Below, in pieces: positions 1 through 64,000 of a DNA stretch of 64,000 nt. The DNA comes from Fimbriimonadaceae bacterium (GTDB lineage: Bacteria; Armatimonadota; Fimbriimonadia; Fimbriimonadales; Fimbriimonadaceae): positions 2,886 to 66,885 of the forward strand of contig JANRKI010000029.1 of the NCBI GenBank assembly GCA_033763535.1, written 5' to 3'. The stretch's first letter is position 1. Each line of letters opens with the position of its first letter. The translations under genes and the position numbers were made by a program. The notes under the pieces are model-generated. The model worked only from the letters and a program-made list of their open reading frames with translations. It was not told the DNA's origin and made no database searches.

Positions 1-473
1 CCGAATGCGGTGCCGAGCGCGAAGGCGGCGATCCCGATGGCCCCGCGGGCGGCCATGGAGATTCCGACGAACTTCATCGACCCGGACTGCTGCTGGAATC
101 CGTACATCACGTCGGAGATGCCTTCGACACCGAGCCGGGTGGCGAAGAAGAGAAGAATCGGCGTGAGTTGCTGGGCATCGGTGACTGCTCCGATGGCGAG
201 CGACACGAAGACCGCGAGCGTCATGGCGATGAGCCGGAGGGTGAAGTAGTCGCTGAAACGGAACTCCTGGCGGGCGTCGGTATTGAGGATGCCCCGGAGT
301 TGGAGCATCAGAAAATCGAAGACGGGCGAGGTGATGGCAACGGCCAGCGTGTAGGTGCCGACCGTGGTGATGGTTGCGGCGCGATTAAGCTGCAGGAAGT
401 TGATGATATTGGACGCCGAATAGACCGCGTAGCCGAGGAAGGAGTACGCGGCGGCGGACCGGAGGTTTGCCAT
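1..473 (-). CDS. Wzx-like polysaccharide flippase / oligosaccharide translocase (runs off the left window edge)
   Basis: Not in the ORF track. Manual translation from ATG at 473: MANLRSAAAYSFLGYAVYSASNIINFLQLNR...VGTYTLAVAITSPVFDFLMLQLRGILNTDARQEFRFSDYFTLRL..., a multi-TM MATE/Wzx-type N-terminus, directly downstream of wzc. Confidence 0.75.
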   Translation of the reverse strand, partial: MANLRSAAAYSFLGYAVYSASNIINFLQLNRAATITTVGTYTLAVAITSPVFDFLMLQLRGILNTDARQEFRFSDYFTLRLIAMTLAVFVSLAIGAVTDAQQLTPILLFFATRLGVEGISDVMYGFQQQSGSMKFVGISMAARGAIGIAAFALGTAF

Positions 474-505
474 GCCTCTACGCAGGGGTGACGCGAGGTC
501 GGCGG

Positions 506-2587
506 TTAGCCGACCTCTTCACTGTAGAACTCGGTGTTGGTGAAAACGACACCGAGGAGTCGAGCGTGAGCGTGTCGTAGCAGTTCGATGCAGTACCGCA
601 TGAGCGTCTTGGTCGTGGTGCCGGGCTTGACCACGTAGACGACGGTATCGACGGTGGCGGACAGGCTGAGCGCATCGGAGCGGGGAAGCATGGCCGGCGT
701 GTCGAAGATCACGAGGTCGAACTGTTCGCTAATCTGGCGGTACAGGTCTTGCATTTTGCCCGCGACCATGCCGTCGGCAAGGCTGATTTTCGCTTCGCCG
801 GAGGTGAGCACGGTGAGATTTTCGATCTCGGTGGGGTGCAGACAGGAGGCGAGGCCGGCATCGCCCGCCAGGATTTCTGACAGTCCGGGCGACAGCATTT
901 TGCCGAAGCGCACGTGCTGGGCAGGGCGGTAGATGTTTGCATCCACCACCAGGACCCGGCGACCGGCCCCGGCCATGGCGATGCCCAGGTTGGCGGCGAC
1001 CTCGGACTTGCCTTCGCCCACGCCGGTGCTGGTGATCATGATGGACCGCACGTTTTGGTTGGCGATGGAGAAGAGCACGTTCGAGCGGACGATCCGGTAG
1101 TTCTCCAGCACGCGAGTGGGGAGGGCGGTCGCCTTTTTCTTGGCGGATTTTCCGAATGCGCGGGGCGGTACGTAGCCCAGGGTGGGCACGTTGGCGATGC
1201 GGAACGCCTGGTCGATGGTGGTGAGTCGGTCCTCGAGGCGGTATTTGACCACCGCGATGGCGAGGGCGACGACCGATCCGGCGATAAGGGCGAGCGCCAT
1301 ATAGAGCGGCGGATTTGGCTTGTTCCGACGTGCGTCGCGGGATTCGGCGATGATCGTGACCGGCTCTTTGATCGAGTTTTCGAACACCTTGAGGGTTTGA
1401 AGCTGGGCGGTATTGCGAGCCACTTCTTCTGACGCGAGGGTGATCTTGCGGCGGAAGTCGCTGATTTGGTCGCTGAGCGCGAAGTACTTGTCGGCGCGCG
1501 CCTTGGCTTCTTCGTAAAACTCTTTGCGGGAGGCGACGCGGGCCTCAGCGGCCTTGGCGCGCGATTCGGTGTCGGCGATGCGGTCGTCGTAGCTTTGGAG
1601 CGAGGGGTTGCGGATGACGCGCTCGTTGTCCACGACTTTCGGCAGACGCCGGATGTACTCGTATTGGGCCCGGATTTGGGCGGCGACGCGCTTGAACTCG
1701 ATCGACTGTTCGTCGAACTCTTGGAGGATGCGGTCGCGTTCCGTAATGAGATCGTTGAGCTTTTGGCGGGCGAGCTCTTGCTGGCCGACGTTCTTCTCCA
1801 CGACCTCGTTCGGGATGGTTTGGGGCAGGCGGCTTCGGGCGGACTTGAGGGAGTTGAGTTGCTCAAGTTCTGAATTCAGTTCGGCGCGGGCGGTGTTGTA
1901 CTCCTGCTCCGCACGCTGGGCAACGGCAGTCCGGTCGGCACCCTCGGTGGGGGCCGACGTGACCTCGTTGAGCTTGAGGAACGCTTGGAAGTCGCTTTCG
2001 ACTTTTCGAAGCCGTCCTTCGCTGTCCCGTACGGTGGAATCCAAGAACGAGAGCGCGCTGACGATTTCCGAAGAGTTTTGAAGCTTTACGAGGACCCGGT
2101 ACGTCGTAGGGATTTCAGCCGCCAAACGCTGCGCGAGCCGCGGGTTTGAGGAGACGACGGAGATTTCGATGACATTGGTAAGCCCGATTTGCCGCGCCGT
2201 CACACTGGGGTCGCCCGGATTTTTCGGGGTGAGGGAGGGAAATTCGGACACGACGGCGGTGAGTGCATCGCCGACGACCTTTGCGCTCTGGATCGTTTCG
2301 AGCTGCGTGTTGATGTCGGTGCTGATGGGCGCGACGATCTTGTTGAGCGGGTCTTGCGGATTGTTGACGTTCGGCTGGTTCGCCGTTCGCCCTTCGACCA
2401 CGACGCGGGTGGAGGCCTGGTAGGTGGGCTCCACGAGGAAAATGGAGGCCGCCCCGAGGCCAGCGAAGACCAGCAGGGTGATGATGATGACCCACCGTTC
2501 GCGTTTGATGGCTTCCCAAAACTCGCGAATTGATGTGTCAGCGGATTGCTCTCGAATAACTTCCATGTCTTTACGGGGCCGCGCCAA
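506..2587 (-). CDS. wzc: Polysaccharide co-polymerase / tyrosine autokinase (Wzc/GumC family)
   Basis: N-terminal TM, long coiled-coil periplasmic region, second TM, Walker A STGVGEGKS, Walker A' VDANIYRP, Walker B IFDTP. Alternative ATG start at 2566. Confidence 0.88.
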   Translation of the reverse strand: MARPRKDMEVIREQSADTSIREFWEAIKRERWVIIITLLVFAGLGAASIFLVEPTYQASTRVVVEGRTANQPNVNNPQDPLNKIVAPISTDINTQLETIQSAKVVGDALTAVVSEFPSLTPKNPGDPSVTARQIGLTNVIEISVVSSNPRLAQRLAAEIPTTYRVLVKLQNSSEIVSALSFLDSTVRDSEGRLRKVESDFQAFLKLNEVTSAPTEGADRTAVAQRAEQEYNTARAELNSELEQLNSLKSARSRLPQTIPNEVVEKNVGQQELARQKLNDLITERDRILQEFDEQSIEFKRVAAQIRAQYEYIRRLPKVVDNERVIRNPSLQSYDDRIADTESRAKAAEARVASRKEFYEEAKARADKYFALSDQISDFRRKITLASEEVARNTAQLQTLKVFENSIKEPVTIIAESRDARRNKPNPPLYMALALIAGSVVALAIAVVKYRLEDRLTTIDQAFRIANVPTLGYVPPRAFGKSAKKKATALPTRVLENYRIVRSNVLFSIANQNVRSIMITSTGVGEGKSEVAANLGIAMAGAGRRVLVVDANIYRPAQHVRFGKMLSPGLSEILAGDAGLASCLHPTEIENLTVLTSGEAKISLADGMVAGKMQDLYRQISEQFDLVIFDTPAMLPRSDALSLSATVDTVVYVVKPGTTTKTLMRYCIELLRHAHARLLGVVFTNTEFYSEEVG

Positions 2588-2710
2588 CCATCGTGATGAT
2601 TTCGTCGATTAACGTAAGAATAGGCATTTCCGGCTCGGAATTTGAGTCCCGGAATGGTGTCTGGATATCGGGAGCACTGCACGTCACCGAATCGTTATCC
2701 TAATATACGG

Positions 2711-3622
2711 ATGAATATGGCCGCAACACCCATGGAAACGGACGCGGGAGCCGTCGCCAGCCCCGCGCTGAAACCGCCTCATCCGCTGGATATGATTCGA
2801 ACGCCGGGCTTTCCGATGTTTCTGGCGATGAGTGCGGCGGTTTTGTTCCTGTTTCAGAGCCTCATGGTCGTGTTGCCGGGCATCTGGTTCAAGGCGGAGA
2901 GCTACTATTCGCACGGCATTTTGATCCCGCTGATCGTGGCGGTGATGGTGCGGAACAAGTGGCATCGGTTGCAGGCGATTCCGCGGCAGGGCAGCTGGTG
3001 GCCGTTTGTGTTTCTGGCCCCGGTGCTGTACATCACATGGGTGGCGTCGCGGACGAGCATGGCGTTGACGCTGAGCTTTCTGCTGGTGGCGACGATTGGC
3101 CTCGCGATTTGGAGCATTTGCGGCTGGAAAATGGCGATGGCGACGTCGCCGATGTGGCTGTACTTGCTGTTCGGGCTACCGGTGTGGCAGTTGGTGATCG
3201 ACAAGTTCACCCAGCCGTTGCAGAATATTTCGGCGAAAGTGTCGTTTGAACTGCTGAAGCTGATGGGGCAGAACATGCTTCAGGCGGATTCGACGACGAT
3301 TTTGCTTGACCGATTTGAGATGAATGTCGGGGCGCCGTGCAGCGGATTACGGACGTTGCTGTCGCTGATTGCGTTGACCGCGTTCTTCATTTACATCGCG
3401 AAGTTGCCGTGGTACGCCAACACGTTTTTGGCCGTATTCATGATTCCGTTCGGGATTTTGATCAACGGGGTACGGATCGCGATGATCGGTTTGGTCGGGA
3501 ACACTTACGGCAGCGAGGCCGGGCACCAGTTTCATGACTACAGCGGCTACATCAGCACCTTGCTTTGCGTGTTTATCCTGATGAAGATATGCGAGGCGCT
3601 GGGCTGGAAGGGATTAGAATGA
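2711..3622 (+). CDS. Exosortase (EpsH family)
   Basis: Multi-TM protein with YYSHGILIP, catalytic Cys in APCSGLR, Arg in NGVRI, His in FHD. Start set at ATG 2711 (or 2717). Confidence 0.92.
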   Translation: MNMAATPMETDAGAVASPALKPPHPLDMIRTPGFPMFLAMSAAVLFLFQSLMVVLPGIWFKAESYYSHGILIPLIVAVMVRNKWHRLQAIPRQGSWWPFVFLAPVLYITWVASRTSMALTLSFLLVATIGLAIWSICGWKMAMATSPMWLYLLFGLPVWQLVIDKFTQPLQNISAKVSFELLKLMGQNMLQADSTTILLDRFEMNVGAPCSGLRTLLSLIALTAFFIYIAKLPWYANTFLAVFMIPFGILINGVRIAMIGLVGNTYGSEAGHQFHDYSGYISTLLCVFILMKICEALGWKGLE

Positions 3623-4269
3623 ACAAGACTTACGCGATCATATTCGCCGGCTGTTTGGTTGCGACCGGGTTGGCGGCGACGCTGATGCCGCGACCGAAGA
3701 TGGAGCGTCGCACGGAGAGTTGGCTGGAGGCGCAGGTTCCGGACAAGGTGGGCAAGTTTGACTTCGTTCCGCAAGAGGCGGGGGCGAAGAGCACGTACCG
3801 GATGGACAAGGTGACGTACGATACGCTGAGTCCGGCGGGGATCGTGGCGCGGGTGTACGCCTCGAACGAGATGCAGGTCGATGTCGTCGTCATCAACAGC
3901 GATAACGGCGACTCATTCCACGATCCGCGAGTATGTTTCCAGTCGCAGGGATCGGAGCTACTCGGCGAGCATACACGGACGGTTTCGACCAAGTCGCGGG
4001 GGGAGGTTCCGGTGGCGTTTATTCGGACGTCTTACAACGGGGCCGAGCGGGTAGCTGCCTACACCTACAAGGGTCCGAACGGGATGACGCCGGCACCTTT
4101 GCGGTTGATGATGGACTTGTTCCGCAATGAGCTCGCGACGGGCAAGGTTCAGGAAGGGAATTTTTACCGGTTTATCTCGCTCTCGACTTCGGGTACGGAA
4201 GAGGAGCTGGCGGCGTTCATCAGCGCGTATTTTGACGCGCTGACGGAATCAAGCAAAGGCGTGCTTTAG
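3619..4269 (+). CDS. epsI: Exosortase-associated EpsI family protein
   Basis: ATGA overlap with the exosortase stop; N-terminal TM anchor; FHDPRVCFQSQG matches the EpsI H-x-P-x-x-C motif. Confidence 0.85.
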   Translation: MNKTYAIIFAGCLVATGLAATLMPRPKMERRTESWLEAQVPDKVGKFDFVPQEAGAKSTYRMDKVTYDTLSPAGIVARVYASNEMQVDVVVINSDNGDSFHDPRVCFQSQGSELLGEHTRTVSTKSRGEVPVAFIRTSYNGAERVAAYTYKGPNGMTPAPLRLMMDLFRNELATGKVQEGNFYRFISLSTSGTEEELAAFISAYFDALTESSKGVL

Positions 4270-5558
4270 TTGCTTCCGATGGTGTAGTAGTCGAATCCCG
4301 CGCGCTCGGCGGTTTCCTTCTTGTACACCCGTCGTCCGTCGAACAGGACGCGGCTCTTCATCTTGCTTCCGAGTCGATTGAGGTCGAGCTGGCGGAACTC
4401 GTTCCATTCGGTGACGAGGACGAGGGCGTCGGCGTCTTCGCTGACTTCGTACACCGAGTCTTTGTAGTCGACTTGGGGGAAGAATCGGCGGAAGTTCTCG
4501 GTGGCGATGGGATCGTACGCGCTGACGGAGCCGCCCGCCTTGATGATTTCGTCAACGATGACGAGGGCCTTGGCGTCGCGGATGTCGTCGGTGTTCGGCT
4601 TGAAGGCGAGGCCCATGATGCCGATGCGCTTACCTTCGAGTCCGTTGAGTCGCTTCGAGAGGCGTCGGACGAAGTTGAGGGTTTGGTCATCGTTGATGTT
4701 GATGACCTCTTGCATCAGGCCGAAATCGTAGCCGTAGCGGTTGGCGGTGGAGAGCATTCCGAGGACGTCCTTCGGGAAGCACGAACCGCCCCAGCCGAGG
4801 CCGGCGGAGAGGAATTGCGAGCCGATGCGCTTGTCTAGGCCCATCCCTTTGGCGACGTCGGAGACGTTGGCGTCGGTGAGTTCGCAGATGCGGCTGATGG
4901 CGTTGATGAAGGAGATCTTCATCGCCAGGAACGAGTTGCTGGCGTACTTGATCAGCTCGGCCGAGTTGAGGTCGGTGATGATCATCGGCGCCTCCAGCGT
5001 GGCGTACAGTTCGACAAGCTTGATGGCGGCCTCGCGGCGCTTTGCCCCGATGACGATTCGGTCGGGGTGGAGCGTGTCGTAGATGGCGGAGCCTTCGCGG
5101 AGGAATTCGGGATTGCTGACGACGTCGAACAGGTGGAGCGGGACGCCTTGCTCGAGGATGATGCGTTCGACGAGCTCGCCGCTACCGACGGGCACGGTGG
5201 ATTTGTTGACCACGACGGTCGGCTTTTTGATGGCGCGTCCGATTTCGGTCGCGACGGCCTTGACCGCGGTCAGGTCGGGCGTGCCGTCCTCGCCGGGCGG
5301 GGTGCCGACGGCGATGAAGATGACTTCGCTGGCGGCGGTGGCGTCGGCGATAGAGTCGGTGACGGTGAGGAATCCTTCGGAGATGGCCTTTTTGAGCAGC
5401 TCTTCGATGCCCGGCTCGTAGATGGGCGGGATTCCGGAGCGGATTTTCTCGATTTTGGCCGGGTCGTTATCGACGCAGATGACGTCGTTGCCGAGTTCGG
5501 CCAGTACCACGCCCGTGACGAGCCCAACGTATCCCGTTCCGATCACCGCAATTCGCAT
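4266..5558 (-). CDS. ugd: UDP-glucose 6-dehydrogenase
   Basis: MRIAVIGTGYVGL, NPEFLREG, GWGGSCFPKD (catalytic Cys), AFKPNTDDIR. Confidence 0.95.
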   Translation of the reverse strand: MRIAVIGTGYVGLVTGVVLAELGNDVICVDNDPAKIEKIRSGIPPIYEPGIEELLKKAISEGFLTVTDSIADATAASEVIFIAVGTPPGEDGTPDLTAVKAVATEIGRAIKKPTVVVNKSTVPVGSGELVERIILEQGVPLHLFDVVSNPEFLREGSAIYDTLHPDRIVIGAKRREAAIKLVELYATLEAPMIITDLNSAELIKYASNSFLAMKISFINAISRICELTDANVSDVAKGMGLDKRIGSQFLSAGLGWGGSCFPKDVLGMLSTANRYGYDFGLMQEVININDDQTLNFVRRLSKRLNGLEGKRIGIMGLAFKPNTDDIRDAKALVIVDEIIKAGGSVSAYDPIATENFRRFFPQVDYKDSVYEVSEDADALVLVTEWNEFRQLDLNRLGSKMKSRVLFDGRRVYKKETAERAGFDYYTIGSN

Positions 5559-5659
5559 GTCGTATGTCTTCCCCGTTTGCGTGGCTTCCGGAGTGCCGGT
5601 TGCCGACGGACTATTGTGCCACACCGCTTTTTGGCGCGAGTTCGGCTAACCTTAGGATC

Positions 5660-6601
5660 ATGCGCGCGGTGGTGACGGGCGGAGCGGGGTTCTTGGGGTC
5701 GCACCTCGTGGATTTTTTGCGAGGTCAGGGGGCCGAGGTGCTGGTTCTGGACAACTTCATCACGGGTCAGCGACGCAACATTGCGCATTTGGTCAGCGAT
5801 CCGCACGTGCAAATTCGTGAGCACGACGCGTCCTATCCCTTTGATGTTGATGGGCCGGTTGATATTGTGTTCCACCTGGCGAGCGCGGCCAGTCCGGCGG
5901 ATTTCGCGCGGATACCGATTGAGGTGTTGCGGGCCGGTTCGTTTGCCACGCACAACTGTTTGGAACTGTGCGAGCGGAAGGGGGCGACGTTCTTTCTGGC
6001 CTCGACCAGCGAGGTGTACGGCGATCCGCTGGAGCATCCGCAGTCCGAAAGTTACTGGGGACACGTCAATTCGGTCGGTCCGCGGGCGTGCTACGACGAA
6101 GCGAAGCGTTACGCCGAAGCGGTTTCGGTGACTTATCGAGACCATAAGGGCGTGCAAGTACGGATTGCACGCTTCTTTAATACCTACGGTCCACGGATGC
6201 GTCTGGAAGACGGGCGAGTGGTGCCGAACTTTATTCGACAAGCGTTGCGGGGCGAACCGCTTACGGTGTACGGCGACGGTCGGCAGACGCGGAGCTTTGG
6301 CTACTATCGCGACATTATCGACGGGATTTGGCGACTGGTGAACTCGAGTTTTCAGGAACCCGTGAATCTGGGTACTCACGAAGAGCGGACGATTTTGGCG
6401 TTCGCGCACGCGGTGATTTCGGCCACCGGCTCGCAGAGCAGTATTGTGCATATGCCAGCGGCGGTCGACGATCCGCAGCAGCGGCACCCAGATATTTCGC
6501 GGGCGAACTTCATCCTGAATTGGTACCCGCAGACGTCGCTGGAAGAAGGGTTACGGGAGACGATTGATTACTTCCGTAGCGTGCTGGATTCAGGAGAGTA
6601 A
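5660..6601 (+). CDS. UDP-glucuronate decarboxylase family NAD-dependent epimerase/dehydratase
   Basis: VTGGAGFLGSH, ASTSEVYGDP, YDEAKR, RFFNTYGPRM, DDPQQRHPDI; divergent from ugd. Confidence 0.9.
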   Translation: MRAVVTGGAGFLGSHLVDFLRGQGAEVLVLDNFITGQRRNIAHLVSDPHVQIREHDASYPFDVDGPVDIVFHLASAASPADFARIPIEVLRAGSFATHNCLELCERKGATFFLASTSEVYGDPLEHPQSESYWGHVNSVGPRACYDEAKRYAEAVSVTYRDHKGVQVRIARFFNTYGPRMRLEDGRVVPNFIRQALRGEPLTVYGDGRQTRSFGYYRDIIDGIWRLVNSSFQEPVNLGTHEERTILAFAHAVISATGSQSSIVHMPAAVDDPQQRHPDISRANFILNWYPQTSLEEGLRETIDYFRSVLDSGE

Positions 6602-6602
6602 C

Positions 6603-7682
6603 GTGCGAAAGATGGCGTGGATCGGGGTGCTTGGTTGCGTGATACTGGGCACCGGATGCGAAGAGTCTCAGCCGGTGGTCAAGTTTGAAGATCATCCGCT
6701 GGCGTCGCAGGTGCTGGTGGTCCAGAATGATCGAAGTCCGGCGAGTAAGGAGATTGCGGGCTACTACGCCGAGCGCCGGGGCATCTTGGCGAACAATCGG
6801 CTCACGATCTCGGTGGATGCGGTGGAGGAGGTGAATGAGACCACCTACCGAGAGCAGATCGAGGCGAAGGTACGGCGTTACCTCAGCACCGCGACGGGCA
6901 TTCACTACATCGTGCTGACGAAAGGGGTGCCGTTGCGGATTCGGGAGAGCGGCAACAGCGTTGATGCGATGTTAGCGGCGATGGAGATTGATATCAAGCC
7001 GATCGGCAAGATCGAGATGAGTGAGTTTGCGCGGGTGAGGAATCCTTACTTCGGCGAAGATCGCCCGTTTCGGCACGATCGGTACGGGCTATACCTGGTG
7101 ACGCGGCTTGATGGATACACGACGGCGGATGCGAAGGCACTGGTGGATCGCGCGATCGCGGCGAAACCGGATAAAGGGCCGTTTTTGCTGGATGCCAGCC
7201 CGAAAATGACGGGGGCTTACGACGCGATGAATCGGGCGATGGCGACGGCGGACGGACTCCTTACGGCGCGGGGTTTTCAGGTGCAGCGGGACGATCAGGT
7301 CGAGATGAAACTGCCGGCCGTGCCGGTAATGGGTTACGTCACTTGGGGAAGCAACGACCCGGAGTATTCGGCGAGTACGTACCGGGCGGTCCAGTTTCGA
7401 CCGGGGGCGCTCGGGGAGACGTTCGTCAGTACTAGCGGCCGGACTTTTCTGCCGGCTACGGGTGGTCAGTCGTTGATTGCAGATTTGGTGAAGCAGGGGA
7501 TTACAGGGGTAAAGGGTTACGTCAGTGAGCCCTTTTTGACCGCGATGGCACGGCCGGATATCTTGTTTGATCGCTATACGCGCGGATACAACCTGGCGGA
7601 AAGCTACTACATGGCGTCGCCGGTGATGAAGTGGAAGGATGTTGTGATCGGCGACCCGCTGTGCGCACCATATCCGAAATGA
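6603..7682 (+). CDS. TIGR03790-like protein, probable lipoprotein
   Basis: Signal ending LGTGC; LVVQN...S..IAGYYAERRGI, YLVTRLDG, GITGVKGYVSEP, LAESYY, VVIGDPL resemble TIGR03790 (from recall, no HMM run). Confidence 0.75.
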   Translation: MRKMAWIGVLGCVILGTGCEESQPVVKFEDHPLASQVLVVQNDRSPASKEIAGYYAERRGILANNRLTISVDAVEEVNETTYREQIEAKVRRYLSTATGIHYIVLTKGVPLRIRESGNSVDAMLAAMEIDIKPIGKIEMSEFARVRNPYFGEDRPFRHDRYGLYLVTRLDGYTTADAKALVDRAIAAKPDKGPFLLDASPKMTGAYDAMNRAMATADGLLTARGFQVQRDDQVEMKLPAVPVMGYVTWGSNDPEYSASTYRAVQFRPGALGETFVSTSGRTFLPATGGQSLIADLVKQGITGVKGYVSEPFLTAMARPDILFDRYTRGYNLAESYYMASPVMKWKDVVIGDPLCAPYPK

Positions 7683-8170
7683 GCCGGTTGCTGTTGCTGG
7701 ATCGCGACGGAGTTCTCAATGAGGATGTGGGTTATGCATGGCGAATGGAGCAGATTTGTTGGCATGAGCCAGGGGTGGAACTTGCCCGATTCGCGACGCA
7801 GTATGGTTGGGATTGCGTCATCGTGACGAATCAGTCCGGGATTGCGAGGGGCCAGTATCGAGAGTCGGACTTCCGATTACTCATGCGCGATTACGTCTCG
7901 GCACTCGCGAACTACGGGGTACGGATTGCCGCGACTTACTACTGTCCGCACCATCCGGAATTCACGGGGGTTTGCACGTGTCGCAAGCCGGAACCCGGGA
8001 TGTTGCGGGCGGCGATGCGGCGGTTTGGCGTCACCACGGCGGTGATGGTTGGGGATCAGCCCACCGATTTGGAGGCGGCGGCGCGGGCGGGAATTCGCGG
8101 GATTCGGGTGGATGACGCGGTGGCGCTTACAGATCTTCGCCGAGAAATCGCCCGTAGTAACGTTCAATAA
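7679..8170 (+). CDS. gmhB: D-glycero-D-manno-heptose 1,7-bisphosphate phosphatase (HAD)
   Basis: LDRDGVLN, VTNQSGIARG, Zn site CPHHPEFTGVCTCRKP, MVGD; ATGA overlap with the upstream gene. Confidence 0.88.
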   Translation: MSRLLLLDRDGVLNEDVGYAWRMEQICWHEPGVELARFATQYGWDCVIVTNQSGIARGQYRESDFRLLMRDYVSALANYGVRIAATYYCPHHPEFTGVCTCRKPEPGMLRAAMRRFGVTTAVMVGDQPTDLEAAARAGIRGIRVDDAVALTDLRREIARSNVQ

Positions 8171-9149
8171 ATGCTTGGTAGTCGGCGTTCTCGGTGATCG
8201 GTCGCCACCAAGCTTCGTTCGCCCGGTACCACGCTACCGTCGCGGGTAACGCGCTGAGGAAGTTGACCTGCGGCTTCCATCCCAGCTCACGCGTGGCCTT
8301 GGCGTGGTCCATGCTGTACCGAACGTCGTGAGCACCTTTACGCGGGTCCTCAATGTGCTTGACCAGTTCGGTACCGCGGTCGGTTTCGCGCAGGAGAATC
8401 TCGACAATTTCGCGATTTTGGCGTTCGTTCTCGTCGCCGATGTTGTAGATTTCGCCGTCTTTCCCGTGTTCCAGCGCGGCGAGGATTCCGCGTGCGTGGT
8501 CTTCCGCGTGAATCCATTCTCGGACCTGCGTGCCGTCGCCGTAGACCGGAACCTTCTTGCCCAGTAGTAGTCGCACAGTGAAGAAAGGAATGAGCTTTTC
8601 GGGGTATTGGTACGGCCCGTAGGTATTGCCACCGCGGGTGACCACAACGGGCGTTCGGTACGCGTGAAAGTGCGCGCGGCAGACGCAATCGCCGGCCGCT
8701 TTACTGGCACTGTACGGCGTGTTCGGAGCAATCGGCGTATCTTCGAAGAATTTGCCGGTCGGAATCGAGCCGTAGACTTCGTCGGTACTCACGTGGACGA
8801 TCCGCGACAAACCGTGAGTCTTTACCGCGTTGAGAAGGGTCTCCACGCCGATCGCGTTACTCACCAGAAAAGAACTGGCGGTGTCGAGCGATCGGTCATT
8901 GTGGGATTCGGCCGCGAAGTTGACGATCGCATCCGGTCGGAAGGTCTCGATGGCGTGGGCGACCTGGGCGGCGTCTTCAATCCGGCCCTCGAAGAACGGG
9001 ATATCGCCCAACGATTCGACGGTGGAGCGGTTGCCGGAGTAGGTGAGGGCGTCGAACACGGCGACCGCGAAGGTGGGCCGCTCGCGCTGAAGCACGCGCA
9101 CGAAGTGGGAGCCGATGAACCCAGCGGCACCGGTTACAAGGACTCTCAC
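8127..9149 (-). CDS. rfbB: dTDP-glucose 4,6-dehydratase
   Basis: VTGAAGFIGSHF, NFAAESHNDRS, VSTDEVYG, PYSASKA, YGPYQYPEKLIP. Confidence 0.93.
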   Translation of the reverse strand: MRVLVTGAAGFIGSHFVRVLQRERPTFAVAVFDALTYSGNRSTVESLGDIPFFEGRIEDAAQVAHAIETFRPDAIVNFAAESHNDRSLDTASSFLVSNAIGVETLLNAVKTHGLSRIVHVSTDEVYGSIPTGKFFEDTPIAPNTPYSASKAAGDCVCRAHFHAYRTPVVVTRGGNTYGPYQYPEKLIPFFTVRLLLGKKVPVYGDGTQVREWIHAEDHARGILAALEHGKDGEIYNIGDENERQNREIVEILLRETDRGTELVKHIEDPRKGAHDVRYSMDHAKATRELGWKPQVNFLSALPATVAWYRANEAWWRPITENADYQAFIERYYGRFLGEDL

Positions 9150-9592
9150 AGTTGAAACCTCGATTCAGGATCGTCCTCGTGGCGAATCTCGTCGACGGGT
9201 TCCGAACGATTGCGGCCCGCGTACAGTTTGTCGGGCAGGTTGATCACGAAGGCGTCGCGGTCGCCGACGTTTCGGTAGGCGTGCACCACGCCCGGCGGGA
9301 CGGTGACAAACACGGGGTTCGATTCGCCCACGCGGATCACGTGCGCGGCCTCTCCCTGGCCGGGGCGGTTCTCCCACAGGTACAGATCGTATTCGCCGTC
9401 GAAGAAGAGGAAGCCGTCGGTCTGGTGGGCGTGCTCGTGCGGGCCACGCGCGATTCCGGGGTGGGTCACGCTGAGGTAGCCCATCGCGGGGTGGAAACCT
9501 TGCGGCATGGCGTCGTCGCGAAAGAGTTCGACCAGCCAGCCGCGATGGTCGGAATAGCGGCGAAGAGGCTGAATGACGACGCCCGGCAACAT
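9146..9592 (-). CDS. rfbC: dTDP-4-dehydrorhamnose 3,5-epimerase family cupin
   Basis: DHRGWLVELFR, ARGPHEH, VPPGVVHAYRN; 4-bp overlap with rfbB. Confidence 0.8.
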   Translation of the reverse strand: MLPGVVIQPLRRYSDHRGWLVELFRDDAMPQGFHPAMGYLSVTHPGIARGPHEHAHQTDGFLFFDGEYDLYLWENRPGQGEAAHVIRVGESNPVFVTVPPGVVHAYRNVGDRDAFVINLPDKLYAGRNRSEPVDEIRHEDDPESRFQL

Positions 9593-9671
9593 ACGCCGTG
9601 AAAGGGTACCTATGCGGGGGCCGCTCCAGGTCTCGCGCGGTCGGCGGGGCGGTTCGCGCTAAAATCGCGCC

Positions 9672-10268
9672 ATGACCGCGTTCGCCCAGGCCTGCGCCGA
9701 GCACGCCGCCCTGCTGGAGAAGTTGGGCGCGCTGGAGGAGGTGGTGACGTACGTGGGTGAGGCACTCGCGACGGCGATTTCGCGAGGCAACAAGGTCATG
9801 CTCATCGGGAACGGCGGTTCGGCGACGGATGCGGACCACTTGGCGGCGGAGTTTACGGGCCGGTTTCAGATGGACCGGGCGGGCATGCCGGCGATGGCCC
9901 TCACCACGAGCGCGGCGGCACTGACCGCCATCGCGAACGATTACGGGTACGAATCGGTATTCGAGCGACAGGTGGAGGCGTTCGGCGTGCCCGGCGACGT
10001 GCTCATCGCGATCTCGACGAGCGGGAATAGCGAGAGCGTGAATCGCGCGGTGGCGTTGGCGCGGGATCGCGAGATCGTCACGGTGGCGTTGACTGGGCGC
10101 GATGGCGGCACGCTAGCGCGGTTGGCCGAGATTATCGTGTTGGTTCCGGGAGACGTGACGGCCCGGATTCAGGAGATGCACCTGCTGATCGGGCACACGT
10201 GGTGCGATACGGTGGAGCGGGCGCTCTTTGGTCCCGCGGCCGACGACGGGGCGCAGGACCAATCCTGA
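9672..10268 (+). CDS. gmhA: Phosphoheptose (sedoheptulose-7-phosphate) isomerase
   Basis: GNGGSATDADHLAAEF, AIANDYGYESVFERQ, STSGNS, ARIQEMH. Confidence 0.93.
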   Translation: MTAFAQACAEHAALLEKLGALEEVVTYVGEALATAISRGNKVMLIGNGGSATDADHLAAEFTGRFQMDRAGMPAMALTTSAAALTAIANDYGYESVFERQVEAFGVPGDVLIAISTSGNSESVNRAVALARDREIVTVALTGRDGGTLARLAEIIVLVPGDVTARIQEMHLLIGHTWCDTVERALFGPAADDGAQDQS

Positions 10269-11050
10269 TGCCGCGCCGCAAGTGGAATCCGAACGCGATC
10301 GCCACGATGCTGGCGGACCTGGAGGGGTTGTACGGATCGAGCCGGTTCATCCCGCGATTCTCGCCGATGGATGAGCTCGTGTCGTGCATGCTGAGCCAGC
10401 ACACGACGGACGTGAACTCGTTTCCGGCGTTTACGCGGCTGCTGGAGCGATTTGGGACGTATGAGATGATCGCGCGGGCGCCGGTCGATACGATCGCGGA
10501 AACGATTCGGGGGGCGGGGCTGGCGAATTCGAAGGCCAAGCATCTGCGCGCGACGCTCGGACAGATTGGGGAGCGGTTCGGGGAGATCACCCTGGAGCCG
10601 TTGCGGTGGTTTCGCACGGAGGCGGCGCGGGATTGGTTGACCGAGCTCCCCGGGGTCGGCCCGAAGACGGCGAGCATCGTGCTGTGCTTCGCGTTCGGCC
10701 GAGAATCCATCCCGGTGGATACGCACGTGTTTCGGGTGGGTTGGCGGCTCGGCCTGTTTCCGGAACGGATGGGGGAGGTGCGGGCGCACGATGCGCTGCT
10801 GAAGCTGGTGCCGGCGGAGCACGCGTTTGCGTTCCACACTTTGTTGATTCAGCACGGGCGCATGACGTGCCGGGCGCCGTTGCCGAACTGCGAGCGGTGC
10901 CCTCTGACGGATCGGTGCGCGTACTGGCGAAGCGACGGTCCGGGCAAGCGAGCGCGTGCTTTGGCGAGGTCCCGGAAGCGTTCGGCGGCCAAACGTCCGG
11001 CGGCCAATCGTTCGGCGAGTCGGGAACAAGGGAGGTCTGCCACGCCATGA
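10268..11050 (+). CDS. nth: Endonuclease III (HhH-GPD, 4Fe-4S)
   Basis: LPGVGPKTA HhH, PVDTHVFRV, C-x6-C-x2-C-x5-C cluster CRAPLPNCERCPLTDRC; start overlaps the gmhA stop. Confidence 0.9.
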   Translation: MPRRKWNPNAIATMLADLEGLYGSSRFIPRFSPMDELVSCMLSQHTTDVNSFPAFTRLLERFGTYEMIARAPVDTIAETIRGAGLANSKAKHLRATLGQIGERFGEITLEPLRWFRTEAARDWLTELPGVGPKTASIVLCFAFGRESIPVDTHVFRVGWRLGLFPERMGEVRAHDALLKLVPAEHAFAFHTLLIQHGRMTCRAPLPNCERCPLTDRCAYWRSDGPGKRARALARSRKRSAAKRPAANRSASREQGRSATP

Positions 11051-13614
11051 GTGCAGTGGCCGAGCGGATCGAAGGGTTGGTTCATGCGCCGGGCGGATGG
11101 CTCGGGCCGATCGCTGCGCGCACGGTGGATCCGGAAGGAGCGTTGGCGGCGACCGAGACCTGGCTCGCCGGTAGCGGTTCGCCGCGACTTTATGCCGAGG
11201 AGCTGTACCGTCAGCCGGACGGCACCTTCCGGCTGCTGGACCTGTTTGCCGCGTGTCCGGTGGTGGGCCAAGGGTTGGTGCAGAACCCGGAGATTGCCCT
11301 CACGATTCTGGATGACACGGAGCACCGGCGGCCGTTTGATCCGGCGGCGGTATTGGCAGAAGGCGAGCAACTCCTGCGGAACGCCTCGAATTACCGGCAC
11401 GGGCTGGACCGGGTGCGGTTTTTGAAGCAGCGTTGGACGGCGCACATTGTCTCACACGACCTCCGGGCAGATTGGGATCAGCCGCAGGTGTGGCGTGCGC
11501 TGAGCGACTTGGCGGACGTCGTGATGACCTTGCTGCACCGATGGGTGTGGCACGCCGGGGTGGGAATGACGCGGCGCGAGGACGCCTGCCCGGTGCTGGT
11601 GGTGGCGTTTGGCAAGCACGGAGGTCGCGAGGTGAACTACAGCAGCGACCTTGACCTGGTGTACGTGGCTCCGGACGAACTGGACGACGCGACGATGACG
11701 CTGGGGACGCGGTTCTGTGAGGCCTTCGGGCGGGCACTGGAGGAGCCGATGGGCCGCGGCTTGCTGTACCGAGTGGACCTGCGTCTGCGTCCGTACGGCG
11801 GAACCGGGCCGATTCTGAACAAGCTCCGGGCGTTTGTGGCGTACTACGATCTCTACGCCGAGGCGTGGGAAGTGCAGGCGCTGCTGCGGTCGCGCCCGAT
11901 CATCGGTCCGGAGGCGTTGCATCCGGCATGGCGAGGCCTGCGCGAGCGGACGTGTTTTCGGCGGACGGTGAGCGAGTTCACCCTGGACGAGATGCGCAAG
12001 ATGCGTGAGCGCATCGATGAGATGGCGGAGCCAAACGACATCAAGCGGTCGCGCGGCGGGATTCGCGACATTGAATTCGCGACGCAGATTTGGCAGTTGG
12101 TCCACCGGGTGGACGAGGTGGAGACGACGTTGGACACGTTGCGGCGGTTGGAGGCGGTCGGTGCCTTGCCGACTTCGACGGTGGCAACGTTTAGCGAGCA
12201 TTACACGTGGCTGCGGAAGCTCGAGCATCGCATCCAGTTTGAGTCGAACCGTCAGACGCACTGCGTTCCTTCGGCGGAGGAATCGAAGCGGCGGCTGGCG
12301 GTGCTGATGGGTTACGCAGACGCGCCGGCGTTTGATGCGGACCTCGCGCGTCGTCGCGAGACGATCGGGCGTCTGTACGCGGATATGGTCGAGGCCCCGG
12401 GCAAGAGCGATCGGCTGGCGGTGCTGGCGTTGGTGCCCGAGGCGGCGTCTTGGCTGGACGGTCTGCCCGATCCGGACGCGTTTTACGCCACGCTCCGCTC
12501 GAATCGGGACAGTTTGGAGCGGATTCAGACGCTGGTTTGGTCGTTCCCGGCCTCCATCCCGCTGTTGCGGGCGAGCATTCCGCTGACGGAGGCGGTGATA
12601 AGCGGCGAGGTGGAGGAGGATTGGTCGGGGGCCGAGGATTACGCCACGATGCGCGCGGGGACGCTGCGGGACCGGTTTGGACACGCGGTGATCCGGCACG
12701 CGCTGGATCCGGGGGGCGACTTGGCCGGCGATTTGTCGGACATGGCGGACGCGACGCTGCGGTCGGCAGCGGTTCAGGCGGAGTACCCGGGGTGGATTGT
12801 TGCGTTGGGGAGCCTGGGGCGGCGCGACATGGGGCCGCAATCGGACGCGGATATCGTGTTGCTGGTGGACGGCGCGCAGACCTCGGCGGAGGCCCGGGCG
12901 AGCGAGATGCTGCGATTGATCTCAGACTGGCGGCGGGAGGGGATGCCGTTGGGCGGCGATGTTCGGCTGCGGCCCGACGGAGGCAAGGGGCTGCTGGTGC
13001 GGAGTTTTCGGGCGTTGGCGGGATACGCGACGGAGGGCATGGAGGATTGGGAGCGGTTTGCGCTGGGCCACGCACGGGTCATCGTCGGGGATGCGGCGAG
13101 GCTGGCGGATGTCCTGAGCTGCACGCTGATCGAGTCGGATCGGTCGACGCGATTGGCGGAACTTCTGAAGATGAAGCGGCGGATCGAGACGGAGCGGGTT
13201 CCGCCGCACCACGTTTGGCGCGACGTCAAGCTGGGGCATGGCAGTCTGAGCGATATCGAGTGGACCGTGCGGCTGATCGAGATGTTTGCGGGGGCGGCGC
13301 GGCGTCCGGAAGATTCGCCCGAACTGCGGGCGCGCATTCGGCGGCTGGTGGATCGGCGGTTGCTGACCGTGATGGAGTCGGAACCATTGCAATCGGCCCT
13401 GGGGTACCTGCAAGAGATGCGGTTCTCGGTTTGGGCCGCCGGGTTTGGCTCGGAGGTACTGCCGGAGAATCCGGCCAAGCTGGGGCTGCTGGCGGATCGG
13501 CTGGGCGGCAAGGACGGCAATGACGTGCTGGAGCGGCATCGGCAGGTGGCGGAAACCGTGCGACGCATCTACCTGGACACGGTGGCGCGGCTGACCGAGG
13601 AGGTGCGGGCGTGA
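11047..13614 (+). CDS. glnE: Glutamine synthetase adenylyltransferase/adenylyl-removing enzyme
   Basis: Two nucleotidyltransferase domains: GKHGGREVNYSSDLDL...YRVDLRLRPYG...DIKRSRGGIRDIEF and GSLGRRDMGPQSDADI...DVRLRPDG...DVKLGHGSLSDIEW. Confidence 0.92.
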   Translation: MSAVAERIEGLVHAPGGWLGPIAARTVDPEGALAATETWLAGSGSPRLYAEELYRQPDGTFRLLDLFAACPVVGQGLVQNPEIALTILDDTEHRRPFDPAAVLAEGEQLLRNASNYRHGLDRVRFLKQRWTAHIVSHDLRADWDQPQVWRALSDLADVVMTLLHRWVWHAGVGMTRREDACPVLVVAFGKHGGREVNYSSDLDLVYVAPDELDDATMTLGTRFCEAFGRALEEPMGRGLLYRVDLRLRPYGGTGPILNKLRAFVAYYDLYAEAWEVQALLRSRPIIGPEALHPAWRGLRERTCFRRTVSEFTLDEMRKMRERIDEMAEPNDIKRSRGGIRDIEFATQIWQLVHRVDEVETTLDTLRRLEAVGALPTSTVATFSEHYTWLRKLEHRIQFESNRQTHCVPSAEESKRRLAVLMGYADAPAFDADLARRRETIGRLYADMVEAPGKSDRLAVLALVPEAASWLDGLPDPDAFYATLRSNRDSLERIQTLVWSFPASIPLLRASIPLTEAVISGEVEEDWSGAEDYATMRAGTLRDRFGHAVIRHALDPGGDLAGDLSDMADATLRSAAVQAEYPGWIVALGSLGRRDMGPQSDADIVLLVDGAQTSAEARASEMLRLISDWRREGMPLGGDVRLRPDGGKGLLVRSFRALAGYATEGMEDWERFALGHARVIVGDAARLADVLSCTLIESDRSTRLAELLKMKRRIETERVPPHHVWRDVKLGHGSLSDIEWTVRLIEMFAGAARRPEDSPELRARIRRLVDRRLLTVMESEPLQSALGYLQEMRFSVWAAGFGSEVLPENPAKLGLLADRLGGKDGNDVLERHRQVAETVRRIYLDTVARLTEEVRA

Positions 13615-14249
13615 GTTGGGAGCTTTACGCCGCGCTGCTTTTCGCGTCGTTCTGGCTGGGCAGCGTGCCGTTTGGGCTGTTGGTGGCGAAGGCGAAAGGG
13701 GTGGATATCCGCAAGGTCGGAAGCGGAAACATCGGGGCGACGAACGTGAAGCGGGCGTTGGGAGACCGGTATTTTTACTTGGTGTTCGCGCTCGACATGC
13801 TGAAGGGTTTGGTGCCGAGTCTGGTGGCCCGCGGCTGGATTCAGGCGCCGTACGCCGGGATTGATCCGCCGGTGTGGTGGTTCTTGGCCGGATTTATGGC
13901 GGTGCTGGGGCACGCGTTCAGCCCGTTCTTGGGGTTCAAGGGCGGGAAGGGGGTTTCGACTGCGATGGGGGCGGGGCTGGGAGCGGTGCCCTTGGTGGCC
14001 CTCAGTTGCTTCGGCGTGTTCGCGCTGGTGCTGTTCGCGTCCCAATTTATGGCGGTGGCGAGCATGGTCGGCATTGCGACGTCGCTGATTTTTGGGGCGG
14101 TGTATCCGAACGAAAGTCGTCAGATGCTGACTCTCTACCTTATACTAGCGGCGGGCGTCATCGCGCTCCATCGCAAAAACATCCAGCGATTGCGCGCGGG
14201 GACGGAACCTCGGTTCCGGCTCGGACGATCCAAAACGACAGAATCATGA
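13611..14249 (+). CDS. plsY: Glycerol-3-phosphate acyltransferase
   Basis: GSVPFG, DIRKVGSGNIGATN, GHAFSPFLGFKGGKGVST, HRKNIQRL. Confidence 0.95.
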   Translation: MSWELYAALLFASFWLGSVPFGLLVAKAKGVDIRKVGSGNIGATNVKRALGDRYFYLVFALDMLKGLVPSLVARGWIQAPYAGIDPPVWWFLAGFMAVLGHAFSPFLGFKGGKGVSTAMGAGLGAVPLVALSCFGVFALVLFASQFMAVASMVGIATSLIFGAVYPNESRQMLTLYLILAAGVIALHRKNIQRLRAGTEPRFRLGRSKTTES

Positions 14250-15037
14250 GAGAAGTTGACCTAATCAGTGCCGCGGTGGGTTGCCTCGCGTGGATACCGG
14301 TCGCGTTCATGATCATGTCGTTTGTGCAGTGGATGATCGCCGGCGACGTGGACTTTGTCACCGGGTTGTTCGGCATCTTCGTGGGGCTAGGTCTGGGGTT
14401 TGTGGCGATGCGACCGCCGATTCCGATCCTGGCGCCGGTGGCGTTGTTTGTGGCGCTGTGCACGGTATTGGCTTATCCATTTGTCCGGCTGATGCTGGAC
14501 CGGCGGGACCGGAAAAGCTTTGAAGTGGAGGAGTTGGAGCGGGCGTACGCCTTGCTGGGTCAGCAACCGCGAAACCCACTGGCGAAGTTTCGGATTGCCA
14601 AGTGCATCTCGATCATGGGGATGCCGGGGCCGGCCTACAAGGTGGCCGAATCGGTCATGAACGAGCTTCCGCCGGAGCTGTTTGTGGACGAGCACCGGCA
14701 GTTTCGGAACTGGAAGCTCCAAGGTCTGACGCCAGCCGACCTGAAGGATGTGAGTTGCGTGGAATGCGGCCATCTGAATTCGCCGGAGCGCACGCACTGC
14801 TTTGAGTGCGGGAACCCGCACCTGCTGGATCGGGCGCGCGGGCGGGTGTTGCCGCGCAACCAGAGTCGGCGGCTGATGGCGGCGTGGATGGCACTGATCG
14901 CGGTGGCGGTAGGGCTGCCGACGGCAAGCGCGATGCCGCCCCTTTTCGCGGTGTTCTTCGTACTGACCTTGATCGTGATTACGGGTTTCGTGGTGTTTTC
15001 GGCGTTTCGCGATACGGGCTCGCAAGCGGCGGCTTAG
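14246..15037 (+). CDS. Hypothetical membrane protein with helical (TPR-like) segment and zinc ribbon
   Basis: Three N-terminal TMs, cytoplasmic helical part, CVECGHLNSPERTHCFECG, two C-terminal TMs; ATGA overlap with plsY. Confidence 0.75.
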   Translation: MREVDLISAAVGCLAWIPVAFMIMSFVQWMIAGDVDFVTGLFGIFVGLGLGFVAMRPPIPILAPVALFVALCTVLAYPFVRLMLDRRDRKSFEVEELERAYALLGQQPRNPLAKFRIAKCISIMGMPGPAYKVAESVMNELPPELFVDEHRQFRNWKLQGLTPADLKDVSCVECGHLNSPERTHCFECGNPHLLDRARGRVLPRNQSRRLMAAWMALIAVAVGLPTASAMPPLFAVFFVLTLIVITGFVVFSAFRDTGSQAAA

Positions 15038-15044
15038 AGGATCC

Positions 15045-16121
15045 GTGAAAAAGCTCGACCAGTACATCCTGCGGGAGATGCTGGTGCCCTTTATCACCGG
15101 CACATTCGTGGTTGTGTTGATGTTTCAGATCAACGCGTACATGTACATGGCCAAAACATACAACCTGGAGAACGTTCCGTTTTCCGCGGTAGTGCAGTAC
15201 ATTCTGTTTCGGACGCCGGAGTATCTGAAGATGACGTTGGTTGTCGGGACTTCGCTCGGGGCGAGTCTGGCGATGACGCGGTTGGCGCGGGAAAGCGAGA
15301 TTACGGCGATGCGGGCGGCGGGCGTTCGGATACTGCGCATCGTCTTCCCGTTGTTTTTGTTCGGTAACTTGGTGACGCTGGCCAATTACTTCTTGAGCGA
15401 GGCCCTGGTGCCAGACTGGACGAAACGGGCGAATGCCGTATTGGTGCAAAGCGGCATCATGGGCCTGAGTAAGCCCACCATGAAGGCGAATGCCATCATC
15501 GAGTTGGATCAGTACACGGCCTCATTCGGGACGGTTCGGCGGCTGGGCGAGTATCAGGTGGAGTTGAGCAACGTGGTGTTGCTGGAGCATATCGGAGCGC
15601 AAAAAGTGAGCGTGCTAATATCACCGACCGGTCGTTATGACCGCGGAGTTTGGCGGTTTTCGAACGCCACGCGCTACGAGTTTGATGGGCCCGATCTGCT
15701 GGTGATGGAGTCGAAAGAGATCGTCATTAATCAGAAGATCGTGATTGATAGTTTCCTCGGTGGTTCGGGGCAGAACGCGGAGCGGTCGATTGCCGAGCTG
15801 CAGGAGGCGATCGATTCCGCGCGGAAGATTGGATCGGACCCGCGGCGAGACGAGATTGAGCTGCAATCGCGTTACAGCGTGCCGGTAGCGTGCGCAGTTT
15901 TCAGCTTGGTGTCGCCGGTGTTTGCGCTGCTGTTTGCGCGGAGCGGCGGATTTATCGGGGTATTGGTGAGCTTCGTCGTGGTGCTCTTGTACTACAACGC
16001 GTTTGTGATTTCGACGGAGATTTTAGGGCGTTACCCGGCGGTTCCGGTATGGGTAGCGGCCTGGGGGCCCGACCTTTTGTTCGCGATTGCGGCGGTCATT
16101 GCGTTACGGAAGCTGGAATGA
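15045..16121 (+). CDS. LptF/LptG family LPS export permease
   Basis: MKKLDQYILRE..PF, RLARESEITAMRAAG, central beta-jellyroll region, three C-terminal TMs, AAWGPDLLF. Confidence 0.9.
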   Translation: MKKLDQYILREMLVPFITGTFVVVLMFQINAYMYMAKTYNLENVPFSAVVQYILFRTPEYLKMTLVVGTSLGASLAMTRLARESEITAMRAAGVRILRIVFPLFLFGNLVTLANYFLSEALVPDWTKRANAVLVQSGIMGLSKPTMKANAIIELDQYTASFGTVRRLGEYQVELSNVVLLEHIGAQKVSVLISPTGRYDRGVWRFSNATRYEFDGPDLLVMESKEIVINQKIVIDSFLGGSGQNAERSIAELQEAIDSARKIGSDPRRDEIELQSRYSVPVACAVFSLVSPVFALLFARSGGFIGVLVSFVVVLLYYNAFVISTEILGRYPAVPVWVAAWGPDLLFAIAAVIALRKLE

Positions 16122-18406
16122 GGGGCATGCTGGCGGGTGCCGCGTGGTCGCTGGGGACGATTGCGTTTACGCAGGTGATTCCTCCAATTAGCGGATTAGA
16201 AGCCGCGCGGGAACTGCGGAAGCGAAGTCCCTTTGAATTGCCGAGTAATCCGCCCTTACGAAATGCCGAAACCCGGGAGGTTCCGCCGGAGAAGGCGGAT
16301 GATCGGGAACTGGAGGTCATCCGGGCGGAGACGTTTACGCGGGATGGTCGGACCGTGCAGTTGCGCGGCGGGGCGGAGATTTTGTACCGCGGCTACCGTT
16401 GCTTTGCGGACGAGATTGACGGTGATCTTGATACCGAAATCTTCGTGATGCGCGGCAACGTGAAGGTGGTGGGGCGGGACGCCGTGATCTACGGCGAGAA
16501 GGTGACGTTCGATTTTCCGAAAGAGTCGTTTCGATCGGAACGCGGGAGTGGCCAGCTGAAACCGCAGTTTCTGAAGTCGCCGATTCGGGATGATCTGTTC
16601 GTTAAGTCGCGCGTATCGGAAGGGACAGAGCGCGATACGCATCACGAGAGCGGCCAACTTACGACGTGCAACCTGGGAGATGGTGCGCACTTCGAAATTG
16701 AGGCGGCAGACACGGTAGTCCGTACGAATACGCGCATTATCTTTCGGAAAGTGCGGCTGCGATTCTTCGACCGAACCGTGCTAACGTTGCCGTTTTTGTC
16801 GTTGCCGTTAGATGATGCGAAGAGTCGGTACACGCCGGATGTCGGACAAAGTCGGGACGAAGGGTATTACATCAAGAATCGTTTTGGCGTGCCGTCACGG
16901 CCGGATGATTCGCTGGTATCGCGCGTGGACTACATGTCTCGCCTAGGAAACGGTTTAGGCGGGGACTATACGTACCAGCGGAAAGGCTTCGACGGAAAGG
17001 CGAGCGTTTACGGCATCGTTGGCTCCGTGGGGACGCTGAACTTTAGCAATCAGCACCGCCAAAAGTGGGGCCGGAGCGAGTTCGCGATTCAGAACGATTA
17101 CCAGAAGGACAACTACCTGACGGCACCCGGTACGACGCTGCTGAACTCGAACTTGCAGTTGACCATCCCTCAGCGCACGGGGCAGAGCACGGTGACGTTT
17201 GCCCGCCAGCAATCGGACGTGCAGCAGGCAAGTTCGGTAAACGAAACGCTGACGTTATCCGATAACCGGACGTTCGGGCGATTGCGCACCAGCGGAAACT
17301 TTTCGTACTTGAACAGCCGGAACTCGTACCCCGGCGCGACGGAGTTTTCGAATGAGCAGCTGGACGTGCGGTTCCAGGCGAGTCAGGAGCTGCCGGCGTT
17401 CGGGGCGACACTCGAGTACCAGCGGGTGGTGCCGATTGGGGATAGCCCTTCGGTGTTTGGGAACGCAGACAAGACGCCAGTGCTCACCCTTACGAGTGAC
17501 GGGAATCGGATTCTGGGCAAGAAGCTCGGCGCGATCTACCCGTTTCGCACCTCGGCGAGTATCGGCGAATTTGGTGGATTGCGGGGCGAGCGGATCACGC
17601 GCAACATCTTCGATATTTCGATGGCGAAGAATGACGCGGCGGCGAAGCGGTTTCGGGTGGACTACACCGGTCAGTTTCGCCAAAGCGCGTACTCCGACGA
17701 CACCGCTCAGTACGTGGTGGGCGGCGGGCTTACGGCCAGCTATCGGCTGGGCGGAGATACCTCGGCAAACATCCGCTATAACTATCTGCGGCCAGAAGGT
17801 TACAGTCCGCTGCAACTTGACCGGACCGGGCGTAGCCATATTGCGACGGCGGATGTGTCGGTTCGTCCATTACGTAGTTTGCTGGTCGGCGCGCAAACAG
17901 GTTACGACTTTTTCCGAATCAAGACCAGCGACGTCGGGTGGCAGCAGGTCGGGTTACGGAGCGAGTACACGCCGACTTCGTGGTTCCAGGCGCGGGCGGT
18001 GAGTTCGTACGATACGATTAACCAGTTATGGAGCGGCGTTCGATTAGACTTTTCGTACCGGCCGGGGGCAACCTTGGTCACGTTAGGCGCGCGATACGAT
18101 GGGTTCCAACGCCGGTGGAGCGACGCAAATCTATTCGTCAACAATTTGAAGTGGGGACGGACGCGGCTGAGTGCGGTGCTGACCTACAACGGATTCACCA
18201 AAACGATTGATGCGGCGCAGTACTCCGCAATTTACGATCTGCACTGCTGGGAAGCGGTGATCTCGGTTACGGAGTTTCGGACCGGCTTTCGTCCGGGGCG
18301 TGAGGTCCAGTTTTTCGTGCGGCTCAAGGCGTTCCCAACGGACTCGCTCTTCGGCATTGGTCGCCGGGGGCAGTCGGTGGGCAACGGCGTCGGCTACGGC
18401 TTCTAA
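16118..18406 (+). CDS. lptD: LptD-like outer-membrane assembly beta-barrel
   Basis: N-terminal OstA-like jellyroll, LTTCN...HFEIEA, FFDRTVLTLPF, alternating beta-strands, C-terminal aromatic residue; follows lptF/G. Confidence 0.8.
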   Translation: MRGMLAGAAWSLGTIAFTQVIPPISGLEAARELRKRSPFELPSNPPLRNAETREVPPEKADDRELEVIRAETFTRDGRTVQLRGGAEILYRGYRCFADEIDGDLDTEIFVMRGNVKVVGRDAVIYGEKVTFDFPKESFRSERGSGQLKPQFLKSPIRDDLFVKSRVSEGTERDTHHESGQLTTCNLGDGAHFEIEAADTVVRTNTRIIFRKVRLRFFDRTVLTLPFLSLPLDDAKSRYTPDVGQSRDEGYYIKNRFGVPSRPDDSLVSRVDYMSRLGNGLGGDYTYQRKGFDGKASVYGIVGSVGTLNFSNQHRQKWGRSEFAIQNDYQKDNYLTAPGTTLLNSNLQLTIPQRTGQSTVTFARQQSDVQQASSVNETLTLSDNRTFGRLRTSGNFSYLNSRNSYPGATEFSNEQLDVRFQASQELPAFGATLEYQRVVPIGDSPSVFGNADKTPVLTLTSDGNRILGKKLGAIYPFRTSASIGEFGGLRGERITRNIFDISMAKNDAAAKRFRVDYTGQFRQSAYSDDTAQYVVGGGLTASYRLGGDTSANIRYNYLRPEGYSPLQLDRTGRSHIATADVSVRPLRSLLVGAQTGYDFFRIKTSDVGWQQVGLRSEYTPTSWFQARAVSSYDTINQLWSGVRLDFSYRPGATLVTLGARYDGFQRRWSDANLFVNNLKWGRTRLSAVLTYNGFTKTIDAAQYSAIYDLHCWEAVISVTEFRTGFRPGREVQFFVRLKAFPTDSLFGIGRRGQSVGNGVGYGF

Positions 18407-19188
18407 CTACTGGCGCTGCTGTAGCTCCGCAGCGCGTACCGCCAAAAGCTGCGGGCCGCGATAAAGGCGACGAGCGCGTAAACCAAGCTGAGGCCAAGGT
18501 GGAGCGGGTCGAATTCCCGCACGAGCTGGCGCGTTGGAAGGGTAGCCAAGAAGCCCAGCGGCACGCCATAGATCAGTACTCGCTGGACGAAAATGGAGTA
18601 AATGTCGAGCGGGTAGCGGGCGACTTCGCTGACCGTTTCGCTGAGAATGAAGAGGTTGTCCACCCGTACAAACCAGATGCCCGTGGACATCAGGGCGAGA
18701 TTAAACGAGTAGAAGATGATGAGGGCGGCGACGAGCATGATGCTCCAAGCGATCCACTGGGCGGGGCCGGGAGCGAGCTCTGCCGTGATCACGCCGTACA
18801 CCATCATTCCGATTCCGGCGAAAAAGCTACCGATCTGGTCGAAGTTAAAACGTCTCAGGCTGATCCAGTACTGGGAATCCACCGGTTTGGTGAGCACGAA
18901 ATCGAGCGTGCCTTGGCGAACTTGGCTCGGGATTTCGCCCAGGGAACTAAACAATAACTGCGAGAGCGAACTCATGAGGAACATGGACGCTCCGAGCATG
19001 AACGCTTCGCCGCGGTTCCACCCGGCCACGTCCTTCGTATTGCCGTAGATGACGAGGAGAATCAGGACAAAGAAGACGATCCAGACGGCATTTTGCAGAA
19101 TTTTCGCGATGAAGTTCGCCCGAAACTCTAGCTCTCGTTGCAGCGAGCTTCGGAGGAAGGTCGCATAGATTCGGGCGTAACGCGGCAT
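18403..19188 (-). CDS. ABC-2 family (DUF990-like) permease
   Basis: LEFRANF, GWNRGE, VRQGTLDFVLTKPVD, YPLDIY, ends YSSASS. Confidence 0.85.
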   Translation of the reverse strand: MPRYARIYATFLRSSLQRELEFRANFIAKILQNAVWIVFFVLILLVIYGNTKDVAGWNRGEAFMLGASMFLMSSLSQLLFSSLGEIPSQVRQGTLDFVLTKPVDSQYWISLRRFNFDQIGSFFAGIGMMVYGVITAELAPGPAQWIAWSIMLVAALIIFYSFNLALMSTGIWFVRVDNLFILSETVSEVARYPLDIYSIFVQRVLIYGVPLGFLATLPTRQLVREFDPLHLGLSLVYALVAFIAARSFWRYALRSYSSASS

Positions 19189-19199
19189 GGCAGAAACGG

Positions 19200-19913
19200 T
19201 TAGTCGATTTCGAGGGCTTCGCGTTGGGCGACGATGAGCTCGTTGATGCCTTTCTGCGCTAGCTTCAGCATTCGGCCGAGGGTATCGGCTCCAAACGGAT
19301 TTTCTTCCGCCGTACCTTGGATCTCGACAAACTTTTGGCTGGCCGTCATCACCACGTTCATATCGGTCGAAGCGGTGCTGTCTTCGTCGTAGTTCAGGTC
19401 GAGCACTTCTTGGTTTCGGTAAACGCCGACGCTGACGGCGGCGACGGGTTCGCGCATCACGTTTTGGCGGATCATGCGCTGGCCGATCATCCATCGCACG
19501 GCGTCGTAGGCCGCCACGTACCCGGCGGTAATGGCCGCACAGCGGGTTCCGCCATCGGCGCGGATCGCGTCGCAGTCCAGCGTGATCGTCCGTTCGCCCA
19601 GCGCGTCCAGGTCAATCGCGGTGCGCAGTGCGCGGCCGATCAGGCGCTGAATTTCCATCGAGCGGCCGTTTGGCTTCATCGGATCGCGGTTGTTGCGTTG
19701 CCGACCGCTGCGCGGCAGCATCGAGTATTCGGCCGTCAGCCAGCCGGAGCCTTTGCCCTTCATAAAGGGCGGTACCCGGTCTTCTACGGTGGCGGTCACC
19801 AGCATGTGGGTGTCGCCCAGAGTGATGAGGCACGAGCCCTCGGCAAACTTCGCGTAGTGGCGTTCCAGCGCAAGGGGGCGAAGTTGGTCTACGGCACGGC
19901 CATCGGGACGCAT
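19200..19913 (-). CDS. rph: Ribonuclease PH
   Basis: MRPDGRAVDQLRP, AEGSCL, GWLTAEYSMLPRS, EIQRLIGR, ADGGTRCAAITAG, VEIQGTAE. Confidence 0.97.
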   Translation of the reverse strand: MRPDGRAVDQLRPLALERHYAKFAEGSCLITLGDTHMLVTATVEDRVPPFMKGKGSGWLTAEYSMLPRSGRQRNNRDPMKPNGRSMEIQRLIGRALRTAIDLDALGERTITLDCDAIRADGGTRCAAITAGYVAAYDAVRWMIGQRMIRQNVMREPVAAVSVGVYRNQEVLDLNYDEDSTASTDMNVVMTASQKFVEIQGTAEENPFGADTLGRMLKLAQKGINELIVAQREALEID

Positions 19914-19926
19914 AAAGGGAATGTAC

Positions 19927-21282
19927 CTAGCCCACGTCGCTCAGGCCGAAGCGCTCGTGCAGTACGCGGACGGCGCGCAGGCTTTCCGATTCGGTGACGA
20001 GGACGCTGAGCGAGAAGTCGCTGTCGCTGGTTTGCAGCACGGCAATGTTGTGCTCGGCCAGGGTGCTCAGCACGGCGTGGAAGAGGCCGGATTGCTGCAT
20101 GAACTCGTGCCCCACCAGCGAGACCACGGTACAGGCCTCGGTAAGCGCGGCGGGGACGCGACGCACTTCGCCGAGCTCGGTCAGCAGGTCGGCCTGGGTT
20201 TCGACCTCACGCGAGGCCAAGCGACCGATTTGGAATAGGTACACGCGGCGCGGCTCGCGGTTCACCGGGATGACAAGGCCATCGAGCACGTTTTCGACGA
20301 TCGGGTACTGGTCGCGCGGGACCGCGAATCCGGTGCTCTGGGGGCTGAGGTCCAGCATGTACAGGTTGACGCCGTAGCGCGACATCGTTTCGTAAATGCG
20401 ACTTTCCAGCATCACGCGGTCGTCGGCGGAGGCGTTGCCGAGATCGAATTGCAGGTAGACGAGTTTGCCGGAGTGGGTAACGCCGGTCGCGCGGCGACCG
20501 GGGAATTTGCTGCGATCCACGATTTCCGTGCCTTCGTCGTCGGAGAACGTGTTCTTGACCCAGAGCGGAATCCCGTGATTCATCGCGATTTCGGCAGCGC
20601 GGGGGTGTACGACCTTTGCGCCAAGGTGGGCGATTTCGGCGACTTCGTCGTACGTCACCTTGCGCAGGGTGGGGGCGGCAGGTACGGCGTCAGGGTCGGC
20701 GGTTTTTACGCCGTCCACATCGGTGTAGATTTCGACGCGCTCGGCGCGCAGGGCGGCCCCGAGGGCGCTGGCGGTCGTGTCTGAACCGCCGCGTCCCAGG
20801 GTCGTGAGCTCGCCGCCGGGGGCACCGGGCTCGTCGACGTAGACGCCCTGGAACCCGCACACCACGGGAATCTTGCCGCGCTCGATCGCGCGTTGAAGCG
20901 AGTACGGGTTGATGCCGACGATGCGGGCGTTGCCGAAGACGCCGTCGGTGCGAATACCGGCCTGACCGCCGCGAAACGCCATGGCGGGATGCCCCAACGT
21001 CTTGAGGGTGTGGGCAAAGATCACCGCGCTGAGGATCTCGCCGCAGGCCAGCAGCAGGTCCAACTCGCGCGGATCCGGATCGACCTCGTCATCAATTTCG
21101 CGCAACTGTTGGATGAGGGTGTCGGTGGCGTACGGGGCGCCGCGCCGTCCGATCGCGCTGACGACGACCACCGGCCAGTTGCCTTGTTCGCGCGCTGAGA
21201 TCACGCGGAGGGCACTCTTGAGGCGAGATTCGGGTGAGGCGACGGAGGTGCCGCCAAACTTCATGACGCGGATGCGATTCAT
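19927..21282 (-). CDS. dapG: Aspartate kinase (aspartokinase I / DapG-like)
   Basis: VMKFGGTSV, VVVVSAIGRRGAPYATDTL (as in Bacillus AK I), TTLGRGGSDTTA, YTDVDGV; C-terminal ACT domains. Confidence 0.88.
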   Translation of the reverse strand: MNRIRVMKFGGTSVASPESRLKSALRVISAREQGNWPVVVVSAIGRRGAPYATDTLIQQLREIDDEVDPDPRELDLLLACGEILSAVIFAHTLKTLGHPAMAFRGGQAGIRTDGVFGNARIVGINPYSLQRAIERGKIPVVCGFQGVYVDEPGAPGGELTTLGRGGSDTTASALGAALRAERVEIYTDVDGVKTADPDAVPAAPTLRKVTYDEVAEIAHLGAKVVHPRAAEIAMNHGIPLWVKNTFSDDEGTEIVDRSKFPGRRATGVTHSGKLVYLQFDLGNASADDRVMLESRIYETMSRYGVNLYMLDLSPQSTGFAVPRDQYPIVENVLDGLVIPVNREPRRVYLFQIGRLASREVETQADLLTELGEVRRVPAALTEACTVVSLVGHEFMQQSGLFHAVLSTLAEHNIAVLQTSDSDFSLSVLVTESESLRAVRVLHERFGLSDVG

Positions 21283-21788
21283 CGGTTGCCCTCCGCTTCG
21301 GCAAGTGCGGCGAGGGCGCGAAGTAGCCGCTCGGCATCGGATTCGGCCACGACCATCAGCATGCGGTCGTGCATATCGCCGATGTGCTCCAGCGTGATAC
21401 CGGACGCGATGGCGGCCGAGACGATGCGGGCGATCATGCCTTCCTCGTCGCGGATGTTGACGGCGTGGACGAGCACAATGGCCCGATCTTGCTGGATGGT
21501 CCACTTGAGCGCGACTTCACGCAGGGCATGACCCGCGCGTTCGGCGACATCGTTAGAGATGAGGAAGGAGAGTCCGGACGGCGTGAGCTTGAGAAAGTCG
21601 ATGCTGATTTCCGCACGGGCGATGGCCGCAAGCACGGCCAGTCGGCCGGCGTGGGTTTCGCCGGCGATGCTCAGCACGTGGACCTGCGCGAAACCGTGCC
21701 GGATCTCCATCCGGCTGATTCCGCGCCGCTTTTCAAACTCGGTCTCGCGGACCGACAGGGGGATTTGGGGGTTGTCCGTCACCGTCAC
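21279..21788 (-). CDS. Stand-alone tandem ACT-domain protein (aspartokinase beta-like)
   Basis: GTG start overlaps the AKR stop and its stop overlaps the dapG ATG; AISIDFLKLTP..LSFLI and VHAVNIRDEEGMIARIVSAAIASGI..HIGD fit two ACT folds. Confidence 0.75.
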   Translation of the reverse strand: MTVTDNPQIPLSVRETEFEKRRGISRMEIRHGFAQVHVLSIAGETHAGRLAVLAAIARAEISIDFLKLTPSGLSFLISNDVAERAGHALREVALKWTIQQDRAIVLVHAVNIRDEEGMIARIVSAAIASGITLEHIGDMHDRMLMVVAESDAERLLRALAALAEAEGNR

Positions 21789-22750
21789 GAGGCGTCTACG
21801 TTGCCGGCGAGGATAGCTTCGGCGTGGGCGAACTGTTCGGGGGCGACGGCGAGGCCCGAAGCGATGACGTTTTGGTCGACCTGCTCGGGTCGGCTTGCCC
21901 CGATGATGACGCTGGAGACGTTGCGTTGGCGCAGACACCAGGCGAGGGCAAAGCTCGGCAGGGCGAATCCTTCACCTTCCACGTACTTTTTGAGTTGCTG
22001 GACGCGGGTCAAGATTTCCTCGGTCATCACGCCGCCCATAAACTGGTTTGAATTGCTATCGGAGGCGCGGGTGCCTTCCGGCGCGGGTTGGCCGGGCAGG
22101 TACTTGCCGGTGAGCACGCCTTGGGCAAGGGGGGAAAAGACGACTTGGCCGAGCCCGAACTGTTCAGACGTCGGAATGACGCCACCTTCGATGCTGCGGT
22201 GGAGCATGTTGTATAGCGGCTGGTTGCTGGCGGGCGGGAGCGCGTTAAGGCTCCGGGCGGTGTGGACCAGGTCGGTGATCTGCGCCGCGTTCCATTCCGA
22301 AACGCCCCAGTAGAGGACTTTGCCGGCGCGGGCGAGGTCGTCGATGGCGCGAACCGTCTCGTCGAGCGGGGTATCGGCGTCGAATCGGTGGAACTGCATG
22401 AGGTCGATGTAGTCGACGTTCAGACGCTTCAGCGACGCATGGACTGATTCGGAGATATGTTTGCGGCTGAGGCCGCGATCGTTGACTCCGCCGGTGAACG
22501 GGAAGAAGCACTTGGTGGCGATGACCAGGTCTTGTCGGCGCAGGTCGGCGATCGCGGTGGCGAGGGCGAGCTCGGCCTCGCCCTGGTGGTACACGTCGGC
22601 GGTATCGAAGAAGTTGATGCCGAGGTCAAACGCGCGATGGACGATGTTGCGCGTGGCTTCCGTGCTGATGGATCGTCCGTGGGTGAGCCAACCGCCGAGC
22701 GAGACTTCGCTCACCTTGATTCCGTAGCGTCCGAGCTTTCGGTACTGCAT
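21785..22750 (-). CDS. Aldo/keto reductase (Kv-beta-like)
   Basis: MQYRKLGRYGIKVSEVSLG, GINFFDTADVY, IATK, YWGVSEW, FSPLAQGVLTGKY. Confidence 0.93.
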   Translation of the reverse strand: MQYRKLGRYGIKVSEVSLGGWLTHGRSISTEATRNIVHRAFDLGINFFDTADVYHQGEAELALATAIADLRRQDLVIATKCFFPFTGGVNDRGLSRKHISESVHASLKRLNVDYIDLMQFHRFDADTPLDETVRAIDDLARAGKVLYWGVSEWNAAQITDLVHTARSLNALPPASNQPLYNMLHRSIEGGVIPTSEQFGLGQVVFSPLAQGVLTGKYLPGQPAPEGTRASDSNSNQFMGGVMTEEILTRVQQLKKYVEGEGFALPSFALAWCLRQRNVSSVIIGASRPEQVDQNVIASGLAVAPEQFAHAEAILAGNVDAS

Positions 22751-22776
22751 CTTGCGGGAAAGGTTACCGGACGAGG

Positions 22777-24714
22777 TTATCGCGCGACGCGGAAGATGAT
22801 GCGGTTTCCGAACGCCTCTACCAGTTCGAGACGGCCGCTGGCGATGGCTTCGGCGAGGAGGGGCTTCCAGCGCGACTGTTCGTCGGCCATGAGCTGCGCG
22901 CGGAGGTCCGACGGGATGGGGACGGGGGGCGCGGCCAATCCGGTGGCGAGGACCAACGCTTCGCGGATAGGGGCCGGAGTGAGGCCAAAATTGACGTACA
23001 CGTGGCTGATGCCGAGGGCGCGCAAACGATCGACGAGTTGGTCGCAGGTCGTCATATCGGCGTAGCCGAGTTCAGTGGTGTGACCGGGGTTCGCCCAGAA
23101 GTACGGGACGTCGAGGAGGTAGCCGAAGACTTCGTCGTACAGGGCCACGCGCTCTGGGCGGATCGTTGTATTGAGGGCGTCGGCGGGTGTGGCGAATCCG
23201 GTGCGGGCGAGGCGGTACTCCCGGGGCGAGACTTGGCCGGTGGCAACGGGCAGGTGTTCGCGCGTGACGAGATGGCCAACGAGCCCGACGCCGACGAGGG
23301 CCTGGAGGCCGATGCTGGCCTGCATCCACCGGCCGAGGGAACGATCGCGCGTGATGCCGGCGGCCAGCACCGTGAGCGGAAACATCAGGCCGAAAATGTA
23401 GCGACTTTGCTGCGACAAGAAGAACCATCCGGCGAACGAGATGAGCACGACGCCGAGCACGGTCGCCTCGAATCGGCGCGATCGGCCGGAGATCGCCCAG
23501 AAGAGGGCGGCGAGGAGCGCGATTGGGCCGTAGGTGCCCATCGGCAATCCGGAACCCTGGGTGGGGCCGGGATTGATATAGCGGCCGGGTTGGTACGCCA
23601 AGCCGAGGATCGCCCCCCCGATGCGAGCGGGCTCCAGCGGACCGGCGGTGTAGGGACGCTCCTTCGTTTCGAACTCGCGGCCGGCACCGAAGGTTTGCTG
23701 CTCGTTCGCGTAAATCTTGGCGTTGTAGTCGCTCCAGTTTTTGCCCTTGAGTGCGCTGTAGAAGAAGGGGTAGACCGGGTTGCCCGTGTTGACGACGTTT
23801 CGGACGTACCACGGCGCGGCGATGGCGAGCGGCAGGATGGTGACAAGCGCGACGATGGGAAATTGCCGGCGATCGGGCAAGCGGATGATGGCGAACAGCG
23901 TGATCAGCCCGGTGACGAGATAGGTTTGGAGGCCGGTGTACTTGCTTGCCATCGCTCCGCCGAGCATGATGGCGGCGAGCACGGCATCCGAGCGGTCGCC
24001 TGCGCGAAACCAGCTCGCGAGGAAGAGGATGGCGAGCCCGGCGTAGGCTCCCTGCGCAATGTCGATGTAGGCGGTGCCGCTGAGCCAGAGCACCATCGGC
24101 ATCCCGAGTACGGCCCAGCTGGCCCACGGCGCGGCGGCGTCGCCGTATTCGCGCCGGGCGTAACCGGACGCCGCCATCATAGCGAATCCGGTGCCGATGA
24201 GCATGAAGGCCTTTGCCCCCGATTCTCCGCCCAACGCGAGGCCGGAGATGAACAAATTATCGAGCGCGAAGGGGAAGTTGCTGTGATGGATGAAGCTGAT
24301 GAACGTGATTTGGCCGGCCTGCATCCAAATCTTCGGCACGGCGAGGTGGTAGGCGAGCGAATCCCAGTCGAGTTCGGTACTCGGGGCGAGGACGCTGATG
24401 ATTCCAACTGCGCCGAGAATGGCGTACGGGGCGATCTGCGGTACGGAAAAGGTGTTGTCCCAGGCCTCGCGCCATCGGCGATGGAGGACAAGCCCGACGA
24501 CGGCGAGCGCGGCGATGGCGTACGGGGCCCAGCGCAATCCGCCGGGCAAGTGGCCGATCCAGAAGGTGAGCCACCCGTACGCGAGCAATCCGGTGAGTCC
24601 GGCGACACCCCACCGAAGGTCGGCGGGCAGGGCACGGGTGTGCCCGGCGAGGGCGCGGTCGGCGAGACCCATACCGCCCAAGGCGATGAGCAGGCTGATG
24701 AGCACGCCGAGCAT
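22777..24714 (-). CDS. Polytopic GT-C-fold glycosyltransferase (ArnT/PMT-like)
   Basis: More than 12 TMs, WDSLAYHLAVPK loop, YIDIA, SKYTG, PWYVRN..TGNPVYPF, C-terminal soluble domain. Confidence 0.7.
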   Translation of the reverse strand: MLGVLISLLIALGGMGLADRALAGHTRALPADLRWGVAGLTGLLAYGWLTFWIGHLPGGLRWAPYAIAALAVVGLVLHRRWREAWDNTFSVPQIAPYAILGAVGIISVLAPSTELDWDSLAYHLAVPKIWMQAGQITFISFIHHSNFPFALDNLFISGLALGGESGAKAFMLIGTGFAMMAASGYARREYGDAAAPWASWAVLGMPMVLWLSGTAYIDIAQGAYAGLAILFLASWFRAGDRSDAVLAAIMLGGAMASKYTGLQTYLVTGLITLFAIIRLPDRRQFPIVALVTILPLAIAAPWYVRNVVNTGNPVYPFFYSALKGKNWSDYNAKIYANEQQTFGAGREFETKERPYTAGPLEPARIGGAILGLAYQPGRYINPGPTQGSGLPMGTYGPIALLAALFWAISGRSRRFEATVLGVVLISFAGWFFLSQQSRYIFGLMFPLTVLAAGITRDRSLGRWMQASIGLQALVGVGLVGHLVTREHLPVATGQVSPREYRLARTGFATPADALNTTIRPERVALYDEVFGYLLDVPYFWANPGHTTELGYADMTTCDQLVDRLRALGISHVYVNFGLTPAPIREALVLATGLAAPPVPIPSDLRAQLMADEQSRWKPLLAEAIASGRLELVEAFGNRIIFRVAR

Positions 24715-24731
24715 GTTGGGGCGGAGTGTAC

Positions 24732-25931
24732 TTAGGCCAGCTCTTCGAACGGCCAGGTGGGCAGGTTGTGTTGCAACGGCTTATCCGACCGGTAGCCCAG
24801 TTCGTATTCGGCCTGCATGATCGTGTGGATCTCGTGGGTGCCCTCGTAAATCATGGCGCCGCGGCTGTTGCGGAAGTAGCGCTCCACCGGGAATTCGTCG
24901 ATGAATCCGTACGCGCCGTGGATCTCGACCGCCTTGTTGGCCGCGTCGAAGGCGGCGGCGCAGTTGGTCCACTTGGCCAGCGAGCACTCGCGGGTGTGGC
25001 GGAGGCCTTCGTTCTTCATCCATCCGACCTTTTGGTAGAGAAGTCGGCCAATTTCTCGACCCTGGACCATGCTGGCGATCATCTGTTGCACGAGTTGCTT
25101 TTTGCCGATCGGCTCGCCCTGGACGGTGCGTTCGTTCGCGTACTTGACGCAGGCATCGAGGCAGGCCTGGATAATGCCGACGGCGCCGGCGGCAACGGTG
25201 TAACGGCCATGATCGAGCGCGGACATCGCGACCTTGAAGCCGTCGCCCTCTTGCCCGATCATGCAATCGGCCGGGACGCGGAGGTTATCGAAGAACAGTT
25301 CGCCGGTATTGCCCGCGCGAACGCCGAGCTTGCCGTGGAGCGCGCGCGACGAGAATCCGGGCAGGTTGCGATCAATGATGAACGCGGCGAACGGTGCCTT
25401 CGCGTCGGTTTCGGCCAGACGCGTCACTACGAGAAATTGATCGGCGAAGTCGGCGAGTGAAATCCAGGTCTTTTGCCCGTTGATCACGTAGCTGTCGCCG
25501 TCCTTGGTCGCGGTGGTGCGGAGGCTGGCCGCATCCGAGCCGGCATTGGGTTCCGTGAGTCCGAAACCGGCGATGAGGTCGCCGCTGGCGAGGCGCGGGA
25601 GCCAGCGCTGCTTCTGCGCTTCGGTTCCCCACTGGAGCAGCGTGAGGGCGTGGAGGCCGCTGTGCACGCTCATGACCACGCGGGCGGTGCTGTCCGCGCG
25701 TTCCAGCTCTTCGCACACGATGCCGAGGGAGATGTAGTCGGTTCCGCTTCCGCCGTATGCCTCGGGGATGGAAACGGCAAGGAGCCCGGCTTCCGCCATT
25801 TTTTCGATCATGCGGCGGTCGGCCCGGCACTCACGATCCCGTTCGCGAATATCGGAGAGCACCTCCGCTTGGCCAAATCGGTAAGCGCTTTCGCGTATGA
25901 GTTCGTGCTCGGCGCTGAGGCGGAAATCCAT
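24732..25931 (-). CDS. Acyl-CoA dehydrogenase
   Basis: GFGLTEPNAGSDA, INGQKTWIS, KLGVRAGNTGEL, GAYGFIDEFPVERYFR, IYEGTHEI. Confidence 0.95.
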   Translation of the reverse strand: MDFRLSAEHELIRESAYRFGQAEVLSDIRERDRECRADRRMIEKMAEAGLLAVSIPEAYGGSGTDYISLGIVCEELERADSTARVVMSVHSGLHALTLLQWGTEAQKQRWLPRLASGDLIAGFGLTEPNAGSDAASLRTTATKDGDSYVINGQKTWISLADFADQFLVVTRLAETDAKAPFAAFIIDRNLPGFSSRALHGKLGVRAGNTGELFFDNLRVPADCMIGQEGDGFKVAMSALDHGRYTVAAGAVGIIQACLDACVKYANERTVQGEPIGKKQLVQQMIASMVQGREIGRLLYQKVGWMKNEGLRHTRECSLAKWTNCAAAFDAANKAVEIHGAYGFIDEFPVERYFRNSRGAMIYEGTHEIHTIMQAEYELGYRSDKPLQHNLPTWPFEELA

Positions 25932-26028
25932 AGTTGCAGGGTACCGAATGGGCCCGTTGCATCACTTTTGGTTCGGCTGGCGGGCCGGGATTTTGCAATT
26001 GGCGAGTTCCGTGCTAGGGTATCCGGGC

Positions 26029-28689
26029 ATGAGGGAATCTCGTCGATTTCGGCACGCGACCGCGGGGGTCGCACGATTAGGCTTTTTGGCGCTGGTGTGC
26101 GCCTCGGTGGCGGCGGCTTCGGCCCAGACCGCTCCGAACTCGGCGGCGTCGGCGTACGCGGCAGATCTGACGGAGTGGCTGAACACTCTGACGCCGCGCA
26201 ATCTGGGTCCGACGACCATGGGTGGACGGATTACCGACCTCGCGGTGTACGCAAAAGAACCGCGCATTTTCTACGCCGCGACGGCAAGCGGTGGCCTGTT
26301 CAAAACCGTTAACGGCGGCGCGAACTTTACCCCTGTGTTCGATAAAGAGAACACGATTTCGTTGGGAGCGGCGGCGGTTTCTCAGCGGAATCCGGACGTG
26401 GTTTGGGTGGGTACCGGCGAAGCAACCTCCCGAAACTCGGTCGCATGGGGTGACGGCGTTTACAAGTCGGTAGACGGTGGCAAGACCTGGCAGCACATGG
26501 GTCTGAAGGAGACGATGCATATCGGCAAGGTCGTGATCGATCCGCGCGATGACAACGTCGTCTACGTCGCCGCCCTTGGGCGATTGTGGGGACGCAATTC
26601 TGAACGCGGCGTTTACAAGACGACCGACGGCGGAAAGACGTGGAAGCATGTGCTAAAGCTGGACGACAGCACGGGAGCCATTGATCTGGTCATCGACCCA
26701 AAGCGCCCGGACACTTTGCTGGTGGCGATGTGGGGACGGGAGCGTAAGGCTTATGACTTTACAAGCGGTAGTCCGGCAAGCGGCATCTACAAGACGACGA
26801 ATGCGGGCCGATCTTGGCGACGCATCGAAAAGGGGTTGCCGAAGTCGACCCTGGGCCGAATCGGATTGGATATCCACTACGCCGACCCGCGGAAGCTGGT
26901 AGCGAGCGTGGAATACAAGCCGGACCCGAACATTGAAAAGAACCGGCCGCGAGACCAAGGGACGGTAAAGCAATACGGCGGCGGCACCTTTGTCAGCGAA
27001 GACGGCGGCGAATCGTGGACGATGGTGAATCCGCTTAACCCGCGGCCGTTCTACTTCAGCATTCCGAAGATTGACCCGGTGGACCCGAAGCGCATGTACA
27101 TTAGCAGCGACTCGTACTACCTGTCTACCGACGGCGGCAAAAAGTTTGACCGTCAGCCGTACGCCGTTCACCCGGACGGTCACGCGCTCTGGATTAATCC
27201 GGCGGACAACTCGCACCTGCTGATGGGTACAGACGGCGGGGTATTCCAGACCCGCGACCAAGGCGCGACTTGGCAGCACCTGAACGGGATGGCGATCGGG
27301 CAGTACTACGCGGTTGGCGTCGACATGCGACGTCCGTACTGGATTTACGGCGGATTGCAGGATAACTCGAACTGGGGGATTCCGACCCAAACGAGTTACG
27401 GAAACATCCAGTACTTCCATTCCGTGCCGCTAGGGGGAGGCGATGGCTTCTACAACCTCGTTGATCCGGACGACTGGTCTACGGTGTATTCCGAAAGCCA
27501 AGGCGGCGCGGTGTACCGAAGCGACCTGATCAACGGAGGTACCCGGTTCATTCGCCCGCGCGTTTCGGGCGAGACGTTACGCTTCAACTGGAACACGCCG
27601 TTCATCATTAGCCCGCACAACAGCAAGACGCTCTACATCGGCGGCAACCGACTGTTCAAGTCGGTGAATCGCGGCGACGCGTGGATTCCGATTTCGGGCG
27701 ATCTGACCACGAACGATGCGCGGAAGCTTTCGCCCGGAAAGTTTTCCGTGACTCCCGAAGACACGGGGGCCGAGCGCCACTGCACGATCGTCACGATTAG
27801 CGAATCGCCGCGCTTGCAGGGAACCCTGTACGTGGGTACCGATGATGGCTTGGTGCACGTCACGCGGGATGACGGCCGGACCTGGACCGATGTCACCGCC
27901 AACATTTCGGGATTGCCGAAAGGCCTCTGGTGCTCGCGAGTCGTCGCATCCAAACACGTGGATGGGCGCGCTTACGTCACGTTCGACGGTCACCGAAGTA
28001 ACGACTTTAACCCGTACGTGTACGTGACGGAGGACTTCGGAAAGACGTTTAAGCCGCTCGCGACCGGGCTTCCGCAAGGCGATAGCCTGTACGTGATTCG
28101 CGAGGGAGTGCAGAACCCGGACCTGCTGTTCCTGGGGAGCGAACTCGGCCTACGGGTATCGCTGAATCGCGGGCAGAACTGGACCCGCTTCCGCGCCGGC
28201 GGATTCCCAACGGTGGCGGTGCATGATCTGGTCATTCATCCGCGTGAACTTGACCTGGTGATTGGCACGCACGGCCGTTCGATTTGGACGGTTGACGTTT
28301 CGGCACTCGAGCAGATCAGCGAAAAGGTTACCGGGGAAGAAGCCCGCGTATTCGCCCCGCAAGACGTGCTCGATATCGGCCGGGTGGGCGGCACGCAATG
28401 GAACGGGAACCCGTCGTTCCTTACTCCGAATACTCAGCCCGGAACGCGCATCTACTTCTGGCTCAAGGAAGCGGCCAAGGAAACCCCGACGCTGGTGATT
28501 ACGAGCCCGAGCGGAACCGAGCGATCGGCGATTCGCGATGTGCCGAACAAGGCCGGGCTGAACGTGGTGACTTGGAATGGTCGCATCGGTGGGCAGATTC
28601 GGCCGGGCGACTATCGCGTCACGCTCACGGTTAACGGCAAGGACTACGTGACGAGCGTTAAGATCGTGCCCGCGAATCTCGTGAAGTAA
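26029..28689 (+). CDS. Secreted VPS10/BNR-repeat beta-propeller protein (glycosyl hydrolase-like)
   Basis: Signal peptide; RNLGPTTMGGRI; multiple S/T-x-DGG-x-TW BNR repeats; GGLQDN; C-terminal FlgD-like Ig domain (WNGR...PGDYRVTL). Confidence 0.85.
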   Translation: MRESRRFRHATAGVARLGFLALVCASVAAASAQTAPNSAASAYAADLTEWLNTLTPRNLGPTTMGGRITDLAVYAKEPRIFYAATASGGLFKTVNGGANFTPVFDKENTISLGAAAVSQRNPDVVWVGTGEATSRNSVAWGDGVYKSVDGGKTWQHMGLKETMHIGKVVIDPRDDNVVYVAALGRLWGRNSERGVYKTTDGGKTWKHVLKLDDSTGAIDLVIDPKRPDTLLVAMWGRERKAYDFTSGSPASGIYKTTNAGRSWRRIEKGLPKSTLGRIGLDIHYADPRKLVASVEYKPDPNIEKNRPRDQGTVKQYGGGTFVSEDGGESWTMVNPLNPRPFYFSIPKIDPVDPKRMYISSDSYYLSTDGGKKFDRQPYAVHPDGHALWINPADNSHLLMGTDGGVFQTRDQGATWQHLNGMAIGQYYAVGVDMRRPYWIYGGLQDNSNWGIPTQTSYGNIQYFHSVPLGGGDGFYNLVDPDDWSTVYSESQGGAVYRSDLINGGTRFIRPRVSGETLRFNWNTPFIISPHNSKTLYIGGNRLFKSVNRGDAWIPISGDLTTNDARKLSPGKFSVTPEDTGAERHCTIVTISESPRLQGTLYVGTDDGLVHVTRDDGRTWTDVTANISGLPKGLWCSRVVASKHVDGRAYVTFDGHRSNDFNPYVYVTEDFGKTFKPLATGLPQGDSLYVIREGVQNPDLLFLGSELGLRVSLNRGQNWTRFRAGGFPTVAVHDLVIHPRELDLVIGTHGRSIWTVDVSALEQISEKVTGEEARVFAPQDVLDIGRVGGTQWNGNPSFLTPNTQPGTRIYFWLKEAAKETPTLVITSPSGTERSAIRDVPNKAGLNVVTWNGRIGGQIRPGDYRVTLTVNGKDYVTSVKIVPANLVK

Positions 28690-28696
28690 ACGCAAA

Positions 28697-28726
28697 TTCC
28701 CCGGAGTAAACGATTGCTCCGGGGAA
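28697..28726. terminator. Inverted repeat between convergent genes, probable bidirectional terminator
   Basis: TTCCCCGGAGTAA-ACGA-TTGCTCCGGGGAA, 13-bp stem with one G:U pair, between the stops at 28689 and 28732. Confidence 0.7.
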
Positions 28727-28731
28727 CCGAC

Positions 28732-30078
28732 TTAGGCGCGGACCGCGTTGTGGAACGTCGGGGTGTAAGCCGGGTCGGGAAAGACCGTACTGAGCGCACT
28801 GTTCTTGAGGCGCTTCGTGACAATCTCGGCCACGATGTCGCGGTAGTCAATCGTGATTCCGAGCGCATTCCCTTCGAACAAGAGCTCTTGGGCCAGGCCT
28901 GGCCACTGGCTCATAACTTGGCCACCGTTGACGTTATGGCCCAGCGCCATCAGCACGTTGCCGCGCCCGTGGTCGGTGCCGTAGTTGCCGTTCTGCTGTA
29001 CGGTTCGGCCGAATTCCGACACGATTACCACGGTTACTCGGTCCATCACACCGGCCGCGTTGAGGTCGGTGTACAGCGCGCGGAGATTGGTACTGAGGCC
29101 CCACATGCCCATGTACATCGGTCCATAGTATTCGAAGGGTGCCTGGTATTCGTGGGTGTCCCATCCGCCGAAGTCAATATGGATAGCTTCAACGCCGATG
29201 TCGGATCGGATAATCGCGGCGGCCGCCTTGGCGGAGTTCCCAAAGTCGTTGCCCGCACCGTAGGTACCGCCGTTATTCGGCATCGGCTGGTTATAGACGG
29301 CTCCGCCCGCCGGAACGTAGCTTTCGAAGTCCAGGCTTCGCAATAGCTCCACGGTTTGGAAGGTGTTCTCGGCGGCATCGCGTAGCGTGGCGTTGGTCGT
29401 TTGATACGCTTCGCGCAGCCAGGCGACGCGGGCATCTTCGGACTCATTCCGTCCGCCGTATCGAGTGTCGTTCAGATCCGACATCGTCGACGTTTTCGGG
29501 CCGCCTTCAAGCGTAAGGGCGAGGTTACCGCTGAGACCGATCGCGCGAATGAGTGAGCCAGCCTTCATCTCGCCGATCGACGCGAGGTGACGACCGAGCC
29601 AGCCCGTCCAAAGGGACTTGTCCGCCTTCCCGGCTTCCATAAACTGCTGGGCGTCGAAGTGCGATCGGGTGTTATCGGTTAAGCCCGTGCCGTGAACGAT
29701 GAGGAAGTGCCCGGCATCGTACAACTCTTTGAGCGGTTGCATCGCGGGTGGCAGTCCGAAGAATCCGTTCAGATCGATGGCTCGATTCGAGTTATTCGTC
29801 TGATCCGGGCGCGGGACGGCGAGGCTGCTGCGATGGTTGTAATACGCCGCATCTCCGTACGGGACGCACATGGTTAATCCGTCGCAACCGCCGCGCAGGT
29901 AAACGCTGATGATGATGTCGCGATCGCCGGGGGCCATGCGGCCGCGGAAGTCGCTCTTGTAAGTGACGCTCGGGACCCAGGCGGGGGCAATGGAGCGAAG
30001 GGCCGCGTAGCTCATCCGGTCGATGAGGCCGCGTCGGCTCAGGTTTTCGTATTCGTTACATCCTCGATTACGTTGCAT
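28732..30078 (-). CDS. DUF1501 domain protein
   Basis: N-terminal CNEYENLSRRG, SVYLRGGCDGL, RSHFDAQQFME, GGWDTHE, SEFGRT..NGNYGTDHG. Confidence 0.88.
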   Translation of the reverse strand: MQRNRGCNEYENLSRRGLIDRMSYAALRSIAPAWVPSVTYKSDFRGRMAPGDRDIIISVYLRGGCDGLTMCVPYGDAAYYNHRSSLAVPRPDQTNNSNRAIDLNGFFGLPPAMQPLKELYDAGHFLIVHGTGLTDNTRSHFDAQQFMEAGKADKSLWTGWLGRHLASIGEMKAGSLIRAIGLSGNLALTLEGGPKTSTMSDLNDTRYGGRNESEDARVAWLREAYQTTNATLRDAAENTFQTVELLRSLDFESYVPAGGAVYNQPMPNNGGTYGAGNDFGNSAKAAAAIIRSDIGVEAIHIDFGGWDTHEYQAPFEYYGPMYMGMWGLSTNLRALYTDLNAAGVMDRVTVVIVSEFGRTVQQNGNYGTDHGRGNVLMALGHNVNGGQVMSQWPGLAQELLFEGNALGITIDYRDIVAEIVTKRLKNSALSTVFPDPAYTPTFHNAVRA

Positions 30079-30087
30079 ATTCGCTCC

Positions 30088-31590
30088 TTAGTGCATTTGG
30101 AATTCGGGGGACGCGAGGGCCAGGCCGTACGCTTCTCGAATCTGGGTCGTTGACGGGTTTGTGCTCATCGTGGCCGCGAGTTGTTGTCGCCGAAGCGGCG
30201 GCATGTTATTGAAGAAGATGCGGTGATCGATGACCGCCATGACCGCGTCGCGCGTGCGTTGCTTCGACAGGGCAAAGATGTCCATTTGGGCATCCCACAG
30301 CCAGTTCATCGGCAACTGGAACGCGAAATACCATCGGGGCCGAAGGTTGTCCACCCACGCGTTCATCGCATCCGGATAACCGTTTGGCGGTGCCCAGTGG
30401 AACGGGGTTTGCTTCATCTTGTAGAACAGCTCCCAGATGAGTGCGTCCGCATCCGTGACAGATGCCCGCGTGGCGCGCAAGCCGGAAATGACGTAGTGGT
30501 ACGGTCGTTTCAGCTTCGGTTTGGCGTGCTTGGCAAAGCGGAAGTCGCGCAGGATATAGCGCAGGACGCTACGGATATCGCCGTTCGAGTTAAGGAACGT
30601 GTAGACGGCACCATCCAGCAGATTCGCTTGACCTTCGTAACTGACAAACTTGCGGATCAGCTTACGGCAGATGTGCCGGGCCGTACCCGGGTGCAGGGCC
30701 ACGCGCTGCAAGACGAGTTCGCCCTGTTCTTGGCCGCCGCTCGGTATGCGGTCGTCGGCGGTGTCGCCCAGGAAGTAGCCGCCGGTGGTGTCGTGCAAAT
30801 CGGGATAGAACTTAAACTGGCCCCACTTGGTATTGGTGGTTTGGTCCCATGGCCAATCGTAGTAGCCGTCCATGCCCCAGCCGGTAAACACTTTTGTCAG
30901 GGTCTTGACATCGCGTTCGGTGTAGCCACCGTCCACGCCCATGCTGTGCAACTCGAGAAACTCCCGCGGAAAGTTTTCGTTGTTGTAACCAATGGTGTTG
31001 TTCAGGTTGTCCAGATACCACATCAGGTTGACGCTTTTCACCACGTTGGTCAGCAACGTATGGAAGTTGCTCAGGGCGTAGCGTCGGATGGTGCGCAGGT
31101 GGGTAGGCAACACTTCGCGGTTAGAATTGTAGATGTACGTGCTGAAGTGGTCCAGCCAAAACTCGACCATCATCTCGTGCAGTTGGCGCTTGCTGTAGAC
31201 CGCGCGGAAGATCTGACTTTGCACGCATTCCCAGTCGGGGTTTACGCCGTCCGGTAGCTCGCGAAGGCACTTGTACGGTGACAGCTGCAGCGATTGAAAC
31301 TGGCGCAGTTTCTGCTCGCATTCCGTATCGAGGATCGCGTTGGGATCCAGTTGCTCGTTTAAGAAGGCTTCGTGGCCAATTTCGGTGTACCGCGCCATAT
31401 CCTCGGGCGTGGGCGCGTACATGATTCGGTTCAGAAATCCGTACGGGCCAAGGCCGCGGTTTTGGGTCGGGACCGGGAACCGCGATTGCGCCTGAGAAAC
31501 GTTAGCGAGGGCCAACGCGCCGACGCCGGCGGCTCCGGCTTGCAACAGTGCCCGGCGTGTGGTGCCAGCGTGCGATGTGGTGGTGGTCAT
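30088..31590 (-). CDS. DUF1800 domain protein with Tat signal
   Basis: TTRRALLQAGAAGVGALALA twin-arginine signal; QLHEMMVEFWLDHF, YLDNLNN, NENFPREFLELHSMG, YTERDV, SPEFQMH. Confidence 0.88.
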   Translation of the reverse strand: MTTTTSHAGTTRRALLQAGAAGVGALALANVSQAQSRFPVPTQNRGLGPYGFLNRIMYAPTPEDMARYTEIGHEAFLNEQLDPNAILDTECEQKLRQFQSLQLSPYKCLRELPDGVNPDWECVQSQIFRAVYSKRQLHEMMVEFWLDHFSTYIYNSNREVLPTHLRTIRRYALSNFHTLLTNVVKSVNLMWYLDNLNNTIGYNNENFPREFLELHSMGVDGGYTERDVKTLTKVFTGWGMDGYYDWPWDQTTNTKWGQFKFYPDLHDTTGGYFLGDTADDRIPSGGQEQGELVLQRVALHPGTARHICRKLIRKFVSYEGQANLLDGAVYTFLNSNGDIRSVLRYILRDFRFAKHAKPKLKRPYHYVISGLRATRASVTDADALIWELFYKMKQTPFHWAPPNGYPDAMNAWVDNLRPRWYFAFQLPMNWLWDAQMDIFALSKQRTRDAVMAVIDHRIFFNNMPPLRRQQLAATMSTNPSTTQIREAYGLALASPEFQMH

Positions 31591-31686
31591 GCGAACGTGT
31601 TCGCGCCGATGCATCGCTTGCGCGGACATCCGAGACGAACTCTCCCCTACCATTTTTGACGCGTTCACCCGAAAATGCGACGACGC

Positions 31687-31712
31687 GTAATTGCGGGTTA
31701 TAACGCAATTAC
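31687..31712. promoter_or_regulatory. Palindromic candidate operator upstream of the DUF1800-DUF1501 operon
   Basis: GTAATTGCG-ggttataa-CGCAATTAC (9-bp perfect arms, 8-bp spacer), AT-rich in a GC-rich background. Confidence 0.55.
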
Positions 31713-31752
31713 CCGCCCGAAGAAGAATTCGACCGTCGCCAACAATCAGTGT

Positions 31753-32775
31753 TTAGGCCGAAAATCGCCACTCGGCAATTTGCACGGCGTTGAGGGCGGC
31801 GCCTTTGCGGAGTTGGTCGCCCGCGATCCACAGGTTCAGCACGCGCGGGTCGTCGCGATCGTGGCGAATTCGACCGACGAGTACATCGTCGCCGTTGGCC
31901 GCCGATCGGGTGGTGGGGAACTGGTTGGCGGCGCGGTCGTCGACCAACCGCAGTCCCGGCGCGCGCTGAATCACGTCGCGGACGGCTTCCACCGCGGGTG
32001 CCGCGTCCGCAAATTCGATGCAAACCGACTCGCAGTGGGCGCGCAGCACGGGTACGCGTACGCAGGTGACGTTGGCCCGCAGGTTTGGCTGGCCCAGGAT
32101 TTTGCGCGTTTCGGCGATGACCTTGGCTTCTTCTTCGTTTTGGCCGTGGTCGTCAATCGCCGTGTTATGGCTAAAGCAGTTGAACGCGTACGGCGGCAGG
32201 CCGTCGGGCCGATCGCCGGCATCGATCCCGGAGCCGTTCGTCAGGTACGCCTGGGTATCCGATTCGAGGTAGCGCATCATGCCCGCGCCGCCTCCGCTGG
32301 CGCTTTGGTACGTGGAGACGACGAGGCGCTCGATGGTCCCGAGCGCGCGGAGGGGGGCGATGGCCATCGTCAGGATGATCGCGGTGCAGTTCGGGACGGA
32401 GTACAGGGTGCGGTCACGCTCGGCCGGACCGAGGTTGATTTCCGGCACGGCCAAGGGCACGTCGGGGTCCATCCGAAACGCGCTGGAGTTGTCGATGACG
32501 ACCGCGCCCGCCGCCCGGGCCGCGGGAACGAGCGCCCGCGATCGCGTGGCACCCGCGCTAAAGAAGGCGATCTCGACGCCGTCGAAGGCATCCGGCGTGG
32601 CCTCGCGCACGGCAATCGCCTCGCCGCGAAAGGTTACGGTGCTGCCTACGGAGCGGGCACTGGCCAGCGCGCGGAGGTCGCGGACCGGGAAATGACGCTG
32701 CTCGAGCACTCGCAGCAATTCGTTACCGACGGCACCCGTCGCCCCGACAATAGCGACTCGCATCCCACGATTCAC
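31753..32775 (-). CDS. asd: Aspartate-semialdehyde dehydrogenase
   Basis: VAIVGATGAVG, VIDNSSAFRM, PNCTA (catalytic Cys), STYQSASGGG, TCVRVPVLRAH, GDQLRKGAALNAVQIAE. Confidence 0.96.
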   Translation of the reverse strand: MNRGMRVAIVGATGAVGNELLRVLEQRHFPVRDLRALASARSVGSTVTFRGEAIAVREATPDAFDGVEIAFFSAGATRSRALVPAARAAGAVVIDNSSAFRMDPDVPLAVPEINLGPAERDRTLYSVPNCTAIILTMAIAPLRALGTIERLVVSTYQSASGGGAGMMRYLESDTQAYLTNGSGIDAGDRPDGLPPYAFNCFSHNTAIDDHGQNEEEAKVIAETRKILGQPNLRANVTCVRVPVLRAHCESVCIEFADAAPAVEAVRDVIQRAPGLRLVDDRAANQFPTTRSAANGDDVLVGRIRHDRDDPRVLNLWIAGDQLRKGAALNAVQIAEWRFSA

Positions 32776-32890
32776 CCCGTAATCTTACTTGCCGAGGCAA
32801 CTTTTCGTGCGAATCAGCGCGGCGCGGTTCACGTTGTACAATGCGCAGACCGCGATGGGGGCATCGGTGCGGAAAGCAGGGGCGGAAGAG

Positions 32891-33784
32891 ATGGAATTGG
32901 GGTTTGACTGCGGGGCGATCGGGCACGCAACGCAGACGCCGGAGTTTCCAGACTTTCGAGAGTTACGCGTTTCACGAATCCAAGGACATGCTTCTAAGAG
33001 CGTGTACGGCGAGTTGCGGTTACCGCGCGATCACTCGGTGCTGGTGTTCAACGAGATGGGGGCGGTGATTGCCCGGCAGACTCCGCGCGGCTCGTTGCTC
33101 CTCATTCCGCCGCAAAGCGTGTTCTATGCGCGATGTGCCCACCTGTACCTTCAGGCCGCGCGCGGCGAGCACCGGGCGATCTTGGTGACGTGGGCGGCCT
33201 CGGCCCTGCCCGTGCTAGAAACGTACGTTCAAACGCGGTTGGTGGCCGAACTGGAACGAGGGATCGTATGTCGGCCGAGCGACCCGGAGTTCAAGCCCGC
33301 CCTGCGGCGGTTGGCCCAGGTGCGCAACGAGTCGTTGCCGCCGGCGATGGGCGAGGTCCTGATGGCGTCGGTGCTGCACGAGGTGCTGGCGCGGCTACTG
33401 CAGGGCGAAAGCGAACTGCAACTCGCGAGCGTGCCGGACGATTTGCCGGAGGCACTGCGCGATCTGATCCGGGCCGTGCGCACCACCCCGTCGGCGCCGT
33501 GGCCGCTGAAGGATGCAGCGGGCCTCGCCGGATACTCGCCATTCCACTTTTCGCGCGTGTTCAAGCAGAGCGTGGGCTACGGTTTTCACGAATACGTGGA
33601 CCGGTGCCGTACGGAGAACGCGGTCCGGCTGCTCATCTCCTCGCCGCAGCCGATCGATGTGATTGCGCAGACCAGCGGATTCGGTACGACGCAAGGCCTG
33701 CGCGAGTCGATCAAAGATTATCTGGGCCTCGTCCCGTCGGAATTGCGCACGCTCACCGAGGCGGGAAGCGAAAATTCTCGCTAA
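32891..33784 (+). CDS. AraC family transcriptional regulator
   Basis: C-terminal double HTH: LKDAAGLAGYSPFHFSRVFKQSVG...IDVIAQTSGFGT; start uncertain (32855 or 32891). Confidence 0.88.
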   Translation: MELGFDCGAIGHATQTPEFPDFRELRVSRIQGHASKSVYGELRLPRDHSVLVFNEMGAVIARQTPRGSLLLIPPQSVFYARCAHLYLQAARGEHRAILVTWAASALPVLETYVQTRLVAELERGIVCRPSDPEFKPALRRLAQVRNESLPPAMGEVLMASVLHEVLARLLQGESELQLASVPDDLPEALRDLIRAVRTTPSAPWPLKDAAGLAGYSPFHFSRVFKQSVGYGFHEYVDRCRTENAVRLLISSPQPIDVIAQTSGFGTTQGLRESIKDYLGLVPSELRTLTEAGSENSR

Positions 33785-33833
33785 ATATCACCGCGAAGGG
33801 CACCGATAACGGAACTTTCGTTCACAAAACGCG

Positions 33834-33876
33834 TATCATTGAGAAACGTTTCGCGAAACGATTCGCGAAACGTTTC
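33834..33876 (+). promoter_or_regulatory. -10 box followed by three tandem LacI-type operator palindromes
   Basis: TATCAT at 33834-33839; GAAACGTTTC at 33843-33852, GAAACGATTC at 33855-33864, GAAACGTTTC at 33867-33876 (12-bp period), immediately upstream of the LacI gene. Confidence 0.8.
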
Positions 33877-33886
33877 GACGGGACCA

Positions 33887-34915
33887 ATGGCGGCCACGAT
33901 CAAAGATATCGCGCGGCGATTAAATATCAGCACTTCCACGGTGAGTTACGCCCTGAATGGCGGACCTCGAACCGTTCCGGAAGAAGTGAAGGAGAGAGTG
34001 CTCTCCGTTGCTCGCGAACTTGGCTATCGTCCCAATCGCATCGCGCGGTCCATGGTGACCCGCCGCACCGCCACCTACGGCGTGGTTCCGACCGAGCCGG
34101 CGATCAACTTGGCGATCAGCCCGTTCTTTCAGATCGTTCTCAACGGCATTCTCAACGCGGCCGAGGACTTCCACCGTGACGTGCTGATCTACACCGGATA
34201 CGACCACCGGGACCTCAAGATTTACACCGATAACCTGCTGGACGGTCGGGCGGACGGACTCATCTTCATCGCACCGCCGCTCGATACGCCGATCTTTCCG
34301 CACATTCGTCGGGCCGGCATCCCGTTCGTCATCACCAATTCGCGGGCGGCAGAAGGCGCGCCGAACATTACGGTCAACAATCGCACCGGCGTGGTCCAGG
34401 CGTTGGAGCATCTGCTGGAGCTTGGCCACCGCAAGATCGGCTTTCTTTACGGAAAGAAGGTCATCGATGACGGCCTGGAGCGATACGAGCAGTTCGTCGA
34501 GTTTTTCCAACGGCGCGGGTTGCCCGTTCGCGAAGACTGGATGTTCGACGGGGACTTCACGCAAAACGGCGGCGAGAGCTGCGCCGGCCCCATCGCCGCC
34601 CTGCGCGACCGTCCAACCGCTTTCTTCTGCGCTAATGACGAAATGGCGGTCGGGCTGATCAACGGCCTGCGCCATCACGGCATCCGCGTGCCGACCGACC
34701 TGAGCGTCGTGGGTTTCGACGACTCCACGATCGCGCACCTCATGCAGCCGCAAATCACCACCGTACGCCAACCGCTCGAAGAGATTGGCGCGGCGGCGGT
34801 ACACGCGCTGCAGGCCTTGATCGAGGGTCGAGAAGCGGCCCCAAGACAGTTTTCCACCCGGCTCGTAGTTAGAGCAAGTTCCGAACGTCCACTGGAGGAC
34901 ACCAAAAAATCATGA
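33887..34915 (+). CDS. LacI family transcriptional regulator
   Basis: [71 protein letters not shown]. Confidence 0.96.
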
Positions 34916-35778
34916 AACGAGCGCAACGCGCATTCACTCTCATTGAACTCCTCGTCGTGATCGCCATCATCGCGATCCTCGCCGCTATCCTCTTCCCGGT
35001 TTTCGCCGAAGCGAAGGCCGCGGCCAAGAACTCGAAGACGGTCAGCAATCTCAAGCAGATCGGTACTGCGTTCGTGCTGTACCAAGCCGACTACGACGAC
35101 ACCTACCAAATGTCGGGCACGATGAACGGCAACGGCGCCTCTTGGGGCACCGGTGCTTGCTCGGCCGCAACTTTCGGTTGCCCGGGCTGGGACACGGTCA
35201 TGTTCCCGTACATGAAGAATTTCGAACTGTTCCGTTCGGACTTCGACCGCGTTCCGACCGGCTTCTCGCCGAACTGGGGCCAAGTCAAGAAGAGCTTCCG
35301 CGTCGCCGGTAACGTCGTTCGCGGTTGGGCGGGCGTCAACACCTGGGACGGCCAAGACTACGGTTGGCAAGGCACGAACGCCACGAGCATCCCGCTTCCG
35401 GCGGATACGATCGTGGTGACCGAGCAACGCAACCCGGCGGTCTACGACTGCACCTGGTGGCCGGGCGCATGGCTGTGGGAGTGCAACGTGTGGTGGAACC
35501 GCTCGTCGAACACCCTGTCGAACCTCGACCCGCTCGCGTGGGGCACGGAAGCTCGACAAACCCACCGCTACACCTCGGGCATCGACTTCGCTCGCGCCCA
35601 ACGCGCCAACTACCTGTACGCGGATAGCCACGTGGGCAATCGCGGCGTCGGCTTCATCTTCCCGGGCTACCAACAACGCCTGAACATGAACTCGCCGGTC
35701 GACCCGACCGTGCGCGGTGTGTGTCTGGACGGCGATCCGTTCCGACCGAACACCAACGACTGTCTGCTCCCGCAGTAA
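34912..35778 (+). CDS. Prepilin-type N-terminal cleavage/methylation domain protein (DUF1559-like)
   Basis: MKRAQRA|[28 protein letters not shown]...[19 protein letters not shown]; C-terminal [10 protein letters not shown]; ATGA overlap with the LacI stop. Confidence 0.92.
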
Positions 35779-35785
35779 GACCGAT

Positions 35786-35813
35786 TGCCGGTGACGCCTC
35801 GGCGTCACCGGCA
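35786..35813 (+). other. Perfect intercistronic hairpin
   Basis: TGCCGGTGACGCC-TC-GGCGTCACCGGCA between the prepilin gene and the small ORF; no U-tract. Confidence 0.75.
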
Positions 35814-35827
35814 CCCCCTTCCAACCG

Positions 35828-36091
35828 ATGAAAAAACCGATTCCAGTCCCGGCCATTATTGGGGCCGTCGTTGTCGTACTCGCGGTCGTCGGGTACTTCT
35901 TCACCCGACAAGATGGCGGTGCGGAATTTCCGAAGCCGAAAACCTCGAACGTCATCCCGCGCTACGTCTGGGACGGCATGAGCCCGGCGATGCAAAAGCA
36001 GATGAAGGATCAGGGCTACACCGTTGGCGACGTGAAGCCAGAAGGCCCGAAGGGCATTCCCGGGGCGGGCGACGCGCCGAAGGCTCCCTAA
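35828..36091 (+). CDS. Small single-TM Pro/Gly-rich protein (prepilin-gene partner)
   Basis: MKKPIPVPAIIGAVVVVLAVVGYFF N-terminal TM, low-complexity tail; coding-like codon usage. Confidence 0.75.
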   Translation: MKKPIPVPAIIGAVVVVLAVVGYFFTRQDGGAEFPKPKTSNVIPRYVWDGMSPAMQKQMKDQGYTVGDVKPEGPKGIPGAGDAPKAP

Positions 36092-36122
36092 CCCGTTTTC
36101 ACTCCGCGTTCACGAGCATTTC

Positions 36123-36157
36123 GGCCGGACTGCCCCTGCGCAGGACCGGCCTTTTTT
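36123..36157 (+). terminator. Rho-independent terminator of the LacI-prepilin operon
   Basis: GGCCGG...CCGGCC stem followed by TTTTTT, between the convergent ends at 36091 and 36163. Confidence 0.65.
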
Positions 36158-36162
36158 GTCCT

Positions 36163-38262
36163 TCACCGCAAGAACGCTTCGTGCAGACCGGCATCGACCG
36201 CCAATACCTGGCCCGTGGTGAGCGCGAACCGGTCGGAGGCAAGCGCGTAAAGGGCGTCGGCGACGGCCGAGGGCGTGACCGGACGCTTCAGCAACGTGCG
36301 CTGGGCGTAGAACTCGGCCAAACGATCCCGCAGCTCCTCGTCCGACATCTCGGGCGCGTGCGGAATGTTGTACTTGGCCAACGACGACAGGACCCGGTCG
36401 CGCGGGAACATCTGTGACCCGGCAACCACGGTCGCCGGAGCCACCGCGTTCACACGGATGCTCGGCGCGAACTCCACCGCGAGCTCTCGCACGAGGTGGT
36501 TGACCGCCGCCTTGCTCGTGTCGTACGCCAGAGAGCCTTTCTTCGCGACCACCGCGTTGGCGCTACTCACCAGCACGATGCTGCCCGGCAGGCCCTGATC
36601 TCGCATGAGGCGGGCGGATTCTTCCGCGACGATCGCGGTGCCGACGAGGTTGATCTCGTACGTCTTGGTCCAGAGCGCGTCATCAAGGTGACCGGTGGCG
36701 TCGGGCGGAAAGAATACGGCGGCCAGATTCACCACGGTGTCGAGCCCGCCCCAGCGTCGCGCGACGGCATCCAGCGCGGCGCGTACCGATTCGCGCTTCG
36801 TGATGTCCAGCGTCACGCCCATCACGCGGTCGGGGTCCAACGCGGCAAACTTCGCGACGGCCGCGTCGACGAGGTCCGACTTCAGGTCCGCGATCGCCAC
36901 GGCGGCGTCTTGCGCCAGCAGCCGTTCGATGGTCGCCCAGCCGATACCCGGCCCGGCGCCGATGACGAGGGCGATTTTGCGCGCCATTTCGCGTTCCGGC
37001 GGCATCCGGCGGAGCTTGGCTTCTTCGAGCAGCCAATACTCAATGTTGAAGGCCTCTTGCTCGGGAAGGGCGGTATAGCGCGAGATCGTCTCGGCTCCCC
37101 GCATCACGGCGACAGCGTTTCGGTAGAACTCGCCGGTGACGCGGGCTTCCTTCGCGTTCTTGTTGAATGCGATCATGCCGACTTCTGGAATCAGGACCAC
37201 GCTCGGGTTCGGATTCCGCATCGCGGGACTATCCGCGTGGCGGCACCGATCGTAGTACGCCGCGTATCCGGCTCGAAACTCGGCGAGGGCCGCGTCGACA
37301 TCCGCTTCCGTTGCGTCGGGTTGCAGCACCATCGGCCGAATCTTCGTACGGAGGAAGTGATCGGGACAGCTGGTGCCCAGCGCGGTCAGCGCACCCGCTT
37401 TCTCACGGGCGAGAAAATCGAGCACGGCCTCCGAGCGATCCACATTTGCGATGAGCGGCTTGCCCTCGAAGGCGGTCTTGCCCCGGAGCATTGGAAGCAA
37501 TCGGCGCAGGACGGCGTCTTGGTCTTCCGGTGATCGCGCCACGGCGGTCCGCACGATCGGGCCGAATGGATGGGTGGTTTCGCGGGCGGCCAAGAACTCG
37601 ACCGCGTCATTGATCAGTTCAATGGTCAGCGCGTAGGCGGATTCCCAATCGTTGGCCCAGCAAATGAACCCGTGGCTGCCCATCATCGCGCCGACCGCGT
37701 GGGGGTTCGCGCGCAGGCCGTCGCGCAGCATCAGCCCGAGTTCGAACCCCGGTCGCTTCCACGGGAGCCAAAACATCCGGTCGCCGTAGCATTCCGCGGT
37801 GAGTTGCTCGCCGTGCTCGGCGGCGGCGATGGCGATCACAGCGTCGCTGTGCATGTGCGAGACGGCGGGGAACGGCACGTAGGCATGCAACGGCGTGTCG
37901 ATGCTGGGCGCGGCCGGGTTCATGTTGAACGTCGCCATGGCGTACAGCGGCACCAGCGCATCTTCCGCGACCCCGGCGTCGTACCGGGCCTCCAGAGCGA
38001 GCAGCTTGGCCTGGTACAGCGAGGCGAAGTTCGCGCGCTTGGCACTGCCGAGATCGCCGCCGGACGCCTTAACCCAGAGCACCTCCACCGATTCGCCGGT
38101 GAGTGGGTCGGTCGCCGCGACCTTGAGGCTTGTATTGCCGCCGCCGAAATTGGTGACGCGCGGGTCGGAGCCCAGCAGGTTCGACGCGTAAACAAGCTGG
38201 TCCACAGCGTCTTGCGGAGCGTCTTCGGGGCGCCACAGCGAGGGCAAACGGTCGGCCATCAT
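36163..38262 (-). CDS. Bifunctional rhamnulose-1-phosphate aldolase / short-chain dehydrogenase (RhaEW-like)
   Basis: LLGSDPRVTNFGGGNTSLK, PSIDTPLHA, HMHSDA, GTSCPDHFLRTKI, EYWLLEEAKL, SDR with YDTSKAA. Confidence 0.92.
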   Translation of the reverse strand: MMADRLPSLWRPEDAPQDAVDQLVYASNLLGSDPRVTNFGGGNTSLKVAATDPLTGESVEVLWVKASGGDLGSAKRANFASLYQAKLLALEARYDAGVAEDALVPLYAMATFNMNPAAPSIDTPLHAYVPFPAVSHMHSDAVIAIAAAEHGEQLTAECYGDRMFWLPWKRPGFELGLMLRDGLRANPHAVGAMMGSHGFICWANDWESAYALTIELINDAVEFLAARETTHPFGPIVRTAVARSPEDQDAVLRRLLPMLRGKTAFEGKPLIANVDRSEAVLDFLAREKAGALTALGTSCPDHFLRTKIRPMVLQPDATEADVDAALAEFRAGYAAYYDRCRHADSPAMRNPNPSVVLIPEVGMIAFNKNAKEARVTGEFYRNAVAVMRGAETISRYTALPEQEAFNIEYWLLEEAKLRRMPPEREMARKIALVIGAGPGIGWATIERLLAQDAAVAIADLKSDLVDAAVAKFAALDPDRVMGVTLDITKRESVRAALDAVARRWGGLDTVVNLAAVFFPPDATGHLDDALWTKTYEINLVGTAIVAEESARLMRDQGLPGSIVLVSSANAVVAKKGSLAYDTSKAAVNHLVRELAVEFAPSIRVNAVAPATVVAGSQMFPRDRVLSSLAKYNIPHAPEMSDEELRDRLAEFYAQRTLLKRPVTPSAVADALYALASDRFALTTGQVLAVDAGLHEAFLR

Positions 38263-38494
38263 CGCCGCTTAGCTTAACGCGTTAGCCTCGGATGGCGCGA
38301 CGAACAAGTGCCAGTTTTTTGTGCCGCGCTCGCGGGCCGAACGCGACCGGCGAGAAAAAAGCCGGAAACCTACCGATTTCCCAAAGTTATCCCCACGCGA
38401 AATCGGGCCGACTCGCTACACTTCTGGCTTGGCCCGGTTTCGCGAACAACTCCCGCTGTTTGATTTTGAACCCGAGCCGGATCGGAGGACCACA

Positions 38495-39727
38495 GTGCAG
38501 ACGGCAGTGATTAAGGTGATCGGAGTAGGCGGCGGAGGATCCAATGCCGTTGAACGCATGCTCGCAAGCGGCATTCAGGGCGTGGAGTTCATCGCGATGA
38601 ACACCGACGTTCAAGCTCTCGAGCAGAGTCCGGCACCGACCAAGTTACAGTTGGGCAGCAATCTGACGCGTGGCCTGGGCGCAGGGGCCAACCCCGAGAT
38701 CGGTCGCGGCGCGGCCGAAGAGAGTCGAAATGAGATTCGCCGCGTGCTGGAAGGCGCGGACATGGTGTTTGTGACCGCCGGGATGGGCGGTGGTACCGGC
38801 ACCGGCGCGGCCGCCGTCGTTGCGGAATTGGCCAAGGAGATCGGTGCGCTGACCGTGGCGGTCGTGACGAAGCCGTTTCTGTTTGAAGGCGCCCGGCGTC
38901 GCAAACTTGCCGAGCAGGGCATCACCGCGCTGATGGGACGCGTGGATACGCTCATCACGATTCCAAACGACAAGTTGCTGAGCGTGGTCGAGAAAAAGAC
39001 CACGATGGTCGACGCCTTTCGGGTGGCCGACGACGTGCTGCGGCAGGGCGTGCAAGGCATTTCGGACATCATCACGATTCCGGGCCAGATCAACGTGGAC
39101 TTTGCGGACGTGCGGGCCGTGATGCAGAACGCGGGTCCGGCCCTCATGGGCATCGGACTCGGGGTGGGCGAGCAGCGGGCTCTGCAGGCAGCACAGAGCG
39201 CCACCAACTCGCCGCTACTCGAACAGACGATCCACGGGGCGCGCGGGCTTCTCGTAAATATCACGAGTAGCGATGACTTAACGTTGGCCGAAACCACCGA
39301 GGCGATGACTTACATCGAGCAACTGTGCGATGCCGACGACGTCAACATTTTCTTCGGCACGGTGGTGGACCCCACGATGGAAGGTACGGTCCGCGTCACC
39401 GTGTTGGCGACGGGATTTACCGGAGTGGCGTCCTCAGCGGCGGCCGCGAGCCATTCGGCCGTTCGCCCGCAACCGGCAACTGGCAGCGGTGGGGCTATTT
39501 CTGCTGCGTCGGTGCCAAACGTTTCGCCCGCCAACGGCAGCGCGGTGCCTTCGTCCGGAAGCCTGAGCGAGGCCACGACCGACCCGACGTTGCCCCGCAG
39601 CGGAGACGGCGTGGAGCGCATCAATGTCACCCGATCCCCGCTGCAGGACCCGGCGCAGGTGTTCAGCGAGGAAGATATCGAGATTCCGACCTTCTTGCGC
39701 GAACATCACCGCCGCCAGCGGGGCTAG
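38495..39727 (+). CDS. ftsZ: Cell division protein FtsZ
   Basis: GGAGG RBS then GTG; [23 protein letters not shown], tubulin signature [17 protein letters not shown]-terminal peptide DIEIPTFLR. Confidence 0.98.
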
Positions 39728-39746
39728 TCGTCCGTCTGTACTCATC

Positions 39747-40991
39747 ATGATCGCGTCCCTGATTGCGATGTCCGCGTTGGTCGGTGCCACGCAAGGCGAA
39801 AATCCGTACGGCAAGCCGTTGGCGGTGGCGGAATCTCGCCGCATTGCCCTCACGCCGAAATTGGACGGCGTAGCCTCTGCCGAAGAGTGGGACGCGCTGA
39901 CCGCCGAAGGCACGGTCTCGACGTTCTTTCAGTGGGAGCCGGGCAAGTTCCACGTCGGCACCCTGACGGCCGCCCCCGCCGTGGTGGTGGTCTCGGTTGA
40001 TCTTGGCAATAACGGCTGGCTGATCGGCGACGACAATCTGGAGGTTCGGCTGGAGCCAGGGCCCGGTTCAAACGTCGTCGCTTCCGCCCGGATGCTGGAC
40101 GGTACAAATCCGGCGGGCCCGGTTTGGCGGCCGTTGCCCGGCTTTAGCGTGGCCTCGGAGGCCAAGCTCGGGCGGGCAGAATCGATGGAACTGCTGGAAG
40201 CGACCATTCATGACCCTGGCCTTGGGATATTGCCCACCGACGACCGGCGAAAGGTTGGCTTGCGCGTCGACATCTTGCCGCTGAATACTCCGCCGAGCGA
40301 ACCGTACCTGCCGCGTCCGGTCGTGCCGATCGAGCTGGTGATGGCGCGAGACGCGGGTCTGCCGGAGAAGATGGTGTTTCGTCCGGGCAACTACGGTCGT
40401 GCGGTGGTCCCGGAGCAGACCATCAAGCTGCGATTCGGGTTCGAAGGTACGAACGACCTTGGCATCCAAAAGCTGAACCTGCGTTCGGAAGGGGAAGCGC
40501 GTGATGCCACGAACCTGGTCGAGGTGCCGTTTCCGCGGTTTGACAACAAAGGCCGCGCGTTTGTGGATTACGAAACGGCGGTAGCGGCGGGGGCCAGCGT
40601 GGGCTATCGCGTGGCGCGGGGCACGCTGAACGTGAAGGATGGCGTGGCGGGGGTCGCCCAGATGAGCTACCGTATCGCGCCGGACGTCGACATTGAGGTG
40701 ATCAACGAGATTCGACGGACCGACGCGGTGGACCGAACGTACAAGCAGGCGTTTCGCGTGCGGTCGAATTCGGGCAAAGGGTTGGTCGGTCAGATTTCGG
40801 TCTCGGTTCCGGGGCCGTTGCGGATCATCAACAGCCCGGATCGTCGGCTCAACCTGACGAGTCGCGGTCAGGCGCGCGAGGTGTTTGAGATTTACGTGCC
40901 CGCGTCGACTTCCGGCACGTTCCCGGTTTACTTCGACGTGACGATTGGCGGCAACAAGACCCGTCAGACCGGATTCGTCACGATTCGGTGA
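39747..40991 (+). CDS. Secreted hypothetical protein (CBM9/DOMON-like N-terminus, Ig-like C-terminus)
   Basis: Short hydrophobic N-terminus, [12 protein letters not shown], beta-rich C-terminal domain; domain calls are tentative. Confidence 0.6.
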
Positions 40992-41742
40992 TCCTCACCC
41001 GGACGCCGGCCTCTCGCATGGAACGCTTGAGGTCGGCGATACGGGTTTCGGCATCGTGCAAGATTCCGGCGAGCAACACGGCGTCAGCCTTGCCTTCCCG
41101 GACGGCATCCACGAGGTGTCCGGAGTGTCCGGCACCGCCGCTGGCGATGACCGGCACCGAAACGGCCTCGGCCACCGCCCGGGTGAGCGCGAGATCGTAG
41201 CCGGCACGGGTGCCGTCGCCGTCCATGCTCGTCAGCAGGACCTCGCCTGCGCCGAGCGCTGTGGCCTCGCGTGCCCATTCCACGGCGTCGCGCCCGGTGT
41301 CGGTGCGACCGCCGTGGGAGTAGACGTGCCACGTGTCTCCGTGCCATTTCGCGTCGATCGCGATGACGATGCATTGGGCCCCAAACCGTTCGGCACTGGC
41401 GGCGATGAGTTGCGGGTCGCGAAGCGCGGCGGAGTTGAGACTCACCTTGTCGGCGCCGGCGGAAAGTGCCTGGCGGATCGTCTCCACATCTCCGATGCCG
41501 CCGCCGACCGTAAACGGAATGAAGACGCGCTCGGCCACCCGTTCAGCTAGTTCGATGACCGGGGCGCGGCTCTCGTGACTGGCGGTGATGTCCAGAAACA
41601 CCAGCTCGTCGGCGCCCTCCGCATCGTAATGCGCGGCCAGTTCGACCGGCTCACCGGCGTCGCGAATGCCGACGAAGTTCACGCCCTTGACGACGCGACC
41701 ATCTCGGATATCGAGGCAGGGGATCAGGCGAACGGTGGTCAT
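40978..41742 (-). CDS. hisF: Imidazole glycerol phosphate synthase cyclase subunit
   Basis: [63 protein letters not shown]. Confidence 0.97.
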
Positions 41743-42566
41743 GCTCCATGGTGGCGCATCACCCGGATCTCGGTGCGATCTCGGCGCGGGCGCAGCAAGA
41801 CCTGAAACCGGTCGCCGTACCGCTCGATCTCGAGGGTTTCGGGAACCTGTTCGGTTTGCCAGATGATTTCGGCGGCGGCCTCCAGCAGTTCGCGCAGCAG
41901 CGTGCGGGCATCGGCGGGGCTCTCGACGGTTTGCATCGGCCCGAGCCCGATCTTCTCGAACCCGCGGAGTGAGACGGTGCCGCCGTCCGGCGTGTCGCGC
42001 CACCGGACGGTGACGTGCGCGCCCGAGTCCCCGGCGTGGCGCCCTCCGTTGAGCGCGGAGCGGAAGGCGTCGGGGGTCCAGAACCGGTCCGCGGGGAGAT
42101 CGCGAACGAGGCGGGCGTCGCCGAGGTCGGCGTACGCCAGCGCGGCCATCGACAAGAAGCGGACGTGCCGCTTATCCGGAACGGGGCTGGCACTCGCAAA
42201 CTTCAGTCGGACAAACAGTGGGCAGGGCCGCGCGAGTTCGACCGCGTGTTCGCCGAGGTCGGAGATCACGTCCAGACCGAAGTTTTCGAGCGAAAAATGC
42301 ACCCGGTTGCGGGCCGCGCGAACGACAGCAATGTCGAGTCGGACATCGCTGAGGAGTAGCGCGACCTCCGCGGGCACGGGCCGGACATCGCGGGCACCGC
42401 GGACGAGCCGCTCCATGATCGCCTCCTGCGTGGGCACCGTTTCGGTGGGCAGATACACCCAGTATTCGGCATGCCAGGCCCGCCGTTCGGCCAAGTGGCG
42501 GCGGTAGCGTAACGCGAGGAGCACGCCCATGGCGGCGAGAATCGTCGGCAGAATCCAGGCGTACAT
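41739..42566 (-). CDS. Hypothetical protein with N-terminal membrane anchor
   Basis: [23 protein letters not shown]; 4-bp overlap with hisF; [10 protein letters not shown] loosely resembles the DUF4261 motif. Confidence 0.65.
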
Positions 42567-42583
42567 GGAAGGAACTGGCGTCG

Positions 42584-42799
42584 CTAGGGTGCCACGCCGT
42601 TGACCCAGCGTTGGGCCAGTCGGAGCTCCTCGCCTTCGAGCATCGCCATGCAGGCGCGACACAGCCCGGCCTCGTTGACGCCGTACGTTCGGCACAGCAT
42701 GCAGGCATTGCGCACGCGCGCCGACCGTACGAATTTCAACTCGCTGAGTGCCAGCGCGAGATCGCTCCGTGAGATGCCCTCGGAATTTAGACGATCCAC
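42584..42799 (-). CDS. Small putative zinc-finger protein
   Basis: CMLC-x10-CRAC; GTG start at 42799 preferred (TTG at 42835 possible). Confidence 0.55.
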   Translation of the reverse strand: MDRLNSEGISRSDLALALSELKFVRSARVRNACMLCRTYGVNEAGLCRACMAMLEGEELRLAQRWVNGVAP

Positions 42800-42953
42800 G
42801 CCAGTAGTAAACCCCTTCCGCACGGACGGCCTCAATCGGCTGGAATTGTTTGGCCGGAATTGTTGGGCTGGTGCGTCGGGGCGGGCGGTGGGGGCAGTTG
42901 CCGTTCGCGCAACTCAGGAACTTTAGTTCGCTTGGGTAACGTCACCGGTAGCA

Positions 42954-45900
42954 ATGATCTGCCTTACTCCCTTGATGCTGGCGACTTTGGCGTTGCCGGC
43001 GGCGACCGTCGCGCAAGACCCGACGCCCTTGTTCGGCGTTCGATCCCTGGCCCTCAGTCCGGACGGCAAGCGGCTGGCGTTCACTTACTTCGGCGATATC
43101 TGGGTCGTATCCAGCGCGGGCGGCACCGCCATTCCTCTGACCAGCAACACCGAACTCGACGAGAATCCGGTGTGGTCGCCCGACGGTCGCACGATCGCGT
43201 TTTCCAGTAATCGGAACGGGAACAACGACATCTACTTGGTGAGTGCCGATGGTGGTACGCCCCGTCGGTTGACCTGGTACTCCGGGAACGATGTACCGAG
43301 CGATTGGTCGCCGGACGGCTCGAAGATCCTCTTTTCTGGTAGTCGCGATGGTCGCTGGAACGGCGTCTTTACGCTTGACGTGAAGAGCGGACGATTTACG
43401 CAACACTTTACCGATCCGATGCCGATCGGCGACCCGAAGTTTTCTCCGGATGGGCAACGGATTGCGTACCGAAGATTCGGGTTTCCCTGGGTCCGTGCGC
43501 GCTACCAGGGATCGGCGGCGGCGGCACTTTACGTGTACGATCTGAACGCGAAAACGCGCAAGCCGTTGCGCAACAATGAGCTTCAGCACCTCTGGACCCA
43601 CTGGACGGACGCGGGATTGCACACGGTGACCATGACCGAGAAGGTCCCGAGCAGTTCTTACGTCAATAAACCGATCGGTCGGGTGACATATTCCGTTAGC
43701 GGTACGCCAAATGTTTACAAAGTCAACGAGAACGGCGGCGTGGCTGCTCGCACGAAGTACAGCGGTGATGGCGTTCGTTTCTTGACGGTGGCGCGAAAGG
43801 CACCCGTGATCGCGTACGAACGGGACGGCGAGGTCTACGTGGGAAGTGGAAACGCAACCGACGAAAAGATTACGATCAACGCGAATCTCGACGATAAAAC
43901 CGTCACGGAAGAGCGACAGGTTTTCACCAGCGGCGCTTCGGAAATGGCGACCTCCCCCGACGGAAAGTCGGTGATCTTTACCGCGCGGAACGATCTGTGG
44001 ACCGTGCCGGTGAAGAAAGGGAAGGGGCCGAACAAAGACGACGCGACTCGGCTTACGACCTGGGAAGGCTTTGACACGCAAGCCACTTGGACTCCGGACG
44101 GCAAAGCGATCTTCTTCGTGAGTGACCGAGACGGAACTGAGCGGCTTTACCGCATGGATCTGGCGACGAAGGCGGTTACCGCGATCACTTCGCTCGACGC
44201 CGATGTGTCCTCATTGACCATTACCCCGGACAAGAAGTCGCTCAGCTTCTGGATGACCGGCAAACTCGGCGGGCTGTACGTGGTCCCGGTGGATGGTGGC
44301 GAAGCGAAGCGCATCTTAACGCGTACTGGCAACAGCGCCTTCAGCTACCGATGGTCGCCGGATGGACGATGGGTGGCGTACGCCGAAGTGTTGGATGGCA
44401 GCGGCTACTACTACTGGGAATCCGCTCGCAATATCAACATTCTCGAAGTCGCGACCGGCGAGATTCGCAATGTGACCAAGCTAAATGCGCAGCACTACGT
44501 GCCGACCTGGTCCGCCGACGGCAAGTACCTGTACTTCGGGAGCAATCGGCAAGGCAGCGGTCTTTTCGTGCTGCCGCTCCAACCGGAAGACCTGCGCTCG
44601 AACGAGATTGAGTTGGAGTACAAGAAGCCGTCCGGTCCGGTTAAGGTCGAGATCGACTTCAACCAGATTGAGCAACGCATTCGACGATTTTCCGGAGTCG
44701 ACGTGTCTGGGAACATGGCGTCGGATCCGGAGACCGGTCACCTGTACGTGCAGTCGGGGCGCAGCATTGTGCGGTTTGACTACAGCGGCGAAGGTCAGCG
44801 GACCATCGTTGGAGAATCGGACGGCTTCTCGGTTACCCCGGATGGCAAGCAACTGGAGTACCTGCGCAGCGGCACGCTCAACTTGGTAAATCTACGGGCC
44901 CCGAATTTCCCCTCGGAGACGATCGCTTTCCGTGCGGATTGGACCCGCGATGTTCAGCGGGAACGGCGTGCGGCGTTCCAACAGTTCTGGCGAGAATACA
45001 ATCGCGGCTTTTACGATGCAAACTTCCACGGCCGAGATTGGGTGGCTTTACGCAAGAAGTACGAGCGTTACCTGCCGAGCGTGGGCACGCGCCAAGATAT
45101 GGCGACGTTGCTTAACATGATGGTAGGCGAACTCGAGGCATCGCACGCGGAAGTGTCGCCGGCGTTCGGCGGTAATCCGAGTGCTTCCTCCGCAAATCTG
45201 GGGGTGCTGTTCGACTACGCATGGACCGGTGCGGGAATCAAGGTCTTGGACGTACCCACCCGACTCCCGGCGAGCTTCTCGAAGACGAAGCTGAATAAGG
45301 GCGACGTGATCACCAAGATTAACGGGACTGAGGTATCTGCCAATGAAGCCCTGTATCGGGATGTCTTGAACGAGCAATCCGGCCGGGAACTCGTACTTAC
45401 GGTACGCAATCCTTCGGGCGAGATTCGGGAAGTAAAGTACCGAGCCCTCTCCGGAGGCGAGGTGGCCGGCACGATCTTCCAGAACCTCTTGGACTGGCGG
45501 CGACAGTACGTCGAGGAAAAATCGGGCGGGAAAGTGAGCTACGTTCACATCGCCGGCATGAGCCAGCCCGAGTTGGACCGGTTCCAACAGCAGGTGTGGC
45601 AGGTCATGCAGAAGAAGCAGGCCTTGGTGATTGACGTCCGCAATAACGGCGGCGGCAACACAAGCGACCGGATTATCGATATCCTCGAACGGCGCCCGAA
45701 CGCGTACTACCAAATTCGCGACGAAGCGCCGATCGTCGGACCCGGCCAAACCGGAGACTTTCCGATGGTCGTCATGTGCAACCAAACGAGTTACTCCAAT
45801 GCGGAAATGTTCCCGAACTCGATGAAGTCTCGGAAACTAGCGGCGCTGGTAGGAATGCCTACCCCGGGTTACGTGATCTACACGTACGGCCTGCAACTGG

Positions 45901-46082
45901 TGGATGGAACGCAAGCCCGGATGCCGAGCACCGGCGTGTTCCGGCTCGACGGAAGCCCGCTCGAGAACATGGGCGTCGTACCGGACCACGTGCTGGACTT
46001 TGACCCGGACGAGTTCTTGGCCGGTAAGGATCGTCAACTCGATAAGGCGATCGAAGTCGCACTGCAACTGGCGCGACGATAA
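42954..46082 (+). CDS. Tricorn-like S41 family peptidase (PD40 propellers, PDZ, catalytic domain)
   Basis: Repeated SPDG/WSPDG motifs, FYDANFHGRDW, MVGELEASH, DVRNNGGGN, TSYSNAEMF, LENMGVVPD. Confidence 0.92.
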   Translation: MICLTPLMLATLALPAATVAQDPTPLFGVRSLALSPDGKRLAFTYFGDIWVVSSAGGTAIPLTSNTELDENPVWSPDGRTIAFSSNRNGNNDIYLVSADGGTPRRLTWYSGNDVPSDWSPDGSKILFSGSRDGRWNGVFTLDVKSGRFTQHFTDPMPIGDPKFSPDGQRIAYRRFGFPWVRARYQGSAAAALYVYDLNAKTRKPLRNNELQHLWTHWTDAGLHTVTMTEKVPSSSYVNKPIGRVTYSVSGTPNVYKVNENGGVAARTKYSGDGVRFLTVARKAPVIAYERDGEVYVGSGNATDEKITINANLDDKTVTEERQVFTSGASEMATSPDGKSVIFTARNDLWTVPVKKGKGPNKDDATRLTTWEGFDTQATWTPDGKAIFFVSDRDGTERLYRMDLATKAVTAITSLDADVSSLTITPDKKSLSFWMTGKLGGLYVVPVDGGEAKRILTRTGNSAFSYRWSPDGRWVAYAEVLDGSGYYYWESARNINILEVATGEIRNVTKLNAQHYVPTWSADGKYLYFGSNRQGSGLFVLPLQPEDLRSNEIELEYKKPSGPVKVEIDFNQIEQRIRRFSGVDVSGNMASDPETGHLYVQSGRSIVRFDYSGEGQRTIVGESDGFSVTPDGKQLEYLRSGTLNLVNLRAPNFPSETIAFRADWTRDVQRERRAAFQQFWREYNRGFYDANFHGRDWVALRKKYERYLPSVGTRQDMATLLNMMVGELEASHAEVSPAFGGNPSASSANLGVLFDYAWTGAGIKVLDVPTRLPASFSKTKLNKGDVITKINGTEVSANEALYRDVLNEQSGRELVLTVRNPSGEIREVKYRALSGGEVAGTIFQNLLDWRRQYVEEKSGGKVSYVHIAGMSQPELDRFQQQVWQVMQKKQALVIDVRNNGGGNTSDRIIDILERRPNAYYQIRDEAPIVGPGQTGDFPMVVMCNQTSYSNAEMFPNSMKSRKLAALVGMPTPGYVIYTYGLQLVDGTQARMPSTGVFRLDGSPLENMGVVPDHVLDFDPDEFLAGKDRQLDKAIEVALQLARR

Positions 46083-46085
46083 CCG

Positions 46086-47300
46086 TTAAGGCTGGGTGGC
46101 GGCCACCATCCCCTGCGTGATGCAGTGGATGCCGCCGCCGCCCAAATTCACGGCTTCACTATCAATTTCCACAATCCGGTACTTAGGGAATTCGCGCCGC
46201 AGGATGGCGCGCATCTCCGCATCCTTGGTCTTGAGTGATGCGGCCCGACCGGGCTTCCACAGCGCGGAGGTAATGATCGTACCGTTGATGATCAAGAAGT
46301 TGAGATAGCTGGCGGCCAGGACGACCTTCACCGGTTTCCCTTTCGGAAACGGCTTCGCGTAGCGCAGGGTCGAAATGTAGTCGTACACTCCGTCGCCCGG
46401 GGCCATTGTCGTGAGAATGGGGTCTGGAGCGGGCACCCGAACGAGCCGAAACGGGCGGCCCATTTCGTCCCGTGCCTTCCGCAAGGCCGCTTCGTTGGCC
46501 AAAAATCGGGTTCGTGAAATGCGGGCAATCGGGCTCTTCGCGGCCTCGGCCGCCGTGACGTAAGGCACAAGGATCGCGCCGGACGGCGTAAATCTTGCGG
46601 CGTTATCCACGTGTCCGCCGGTCGCAATCACGGTATAGACGTCGCCCGGTAGCGGTCCGCGAAACGTCTGGTCGTCCTCCGCGCCGCCGTACGGCAACCA
46701 CACGACCTGGCTGATTCCCAGCGTTCGCTGATGCTCATTCGCGAGATCGTCAAGCGATAGACCCGGGTTGCGGTCTTGCTCTACGGCCGATACGCTCAGC
46801 ATCGTGCCTTGCCCGTTAAACTCCCGATTCCCGCCTTCCGAAATGATTTCCGATCGGATGACACTCCCGGTTTGTTTCGTCCCGAAGTAGTCGTCAAGGC
46901 GATCAATGACCTGGGTTTGCGCCCCCATGTCGCGATCGTAGCCCCAGTAGTTAAACTGATAAGACGCCGCCATGCGATCGCCAAACGGCGCGCTGAGGAA
47001 TACGGGGCCGAAGTCGCGGGTCCATATCTCTCCGCCGGGCCTCCGGTGGTACCGCACGTGCGGAAGGCCCCGGAGCTGTCGTCTCGCCGACGCTTCGGTC
47101 GCGGCGTCTTGCACGATCAGGTCCACCCGCGCCACGCCGCGTAGTGCGCGAATGATGCGTGCTTGTACGGCGTGAACCGAATGTCCGCGCCGATGATCGT
47201 ACGTTGCCCACGCCATCCAGATGGACTCCATTCGGGCCCATTCTGCGGGATGCGACGGTAGCCCGGCGGGGCTCACGGCAGCCAAACACGCGATCAACAT
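46086..47300 (-). CDS. Agmatine / peptidylarginine deiminase family protein, apparently secreted
   Basis: PAEW, WTRDFGP, EGGNREFNGQG, TGGHVDN, ASYLNF, GGGGIHCITQ (catalytic Cys). Confidence 0.92.
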   Translation of the reverse strand: MLIACLAAVSPAGLPSHPAEWARMESIWMAWATYDHRRGHSVHAVQARIIRALRGVARVDLIVQDAATEASARRQLRGLPHVRYHRRPGGEIWTRDFGPVFLSAPFGDRMAASYQFNYWGYDRDMGAQTQVIDRLDDYFGTKQTGSVIRSEIISEGGNREFNGQGTMLSVSAVEQDRNPGLSLDDLANEHQRTLGISQVVWLPYGGAEDDQTFRGPLPGDVYTVIATGGHVDNAARFTPSGAILVPYVTAAEAAKSPIARISRTRFLANEAALRKARDEMGRPFRLVRVPAPDPILTTMAPGDGVYDYISTLRYAKPFPKGKPVKVVLAASYLNFLIINGTIITSALWKPGRAASLKTKDAEMRAILRREFPKYRIVEIDSEAVNLGGGGIHCITQGMVAATQP

Positions 47301-47339
47301 GCGGCGAGTCTACATCTCGGCCGCCGGAGTGACGCGGAG

Positions 47340-47759
47340 CTAGTCGTCCTCTTCCCCGGCCATCCGCACCCGCGTCTCCACCCGCTGATTCAGCTCCCAA
47401 CGCTCTTTGCGACCGTGGTAATGCGGCTCCAACTGAGTACGAAGCGCACGCAAAGTCCGATCGTTCGGCTGCTCGCGCAGGGCGTCCTCCACCGTCTCGT
47501 ACGCCTCGTTGAACTTTTGCAGTTGGATGTAGCTCTGCGCCAGCGGAATCGCGACCCGCCACAGGTGCGGGTCCAGGCATTTCGCCCGGTGCAGGCTGCT
47601 GGCGGCCCCGGCAAAATCGCCCTGATTGAACAGGCACCAGCCCAACAAGGCGTGCGGCATCGGGAGCACGGGGGTCGATGCGATCCATTGCCGACACCGG
47701 TCGGCCGCCTCCGGAAACTTCCGCTCGCCGATCAGCTGGTGAATTTCGGCCTCATTCAT
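47340..47759 (-). CDS. Tetratricopeptide repeat protein
   Basis: PHALLGWCLFNQGDFAGAASSL; LAQSYIQLQKFNEAYETVEDALREQPND; GGAG RBS before ATG 47759. Confidence 0.8.
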   Translation of the reverse strand: MNEAEIHQLIGERKFPEAADRCRQWIASTPVLPMPHALLGWCLFNQGDFAGAASSLHRAKCLDPHLWRVAIPLAQSYIQLQKFNEAYETVEDALREQPNDRTLRALRTQLEPHYHGRKERWELNQRVETRVRMAGEEDD

Positions 47760-47870
47760 TGCGTTGCACTCACTCCCAATGGGGCATAACGTCAGATCGC
47801 CGCCGGGGTTACAGGCAATCTTGCGAGTTCGCTTCGGCCACACTTATTTTCGCAACGCAAAGGAGCATTT

Positions 47871-49031
47871 ATGGCGACCCCACGACCCGTCAACGTCGGC
47901 CTCATCGGCTACCAATTCATGGGCAAGGCCCACAGCAACGCTTACCGGCAAGTCAACCACTTTTTCCCGAACCTGCCCGTGGACGTCCGCATGCACACGA
48001 TCTGCGGCCGAAACGAGGCGAAGGTGCGAGAAGCCGCCGCCCAGTACGGCTGGTCGAACTACGAAACCGACTGGCGCAAGGTGATCGAAAACCCGGAGAT
48101 TGACGTCATTGACGTCTCGACGCCGGGCAACACCCACGCAGAAATCGCCATCGCCGCCGCCGAAGCGGGCAAAGCGGTCTTCTGCGAGAAGCCGATTGGC
48201 AACACGCTGGACGAAGCGAAGGCGATGCTCGATGCGGTCCAAAAGGCCGGGGTGCCGCACGCGGTATTCCATAACTATCGCAAGGCACCCGCGGTCGGAT
48301 TGGCCAAGCAAATGATCGAATCCGGCGAGCTCGGGACGATTTACCACTGGCGCGCGACCTACCTGCAAGACTGGATCGCCGACCCGAACTTCCCGCTGGT
48401 ATGGCGATTGCAAAAGGAAATTGCCGGTAGCGGTACGCACGGCGACATCAACGCGCACATCATCGATATGGCCCGCAATCTGCTGGGCGAATTCGATGAG
48501 GTATGCGGCTTACTTCACACCTTTGTCAAACAACGCCCGATTGCGGGTGCGATCAACGACAAGTTGGGCGCAGAGGCAACCGACCAGATGGGCGATGTCA
48601 CGGTGGACGACGCGGCAATGTTCCTCGCCAAGTTCAAAAACGGCGCGCTCGGCACGTTCGAGGCGTCGCGGTTTGCGGTTGGCCGAAAGAACTACCACCG
48701 TTGGGAAATCAATGGGAGCAAGGGGTCGGTCGTCTTCAATCTGGAGCGCATGAACGAACTGGAGTACTACAACGAGGGGTCGGCCAACGGTCGTAAGGGC
48801 TTCACGTTAATCCAAGCGACGGAATCCGCGCACCCGTGGGCCGGTCAGTACTGGCCGGTCGGGCACATCATCGGTTACGAACACACGTTTATCAACCTGT
48901 TGGCCGATGCGTTCGCGGCGCTTGCCGAAGGTCGTCCGATCTCGCCGGACTTCGTCGATGGCTACGAGAATCAGCGCGTGCTCGACGCGGTGGAACGCTC
49001 GAGCGAATCGCGCACCTGGGTCTCGCTGTAA
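47871..49031 (+). CDS. Gfo/Idh/MocA family oxidoreductase
   Basis: [39 protein letters not shown]; AAGGAG RBS. Confidence 0.93.
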
Positions 49032-49166
49032 GAAAAAGTCCCCGATTCTCCGGAAATCTTCCTCTGGAGGATCGGTAACCCCCCAAACTTTCGTACGTTT
49101 TATCCTCAAATCATGCGATATTGGCCGTAATTTCGCAGGAACCAACGCATAATAGGGTGGGGGAAA

Positions 49167-52100
49167 ATGTCGATGCCGGTTCGAAACATCACGTTGCCAA
49201 TGTTTGCGCTTGGCATCGTCGTGTCTTCGGCCCATGCCCAAGCCCCGACATCGTTGAGTACGGGCGGCGAGGCCAATGCATCGGTTCCCGCGCCGGTCGC
49301 CCTCGGCGGAACCCCCGCGATCGACGTCTTGCGGCTGGAAGGCGGCTCGCCGAGTGCACCGCTCCGGTACGGAAACGTCATTCCCGGTAGCGAACGCATC
49401 GATCTGGATGGTCGGGCCCTCGTCGCCGTAACCGACTACGCGCTGGATGCCGAAGTCGGGGTGATCTACCTCAAGCGCGCGTTTCGGCCCGGCCAAACGC
49501 TGACGGTCTCGTACCGGTACAGCGACAAGCCCGTGAGCAACGGCGCCAGCGTCGCCAAGGCCCTCAGCTCGATGAAGCTGAAGCTCGTTTCCGGCGGAGA
49601 AGGCTTCGGCGGACTCGGCTTCAGTGCCGGTCTCGGCGTGACTGAACGGACGGCCGATGGCCGCGTGTTGACTGGCAACGCGTTCGGCCTCAACACGAAT
49701 TTCCGGCTTGGAGCCGCCAGCACGATGAGCGGTTTCTACGTCGTCGGCAACCGGAACCGGGCCCAAAACGTGGCGGGAATGAACTTCACCGGCGCGTCCG
49801 GAGGTCAGGCCGATGGCGACACGGGGACGTCCCGCGCCGTGGTGCAACGCCTTGGGGCCGGTGCGCTCGGTGGCAAGCTGAGCTTCGACTACCAAGACGT
49901 CAGCCAAAACTTCACCGCATTCGGCAGCCTGCGCGACAACGGAGCCGATGACGCGGCGATCCAACGCCTCCGCTCGGAGCGCGGGATGCAACGGGTCGGT
50001 TACGCCGCCGAAGGGTTGCGATTTGGCAACACCTCGCTCTCCGCGTCCACCCGCAAGGTGTCGGACCGCGATGGTGACATCGCCTGGACCAGCTACGGCC
50101 TCGAGCAAAAAGGGCTGAAGCTCCAGTACCGCGGCCAAGACGTTGGCAACACGTTTGGCCGGTTCAAGGATATTGCCGAGCAAGATCGCGAGCAACTGAT
50201 GCGCGAGCGCGGGATGAAGCGCGACTTCCTCGCCGGAGAATTCGCGAGCCGCATGGGCAAACTCGGCTTCTCCTCCATACGCATCGAGGACAAGGCGAGC
50301 GGTCGCGACATCGCCCGCCAAGAGTTTCAGTACGAGCTGAAGAACACGAAGGTGAGCTTCGGCTCGCAAGAGGTGGCGCAAGGGTTCGGCCGGTTCGACT
50401 CGCTGCTCGGCGACGAACGCGGTCGATTCGGGCTGGAAGCGGGACTCAGCCGCAGTTGGGCGAACTTCAGTTCCGATGCCTTCGGAAAGGGCACCAGTTT
50501 TCAGTTCCAGCGAAACGATCTCGCCAGCAACGGCGGCAAGTTCGCGGGGCAAGACCTCAGCCTCAATGCCAAAACGTGGAGCCTCTCCCATTCCGAGCGC
50601 TCCATTGACAAGGCGTTTGCCGGATTCCACGCGATGCAAGACGGCGAACGTCAGGCGAACGTGGACAAGATCGCCCGGATGTACGGCGCGGATACCGCGG
50701 CGCGTCCGGAAGACAAGCATTTTCTCACGATGGGACACGGCATCGGCCGGTCCGCCACGTCCCTCAGCGCCAAGCCGTGGAAGGACTGGGACGTCTCGTT
50801 CACGCGGCTCCAACTCACCGGCGCGCAAGACTCGGGCGAAGTCAATTCGCTGAGAATTGCGCGTAAGGGGTTCGAAGTCCATTACCGAAACCAGCAACTG
50901 GGCGAACGTTTTGACGACGTCACCCGAATGCTGAGCTTCGAGAAGATGCGCCTTGGCAACGTGGCGGGACTCGACCGAACGGACTTCGGGATGGCGGTCC
51001 ATCTGGGCGGGCACAAGCAGTTCAGCTTCCAAAACTCACGCGCCAGCAATGCCGAAGGCGGATTCAACCGAACCCACGTGGCGTTCTCGGACAAGAAAAT
51101 TGACGTTCGTCTGAACGCCCGCGACGTCGACGCCGGACTGCGGTCGTTTGGCCAATTGACGGACCCTGATCGCGACGTGCTGCTCGGCCTGCAGGGAGCG
51201 CGGCAACGGGATGCCAGCTTCAAATGGCGGATTCTGCCGAACGTTGACATCGAAGGCTTCGGTCAAGATATCTTCCACCGCGAGCAACGGTCGAACGATC
51301 AAATTCGCAACATGTCGGTCAACTGGGGCCTCGACCCGAAGACGTCTGTGTCGATGGTTCGGACCGAGCGGAAGCAGACCGATTCGCTGAGCACCATGTT
51401 TAGCGAGATCGTCGAGCGCATTTCGCTCTCGCGCGATTTTGGTCGCTACGGGCGACTGTCGCTCCTCGATGAATCGGTCGATTTCGGTGGACGCGACGCG
51501 CGCGCCGCGGACAGACGCCGCCAGTACCTCTCGTGGGAAACCAAACTGAACCCGAAGACCGACCTGCGTGCCGAACAGACGCGGACGGACTTTAGCGACG
51601 GTACGAATGAGAGGGTTAATGCGAACACCGTTAGTACCGCCGTCACCAAGAACCTCGGCGTCAGCGTGACGGACGTGAATGTGGATCGCCACGGCGATGA
51701 GCGCGACGAACGCAAACGCAACTACGGTTTCTGGTGGGACCTTGGCAAGGGTCTGCGGCTTTCGTACGGATACAACCGTCAGCTCGTGGGCGATAACGGC
51801 GGAACACTGAACTCCACCGTCGCGATCGGCCAGCACAACGGCGCCGTGAATCCGGACCAAGTCGGCTCGGTGCAAGCGTCCGAAATTCAGGGCGTGCGCA
51901 TCGGTGGCGCGTACGGCGTCAACCAGTGGGATCAAAACAACCGGACCCAAGCCTTCACGAACTTCACGTTCGGTAGCGCCAAGCCGATTCGATTTGGCCC
52001 GGTGCAAGACTTTAATTTCAACTTCGGCATGGACCAGGCCAGCGACCTGTCGAACTGGATGCGCGAGAATCGCCGCGCCAGCGTCAACGGACGCATCGGG

Positions 52101-52739
52101 TCGAACAAGTTCGGCTACCAGTACCTCAGCCAGATGCACCAGTCCGGCACCCGGGGCATCGACCGTGTGTTCCAGATCGAAACCGATCAGGACGCCAAGA
52201 ACCCGTTCCGCGCGAACGTGTTCTACAAGGTGCGCACGTTGCCGTGGAACGACTCCGTCATGGTGCGCCGGTACCAACTCGCGTACCGGCCGGCGAAGAA
52301 CCTCGAGTTCACCCACATGCTGGAAACGAATCCCGAAATCACGCGCAGCGACGTTTTCTTGGGATCGTTGCCGCAGGCCGCCCGCAGCAGCCGATGGGAC
52401 CTCAACTGGAAGCGCGACTCAAACTTCACCCTCGGCGGTATGTGGCAAGAGCTGGCGAACGATCAAACGCTCGCCCGAACGCGCACCGCCGGCGTCAACT
52501 TCACCTGGAACGAGGCGAAGGGAAGTCCGTTCCGACTGTTCTACGGTCTGGAGCAAGCCGATGGAAACGTCTTGCAGAACACGCGCCACCGGTACAGCAT
52601 CGGCTTTGACCAGCGACCGGGGCCGAACCAAACGCTCAGCTTCTTCCTGGGCAATCTCAGCTACGAGCACGCCATCGTCAATGGCCAATCGCGCAATAAC
52701 TGGACCTTCCGCCTGAACTACCAACTCCGGTTCCGGTAA
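49167..52739 (+). CDS. 1190-aa exported protein, predicted large outer-membrane beta-barrel with internal repeats
   Basis: Signal peptide ending AHA-Q; alternating hydrophobic beta-strands; about six 75-100 aa repeats; C-terminus WTFRLNYQLRFR. Confidence 0.7.
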   Translation: MSMPVRNITLPMFALGIVVSSAHAQAPTSLSTGGEANASVPAPVALGGTPAIDVLRLEGGSPSAPLRYGNVIPGSERIDLDGRALVAVTDYALDAEVGVIYLKRAFRPGQTLTVSYRYSDKPVSNGASVAKALSSMKLKLVSGGEGFGGLGFSAGLGVTERTADGRVLTGNAFGLNTNFRLGAASTMSGFYVVGNRNRAQNVAGMNFTGASGGQADGDTGTSRAVVQRLGAGALGGKLSFDYQDVSQNFTAFGSLRDNGADDAAIQRLRSERGMQRVGYAAEGLRFGNTSLSASTRKVSDRDGDIAWTSYGLEQKGLKLQYRGQDVGNTFGRFKDIAEQDREQLMRERGMKRDFLAGEFASRMGKLGFSSIRIEDKASGRDIARQEFQYELKNTKVSFGSQEVAQGFGRFDSLLGDERGRFGLEAGLSRSWANFSSDAFGKGTSFQFQRNDLASNGGKFAGQDLSLNAKTWSLSHSERSIDKAFAGFHAMQDGERQANVDKIARMYGADTAARPEDKHFLTMGHGIGRSATSLSAKPWKDWDVSFTRLQLTGAQDSGEVNSLRIARKGFEVHYRNQQLGERFDDVTRMLSFEKMRLGNVAGLDRTDFGMAVHLGGHKQFSFQNSRASNAEGGFNRTHVAFSDKKIDVRLNARDVDAGLRSFGQLTDPDRDVLLGLQGARQRDASFKWRILPNVDIEGFGQDIFHREQRSNDQIRNMSVNWGLDPKTSVSMVRTERKQTDSLSTMFSEIVERISLSRDFGRYGRLSLLDESVDFGGRDARAADRRRQYLSWETKLNPKTDLRAEQTRTDFSDGTNERVNANTVSTAVTKNLGVSVTDVNVDRHGDERDERKRNYGFWWDLGKGLRLSYGYNRQLVGDNGGTLNSTVAIGQHNGAVNPDQVGSVQASEIQGVRIGGAYGVNQWDQNNRTQAFTNFTFGSAKPIRFGPVQDFNFNFGMDQASDLSNWMRENRRASVNGRIGSNKFGYQYLSQMHQSGTRGIDRVFQIETDQDAKNPFRANVFYKVRTLPWNDSVMVRRYQLAYRPAKNLEFTHMLETNPEITRSDVFLGSLPQAARSSRWDLNWKRDSNFTLGGMWQELANDQTLARTRTAGVNFTWNEAKGSPFRLFYGLEQADGNVLQNTRHRYSIGFDQRPGPNQTLSFFLGNLSYEHAIVNGQSRNNWTFRLNYQLRFR

Positions 52740-52746
52740 AACCCGG

Positions 52747-53670
52747 GTGATGCCGGAAACCGTGACGTTTGGGCGATGGCCAGAGATGATTCGGATCGCG
52801 GATGATCGGGCGGAACTGCACGTCTCCACCCAGTTCGGACCGCGCATTCTGGGCGCAAACCTGCTCGAGGCCCCCAACCTCATGTACCAGTTTCCACCGG
52901 AAACCGAGCCGGACGGCTACCGATTTTACGGTGGCCACCGACTCTGGATCGCGCCCGAATCGCGCGAGCTGAGTATGCAGCCGGAGAATGAACCGGTCGC
53001 GGTGCGGCACGGCGAGCAATCGGTGCAGCTCACCGCTCCCACCGATACGAACGGCTTCACGAAGTCGCTCGTGATCGCCGCGCGGGGCGACGGTCAATTT
53101 GTCGTCACGCACGGCCTGACGTACTCCGGCGAGGCACCGAGGACCGTGGCCCCGTGGGCCCTATCCATGTTGGTGGCGGGCACGCGCGTCGTTTTTCCTC
53201 AGCCGGAGTACGTCAGTCACGAGTCCGACGTCCTCCCAAATCGACCGCTCGTCACTTGGGGATACACCGACCTCAGCGACCCGCGCTGGACTTGGCATCC
53301 GGCGCTCGCGTCGCTGCAACAATCTCCCACCCGCACGCCGCAAAAAATCGGAACGTACTTGGCGGAGGGTTGGGCGGCAGCCATCGGACACGGGCAGCTG
53401 TTGCTCAAGACGTTCGGTGCGCTGGCCGGTTCGGGGGCCGGAGTCCAGGATCCGACGCAGATCTATCCCGATATGGGCTGCAACTTCGAGACATTTACCA
53501 ACGGCGACATGATCGAAATTGAGTCGCTGGGACCGAAGGCCACCGTCACCGCCGGAAGCGCGCTGATTCACGAAGAACGTTGGCTCATCGCGTCGGCGAA
53601 AGACCTTCCCTCCGCGCCCGTCCAATTGCGCGAGGCCCTCGCCGCCCTCGCGGACCGGCTCCGGGATTAG
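52747..53670 (+). CDS. Hypothetical beta-sandwich protein (DUF4380 / galactose-mutarotase-like)
   Basis: FGPRILG, FYGGHRLWIAPE, YPDMGCNFETFTN, MIEIESLGP; 7 bp after the barrel gene. Confidence 0.6.
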   Translation: MMPETVTFGRWPEMIRIADDRAELHVSTQFGPRILGANLLEAPNLMYQFPPETEPDGYRFYGGHRLWIAPESRELSMQPENEPVAVRHGEQSVQLTAPTDTNGFTKSLVIAARGDGQFVVTHGLTYSGEAPRTVAPWALSMLVAGTRVVFPQPEYVSHESDVLPNRPLVTWGYTDLSDPRWTWHPALASLQQSPTRTPQKIGTYLAEGWAAAIGHGQLLLKTFGALAGSGAGVQDPTQIYPDMGCNFETFTNGDMIEIESLGPKATVTAGSALIHEERWLIASAKDLPSAPVQLREALAALADRLRD

Positions 53671-54494
53671 CGCACGATGGTGCGAGGCGGGGACTGCCAG
53701 GGCGACTGCGGAATGCCATCCTTGGTGGTCACCACGCTATCATCGGGCTGCAACATTCGGAGTTCGCCGGTGGCGGTCAGGGCGTGGATGCCGCCGTCGT
53801 GCCGTCCGTACGCTTCCTTCAGCGACTTGCCCGTTTCGCGAAAGGCGAGTCGCGTCACGCGCTTCGTCGCGCGGTTCGGCGAGAAGTTGTCATTGTCAAA
53901 CCCCACCGTCACGCCGTCCGGCAACGGTTTGCCGTTCTTGTCGCGAAACGGTAACGGATTGTAGGAGGACTCGCTGCCGTTGTTACTGGTTTCCGCGAGG
54001 ATAATCGTTTGGTCCGGTAGCTCAATGTTGAAGTACTTTTCGGCAGAGTACGCCACGTACATCCCGTAACTTGCGGGCAAGTATTGGCTGCCATCCTCGG
54101 GGTTTTCGACCCGGAAGCGTTCGTTCTCGCCACTGGATGGACACGCAAAGGCCGCTCGGCGCGACATGTAAGGAAACAAATCGGAGTGCCACGTGTACGG
54201 CAACGCGTTTTCGCCAATGGCCGGCAATCGTTGATCGTCGGCACGGTACACGGGCGGCAAACCGTCGTCGTGATCGCGGATGTAAAGCGTGAGGGCCGTA
54301 TGCATCGCCTTGAAGTTGCCCACGCACTGGGCCTTTTCACTCTTCGCGATGCCGACCTTGTACACCGGGTAGCAGATCGCGGCGAGTGCGATCAGTCCGA
54401 TGCCGATAATCCGCAATTCCTTGCGCGACATGTACTGACTCTTCGCCGATGCTTCTTCCTCGGTGGCTTGCGGATCGTACGTACTGGTGCTCAT
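53667..54494 (-). CDS. DUF1559-like pilin-related protein lacking a prepilin cleavage site
   Basis: TM then QCVGNFKAMHTALTLYIRDHDDGLPP; C-terminal RH-x9-TG. Confidence 0.7.
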   Translation of the reverse strand: MSTSTYDPQATEEEASAKSQYMSRKELRIIGIGLIALAAICYPVYKVGIAKSEKAQCVGNFKAMHTALTLYIRDHDDGLPPVYRADDQRLPAIGENALPYTWHSDLFPYMSRRAAFACPSSGENERFRVENPEDGSQYLPASYGMYVAYSAEKYFNIELPDQTIILAETSNNGSESSYNPLPFRDKNGKPLPDGVTVGFDNDNFSPNRATKRVTRLAFRETGKSLKEAYGRHDGGIHALTATGELRMLQPDDSVVTTKDGIPQSPWQSPPRTIVR

Positions 54495-55525
54495 CGAATA
54501 CTCCGGGTCGCGTGAGAGGCTTTCGGTTTCAGGTTGTATTCGGCCAGTACGGCCGGAAGCTTGCGGGAGTCAATCGCCAGTTTCGTCGTACCGCGCTGCT
54601 CTCGAACGGGCAGCATCCCCATTCGAATCTGCGACGGCTTGACTCGTTTGGCAAAGAACGCGAGGCTTGCAATCTCGTCCTCCGACATGGAGTTCCCGAG
54701 GACCGCCACCGCTTTGTCGAACACGCTCGGTAGCTTGAGCGGGTCGCGCATCACGGCATCCTTAAACGAAACCAAGAACTGCTTTTGCCGGTTCTGCCGA
54801 TCGAAATCGGTGTCGGCCGCGCCATCGTTGCTCTTGCGGTACCTAACGTACATCAGCGCGTCGTATCCGCTCAGCTGATGACGTCCGGGTTCCAGATGAA
54901 TATGGACATTGCCGGCGTGGTCATCGTAATCCATCTTCTTCGGCACGTCCATCGCGACTCCGCCCACCGCGTCCACCATCTCCTGGAACGCGTCGTAGTT
55001 CAGCACGACCACGCGATCAATCGGCACTCCATCGAGGGCGTGCGTGACCGCCTTCTGCATCATCTCCGGACCTTTGTCGGTACCTTCCAGCTTAAAATAG
55101 CTGTTGATCCGGTGACTACGGTAACCCGGAAGTCGAACGTCGGTATCGCGGGGAATCGAAATGCCCGTGATCATCTCGTTCTCAAAATCCAACCGCGCAA
55201 CGAGGATCATGTCTGCCCGCGCGTACTTACGGGTCACTTCGCCCGCTTTATTTGTCCAATCCCGCTCGCCGTAAGCCGCGACGCCGCCCCATTTCCGCTC
55301 TTCGTCGCAGCCCAGCATCAGTAGCGTAATGCTCTTTGTGTTGCCGAACACGACCTTCGGGTCCTTCGGAACGATGGCCGTTTGCAAGAGGCTCATCATC
55401 ATGCGGCTTCGGCTCACCCAACCGTAGACCGTCCCCAGCGCCAGGGCGATGAAGAGCAGTAATCCGTAACCGATGATGGGGCCCCAACGCCGCGATTTCG
55501 GGGCCGACTGTTGACGCTTCCTCAC
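54491..55525 (-). CDS. LCP (LytR-CpsA-Psr) family glycopolymer transferase
   Basis: N-terminal TM, LLMLGCD, RADMIL, ISIPRDT, YVRYRK, DFDRQNRQKQFL. Confidence 0.93.
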   Translation of the reverse strand: MRKRQQSAPKSRRWGPIIGYGLLLFIALALGTVYGWVSRSRMMMSLLQTAIVPKDPKVVFGNTKSITLLMLGCDEERKWGGVAAYGERDWTNKAGEVTRKYARADMILVARLDFENEMITGISIPRDTDVRLPGYRSHRINSYFKLEGTDKGPEMMQKAVTHALDGVPIDRVVVLNYDAFQEMVDAVGGVAMDVPKKMDYDDHAGNVHIHLEPGRHQLSGYDALMYVRYRKSNDGAADTDFDRQNRQKQFLVSFKDAVMRDPLKLPSVFDKAVAVLGNSMSEDEIASLAFFAKRVKPSQIRMGMLPVREQRGTTKLAIDSRKLPAVLAEYNLKPKASHATRSIR

Positions 55526-56991
55526 AAATCTCCGTTAGTATGAACAACGTTCACCGGGGCCGTTTCGTGCCAAACGTTCGCAAACGGCGATTCGGCCACC
55601 TGCCACCCTTGACCGCGCAATGCGGCGTGCCATGCGTCGTAGGCCTGCCGCGCCCCCTCCAGCTTGGCCGTTCGCCGTACCGCTTTGTCCCGAATCTCCG
55701 CCCCCGCGGGAAACAGCCCCCAGTTGATATTCATCGGGGCAAAGTCGCGCGGAGTGTCGTCCATCAGATGGCTCATGAGGCAACCATAGGCGCAGGCCGG
55801 ACCCGGCGGCAGCCACTCCTCGCCGCCGAGCCGCGCCAGCACCGCGTACCCGGAGAAGATCCCCATCGCTGCGCTTTCCACGTAGCCCTCTACCCCGGTG
55901 AGCTGCCCGGAGACAAACACGCCCGGGCGATCGCGAAGCTCGAGCGTCGGCGTCAACGTGCGCGGCGCGTCAATGTACGTGTTGCGATGAATGACGCCGT
56001 ACCGCACAAATTCGGCGTGCTCCAGCCCCGGGACCATTCGGAAGACTCGCCTCTGCTCGCCCCATTTCAGCCGGTTTTGGCAAGCGACCAGTGAGTACAT
56101 CGTCCGTTCCCGGTTTTCTGGCCGAAGTTGCAACGCCGCGTAGGGCCGACGGCCGGTTCGCGGGTCGGTCAACCCCACCGGCTTAAAGTTGCCGAACGCG
56201 AGCGATCGGGCCCCTTTCTCCGCGATCGCCTCGATGGGCGTGCACCCGCTGAAGTACTGAATCTTCTCGATGAGTTGCGCCTCCAATCCCTCGGGATCGC
56301 CGTCGCGTTTCCCGCCCGCCTCAAAGGCGCGAATCGGGACGCGTTCCGCAGTCACCAGCGCGGTCACGAACGCCTCGTACTCGTCGCGGTTAAACGGACA
56401 ATTCAGGTAATCGTCGCCGCCCTTGTCGTACCGGCTCTGCGCAAAGGCGACAACGCGGTTGATCGTACTGGCATCGACCGTCGGGCTGACCGCGTCGTAA
56501 AAGTGCAGGTGCTTCCGCCCGGTGGCGGAGGCCAGCCAACCCGAAAGGCGCTCCGACGTGAGCGGCCCGGATGCCAACACCACGAGCTCTCCCCGGGCCA
56601 GTGCCGCCTCCAATTCGTCCGGACCGAACTCCTCCGGCACGATCTCGATCTGCGAATGCTCTTGGAGCAGCCTCGTTAACTCCGCCCCGAAGGCATCGCG
56701 ATCCACGCAGAGGGCCTCGCCGCCCGGGACCGCATGCCGCGCCGCGACGTCCAGCACGATCGATCCGAGCCCGCGCATCTCATTTTTCAGCTGACCGGCG
56801 GGCGAGTCGTCGCGATTCGATTTCAAGGAGTTCGAACAGACCAACTCCGCAAAATGCCCGGTGGTATGGGCCGGCGTCATCGTCTTCGGACGCATCTCAT
56901 ACAGCCGCACCGGCACGCCGTGCCGCGCCAACGTCCACGCGCATTCGACGCCCGCGAACCCGGCGCCCACCACCGTGACCCGTGCCTTCAA
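55522..56991 (-). CDS. trmFO: Folate/FAD-dependent tRNA (uracil-5)-methyltransferase
   Basis: VVGAGFAGVECAW, ELVCSNSLKS, GPLTS, HFYDAVSP, RYGVIHRNTY, GQLTGVEGYVES, PMNINWGL. Confidence 0.96.
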   Translation of the reverse strand: MKARVTVVGAGFAGVECAWTLARHGVPVRLYEMRPKTMTPAHTTGHFAELVCSNSLKSNRDDSPAGQLKNEMRGLGSIVLDVAARHAVPGGEALCVDRDAFGAELTRLLQEHSQIEIVPEEFGPDELEAALARGELVVLASGPLTSERLSGWLASATGRKHLHFYDAVSPTVDASTINRVVAFAQSRYDKGGDDYLNCPFNRDEYEAFVTALVTAERVPIRAFEAGGKRDGDPEGLEAQLIEKIQYFSGCTPIEAIAEKGARSLAFGNFKPVGLTDPRTGRRPYAALQLRPENRERTMYSLVACQNRLKWGEQRRVFRMVPGLEHAEFVRYGVIHRNTYIDAPRTLTPTLELRDRPGVFVSGQLTGVEGYVESAAMGIFSGYAVLARLGGEEWLPPGPACAYGCLMSHLMDDTPRDFAPMNINWGLFPAGAEIRDKAVRRTAKLEGARQAYDAWHAALRGQGWQVAESPFANVWHETAPVNVVHTNGDL

Positions 56992-57524
56992 CCCTTGCCG
57001 TCCTTACGACGCGACGGAGCCACGCGATCGGTGATGAATGCGTAGCTGAGGGCGACTCGCCAAAAGGCGGTCTCGTCCGGATCCTTCTCGCGCATGGCCG
57101 CGGACCGGTCGGTCCAGATCGTGGTGACCGTCCGCTTGGCGGCAAAGATCGCGTAGAGGCGATCGGGTGCATCGGGGGCGGTCCGACGAAACACGTAGGC
57201 GGTCTCCCCGAACAGGTTCTTCCGGGTGCCCTCGGCCGAGACCCGTGCCCCGGGCGTCTCGGCTCGGTCGCGGGTAAAACGCGCGTCGATCACGGCCTCC
57301 AGATCGCCGGGTTTACCGCCGCGCGGCTCCACTTCAATCCGGATCGTGCCCCCGTCCGGAGTCTTGATGTCCCAACTCCGCACCAGTTCCGTAGATTTCG
57401 GGTCAACCGGCGGAAGCGTGTATCCGGCCGGAATCGTGAGCCGAAACGCCAGATCGGCCGTCACCAGCACCACGCGGATATCCGCGGGCGTGGCGGCTTG
57501 CAGACAGAGCGGAAACGGCATCAT
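56988..57524 (-). CDS. Hypothetical exported protein
   Basis: Fills the gap between rluB and trmFO with 4-bp overlaps on both sides; short hydrophobic N-terminus. Confidence 0.6.
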   Translation of the reverse strand: MMPFPLCLQAATPADIRVVLVTADLAFRLTIPAGYTLPPVDPKSTELVRSWDIKTPDGGTIRIEVEPRGGKPGDLEAVIDARFTRDRAETPGARVSAEGTRKNLFGETAYVFRRTAPDAPDRLYAIFAAKRTVTTIWTDRSAAMREKDPDETAFWRVALSYAFITDRVAPSRRKDGKG

Positions 57525-58303
57525 GCGTACAGCGGGGCCAGCCCGACCAGTTTGCGCAGTTCGTCCACTTCTTGCTTCCCGAGCAGCCGGCACTCGCCCG
57601 GGCGCATCCCCTTGACGCGGAGATGGGCGATGCGGACCCGGCGCAGACTGCTGACCGGATGCCCGACCGCGTCGCACATCAGGCGAATCTGCCGCTTCCG
57701 GCCTTCGTGCAGCACCAACCGGAGCCCGGTGGAGTTCGACTTCTCTTCGGCATGGATCACCTCCACGTGCGCCGGCGACGTTTTCTTGCCCTCCAGGTAG
57801 ATGCCTTTCCGCAGCCGATCCAGCGCTTTCGCGTCCGGAATCCCGACTACCACCGCCACGTACTCTTTTTCCACGCCGTACCGGGGGTGCGACAGGCGAT
57901 GGGCCAAATCTCCGTCGTTCGTACACAGCAACAACCCTTCCGTATCTTTGTCCAGTCGTCCCACCGGCTTCAGTGCCACGCCGTAATCGGGCAGGTAACT
58001 CACGATGGTTCGCCGTCCTTCCGGATCGAACATCGTGGTGACCACGCCCTTCGGCTTGTTCAGCAAAACGGTGAATTGGCGCGAAACCTCGATCGGAATG
58101 CCATCGACCGCGACCTGATCGTCCGGACCGACGCGGACCCCCATCTCCATCACGATCTCGCCGTTCACCGTCACGCGCCCTTCCTGAATCAAGGTCTCGG
58201 CCTTGCGCCGACTGGTGACGCCGGAGTGCGCGATGCGGACGTGGAGGCGTTCTGACTCGGCCGATTCGACGGGCGGGGAGGACTTAGCGGCGCGGCGAGG
58301 CAT
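57521..58303 (-). CDS. rluB: 23S rRNA pseudouridine synthase (RluB/RsuA family)
   Basis: S4 domain ERLHVRIAHSGVTSRRKAE, LNKPKG, VGRLDKDTEGLLL (catalytic Asp), EGRKRQIR. Confidence 0.9.
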   Translation of the reverse strand: MPRRAAKSSPPVESAESERLHVRIAHSGVTSRRKAETLIQEGRVTVNGEIVMEMGVRVGPDDQVAVDGIPIEVSRQFTVLLNKPKGVVTTMFDPEGRRTIVSYLPDYGVALKPVGRLDKDTEGLLLCTNDGDLAHRLSHPRYGVEKEYVAVVVGIPDAKALDRLRKGIYLEGKKTSPAHVEVIHAEEKSNSTGLRLVLHEGRKRQIRLMCDAVGHPVSSLRRVRIAHLRVKGMRPGECRLLGKQEVDELRKLVGLAPLYA

Positions 58304-59513
58304 GGTCGTACTGGCGGCGCGTCCGATGGCGCAGAAACGCGATTCCGCCCAAAAGTGCCGCTCCGATCGCAAGGGTACCGCCATCCGGTCTTCCGGACGT
58401 CCCCGCGATGATCGGCGGCGGTGCGGTTTGGCCGTCGGCGGCGAACACCGGGTACTCCGTCGTGTGGCCGTCGGCCGACGTGAACGTGGCGGTTCCCACG
58501 CGCTGCTTGGCCAAGATCGGTAGGCTCAGGTCGTCGCGAGGAACGAATCCCCAGGATCCGGCGGCCTCGGTCGGGCGCCGAACCTCGTATGTGTTGACGC
58601 CCGTGATCACCGGGATCGGGTTCGGAATGCCGGGCGCCGAAACCGTGCCGATAGTCTCGCCCGCCCGCGCGATCAAAAATCGATCGTACGTGCGGTACGC
58701 CCACCGAAGCATCGACCCGTGTTCGGTTTGCCATGCCGGACTGTCCATCAGAACGGTGATCACCCGAAAACCTTCCCGGGTGGCGCTGCCCACGTAGCAA
58801 TTGCCGGCGGGCCGGGTGTAACCCGTCTTGATCCCATCGGCGGAAGGATCCTTGGCCAGCCACTTGTTTCGGCTGACCATCCACTGATCCTTCTGGTTGA
58901 TGCTGCGCCGAATCTTGTACTTTCGGGTGCGGGCGATCTGCCGAAACGTTGGGTCTTGCATCGCGATACGGCCCATGATGGCGAGATCGCGGGCGGTCGT
59001 CACATGCCGTACGTCGTTGAGGCCATTCGGATTGGTGAACTCGGTGCGAGTGCACCCCATCTCGGCGGCGCGCGCATTCATCACGTCCGCAAACGCCTCT
59101 ACGGTGCCCGAGATATGCCGGGCGACCGCGACGCAGCCATCGTTCGCGCTGCGAAGCATCAGGGCGTACGCCATATCCTTCGCCGGCACTCGCTCACCGG
59201 GCTTCAGATGCATGCTGCTTTCGCCGACCTTCTCAATATCCTTCGGCGCCGTGATGATCGTCTCTGGCCGAACTCGCTCGAGCAGAATCAGCGTGGTCAG
59301 GATTTTGGTGGTGCTGGCCGGGTAACGCGGCGTGTCCGCATCCTGCTCCCAAAGCACCTTGCCCGAGGTCGCGTCGACCAGAATCGCGCTCTTGGCCAGC
59401 ACCGGCGGACCGGCCGGATCGTAGGCGTTCGGATCAACTTTCGGTGCCGGGACCTTTGCCTGCGCGAACAGCGACGGCAACAAGAGCAGCGGCGACATCC
59501 ATTCGAGACTCAT
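58284..59513 (-). CDS. D-alanyl-D-alanine carboxypeptidase (peptidase S11, DacB-like)
   Basis: SxxK (ASTTK), SxN (SAND), KTG (GIKTGYT); C-terminal TM plus basic tail; GGAGG RBS before ATG 59513. Confidence 0.92.
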   Translation of the reverse strand: MSLEWMSPLLLLPSLFAQAKVPAPKVDPNAYDPAGPPVLAKSAILVDATSGKVLWEQDADTPRYPASTTKILTTLILLERVRPETIITAPKDIEKVGESSMHLKPGERVPAKDMAYALMLRSANDGCVAVARHISGTVEAFADVMNARAAEMGCTRTEFTNPNGLNDVRHVTTARDLAIMGRIAMQDPTFRQIARTRKYKIRRSINQKDQWMVSRNKWLAKDPSADGIKTGYTRPAGNCYVGSATREGFRVITVLMDSPAWQTEHGSMLRWAYRTYDRFLIARAGETIGTVSAPGIPNPIPVITGVNTYEVRRPTEAAGSWGFVPRDDLSLPILAKQRVGTATFTSADGHTTEYPVFAADGQTAPPPIIAGTSGRPDGGTLAIGAALLGGIAFLRHRTRRQYDHASPRR

Positions 59514-59547
59514 CCATGATCCTCCCATTGGAACCGCCTCATCGTAC

Positions 59548-60099
59548 TCAATGCTCGGCCGATTCTCGGACCGCCGCCGCCGCCACCGGAAGGGCGAACA
59601 GGGCCGGGGCCACCGCCGGAAGATCGGCGAGTGAGTCCATCTTGAACTGGTGCAAAAACTCGTCCGTCGTGCCGTACAGCATCGGCCGACCGGGGGTGGG
59701 CCGACGCCCTTTTTCTTCGATGAGGCGGCGTTCGGCCAGCGCCCGAATGCCGTAGTCGCAGCTGGCCCCCCGAATCTCCTCGATCTCGGCGGTGGTGATC
59801 GGTTGGCGGTACGCGATGATCGCCAGCACCTCCATCAGGCTACGACTGAGTTTCGAACGTTCGGGCTGGAGCAAAGCGGCGACGTCGTTCACGTATTCCG
59901 CCTTCGTGGACAGTTGGTAGCCGCCCGCCAGGCGAAGCAGCTGGAGCGGACCGCTCTCGGCCAGCTGCGTTTCCAAGAGTTCGAGGGCTTGCTCTACCTG
60001 GCCCTCCGTCAGTTGGAGAGCCCGGCTGATTTCAAGACTGGTGATCGGGCTGGTGCTGACGAAGAGGAGCGCCAGCGTGCGATCGATCGGGGATGGCAA
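59548..60099 (-). CDS. scpB: SMC-Scp complex subunit ScpB
   Basis: ALLFVS, GGYQLST, LSRSLMEVLAIIAYRQPIT, IEEIRG, GRPMLYGTTDEFL..F...SLADLP. Confidence 0.96.
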   Translation of the reverse strand: MPSPIDRTLALLFVSTSPITSLEISRALQLTEGQVEQALELLETQLAESGPLQLLRLAGGYQLSTKAEYVNDVAALLQPERSKLSRSLMEVLAIIAYRQPITTAEIEEIRGASCDYGIRALAERRLIEEKGRRPTPGRPMLYGTTDEFLHQFKMDSLADLPAVAPALFALPVAAAAVRESAEH

Positions 60100-60900
60100 C
60101 TACGCGTGACCTCCCGCAAGTACGGCCGCGCGAGGGGCCAACACCGCGCTGACTGACACCGCGTCCTCGGCCACGTGGACGCGCGCCTGACCGAGCCGCA
60201 CCAGTTCGAGCACGGCGAGGAACCCGTAAACGCAGTCCGACTTGGTTTCGGCGTAACCGAGCACCTGCCACAGGGGTGCGGGTTCGGGCGAGAGCCGGTC
60301 GGCCACGCGGCGCAGTTCATCCGCGATCGAGCGACGGGGACGAGAAAGGATTGGCGTCTCTTGCGGCTTCGCACGTTGCAGCACCCTCTGGAACTCGCGG
60401 GCGAGATCCGCCGCCGACACGTGCTCTAACCGGTACGGAAGCTCGTACGCCGTAACCGCCGCTTCGCCATCGCGAAAGAACCAGTCGGCGCGCTCGGCAT
60501 GCCAAGTCTGTAATGCGTCGATAGCCAAGTGATAGTCCGAATCGAGCCCGGGATGCGGTAGGTCGGGCTCCTCGTAAGGTTCCGGCTCTGGCTCGGGTAC
60601 CGGGATGAGCAACCACGCCTTCCGCTCGAGCAGGTAGGCGAGCGCGGCCAAGGCGGCCGCTGCCTCATCCAAATCCGTTTCCGGCAGTGAGACGAGGTAT
60701 GCCAAGTACGCCTCGCACACCGGCGAAAGCGCGACTTCCATGAGGTCCACGCGGTGCTCGCGTACGCAGGCGAACAGCATCGCGAGCGACCCTTCGAACG
60801 CCGGGCACGAAATTTGAAGCGGTGGGGGAGCCACCACTCCGAGGGCCGTGACTCCGTGCGGAACGTCCGGCGAATCGCGCATTTCGAGGCGCGGAGGCAT
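60100..60900 (-). CDS. scpA: Segregation and condensation protein ScpA
   Basis: FEGSLAMLF (the FEGPLDLL motif), C-terminal VYGFLAVLELVRLG; start uncertain (60900 or 60882). Confidence 0.88.
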   Translation of the reverse strand: MPPRLEMRDSPDVPHGVTALGVVAPPPLQISCPAFEGSLAMLFACVREHRVDLMEVALSPVCEAYLAYLVSLPETDLDEAAAALAALAYLLERKAWLLIPVPEPEPEPYEEPDLPHPGLDSDYHLAIDALQTWHAERADWFFRDGEAAVTAYELPYRLEHVSAADLAREFQRVLQRAKPQETPILSRPRRSIADELRRVADRLSPEPAPLWQVLGYAETKSDCVYGFLAVLELVRLGQARVHVAEDAVSVSAVLAPRAAVLAGGHA

Positions 60901-60974
60901 GAGTGGAAGAGAGACGGCCCGTTGGCCCGGAAGGATGCGCGAGCCATTGGAAGACTCGACCGCGTGAAAATCGT

Positions 60975-61051
60975 TGGAGGTGCCGGGCGGATTCGAACCG
61001 CCGAATAACGGTTTTGCAGACCGTCCCCTTGGGCCACTTGGGCACGGCACC
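60975..61051 (-). tRNA. tRNA-Cys (GCA)
   Basis: GGTGCCG acceptor pairs with CGGCACC; anticodon arm ACGGT-CTGCAAA-ACCGT; T arm GGCGG-TTCGAAT-CCGCC; U73 discriminator; encoded CCA. Confidence 0.97.
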
Positions 61052-61061
61052 CCGTGGACCC

Positions 61062-61763
61062 TCAGTATAGCAGGGCGAGTTCGCGGTAGGTCACCGACCG
61101 CCGGCCTTCCGCCGCAAGTGCCTCCGCGTAGCTTGGATTGCTCAGCATGTGCGCCTCTTGGTCCCGCTCGATCGCCACGGCCCCGGGCGTGAGGCCCTCG
61201 TGCCAAAACCGCTCGGTGGTCGGCGTTCGGTAACAGGGATGAAAGACGCGCAGCTGCTCACCCGTCAGGTTCGGAACATAGATCACCCGTTGCACCTCGG
61301 CAAACCGCGCCACGCGATCGCGCAGGCCGGGCAACCATGCAACGCCCATGTGCTCGTCGATGTAATCCGGCCGAATTCCCAGTTGCAGCAATCGTTGAAA
61401 CTGCGCTTCGAGCTCGCGCTCGGCTTCGTCCAGGCTGAACCCACGCTGATGCAGTGTCATGGGGGTCGGCGTGAAGTGCCCGTCCGGCTCCACCAGCGTG
61501 GCGACCGTGTCGCGCGGGGACACGGGGCCCCATTTAATCTCCGACCACTCGCTATTGAGGCAGTAGTGCAATCCGATGCTGATGGCACCATCGCGCTTCT
61601 GGAACTCAATTAGTTCCTCCACCCGATCGGCGGTGGCCGGCGCGCACGCAAGGACCGACACGTTCTTCACTGCACTCCCCAGCCGGATGCAATCGAGAAT
61701 GGCCGCGTTCGCCGCGATATCGCAACCGTAATCGTCGGCACGGATAATCACCGGACTAGCCAT
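61062..61763 (-). CDS. ChbG/HpnK (YdjC) family carbohydrate deacetylase
   Basis: IIRADDYG, SIGLHYCL, PDYIDEHM. Confidence 0.85.
   Translation of the reverse strand: MASPVIIRADDYGCDIAANAAILDCIRLGSAVKNVSVLACAPATADRVEELIEFQKRDGAISIGLHYCLNSEWSEIKWGPVSPRDTVATLVEPDGHFTPTPMTLHQRGFSLDEAERELEAQFQRLLQLGIRPDYIDEHMGVAWLPGLRDRVARFAEVQRVIYVPNLTGEQLRVFHPCYRTPTTERFWHEGLTPGAVAIERDQEAHMLSNPSYAEALAAEGRRSVTYRELALLY
61064..61069 (-). promoter_or_regulatory. -10 box of the tRNA-Cys promoter
   Basis: TATACT on the minus strand, 12 nt upstream of the mature tRNA 5' end. Confidence 0.6.
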
Positions 61764-64000
61764 GGTGCCACCGTACCCGGATCGGGCGACCGGTATTCGG
61801 TACCGAAAGCCTTAGGGAACTTGATTCGTCTTCTTGATGGACCGTTGCCGGAGTCGGAGTGCCATCAATCTCCACCGCGTTCTGGGTGCCAAAGCTCGGG
61901 AGGTTGAGATCAAACTCGGTGCCCGAACCGGTGAGCAATAGCTCACTCACGGACCCACTTCGCGCGTATTGGTAGGCCACGTACCCTTGGCTTGCGGGGT
62001 AAACGATGCATGCGCTCGCGCGGTCGGCATCGGTGTATGCCCATTTCGGCGAAACACTGGCCGCTTCGAACGCCTTCGCCGTATCGATCACCCCGGCAAG
62101 GCCCTCCACTAACGCGTACATGACGGCTGCGGCGCCCCACGCGCTGGGGATTCCGAATGAGACAGGGTGCGGATCAAAGTAGCCCGGTTGGTCGGAGAAC
62201 GTGGCCCCGCAGACAAACCAAAGACCGCCGTCGTATCCTGATTCGAGTGTAATCGAGTCGAGCTCGCGATCCGGATGGGGGTTGTTGACGTACCCCAGCG
62301 AGAGGGCCACGTTGAGACACTTCGGATTCGGGCCATTCCACGCGATGCGAACGTCAGGTTGCGAGTCCCCGGTTGGCTTTTCGGGTAGCCACCATGCGTG
62401 GACCTGATGATCACGTCGAACGTAAACGGTTTCCGACGAGCCATCTTGGTAGTTCCACCGGAGCGTACCGACGATTCCGGCGGGTCCGGCTTTCGAAACG
62501 CCGTGCAGGAGGTAGACCGACTTCGCAAAGCCCGACGCAGAAATTTCTGTACTGACCTCGTCAGGAGTCGACCGCGAAATCATCCGGACGCCTTCGGCAA
62601 TGGGCTCAATCGGTATATCCTCGAACGAAAACGGCGCGGCCGGAAACGTCTGAAGATCATTATCGGCGTCATCGCTAAACGGCGGAAGATGGCAGGTAGA
62701 TGGAGACCGGTAGCAACGATTCGCGATGAGCGTTCGCACGGGTGTAAAGGTGGTTTCCGGTCTGGGTAGCACCGCACCCGTGTAGCTACAGTGTAAGAAA
62801 GGATCGTTTGGATCGCCGAGTTGCCCGACCCGGCGGAGGATATCCGCCCCGTACGACTCGCGCCCATGTACAAAGGCCCCCCGCGCCAGTTCACCGGCGA
62901 CGATCGGAGTCACGCTGGCATTCATGTACTGGTAGATGCCGTTATGCGCACCGAAGCCGCTTTGAAACGGTGGGTAAATCGTGTACCATTCGCCCGGCGA
63001 TCCGGCGGGAAGTTGCGTACTCAGCTGTCGGTACCGATCAATGACCGCGCGAGCGTGGTCGGCTTTCATGCCCCGATTGAGACTGTACGCGTTGCTCAAC
63101 GAGATTTGCGATCGCTCATCGACCCCCAAACGCGGCTCAAGCTGGCCGTCTTCGGGTAGCCAGTGGCGATAGCCGTTACCTTGCCAACAGTGGTCGTCGA
63201 TTCGTTGCCAAACCTGTTCGGCAATGGAACTGCTTGCCGATTCGCCGCTCATCTTAGCGAGCTGATTGTAGCCGGCGGCCAGACCGGTACTATCGCCAAA
63301 CATCACCCCGAACCGCGTTCGTTCCGGATCGATCCGCATCGCGTCTCCGTTGACCTTAATGTCGTACGAATTCTGAAAATCCCAGGTATCAATGGTGTAA
63401 CCGCGCTTGACCAGTTGATACTTCTGACTCCATCGGACCGAGCTCTGCTGGCAGTACTCAAGGGCACGTACGGCGCGCGGAAGTTGCTGACGCATCCACT
63501 GCGAGTCACCCGTCGCTTGCCAGGTCGCATAGATGCCCTCGACAAACAGATACTCGACATCGGCTTCCACCGGAATACGTTTGAACTCGTGCGTTTGATC
63601 GCCCCAGACGGAGATGTAGTTCCCGTCCTTAAACCGCATCTCCCAGTAGTTCGCCCAGTCCGTCCGCGGATAGGCGTTATCCCAGATCATGCCGTCTGCG
63701 CGCTGGCTGAGACTGTAAAGGTCAATCCCGGGCTTTAGGGTTGGAGTGAAGTACTTCATCCCCTTGAGGACATGGACGTGATCGCGAAGCCACAACACGA
63801 GATACGGATAAACGCTGGGTTCGCCGAGTTCGCCATGCAAGTCCACCGCCGCCTTCGCCTCTCCTTCGCTGAGCATGGTGTAGAGCGCACGCAGGTAAGT
63901 TCGGCGATACTGGCCGGTACTCTCCTGAAGATCGGTTTCGGCAGCAACCCGAAATGGCCGGTACTCCTCCCGAATCTGCACGTACTGCGTGCCGATCGCA
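61756..64000 (-). CDS. Large six-hairpin-like glycoside hydrolase-related protein (5' end beyond the window)
   Basis: Frame open to the window edge; EADVEYLFVEGIYATWQATGD..W and IDTWDF helical-barrel-type motifs; inserted beta-domain; C-terminal beta-sandwich. Confidence 0.6.
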   Translation of the reverse strand, partial: AIGTQYVQIREEYRPFRVAAETDLQESTGQYRRTYLRALYTMLSEGEAKAAVDLHGELGEPSVYPYLVLWLRDHVHVLKGMKYFTPTLKPGIDLYSLSQRADGMIWDNAYPRTDWANYWEMRFKDGNYISVWGDQTHEFKRIPVEADVEYLFVEGIYATWQATGDSQWMRQQLPRAVRALEYCQQSSVRWSQKYQLVKRGYTIDTWDFQNSYDIKVNGDAMRIDPERTRFGVMFGDSTGLAAGYNQLAKMSGESASSSIAEQVWQRIDDHCWQGNGYRHWLPEDGQLEPRLGVDERSQISLSNAYSLNRGMKADHARAVIDRYRQLSTQLPAGSPGEWYTIYPPFQSGFGAHNGIYQYMNASVTPIVAGELARGAFVHGRESYGADILRRVGQLGDPNDPFLHCSYTGAVLPRPETTFTPVRTLIANRCYRSPSTCHLPPFSDDADNDLQTFPAAPFSFEDIPIEPIAEGVRMISRSTPDEVSTEISASGFAKSVYLLHGVSKAGPAGIVGTLRWNYQDGSSETVYVRRDHQVHAWWLPEKPTGDSQPDVRIAWNGPNPKCLNVALSLGYVNNPHPDRELDSITLESGYDGGLWFVCGATFSDQPGYFDPHPVSFGIPSAWGAAAVMYALVEGLAGVIDTAKAFEAASVSPKWAYTDADRASACIVYPASQGYVAYQYARSGSVSELLLTGSGTEFDLNLPSFGTQNAVEIDGTPTPATVHQEDESSSLRLSVPNTGRPIRVRWHHG

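Follow-up and report, generated by a model that had tools for sequence, protein, structure and literature searches.

We identified a three-gene operon that, judging by its sequence features, is self-repressed and encodes a LacI-family repressor, a type IV pilin-like protein and a small N-terminally anchored protein (33.84-36.16 kb of the analyzed 64-kb stretch, hereafter the window). The operator preceding this operon is shared with an unlinked GH158 gene of the same genome, and in related genomes the trio is joined to genes for GH158, GH16, a sugar ABC importer and a GH1 β-glucosidase; thus, the genomic context provides good support for assigning this copy of the trio to a β-1,3-glucan utilization regulon. 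The trio itself may act as a β-1,3-glucan-induced envelope component for glycan capture, an explanation that we favor tentatively and with slightly less than even confidence.

The window comes from a soil or freshwater bacterium of the order Fimbriimonadales in the Armatimonadota. The first gene of the operon encodes the repressor (33887-34915, forward strand); its open reading frame opens at 33839, and the conserved start is the ATG at 33887, which matches the MAATI start of the orthologs. The gene for the 288-aa prepilin-type protein (34912-35778, forward) follows with an ATGA overlap, in which the repressor stop TGA (34913-34915) overlaps the pilin ATG at 34912. The spacer to the third gene contains a GC-rich hairpin with a 12-bp perfect stem and no U-tract (35786-35813, forward; -26.9 kcal/mol, z -6.35), and a hairpin of unrelated sequence occupies the equivalent intercistronic spot in 6/6 orthologous loci. 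The third gene (35828-36091, forward) is a conserved ORF for an 87-aa protein with one N-terminal hydrophobic helix, and is followed by an intrinsic terminator composed of a bipartite hairpin and U6 (36123-36157, forward; -19.6 kcal/mol, z -2.3). The overlap, a ribosome-binding site (RBS), the intercistronic hairpin and the terminator were read as the marks of the operon. On the flanks are an AraC-family regulator ORF upstream (32891-33784, forward; HTH_18 1.4e-16, HTH_AraC) and, downstream and convergent, a bifunctional rhamnulose-1-P aldolase/SDR (RhaD; 36163-38262, reverse strand; NF006189 903 bits, cut-off 634). The sequence-only reading had described the translational coupling, the single-TM gene with its terminator and both flanking genes, and each of these was found at the positions it gave.

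The repressor combines a LacI HTH domain (PF00356, 53 bits, 2.5e-14) with a Peripla_BP_3 domain (PF13377, 143 bits, 1.7e-41), and its orthologs (47-56% identity) keep the same gene position. A palindromic LacI-type operator array of three copies, GAAACGTTTC / GAAACGATTC / GAAACGTTTC, was read at 33843-33876 (forward strand) with 12-bp phasing. The array lies directly past a -10-like TATCAT (33834-33839) and 10 nt upstream of the repressor start, and it predicts autoregulation of the LacI gene. The palindrome GAAACGTTTC is found upstream of the LacI or pilin gene in 13/13 orthologous loci, being immediately upstream of LacI in 7/7 loci and upstream of the pilin gene in three loci that lack LacI. 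In the 2.8-Mb genome the operator has five exact copies versus ~1.2 expected from base composition. The best PWM match outside the operon precedes an unlinked GH158 homolog, 12 nt before its RBS; this homolog matches PDB 9oro (2.5e-93) and BuGH158 6pal (3.3e-55), and GH158 is a family of endo-β-1,3-glucanases (PMC7157763). In the relatives, operators also precede GH158, GH16 and PEP-CTERM genes. Two further exact copies in this genome are inside coding regions and may have arisen by chance.

The LacI-pilin-small gene order is kept in all eight LacI-bearing loci that are readable on both flanks; in a 94%-identical relative (L032) the contig stops at the pilin gene, leaving the downstream side unread. 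In three further orthologous loci LacI has been lost. Three of the loci (L028, L029 and L030) place a GH158 gene beside a series consisting of LacI, pilin, small protein, SBP/permease, permease and GH1, and L030 additionally has a GH16 gene. A neighboring GH158 gene is retained in L024 and L026, and in L022 the operator is followed by the pilin, small protein and GH158 genes. The ABC importer of the relatives already has its own fused binding domain; in this genome no transporter adjoins the trio. Taken with the operator shared by GH158 and the trio, this context suggests that the effector of the repressor is a β-gluco-oligosaccharide.

A different sugar had been proposed by the sequence-only reading, in which the trio is a capture unit that responds to rhamnose or rhamnogalacturonan, is governed by the AraC and LacI regulators and is linked to the neighboring aldolase. 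Both genes do adjoin the trio in the window, AraC does so again in the 94%-identical relative, and two pilin-like genes elsewhere in the genome are rhamnose-linked (C90 follows a rhamnulokinase-like gene, and C81 has a rhamnosidase-like neighbor). However, both neighbors are missing beside the trio in loci of ≤81% identity: AraC adjoins it only in L032, and none of the 12 other orthologous loci shows RhaD beside it (the downstream flank of L032 being unread). Neither exact nor PWM scanning of the genome placed an operator copy near RhaD, the AraC-family protein yielded HTH_18 and HTH_AraC hits and no match to RhaS/RhaR, and both operator and synteny mark β-1,3-glucan genes (GH158, GH16, the ABC importer, GH1) rather than rhamnose genes. 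We therefore judge the AraC gene to be probably a neighbor outside the conserved module and the aldolase/SDR to be probably unrelated to the operon. With neither flanking gene conserved, no operator near RhaD and synteny with β-glucan enzymes, the rhamnose proposal is largely refuted and hardly credible.

The pilin-like protein scores above the cut-offs of the prepilin profiles N_methyl (PF07963, 1.9e-9) and TIGR02532 (5.4e-8). It carries a class III signal peptide and Glu5. The leader MKRAQRA is followed by the mature N-terminus FTLIE..., and the mature protein has a 50-residue helix and a ~230-aa head rich in Trp and Cys; the residue at -1 of the predicted cleavage site is Ala versus the canonical Gly. 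The AF2 model is confident (pLDDT 94.6, pTM 0.88) and places the helix at residues 10-60. The DUF1559 label given to the protein from its sequence is weak, as PF07596 reaches 17.8 bits, under its cut-off of 23.3, and matches the query over profile positions 3-66 of 268 only. Most of the paralogs likewise fall below this cut-off, with matches limited to positions 2-66, and TIGR04294 is touched by only 3/82 orthologs. In total, 74 orthologs were found (41-94% identity). The unusual head composition that had been pointed out was borne out by counting: 13 Trp residues (5.1%, against 1.3% across the genome's long ORFs), with Cys at 2.4% vs 0.7% and Asn at 7.9% vs 3.0%. The six Cys residues form three pairs conserved by position; C271 and C284 are invariant and form a C-terminal disulfide loop. 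Profile matches in PDB (Geobacter PilA-N at 2.6e-13, Thermus and Myxococcus PilA, GspG) are to the N-terminal helix; Foldseek and HMM searches against PDB gave matches confined to this helix of pilins, and no similarity of the head to known carbohydrate-binding or solute-binding folds was found. The predicted function of the head is glycan binding.

The 87-aa protein has an N-terminal TM helix, followed by the conserved segment EFPxPK..VIPRYVWD.M.P.M...MK.QGY.VGDV and by a tail rich in Pro and Gly. It is conserved in 8/8 aligned loci, with 32-59% identity in seven orthologous loci, and has no match in Pfam or NCBIfam.

The genome encodes 56 pilin-like paralogs whose N-terminal 24 residues are almost identical. 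The genome-wide count that the sequence-only reading had suggested was strongly positive. Among 13 genomic matches to the query LacI, 10 are immediately upstream of a pilin-like paralog, as against ~0.3 by chance, and a small lipoprotein or TM ORF lies directly downstream of 27/54 paralogs (50%) vs 37/594 control ORFs (6%). Altogether, 13 of the 56 paralogs are regulator-led, each directly downstream of a LacI or a GntR+Peripla_BP_3 regulator, the latter accounting for three cases. At least six of these 13 modules have a differing GH-type neighbor (PF10091, rhamnosidase-like, β-helix, GHL6/GH42M, GH76 and GH51-type). In one complete genome of a relative, 6/12 LacI genes have a pilin-like gene directly downstream. 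This recurrence corroborates the proposal that a sugar regulator leads a pilin-like module in which a small membrane protein is the partner. A genome from another family of the same order has ~20 pilin-like genes and no LacI genes; therefore, coupling to a regulator is not universal.

The recurrent pairing of one-component sugar regulators with pilin-like genes in 13 modules, and the tight LacI/pilin-like translational coupling in most orthologs, would also be expected of a signal-transduction partner, that is, an anchored pilin-like protein that senses extracytoplasmic glycan and modulates LacI, for example by membrane sequestration, but has no share in capture or transport. We consider this very improbable: the cleaved protein has essentially no cytoplasmic part with which to contact LacI, the regulators possess an effector-binding domain of their own, in three genomes the pilin and small genes remain behind the operator although no LacI adjoins them, and pilin-like genes occur in the LacI-free genome.

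The favored explanation, glycan capture, can be outlined as follows. Without inducer, the repressor would occupy all three operator copies across the transcription start, and β-gluco-oligosaccharides of the laminaribiose type would release it. Prepilin peptidase would then cut the pilin-like protein before Phe8, and the invariant hydrophobic helix would keep the protein in the envelope, either in the inner membrane or in a short pseudopilus built by type IV filament machinery; the genome has one prepilin peptidase, four GspE/PilB-type and four PilT-type ATPases and two secretins. The Trp-rich, disulfide-bonded head would bind β-1,3-gluco-oligosaccharides and aid their capture or hand-over to an ABC importer, with the 87-aa protein as a membrane-tethered partner. 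No TonB-dependent receptors were found in the genome, and in such a host the pilin-like protein might fill the place that SusC, SusD and SGBPs have in Bacteroides. The suggestion that the protein is an analog of SusD-type binders fits this lack of receptors and an enzyme set equal to that of the Bacteroides β-1,3-glucan PUL (PMC7157763). Several observations count against glycan capture: the head resembles no known binding fold, Ala stands at -1, the trio of this genome has no transporter beside it and the importer of the relatives brings its own binding domain, coupling to a regulator is not universal, two exact operator copies are intragenic, and co-divergence of regulators and pilin heads is absent (Mantel r = 0.14; 638/5000 permutations as high).

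The same envelope location could instead serve secretion, the protein being a substrate-specific pseudopilin that acts with its small partner as an inducible T2SS-like adaptor and pushes the co-regulated glucanases GH158 and GH16 across the outer membrane. Its N-terminus resembles those of GspG and other pseudopilins (TIGR01710, 2.2e-8), and its PDB profile matches include GspG and Geobacter PilA-N, the latter of which, with a partner encoded by a gene of its own, forms a pseudopilus for secretion. Several GspE-type ATPases and the two secretins are at hand, the L022 pilin and small genes share an operon with a signal-peptide-bearing GH158, and the GH158 proteins of L028 and L030 carry a signal peptide or lipobox. 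However, no in-frame extension of the operator-controlled GH158 of this genome yields a signal peptide, and therefore the detected regulon contains no secreted enzyme. In addition, known T2SS pseudopilins are generic and encoded in gsp clusters with no duplication per substrate, whereas the 56 paralogs are scattered outside machinery clusters, and the GspG model scores 34 bits, far under its cut-off of 88.85. On balance, we regard secretion as unlikely.

Somewhat more doubtful is an inducible adhesin, i.e., a specialized pilin, or a minor or tip pilin, that joins type IV pili once β-glucan fragments are sensed, attaches the cell to surfaces rich in β-1,3-glucan (fungal or algal walls, for example) and has no role in uptake. 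The pilin architecture with its C-terminal disulfide loop and invariant C271-C284, the aromatic-rich head and the N-terminal helix invariant across paralogs, which suggests co-assembly in a single filament, agree with this option, and dextran is bound by planctomycete pili-like fibers (PMC5394234). On the other hand, deeper orthologs co-transcribe the pilin-like gene with the ABC importer and a cytoplasmic-type GH1, which indicates nutrient acquisition, and at 288 aa the protein exceeds the pilins of the canonical pilus cluster of the genome (124-148 aa).

Among known systems, the reconstructed regulon can be compared with the Bacteroides 1,3GUL, which comprises a SusC-like TBDT, the SusD-like SGBP-A, SGBP-B, GH16_3, GH158, GH3 and an HTCS regulator (PMC7157763). 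Both have GH16 and GH158 endo-glucanases, an exo-β-glucosidase, a single substrate-responsive regulator and non-catalytic parts that are poorly conserved in sequence and serve one and the same glycan. In contrast, this genome has neither a TonB-dependent transporter nor SusD, a LacI repressor replaces the HTCS, import is by ABC transporter, and GH1 stands in place of GH3; the pilin-like protein and the micro-protein occupy an unassigned slot, and the genes are scattered in this genome with the operator as their sole link.

Type IV pilins and T2SS pseudopilins (PilA/PilE, GspG) share with the query the class III signal peptide, Glu5, the long N-terminal helix and the C-terminal disulfide. In the split pilin PilA-N/PilA-C of Geobacter, a small, separately encoded and envelope-anchored partner gene lies directly downstream, as the gene for the small anchored protein does here immediately after the pilin-like gene. 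The query differs from pilins and pseudopilins by its ~230-aa head with no structural match, location outside pilus or gsp clusters, control by a sugar repressor, 56 paralogs and Ala at -1.

The archaeal bindosome of Sulfolobus consists of sugar-binding proteins that have class III signal peptides and are assembled by the Bas system (PMC3047682). Pilin-like signal peptides on proteins for nutrient acquisition, sugar ABC transporters, and the need for a prepilin-type peptidase and for assembly proteins like those of type IV filaments are common features, whereas the archaeal proteins have ordinary SBP folds and the head described here matches no SBP family or solved fold; Bas-like genes are not adjacent, and the host is a bacterium with secretins. 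Planctomycetes bear pili-like fibers at crateriform structures that bind dextran (PMC5394234). There, too, a diderm that lacks SusC/D-type uptake has fiber- or pilin-type envelope structures implicated in capturing polysaccharide; the subunits of those fibers are not tied to genes, whereas the case made here is genomic only and is specific to a gene and a glycan.

Finally, the DUF1559 (PF07596, 'SBP_bac_10')/H-X9-DG prepilin-type paralogous families of Planctomycetota, Verrucomicrobiota and Lentisphaerota have no known function (PMC10632474). Our protein shares with them the type of prepilin N-terminus, massive expansion per genome, a short stretch of conserved residues behind the helix and, in most orthologs, a C-terminal ...ADGH-type motif, in which the query has DSH for DGH. 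We found no report in the literature of DUF1559-type genes coupled to LacI/GntR regulators, to a small partner gene or to a defined glycan regulon. For this huge DUF1559-like family of unknown function, the regulon described here provides a specific sugar to test, β-1,3-glucan.

The AraC-family gene (32891-33784), recognized by ORF listing and family scans, is followed by a LacI-family gene (33887-34915), whose ORF opens at 33839 and whose ATG at 33887 is the start conserved in relatives. The ATG of a prepilin-type gene of 288 aa (34912-35778) overlaps the LacI stop codon (ATGA), and a small ORF (35828-36091) encodes 87 aa with a single N-terminal hydrophobic helix. A hairpin with a U6 tract at 36123-36157, overlooked by the terminator scan because of its long loop, gave -19.6 kcal/mol when folded directly. 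The convergent gene for a bifunctional rhamnulose-1-phosphate aldolase/SDR comes next (36163-38262, minus strand; NF006189, 903 bits), and FtsZ starts at 38321, after that gene. This layout, which had been proposed in the sequence-only reading, is borne out by the ORF listing, the family scans and the sequence itself. A sigma-70 consensus scan of 32700-36300 found no promoter. Between the stop of the pilin-like gene and the start of the small gene we observed a GC-rich hairpin with no U-tract (35786-35813; -26.9 kcal/mol, z -6.35), and hairpins of unrelated sequence occupy the same intergenic position in all six orthologous loci that were folded (L001, L024, L025, L026, L028 and L031), pointing to a conserved element for transcript processing, stability or attenuation by which the ratio of pilin to partner would be set. 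Elsewhere in the window (28732-31668), a DUF1501/DUF1800 pair beside asd is kept near the LacI, pilin-like and small genes in relatives (L001, L032), with differing order and orientation.

The pilin-like protein carries a prepilin motif (PF07963, 37.2 bits with a cut-off of 21.2; TIGR02532, 32.4 bits with a cut-off of 16.3). Compared with the canonical prepilin pattern (Glu at +5 of the mature protein, Gly at -1), its class III signal peptide consists of the leader MKRAQRA followed by FTLIE with Glu5, and the -1 residue is Ala; 46 of the 56 paralogues have Ala there too, as do two pilins encoded in the canonical pilus cluster (contig C7). The AlphaFold2 model based on 82 sequences (pLDDT 94.6, pTM 0.88) predicts a helix at residues 10-60 and then a mixed alpha/beta head. 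The sole Foldseek match of this model in the PDB was the helix of Neisseria PilE (E = 0.69), and the PDB-sequence profile search retrieved N-terminal helices only (Geobacter PilA-N, Thermus and Myxococcus PilA, and GspG); since both searches gave the pilin helix alone, the head fold says nothing on function and was discarded as a clue. In the alignment of orthologues, C271 and C284 are invariant across the 82 sequences, C83/C90 and C180/C191 are conserved as pairs, and W78, W93, W145, W183 and W194 are 84-95% conserved; the C-terminal motif reads ...FADGH... in most orthologues and YADSH in the window copy. Trp makes up 5.1% of the head (13 residues; 1.3% in long ORFs genome-wide), Cys 2.4% and Asn 7.9%, and the earlier remark on its unusual composition was correct. 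The small protein shows 32-59% identity among loci and shares the motif EFPxPK..VIPRYVWD.M.P.M...MK.QGY.VGDV, thus the 87-aa ORF represents a real gene.

The machinery for pilin processing and assembly is encoded outside the operon: one Peptidase_A24 prepilin peptidase (C20:27919-28242, directly upstream of a pilin-like paralogue), eight T2SSE-family ATPases (four GspE/PilB-type and four PilT-type) and two secretins. The prepilin motif, the long helix before a head with a C-terminal disulfide-bonded region and the presence of this machinery in the genome agree with a place in the type IV pilin superfamily. There is strong support for a pilin-type protein that is extracytoplasmic and has a conserved partner. 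Its earlier assignment to DUF1559 is weak, as PF07596 scored 17.8 bits, below the cut-off of 23.3, and covered profile positions 3-66 of 268 only; genome-wide, this cut-off is reached by six matches, three alone and three only when combined with in-frame neighbours. The H-X9-DG model (TIGR04294) did not match the protein and was found in 3 of the 82 orthologues. A GspG major pseudopilin was rejected as well (TIGR01710, 34.2 bits versus a cut-off of 88.85, over the N-terminal 56 residues only), and the ORF listing contains no gsp genes in the window region. No substrate-binding protein (SBP) family matched the head in the family scans or the PDB profile search. An archaeal-type bindosome SBP was rejected, the head having no such match and an ABC importer following the operon only in the 48-51% orthologues. 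As for a SusC/SusD-type PUL, the TonB-dependent receptor family PF00593 had no match in the whole genome, and the orthologous loci showed neither a TonB-dependent transporter gene nor one for a SusD-like lipoprotein.

Full-length orthologues of the pilin-like protein number 74, at 41-94% identity, and twelve further orthologous loci, from MAGs of Fimbriimonadales/Fimbriimonadaceae (Armatimonadota), were read for synteny. L001, L024, L025, L026/L027, L028/L029, L030 and L031 all preserve the order LacI, pilin-like protein and small TM protein, the last with 82-109 aa. The locus of the 94%-identical relative (L032) has the order AraC-LacI-pilin; its contig ends at the pilin gene, leaving the downstream flank unread. 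Among the other orthologous loci, L032 is the only one with an AraC gene beside this operon, and the aldolase/SDR gene adjoins it in none of those with a readable downstream flank. The RhaS/RhaR models did not match the AraC protein in the family scans, and the genome operator search revealed no copy near the aldolase/SDR gene. Synteny, the operator search and the family models therefore speak against the rhamnose regulon that the AraC gene and the aldolase had originally suggested, and it was rejected; the rhamnose link is an accident of position.

A set of beta-1,3-glucan genes (GH158, GH16, ABC importer and GH1) is syntenic with the operon across L022, L024, L026, L028, L029 and L030. The 48-51% orthologues L028, L029 and L030 possess a GH2_C-like glycosidase divergent from the LacI, pilin-like and small genes, and after the small gene an SBP_bac_1/permease fusion, a permease and GH1; L030 additionally carries GH16. 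This glycosidase stays beside LacI in L024 and L026, and in L022 (genome G018), where LacI is lost, the operon consists of the operator, the pilin-like gene, the small gene and this glycosidase. Its homologue in the source genome (C7:65048-66250, 41-47% identity) matches GH158 structures (9oro, 2.5e-93; BuGH158 6pal, 3.3e-55) and retains the catalytic motifs ..GNE.. and ..TEYG.., as read from the sequence. GH158 is an endo-beta-1,3-glucanase family, and a beta-1,3-glucan PUL of Bacteroides combines it with GH16_3 and an exo-beta-glucosidase (PMC7157763). The fusions, which are unusual in joining an extracellular solute-binding domain (SBP_bac_1/8) to an ABC permease (BPD_transp_1), are 799-825 aa long (L028:8210-10609, L030:8087-10564, C38:4434-6845 and C29:67876-70233). 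In relatives the fusion gene comes next behind the pilin-like and small genes; the C29 gene lies just past the window end.

The LacI protein combines an HTH domain (PF00356, 53 bits) with a periplasmic-binding-protein-like effector domain (PF13377, 143 bits), and together with a CG-centred palindromic operator near its own promoter this identifies it as a LacI/GalR repressor. Three CG-centred palindromes phased by 12 bp precede the gene (33843-33876; GAAACGTTTC / GAAACGATTC / GAAACGTTTC), and a -10-like TATCAT stands immediately before the array. In each of the seven orthologous loci examined, and also in L032, the palindrome immediately precedes the LacI start; in L021, L022 and L023, which possess no adjacent LacI, it precedes the pilin-like gene by about 150 nt. 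Further copies in relatives are located before GH158 (L026, L028, L029), GH16 (L030) and PEP-CTERM-type genes located downstream. The operator falls in the first codons of the called GH158 ORF ('LLRNVSQ') in L028 and L030. The source genome contains five exact operator copies versus about 1.2 expected from base composition. A PWM built from 14 sites in relatives assigned its top scores there to the operon's own sites and to C7:65018, which is followed after 12 nt by the GGAGG and the GTG start of GH158. Upstream of the homologues of the ABC importer (C38) and GH1 (C37), the search yielded no site with up to one mismatch and none with a PWM score of at least 17. Two further exact copies located inside ORFs were not counted as regulon members and may be chance or internal operators: C47:27986-28003, an 18-mer TTGCGAAACGTTTCTCAA identical to the GH158 operator, within a 169-aa ORF that immediately precedes an Lgt-like (prolipoprotein diacylglyceryl transferase) gene, and C19:80707-80724, within a 72-aa ORF; both encode 'ETFL'.

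The repressor, the beta-1,3-glucanase and the pilin-like protein with its small partner thus belong to one regulon by virtue of the shared operator, and the members of this regulon are scattered in the source genome. Self-repression of the operon is strongly supported, and, as judged from comparative genomics, so is its membership in a predicted beta-1,3-glucan regulon with one extra-operonic site in this genome. A signal peptide or lipobox is present in the GH158 orthologues of L022, L028 and L030, in line with the notion that the pilin-like protein is a secretion adaptor of a T2SS-like pseudopilus; the operator-controlled GH158 of the source genome has lost it, which weakens this explanation, and we consider it unlikely.

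A motif scan of the source genome, an assembly of 2.8 Mb in 117 contigs in which the window is C29:2886-66885, detected 71 prepilin-type ORFs, 56 of which have a near-invariant N-terminus opening with (A/G); these genome-wide counts rest on gene calls from our own ORF heuristics. Pilin-like genes are present in all 30 relatives searched, from about 20 to more than 78 per genome. The LacI tblastn search of the source genome identified 13 loci, ten of them directly upstream of a pilin-like paralogue on the same strand (C29, C17, C87 twice, C81 twice, C100, C51, C73 and C104), and GntR-HTH and Peripla_BP_3 hybrids precede paralogues on C104 and at three more loci (C47, C59, C105), so that regulator-led modules total 13. 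Chance alone would put about 0.3 of 13 in this position, given 56 pilin-like genes in a total of roughly 2,600. The genome-wide count proposed in the sequence-only reading therefore reveals a recurrent arrangement, and the small ORF that it noted behind the pilin gene recurs too. An ORF of 35-175 aa with an N-terminal hydrophobic segment, starting within 200 nt downstream, follows 27 of 54 paralogues versus 37 of 594 random long ORFs; 21 of these 27 have a lipobox, and six are TM-type like the 87-aa protein of the window.

The LacI HTH matches in G013, a complete genome from the same genus, number 12, and a pilin-like match directly follows 6 of them. A genome of another family in the same order (G022) contains zero LacI HTH despite about 20 pilin-like genes, thus LacI-pilin coupling is not universal, and the pilin-like genes there must be controlled differently. 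No co-divergence of regulators and pilin heads was detected among 12 modules (Mantel r = 0.14; 638 of 5000 permutations as high), and the module is duplicated as a unit only in the C87 tandem pair, so the arrangement seems to have been assembled repeatedly and not copied as a block. At least 6 of the 13 regulator-led modules are flanked by differing glycoside-hydrolase-type genes: a PF10091 'glycoamylase' (C17), a rhamnosidase-like six-hairpin protein (C81), a beta-helix protein (C100), GHL6/GH42M (C73), GH76 (C47) and a GH51-type arabinofuranosidase (C105). Each module therefore appears to be paired with its own sugar. Pilin-like genes with rhamnose-related neighbours do occur outside the window. 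On C81 (1275-6085), the rhamnosidase-like protein adjoining the LacI-pilin module is 918 aa long, and the pilin-like gene is apparently frameshifted, with its FADGH end in a different frame. A rhamnulokinase-like gene (TIGR02627, 260 bits, below the cut-off) is directly followed by a pilin-like gene and a lipoprotein at C90:13000-15500.

In the mechanism that we propose, beta-gluco-oligosaccharides would release the repressor, and the prepilin peptidase would cleave the pilin-like protein, which its invariant helix would hold in the envelope, alone or in a short pseudopilus. The aromatic-rich head may then bind beta-1,3-gluco-oligosaccharides and aid their capture or passage to the ABC importer. 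That the protein serves as an inducible adhesin subunit seems rather improbable, and a role as sensor partner of LacI is very improbable. The proposed capture role can be extended, as a tentative and somewhat doubtful conjecture, to the DUF1559/H-X9-DG-like expansions of Armatimonadota as a whole: these may be banks of ligand-specific pilin-fold nutrient receptors, each with a head of unsolved fold and a micro-protein partner of its own. Many would be wired to a dedicated one-component sugar sensor, and all would dock via the invariant N-terminal helix onto one shared type IV filament machine. Such banks would be a bacterial counterpart of the archaeal bindosome, replacing SusC/D- or TonB-dependent glycan capture at the envelope, with the window copy as the receptor for beta-1,3-glucan.

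In Planctomycetota, Verrucomicrobiota and Armatimonadota, few paralogous families of no known function are as large as the prepilin-type DUF1559/H-X9-DG-like proteins. In 2023 they were still called function-unknown (PMC10632474). In full-text literature searches, those on Armatimonadetes prepilins and H-X9-DG included, we came across neither regulator-coupled pilin-like modules nor a function for DUF1559-type proteins. The genomic evidence points to the use of type IV pilin-like proteins as glycan-specific, repressor-controlled modules. For one member of these families the locus offers a candidate ligand class (beta-1,3-gluco-oligosaccharides), together with a defined operator and repressor and a conserved partner protein. 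If the proposed role is true, it would show how diderm bacteria can capture polysaccharides without TonB-dependent SusC/D systems and would extend the functions of the bacterial type IV filament superfamily to nutrition.

In a comparison with the 1,3GUL of Bacteroides, each enzymatic and regulatory role is matched by a counterpart in the regulon described here. The pilin-like and small pair are the sole conserved genes left without an assigned role, and by analogy they would hold the place taken in Bacteroides by SusC, SusD and SGBP-B.

What the first reader, a model, noticed from the sequence alone, without database searches (positions are those of the whole stretch)
49167..52739. Giant (1190 aa) predicted outer-membrane barrel built from an unrecognised ~75-100 aa repeat
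Seen: about six repeats between roughly 49875 and 51330 sharing Y/F-x2-(D/E)V-x3-F-x2-F-x2-(L/I/M)-x3-(D/E)R-x2-L-x4-G-x2-R. Examples: YQDVSQNFTAFGSL...RSERGMQR; GQDVGNTFGRFKDIAEQDREQLMRERGMKR; SQEVAQGFGRFDSLLGDERGRFGLEAGLSR; ERSIDKAFAGFHAMQDGER; NQQLGERFDDVTRMLSFEKMRLGNVAGLDR; ARDVDAGLRSFGQLTDPDRDVLLGLQGARQR. Each is followed by several amphipathic strands. The N-terminal VTDYALDAEVGVIYLKRAFRPGQTLTVSYRY recalls the small domain at the start of SprA-like proteins, and the C-terminus (WTFRLNYQLRF) fits a BAM beta-signal. Inference: a very large barrel with repeated helical loops, possibly a protein/polymer translocon of a Terrabacterial diderm. The SprA comparison is resemblance only.
Basis: partly seen in the sequence, partly recalled or inferred. 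Interest (0 to 1): 0.7.

Follow-up and report, generated by a model that had tools for sequence, protein, structure and literature searches.

The report
Giant 54-strand outer-membrane β-protein
This gene encodes a 1190-residue exported protein, a single-copy core gene of Fimbriimonadales (Armatimonadota), confidently predicted as one continuous wall of about 54 membrane-embedded β-strands with six repeated helix-bearing loops; if that wall closes into one barrel it would be far larger than any known single-chain barrel, and its function is untested.

Summary
ORF 49167..52739 (+) encodes 1190 aa, and all quoted peptides are present. Six contiguous 76-98-aa repeats (aa 237-725) are significant (repeat-HMM E 1e-15 to 1e-20).

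The protein has a Sec signal peptide, a small N-terminal β-domain, about 54 long antiparallel strands and a conserved terminal "NWTxRLDYQLRF" β-signal. AlphaFold2 with 64 sequences gives pLDDT 87 but pTM only 0.54.

Coevolution shows that only neighbouring strands pair, including across the helical inserts, so this is one continuous meander. All strands carry a hydrophobic belt at the same height next to the tight turns. The lineage has BamA, LpxC, secretins and, in this same window, a true LptD.

Nothing in Pfam, NCBIfam or PDB matches beyond the small N-domain, which is shared with SprA and phage tail proteins. Foldseek finds only generic large barrels (TM ≤ 0.28).

The family is restricted to Armatimonadota. 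It occurs in 59 of 61 genomes of the order, as a single copy without conserved neighbours.

Best reading: a new BAM-assembled giant outer-membrane barrel, probably a large gated channel or translocon. The function is inferred, not shown.

The parts
49167..49238 (+). Sec signal peptide, aa 1-24 (R6 n-region, LPMFALGIVVSS core, AHA|Q cleavage motif; no lipobox Cys)
   Evidence: Sequence. Q25 is nearly invariant in the family. pLDDT is below 50 for aa 1-41. Cleavage is inferred from the motif, not predicted by a program.
49305..49526 (+). Small N-terminal β-domain, aa 47-120 (consensus PLRxGxVxPGSExVxLDGRxLxxGxDYxIDYxxGVVYL...VxYRY)
   Evidence: Six β-strands, pLDDT 81-87. Non-local strand pairing coevolves, aa 75-117 z=7. 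The domain profile hits SprA 6h3i_A aa 685-731 at E 1.8e-5, Spa2 7woi, and phage tail tubular protein B 9k09. There are sub-threshold DUF2460 hits in 15 of 24 members.
49527..49610 (+). Flexible linker with a short strand S0 (aa 136-141)
   Evidence: pLDDT 49-64. S0 pairs with S1 by coevolution, z 4.3.
49611..52727 (+). Continuous antiparallel β-meander of 54 long strands (aa 149-1187), the predicted membrane wall
   Evidence: DSSP maps of two AF2 models are identical. All 54 neighbour pairs coevolve (median z 4.1) while pairs two or more strands apart do not. A hydrophobic belt sits at the same height on all strands.
49875..50117 (+). Repeat 1 (aa 237-317): strand ending in QDV, helical insert aa 246-274, three more strands
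50118..50348 (+). Repeat 2 (aa 318-394); its insert FGRFKDIAEQDREQLMRERGMKR holds most of the family's invariant residues (F330 R332 F333 D335 E338 L344 E347 G349)
50349..50579 (+). Repeat 3 (aa 395-471)
50580..50873 (+). Repeat 4 (aa 472-569), with a longer 46-aa three-helix insert
50874..51101 (+). Repeat 5 (aa 570-645)
51102..51341 (+). Repeat 6 (aa 646-725)
52695..52733 (+). C-terminal strand and β-signal (aa 1177-1189, NNWTFRLNYQLRF; one extra R follows in this protein)
   Evidence: F1189 is at least 90% conserved in 113 sequences; Y1185 and N1178 are invariant or nearly so in 24. The outward face of S54 has the highest hydrophobic occupancy of all strands, 0.79 against 0.04.

Best explanation
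The gene encodes a BAM-assembled outer-membrane β-barrel-type protein of a new family restricted to Armatimonadota.

Export and assembly: after Sec export and signal-peptide removal, the conserved C-terminal β-signal is recognised by BamA. The chain then folds into one continuous up-and-down sheet of about 54 strands embedded in the outer membrane.

Geometry: tight 2-residue turns lie on one side, taken to be the periplasm, and longer loops lie on the other. Six of those loops, one every fourth strand over strands 5-26, are conserved two-helix inserts rich in paired acidic and basic residues. They pack against the inner (lumen-facing) top of the wall. I infer that they form a collar or gate at the extracellular rim.

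N-terminus: the small N-terminal β-domain hangs on a flexible linker and could serve as an adaptor or plug.

Function: I commit to the reading that this wall encloses a very large lumen, about 10 nm across if circular, and works as a gated channel or translocon for bulky cargo such as folded protein or polymer, probably with an unidentified plug partner.

Shown here: export signals, the strand map, neighbour pairing, the hydrophobic belt, repeat modularity, phyletic distribution, and the presence of BAM and LPS machinery in the lineage.

Inferred: closure into a single barrel, the side on which the loops lie, the gating role of the helices, and the cargo.

My odds: outer-membrane-embedded β-barrel-type protein 0.8; a single closed barrel of 50 or more strands about 0.4; a large-cargo channel or translocon function about 0.3.
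For: Signal peptide and β-signal.

AF2: pLDDT 78.4 with 24 sequences and 87.4 with 64 sequences, with an identical map of 54 strands of 9-15 residues.

Coevolution with 165 sequences (Neff 146): all 54 neighbouring pairs have z >= 0.59, median 4.07. This includes the six pairs that span the helical inserts (z 3.6-9.3). Pairs two or more strands apart are at background.

Hydrophobic belt: outward-face occupancy is 0.6-0.95 for the first 3-4 alternate positions from the tight-turn end, then drops to 0.1-0.3. The inner face is 0.1-0.25. This holds in all four regions of the wall.

Connections: those after even strands have median length 2 residues (16 of 26 are exactly 2). Those after odd strands have median 5, up to 46.

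The ends of the wall match a same-genus BamA barrel in density of lipid-facing windows: 4.6 and 2.1 per 100 aa against 2.6.

Lineage: BamA is in 198 of 201 genomes of the phylum, and LpxC in 25 of 26 genomes of the order.

Foldseek's best hits are the largest known barrels, SprA, LptD and SlpA.

Repeat number varies from 4 to 8 with protein length, as expected for a wall that grows by hairpin modules.

The family is a single-copy core gene, present in 59 of 61 genomes of the order.
Against: Closure is not shown. S1-S54 has z -1.3 and S0-S54 z -1.6, below every true neighbour pair. No antiparallel or parallel ladder between the N and C edges exceeds noise.

pTM is only 0.45-0.54, and both edge strands have lower pLDDT (62-77 at the N edge, 82-85 at the C edge) than interior strands (93-97).

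The belt is only 3 residues thick in strands 6-38. Lipid-facing windows are depleted there (0.9-1.4 per 100 aa against 2.6 in BamA). About 8 of 54 strands have no clear hydrophobic face.

No plug large enough for a 10-nm lumen is encoded in the chain or in conserved neighbours.

BamA itself is missing from this assembly; I attribute that to an assembly gap.
Confidence: 0.5

Rival explanations
1. It is an abundant structural outer-membrane protein (scaffold or OM-to-cell-wall connector), analogous to Deinococcus SlpA or OmpM. The barrel sits in the outer membrane, and the N-terminal β-domain reaches a periplasmic or wall partner. Transport would be secondary or absent.
For: The size is similar to SlpA, which Foldseek lists (8ae1_A, E 3.4e-4). 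It is a single-copy core gene, essentially monocistronic, with no secretion partners nearby. An LCP wall-glycopolymer ligase lies two genes downstream here and in one 39%-identical relative. The N-domain sits on a flexible linker.
Against: There is no SLH domain and no coiled coil. OmpM/SlpA-like tethers are already reported for Armatimonadetes (bioRxiv 10.1101/2021.05.31.446380; PMC9388160). CsaB is never adjacent to this family. A different 953-aa β-protein follows CsaB in this genome and is the better tether candidate. TM-score to SlpA is only 0.19-0.23.
Confidence: 0.2
2. It is not one barrel. The meander either forms a non-canonical membrane sheet (open, spiral, collapsed two-layer, or capped by partner proteins at its edges), or only the terminal strands (S1-5 and S39-54) span the membrane while the repeat region forms an extramembrane β-structure.
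For: There is no edge-to-edge coevolution, although all 54 neighbour pairs are detected. pTM is 0.54 and edge-strand pLDDT is lower. The belt is thinner (3 residues) and TM-like windows are depleted in aa 250-905. The ApoB100 β-belt is among the top Foldseek hits. AF2 is known to mis-fold very large barrels (bioRxiv 10.64898/2026.03.07.710327).
Against: The belt is at the same height on every region of the sheet, so the whole sheet appears to share one membrane plane. Free β-edges in a bilayer are energetically costly (established principle). No S5-S39 pairing or other sub-barrel closure signal appears. Weak or non-coevolving seams are known in lateral-gate barrels such as BamA and LptD (from my own knowledge).
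Confidence: 0.25
3. It is the lineage's substitute for a canonical outer-membrane machine that appears to be missing, either LptD or a secretin.
For: Pfam LptD (PF04453) is absent from 26 of 26 genomes of the order although LpxC is present in 25 of 26. LptD is among the Foldseek hits.
Against: A true LptD orthologue lies in this same window (about 16127..18406). JGI names its homologues 'LPS-assembly protein'. Its family profile hits only LptD in the PDB (8h1r_A, E 3.2e-9). Secretins are present in 201 of 201 genomes. The giant protein has no OstA/LptD_N domain.
Confidence: 0.03

Closest known systems
SprA, the type 9 secretion translocon of Bacteroidota (PDB 6h3i, 8gl6, 8gl8)
   Same: It is a giant single-chain outer-membrane barrel and the top Foldseek hit for the better model (E 4.8e-7). 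It shares the small 'GS-x-V-x-x-x-G-x-x-L-x-x-G-x-DY-x-x-D-x-x-x-G' β-domain at profile level (E 1.8e-5).
   Different: SprA has about 2400 aa and 36 strands with large cap inserts, whereas this protein has 1190 aa and about 54 strands with almost no extramembrane mass. The shared domain is internal and present twice in SprA but N-terminal and single here. There is no SprA_N Pfam match. TM-score is 0.13. T9SS partners were not searched for. Resemblance in kind, not membership.
LptD (LPS translocon, 26 strands)
   Same: A large barrel; many Foldseek hits at E 1e-5 to 1e-4. A weak or non-coevolving seam would parallel LptD's lateral gate (from my own knowledge).
   Different: There is no OstA β-jellyroll, TM-score is at most 0.28, and a separate true LptD orthologue exists in the same window.
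SlpA / OmpM of Deinococcus-Thermus and other diderm Terrabacteria (28-30 strands; PDB 8ae1)
   Same: Similar chain length (about 1170 aa), a Terrabacterial diderm context, and a core single-copy OMP with a β-signal (PMC9388160). It appears as a Foldseek hit at E 3.4e-4.
   Different: No SLH domain and no coiled-coil stalk. Nearly twice as many strands. TM-score 0.19-0.23.
ApoB100 β-belt (PDB 9ea7, 9bde)
   Same: A very long amphipathic antiparallel β-meander that contacts lipid; a top Foldseek hit (E 4e-7 to 3e-6; TM up to 0.22).
   Different: A eukaryotic lipoprotein belt with no evolutionary or functional link implied. It is cited only because it shows that the model resembles a long meander as much as a closed barrel.
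Other giant Armatimonadota barrels noted earlier in this scan (CsaB- or LptC/LptA-linked, about 34-38 strands)
   Same: Same phylum and the same theme of outsized, unannotated barrels. The one in this genome (C55:50864-53725, 953 aa) carries the same small β-domain.
   Different: They belong to a different family: there is no homology outside the small domain. Those genes sit in conserved operons, whereas this one stands alone and is never next to CsaB.

Membership tests
BAM-dependent outer-membrane β-barrel proteins (general class) | N-terminal Sec signal peptide | tested here: met
   aa 1-24 with AHA|Q, read from the sequence; conserved Q25. No signal-peptide predictor was available.
BAM-dependent outer-membrane β-barrel proteins (general class) | C-terminal β-signal: a last strand with alternating hydrophobic or aromatic residues and a terminal aromatic | tested here: met
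   W-x-F-x-L-x-Y-x-L-x-F; F1189 is at least 90% conserved in 113 sequences. This protein has one extra residue (R) after the F.
BAM-dependent outer-membrane β-barrel proteins (general class) | All-next-neighbour antiparallel meander with short turns on one side and longer loops on the other | tested here: met
   DSSP of two models; coevolution between neighbours only; median connection length 2 against 5 residues.
BAM-dependent outer-membrane β-barrel proteins (general class) | Outward hydrophobic belt at a constant height with a polar inner face | tested here: met
   The belt is thinner (3 positions) in strands 6-38, and about 8 strands are ambiguous.
BAM-dependent outer-membrane β-barrel proteins (general class) | Closure: the first and last strands pair | tested here: inconclusive
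   No coevolution between the edges. pTM 0.54.
BAM-dependent outer-membrane β-barrel proteins (general class) | The organism has BamA | tested here: inconclusive
   Absent from this 117-contig assembly but present in 198 of 201 genomes of the phylum and in all same-genus genomes. There it sits in a TamB-BamA-Skp-LpxD-LpxC cluster. LpxC is missing here too, which fits a single assembly gap.
SprA (T9SS translocon) | Match to SprA family models (Pfam SprA_N) | tested here: not met
   No Pfam or NCBIfam family at E <= 10 for the protein; none among the 24 members.
SprA (T9SS translocon) | Global fold similarity to the 36-strand SprA barrel | tested here: not met
   Foldseek E 4.8e-7, but TM-score 0.13 (query-normalised) and 0.09 (target-normalised).
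SprA (T9SS translocon) | Co-occurrence with T9SS partners (PorV, GldKLMN, CTD cargo) | not tested
LptD | N-terminal OstA/LptD_N β-jellyroll plus an LptD barrel | tested here: not met
   No PF03968 or PF04453 match. A separate orthologue at window 16127..18406 hits LptD 8h1r_A at E 3.2e-9.
SlpA / OmpM | N-terminal SLH domain (with a coiled coil in SlpA) | tested here: not met
   No SLH match in Pfam. No long helix in the models.
TonB-dependent receptors | Plug domain and TonB-dependent receptor barrel Pfam models | tested here: not met
   No Pfam match. BtuB and FepA appear only as generic Foldseek hits at TM 0.1-0.27.

The most novel reading that the evidence does not exclude
The ~54 strands close into a single transmembrane barrel. 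That would make it by far the largest single-chain β-barrel known (SprA has 36 strands), with a backbone diameter near 10 nm. It would be built from four-strand modules whose number varies between lineages, and gated by six conserved helical loops. It would define a new class of outer-membrane translocon, or a housing for a partner complex, that is core to Fimbriimonadales and widespread in Armatimonadota.
Probability: 0.3. Interest if true: 0.85.

Novelty: new variant of a known kind. Interest (0 to 1): 0.62.

Why it matters
Single-chain outer-membrane barrels are thought to top out at 26-36 strands; SprA is described as the largest known (bioRxiv 10.64898/2026.03.07.710327). This is a confidently predicted, conserved wall of about 54 strands that is a core gene of a whole bacterial order. 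It challenges that limit and raises several questions: how BAM could fold such a substrate, what fills or gates so large a lumen, and what cargo needs it.

The family also shows barrel growth by whole four-strand-plus-helix modules (4 to 8 copies), a clean natural example of barrel evolution by hairpin amplification.

The work also clarifies the envelope of a little-studied diderm phylum of the Terrabacteria. BamA, LPS synthesis, secretins and a divergent LptD that Pfam misses are all present. At least two unrelated giant β-proteins share one small domain with SprA and phage tails.

Fimbriimonas ginsengisoli is cultured and carries a 45%-identical orthologue, so the question can be tested directly.

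Tried and rejected
1. 'The organism has no BAM or LPS, so this cannot be an OMP.' Omp85, POTRA, LptD and LpxC are all absent from this genome. However, BamA is in 198 of 201 genomes of the phylum and LpxC in 25 of 26 of the order, and the two are adjacent in relatives. This is an assembly gap.

2. LptD substitute: rejected, because a true LptD lies in the same window.

3. Secretin substitute: rejected, because secretins are in 201 of 201 genomes.

4. Link to the CsaB / wall-polymer operon, suggested by earlier scan notes: CsaB is never adjacent. The CsaB-linked giant protein is a different family.

5. β-propeller of six four-strand blades: rejected, because ladders across the inserts coevolve strongly and the strands are 9-15 residues long.

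6. Tandem small barrels: no sub-barrel closure signal. Non-adjacent z values match the background tail.

7. Conserved operon partners: none across six neighbourhoods. A GFO/IDH/MocA gene lies upstream in two, and a run of ~300-aa gene, pilin-like gene and LCP lies downstream in two.

8. Whole-protein sequence relatives in the PDB: none, by single sequence or by profile.

9. Technical dead ends:
- Model coordinates are not exposed.
- AF2 with 113 sequences was too large.
- The look-up of encoding contigs found no record for the F. ginsengisoli protein.


Full report
**1. What is there**

The window holds an ORF at 49167..52739 (+) of 1190 aa.

The product has no match in Pfam or in PDB sequences. 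Its only NCBIfam hit is far below cut-off. The family is nonetheless large:
- 25 close homologues of 1155-1188 aa, named only 'hypothetical protein', some labelled Fimbriimonas.
- 260 representatives at 50% clustering, nearly all 1150-1200 aa.

The gene is single-copy in this genome.

**2. The repeats are real**

I cut the family alignment into units at aa 237-317, 318-394, 395-471, 472-569, 570-645 and 646-725. Profile-profile comparison gives in-register matches with E from 1e-5 to 1e-15, while three flanking control segments do not match.

An HMM of the unit finds exactly six contiguous copies in this protein, with domain E 5e-15 to 4e-20. Among 131 full-length relatives, 115 have six copies. 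Shorter relatives (1046-1109 aa) have 4-5 copies and longer ones (1199-1399 aa) have 7-8. The wall therefore changes size in whole modules.

**3. Structure**

AlphaFold2 gave pLDDT 78.4 and pTM 0.45 with 24 sequences. With 64 diverse sequences it gave pLDDT 87.4, with 707 residues at 90 or above, and pTM 0.54. Both runs give the same map:
- a disordered stretch, aa 1-46;
- a six-strand β-domain, aa 47-120;
- a low-confidence linker with a short strand S0, aa 136-141;
- 54 strands of 9-15 residues, aa 149-1187.

Each repeat consists of one strand ending in Q-D/E-V, a 23-46-aa insert with two short helices (three in repeat 4), and three more strands.

Foldseek against the PDB returns SprA, the ApoB100 β-belt, LptD, BtuB and SlpA at E 5e-7 to 1e-3, but TM-scores never exceed 0.28. 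The fold class is 'very large antiparallel meander', with no close relative.

**4. Independent tests of the topology**

*Coevolution.* I ran mean-field DCA on 130 and then 165 family members (Neff 126 and 146) and summed the couplings along antiparallel ladders.
- All 54 neighbouring strand pairs score z >= 0.59, median 4.07.
- The six pairs that bridge the helical inserts score z 3.6-9.3.
- Pairs two to seven strands apart sit at background.

This confirms one continuous up-and-down sheet. It excludes a propeller of separate blades and gives no sign of tandem small barrels.

The two edges do not couple. S1-S54 has z -1.3 and S0-S54 has z -1.6. No antiparallel or parallel ladder between aa 125-250 and aa 1095-1190 exceeds noise.

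*Membrane signature.* I aligned every strand from its tight-turn end and computed family-wide hydrophobic occupancy. On the outward face, by alternate position:

| Strands | Outward-face occupancy |
|---|---|
| S1-5 | 0.76, 0.50, 0.95, 0.75, then 0.38 or lower |
| S6-25 | 0.66, 0.91, 0.71, then 0.29 or lower |
| S26-38 | 0.63, 0.87, 0.80, 0.42, then lower |
| S39-54 | 0.60, 0.87, 0.82, 0.86, then about 0.3 |

The inner face stays at 0.1-0.25 at those heights. The whole sheet therefore carries one belt at one height beside the tight turns, as in outer-membrane barrels.

In the repeat region the top of the inner face becomes hydrophobic (0.77). This position includes the conserved V of the QDV motif. 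I infer that the helical inserts pack on the lumen side of the rim.

Connections after even strands have a median of 2 residues (16 of 26 are exactly 2). Connections after odd strands have a median of 5, up to 46.

*Caveats.*
- The belt is only three positions thick in the middle of the protein.
- About 8 strands have no clear hydrophobic face.
- Lipid-facing windows are fewer in aa 250-905 (0.9-1.4 per 100 aa) than in a same-genus BamA barrel (2.6). The two ends score 4.6 and 2.1.

**5. Is the organism a BAM/LPS diderm?**

This assembly is 2.80 Mb in 117 contigs and 96.9% complete. It lacks Omp85, POTRA, LptD and LpxC matches. That finding does not hold for the lineage:
- BamA is in 198 of 201 genomes of the phylum, including every genome of the same genus and family.
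- LpxC is in 25 of 26 genomes of the order.
- In a same-genus genome the two lie in one TamB-BamA-Skp-Skp-x-LpxD-LpxC cluster.

One missing contig therefore explains the absences here.

**6. Functional hypotheses tested**

*LptD substitute.* Pfam's LptD model hits none of 26 genomes of the order, which raised the idea that the giant protein replaces LptD. That idea fails:
- A 759-aa protein in this same window (about 16127..18406) has an OstA-like N-terminus.
- JGI names its homologues 'LPS-assembly protein'.
- Its family profile hits only LptD in the PDB (8h1r_A, E 3.2e-9).

*Secretin substitute.* Secretins are in 201 of 201 genomes.

*OM-wall tether.* OmpM/SlpA-type tethers are reported for the phylum.

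*CsaB and Lpt operons.* Earlier notes of this scan describe other giant Armatimonadota barrels in CsaB or LptC/LptA operons. I tested that link:
- CsaB is present in 24 of 24 genomes but never beside this family.
- This genome has a different 953-aa exported β-protein right after CsaB.
- That protein shares only the small β-domain with ours.

*Neighbours.* Gene neighbourhoods of six family members share no functional partner.

**7. The N-terminal domain**

Its profile hits SprA at E 1.8e-5 (aa 685-731, with a weaker copy at aa 418-467), then Spa2 (7woi) and a phage tail tubular protein. Family members also give sub-threshold DUF2460 hits; DUF2460 is, to my knowledge, a phage/GTA-associated family.

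It is a small mobile β-domain that recurs in otherwise unrelated giant barrels and in phage tails.

Whether the domain lies in the periplasm or outside is open. The short strand S0 makes the strand parity ambiguous.

**8. Distribution**

The family is confined to Armatimonadota. The 63 genome loci fetched are Fimbriimonadaceae, Fimbriimonadales or Armatimonadota, apart from two evidently mislabelled MAGs.
- In the order: 59 of 61 genomes (56 of 57 high-quality), single copy, ORFs of 1161-1219 aa.
- In the phylum: 128 of 201 genomes at E <= 1e-5, strongly in about a dozen families.

**9. Reading**

Most likely this is a new family of BAM-assembled outer-membrane barrel-type proteins of unprecedented size. 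The largest known single-chain barrel is SprA, with 36 strands.

By standard barrel geometry, R = b/(2 sin(pi/n) cos a) with b = 4.4 Å and a of about 40°. A circular 54-strand barrel would then have a radius of about 49 Å. This is an inference from that formula, not a measurement on the model. Such a lumen needs a plug, a gate or a collapsed shape. The six conserved helical loops are the only built-in candidates for a partial gate.

I therefore favour a large gated channel or translocon with an unidentified partner. Two other readings remain serious rivals: a structural role, and a non-canonical topology (open, or with edges capped by a partner). Closure into one barrel could not be demonstrated with the tools at hand.

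Noticed in passing
window 15890..18406 (+); likely true start near 16127 (759 aa): A divergent LptD orthologue that Pfam's LptD model misses: PF04453 hits 0 of 26 genomes of the order. It has an OstA-like N-terminus, JGI names its homologues 'LPS-assembly protein', and its family profile hits only LptD 8h1r_A (E 3.2e-9).
   Followed up: yes
whole assembly G000 (outside the window); compare L012 (a same-genus genome): The TamB-BamA-Skp-Skp-x-LpxD-LpxC outer-membrane biogenesis cluster found in a same-genus genome is missing from this 117-contig assembly. The genome therefore falsely appears to lack BAM and LPS synthesis.
   Followed up: partly
genome contig C55:50864-53725 (+), outside the window, directly after CsaB (C55:49810-50634): A second giant exported β-protein (953 aa, ending DIELTFDF) sits next to the pyruvyl transferase CsaB. 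It is unrelated to the 1190-aa protein except for the same small β-domain, matched at aa 277-339; a second copy near aa 395-450 is my reading of the sequence and was not scored. It probably belongs to the CsaB-linked giant-barrel family noted elsewhere in this scan.
   Followed up: partly
window 49305..49526; also SprA aa 418-467 and 685-731, Spa2 (7woi), phage tail tubular protein B (9k09): A small β-domain with the motif GS-x-V-x-x-x-G-x-x-L-x-x-G-x-DY-x-x-D-x-x-x-G recurs in unrelated giant outer-membrane barrels and in phage tail proteins. It touches Pfam DUF2460 only below threshold and seems to lack a Pfam model of its own.
   Followed up: partly
window 52747..53670 (+), 53667..54494 (-), 54491..55525 (-): A 307-aa ORF with no Pfam match starts 8 nt after the giant gene's stop. 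It is followed by a convergent DUF1559-like pilin gene and an LCP (LytR-CpsA-Psr) gene. The same order occurs in one 39%-identical relative (L016) but not in four others.
   Followed up: partly
G052:C2:960169-963692 and G241:C11:72687-75395 (relatives): In one same-genus genome the gene is split into two ORFs (436 + 776 aa), either a frameshift or a sequencing error. One same-family genome has a 925-aa version that matches only the N- and C-terminal parts, so it seems to lack most of the repeat region.
   Followed up: no
L029 (JADZEW010000008.1) and L059 (CALRVI020000002.1): Two public MAG records, labelled 'Methanoregulaceae archaeon' and 'Methyloversatilis discipulorum', carry full-length members of this Armatimonadota-specific family. 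They are probably mislabelled or mis-binned.
   Followed up: no
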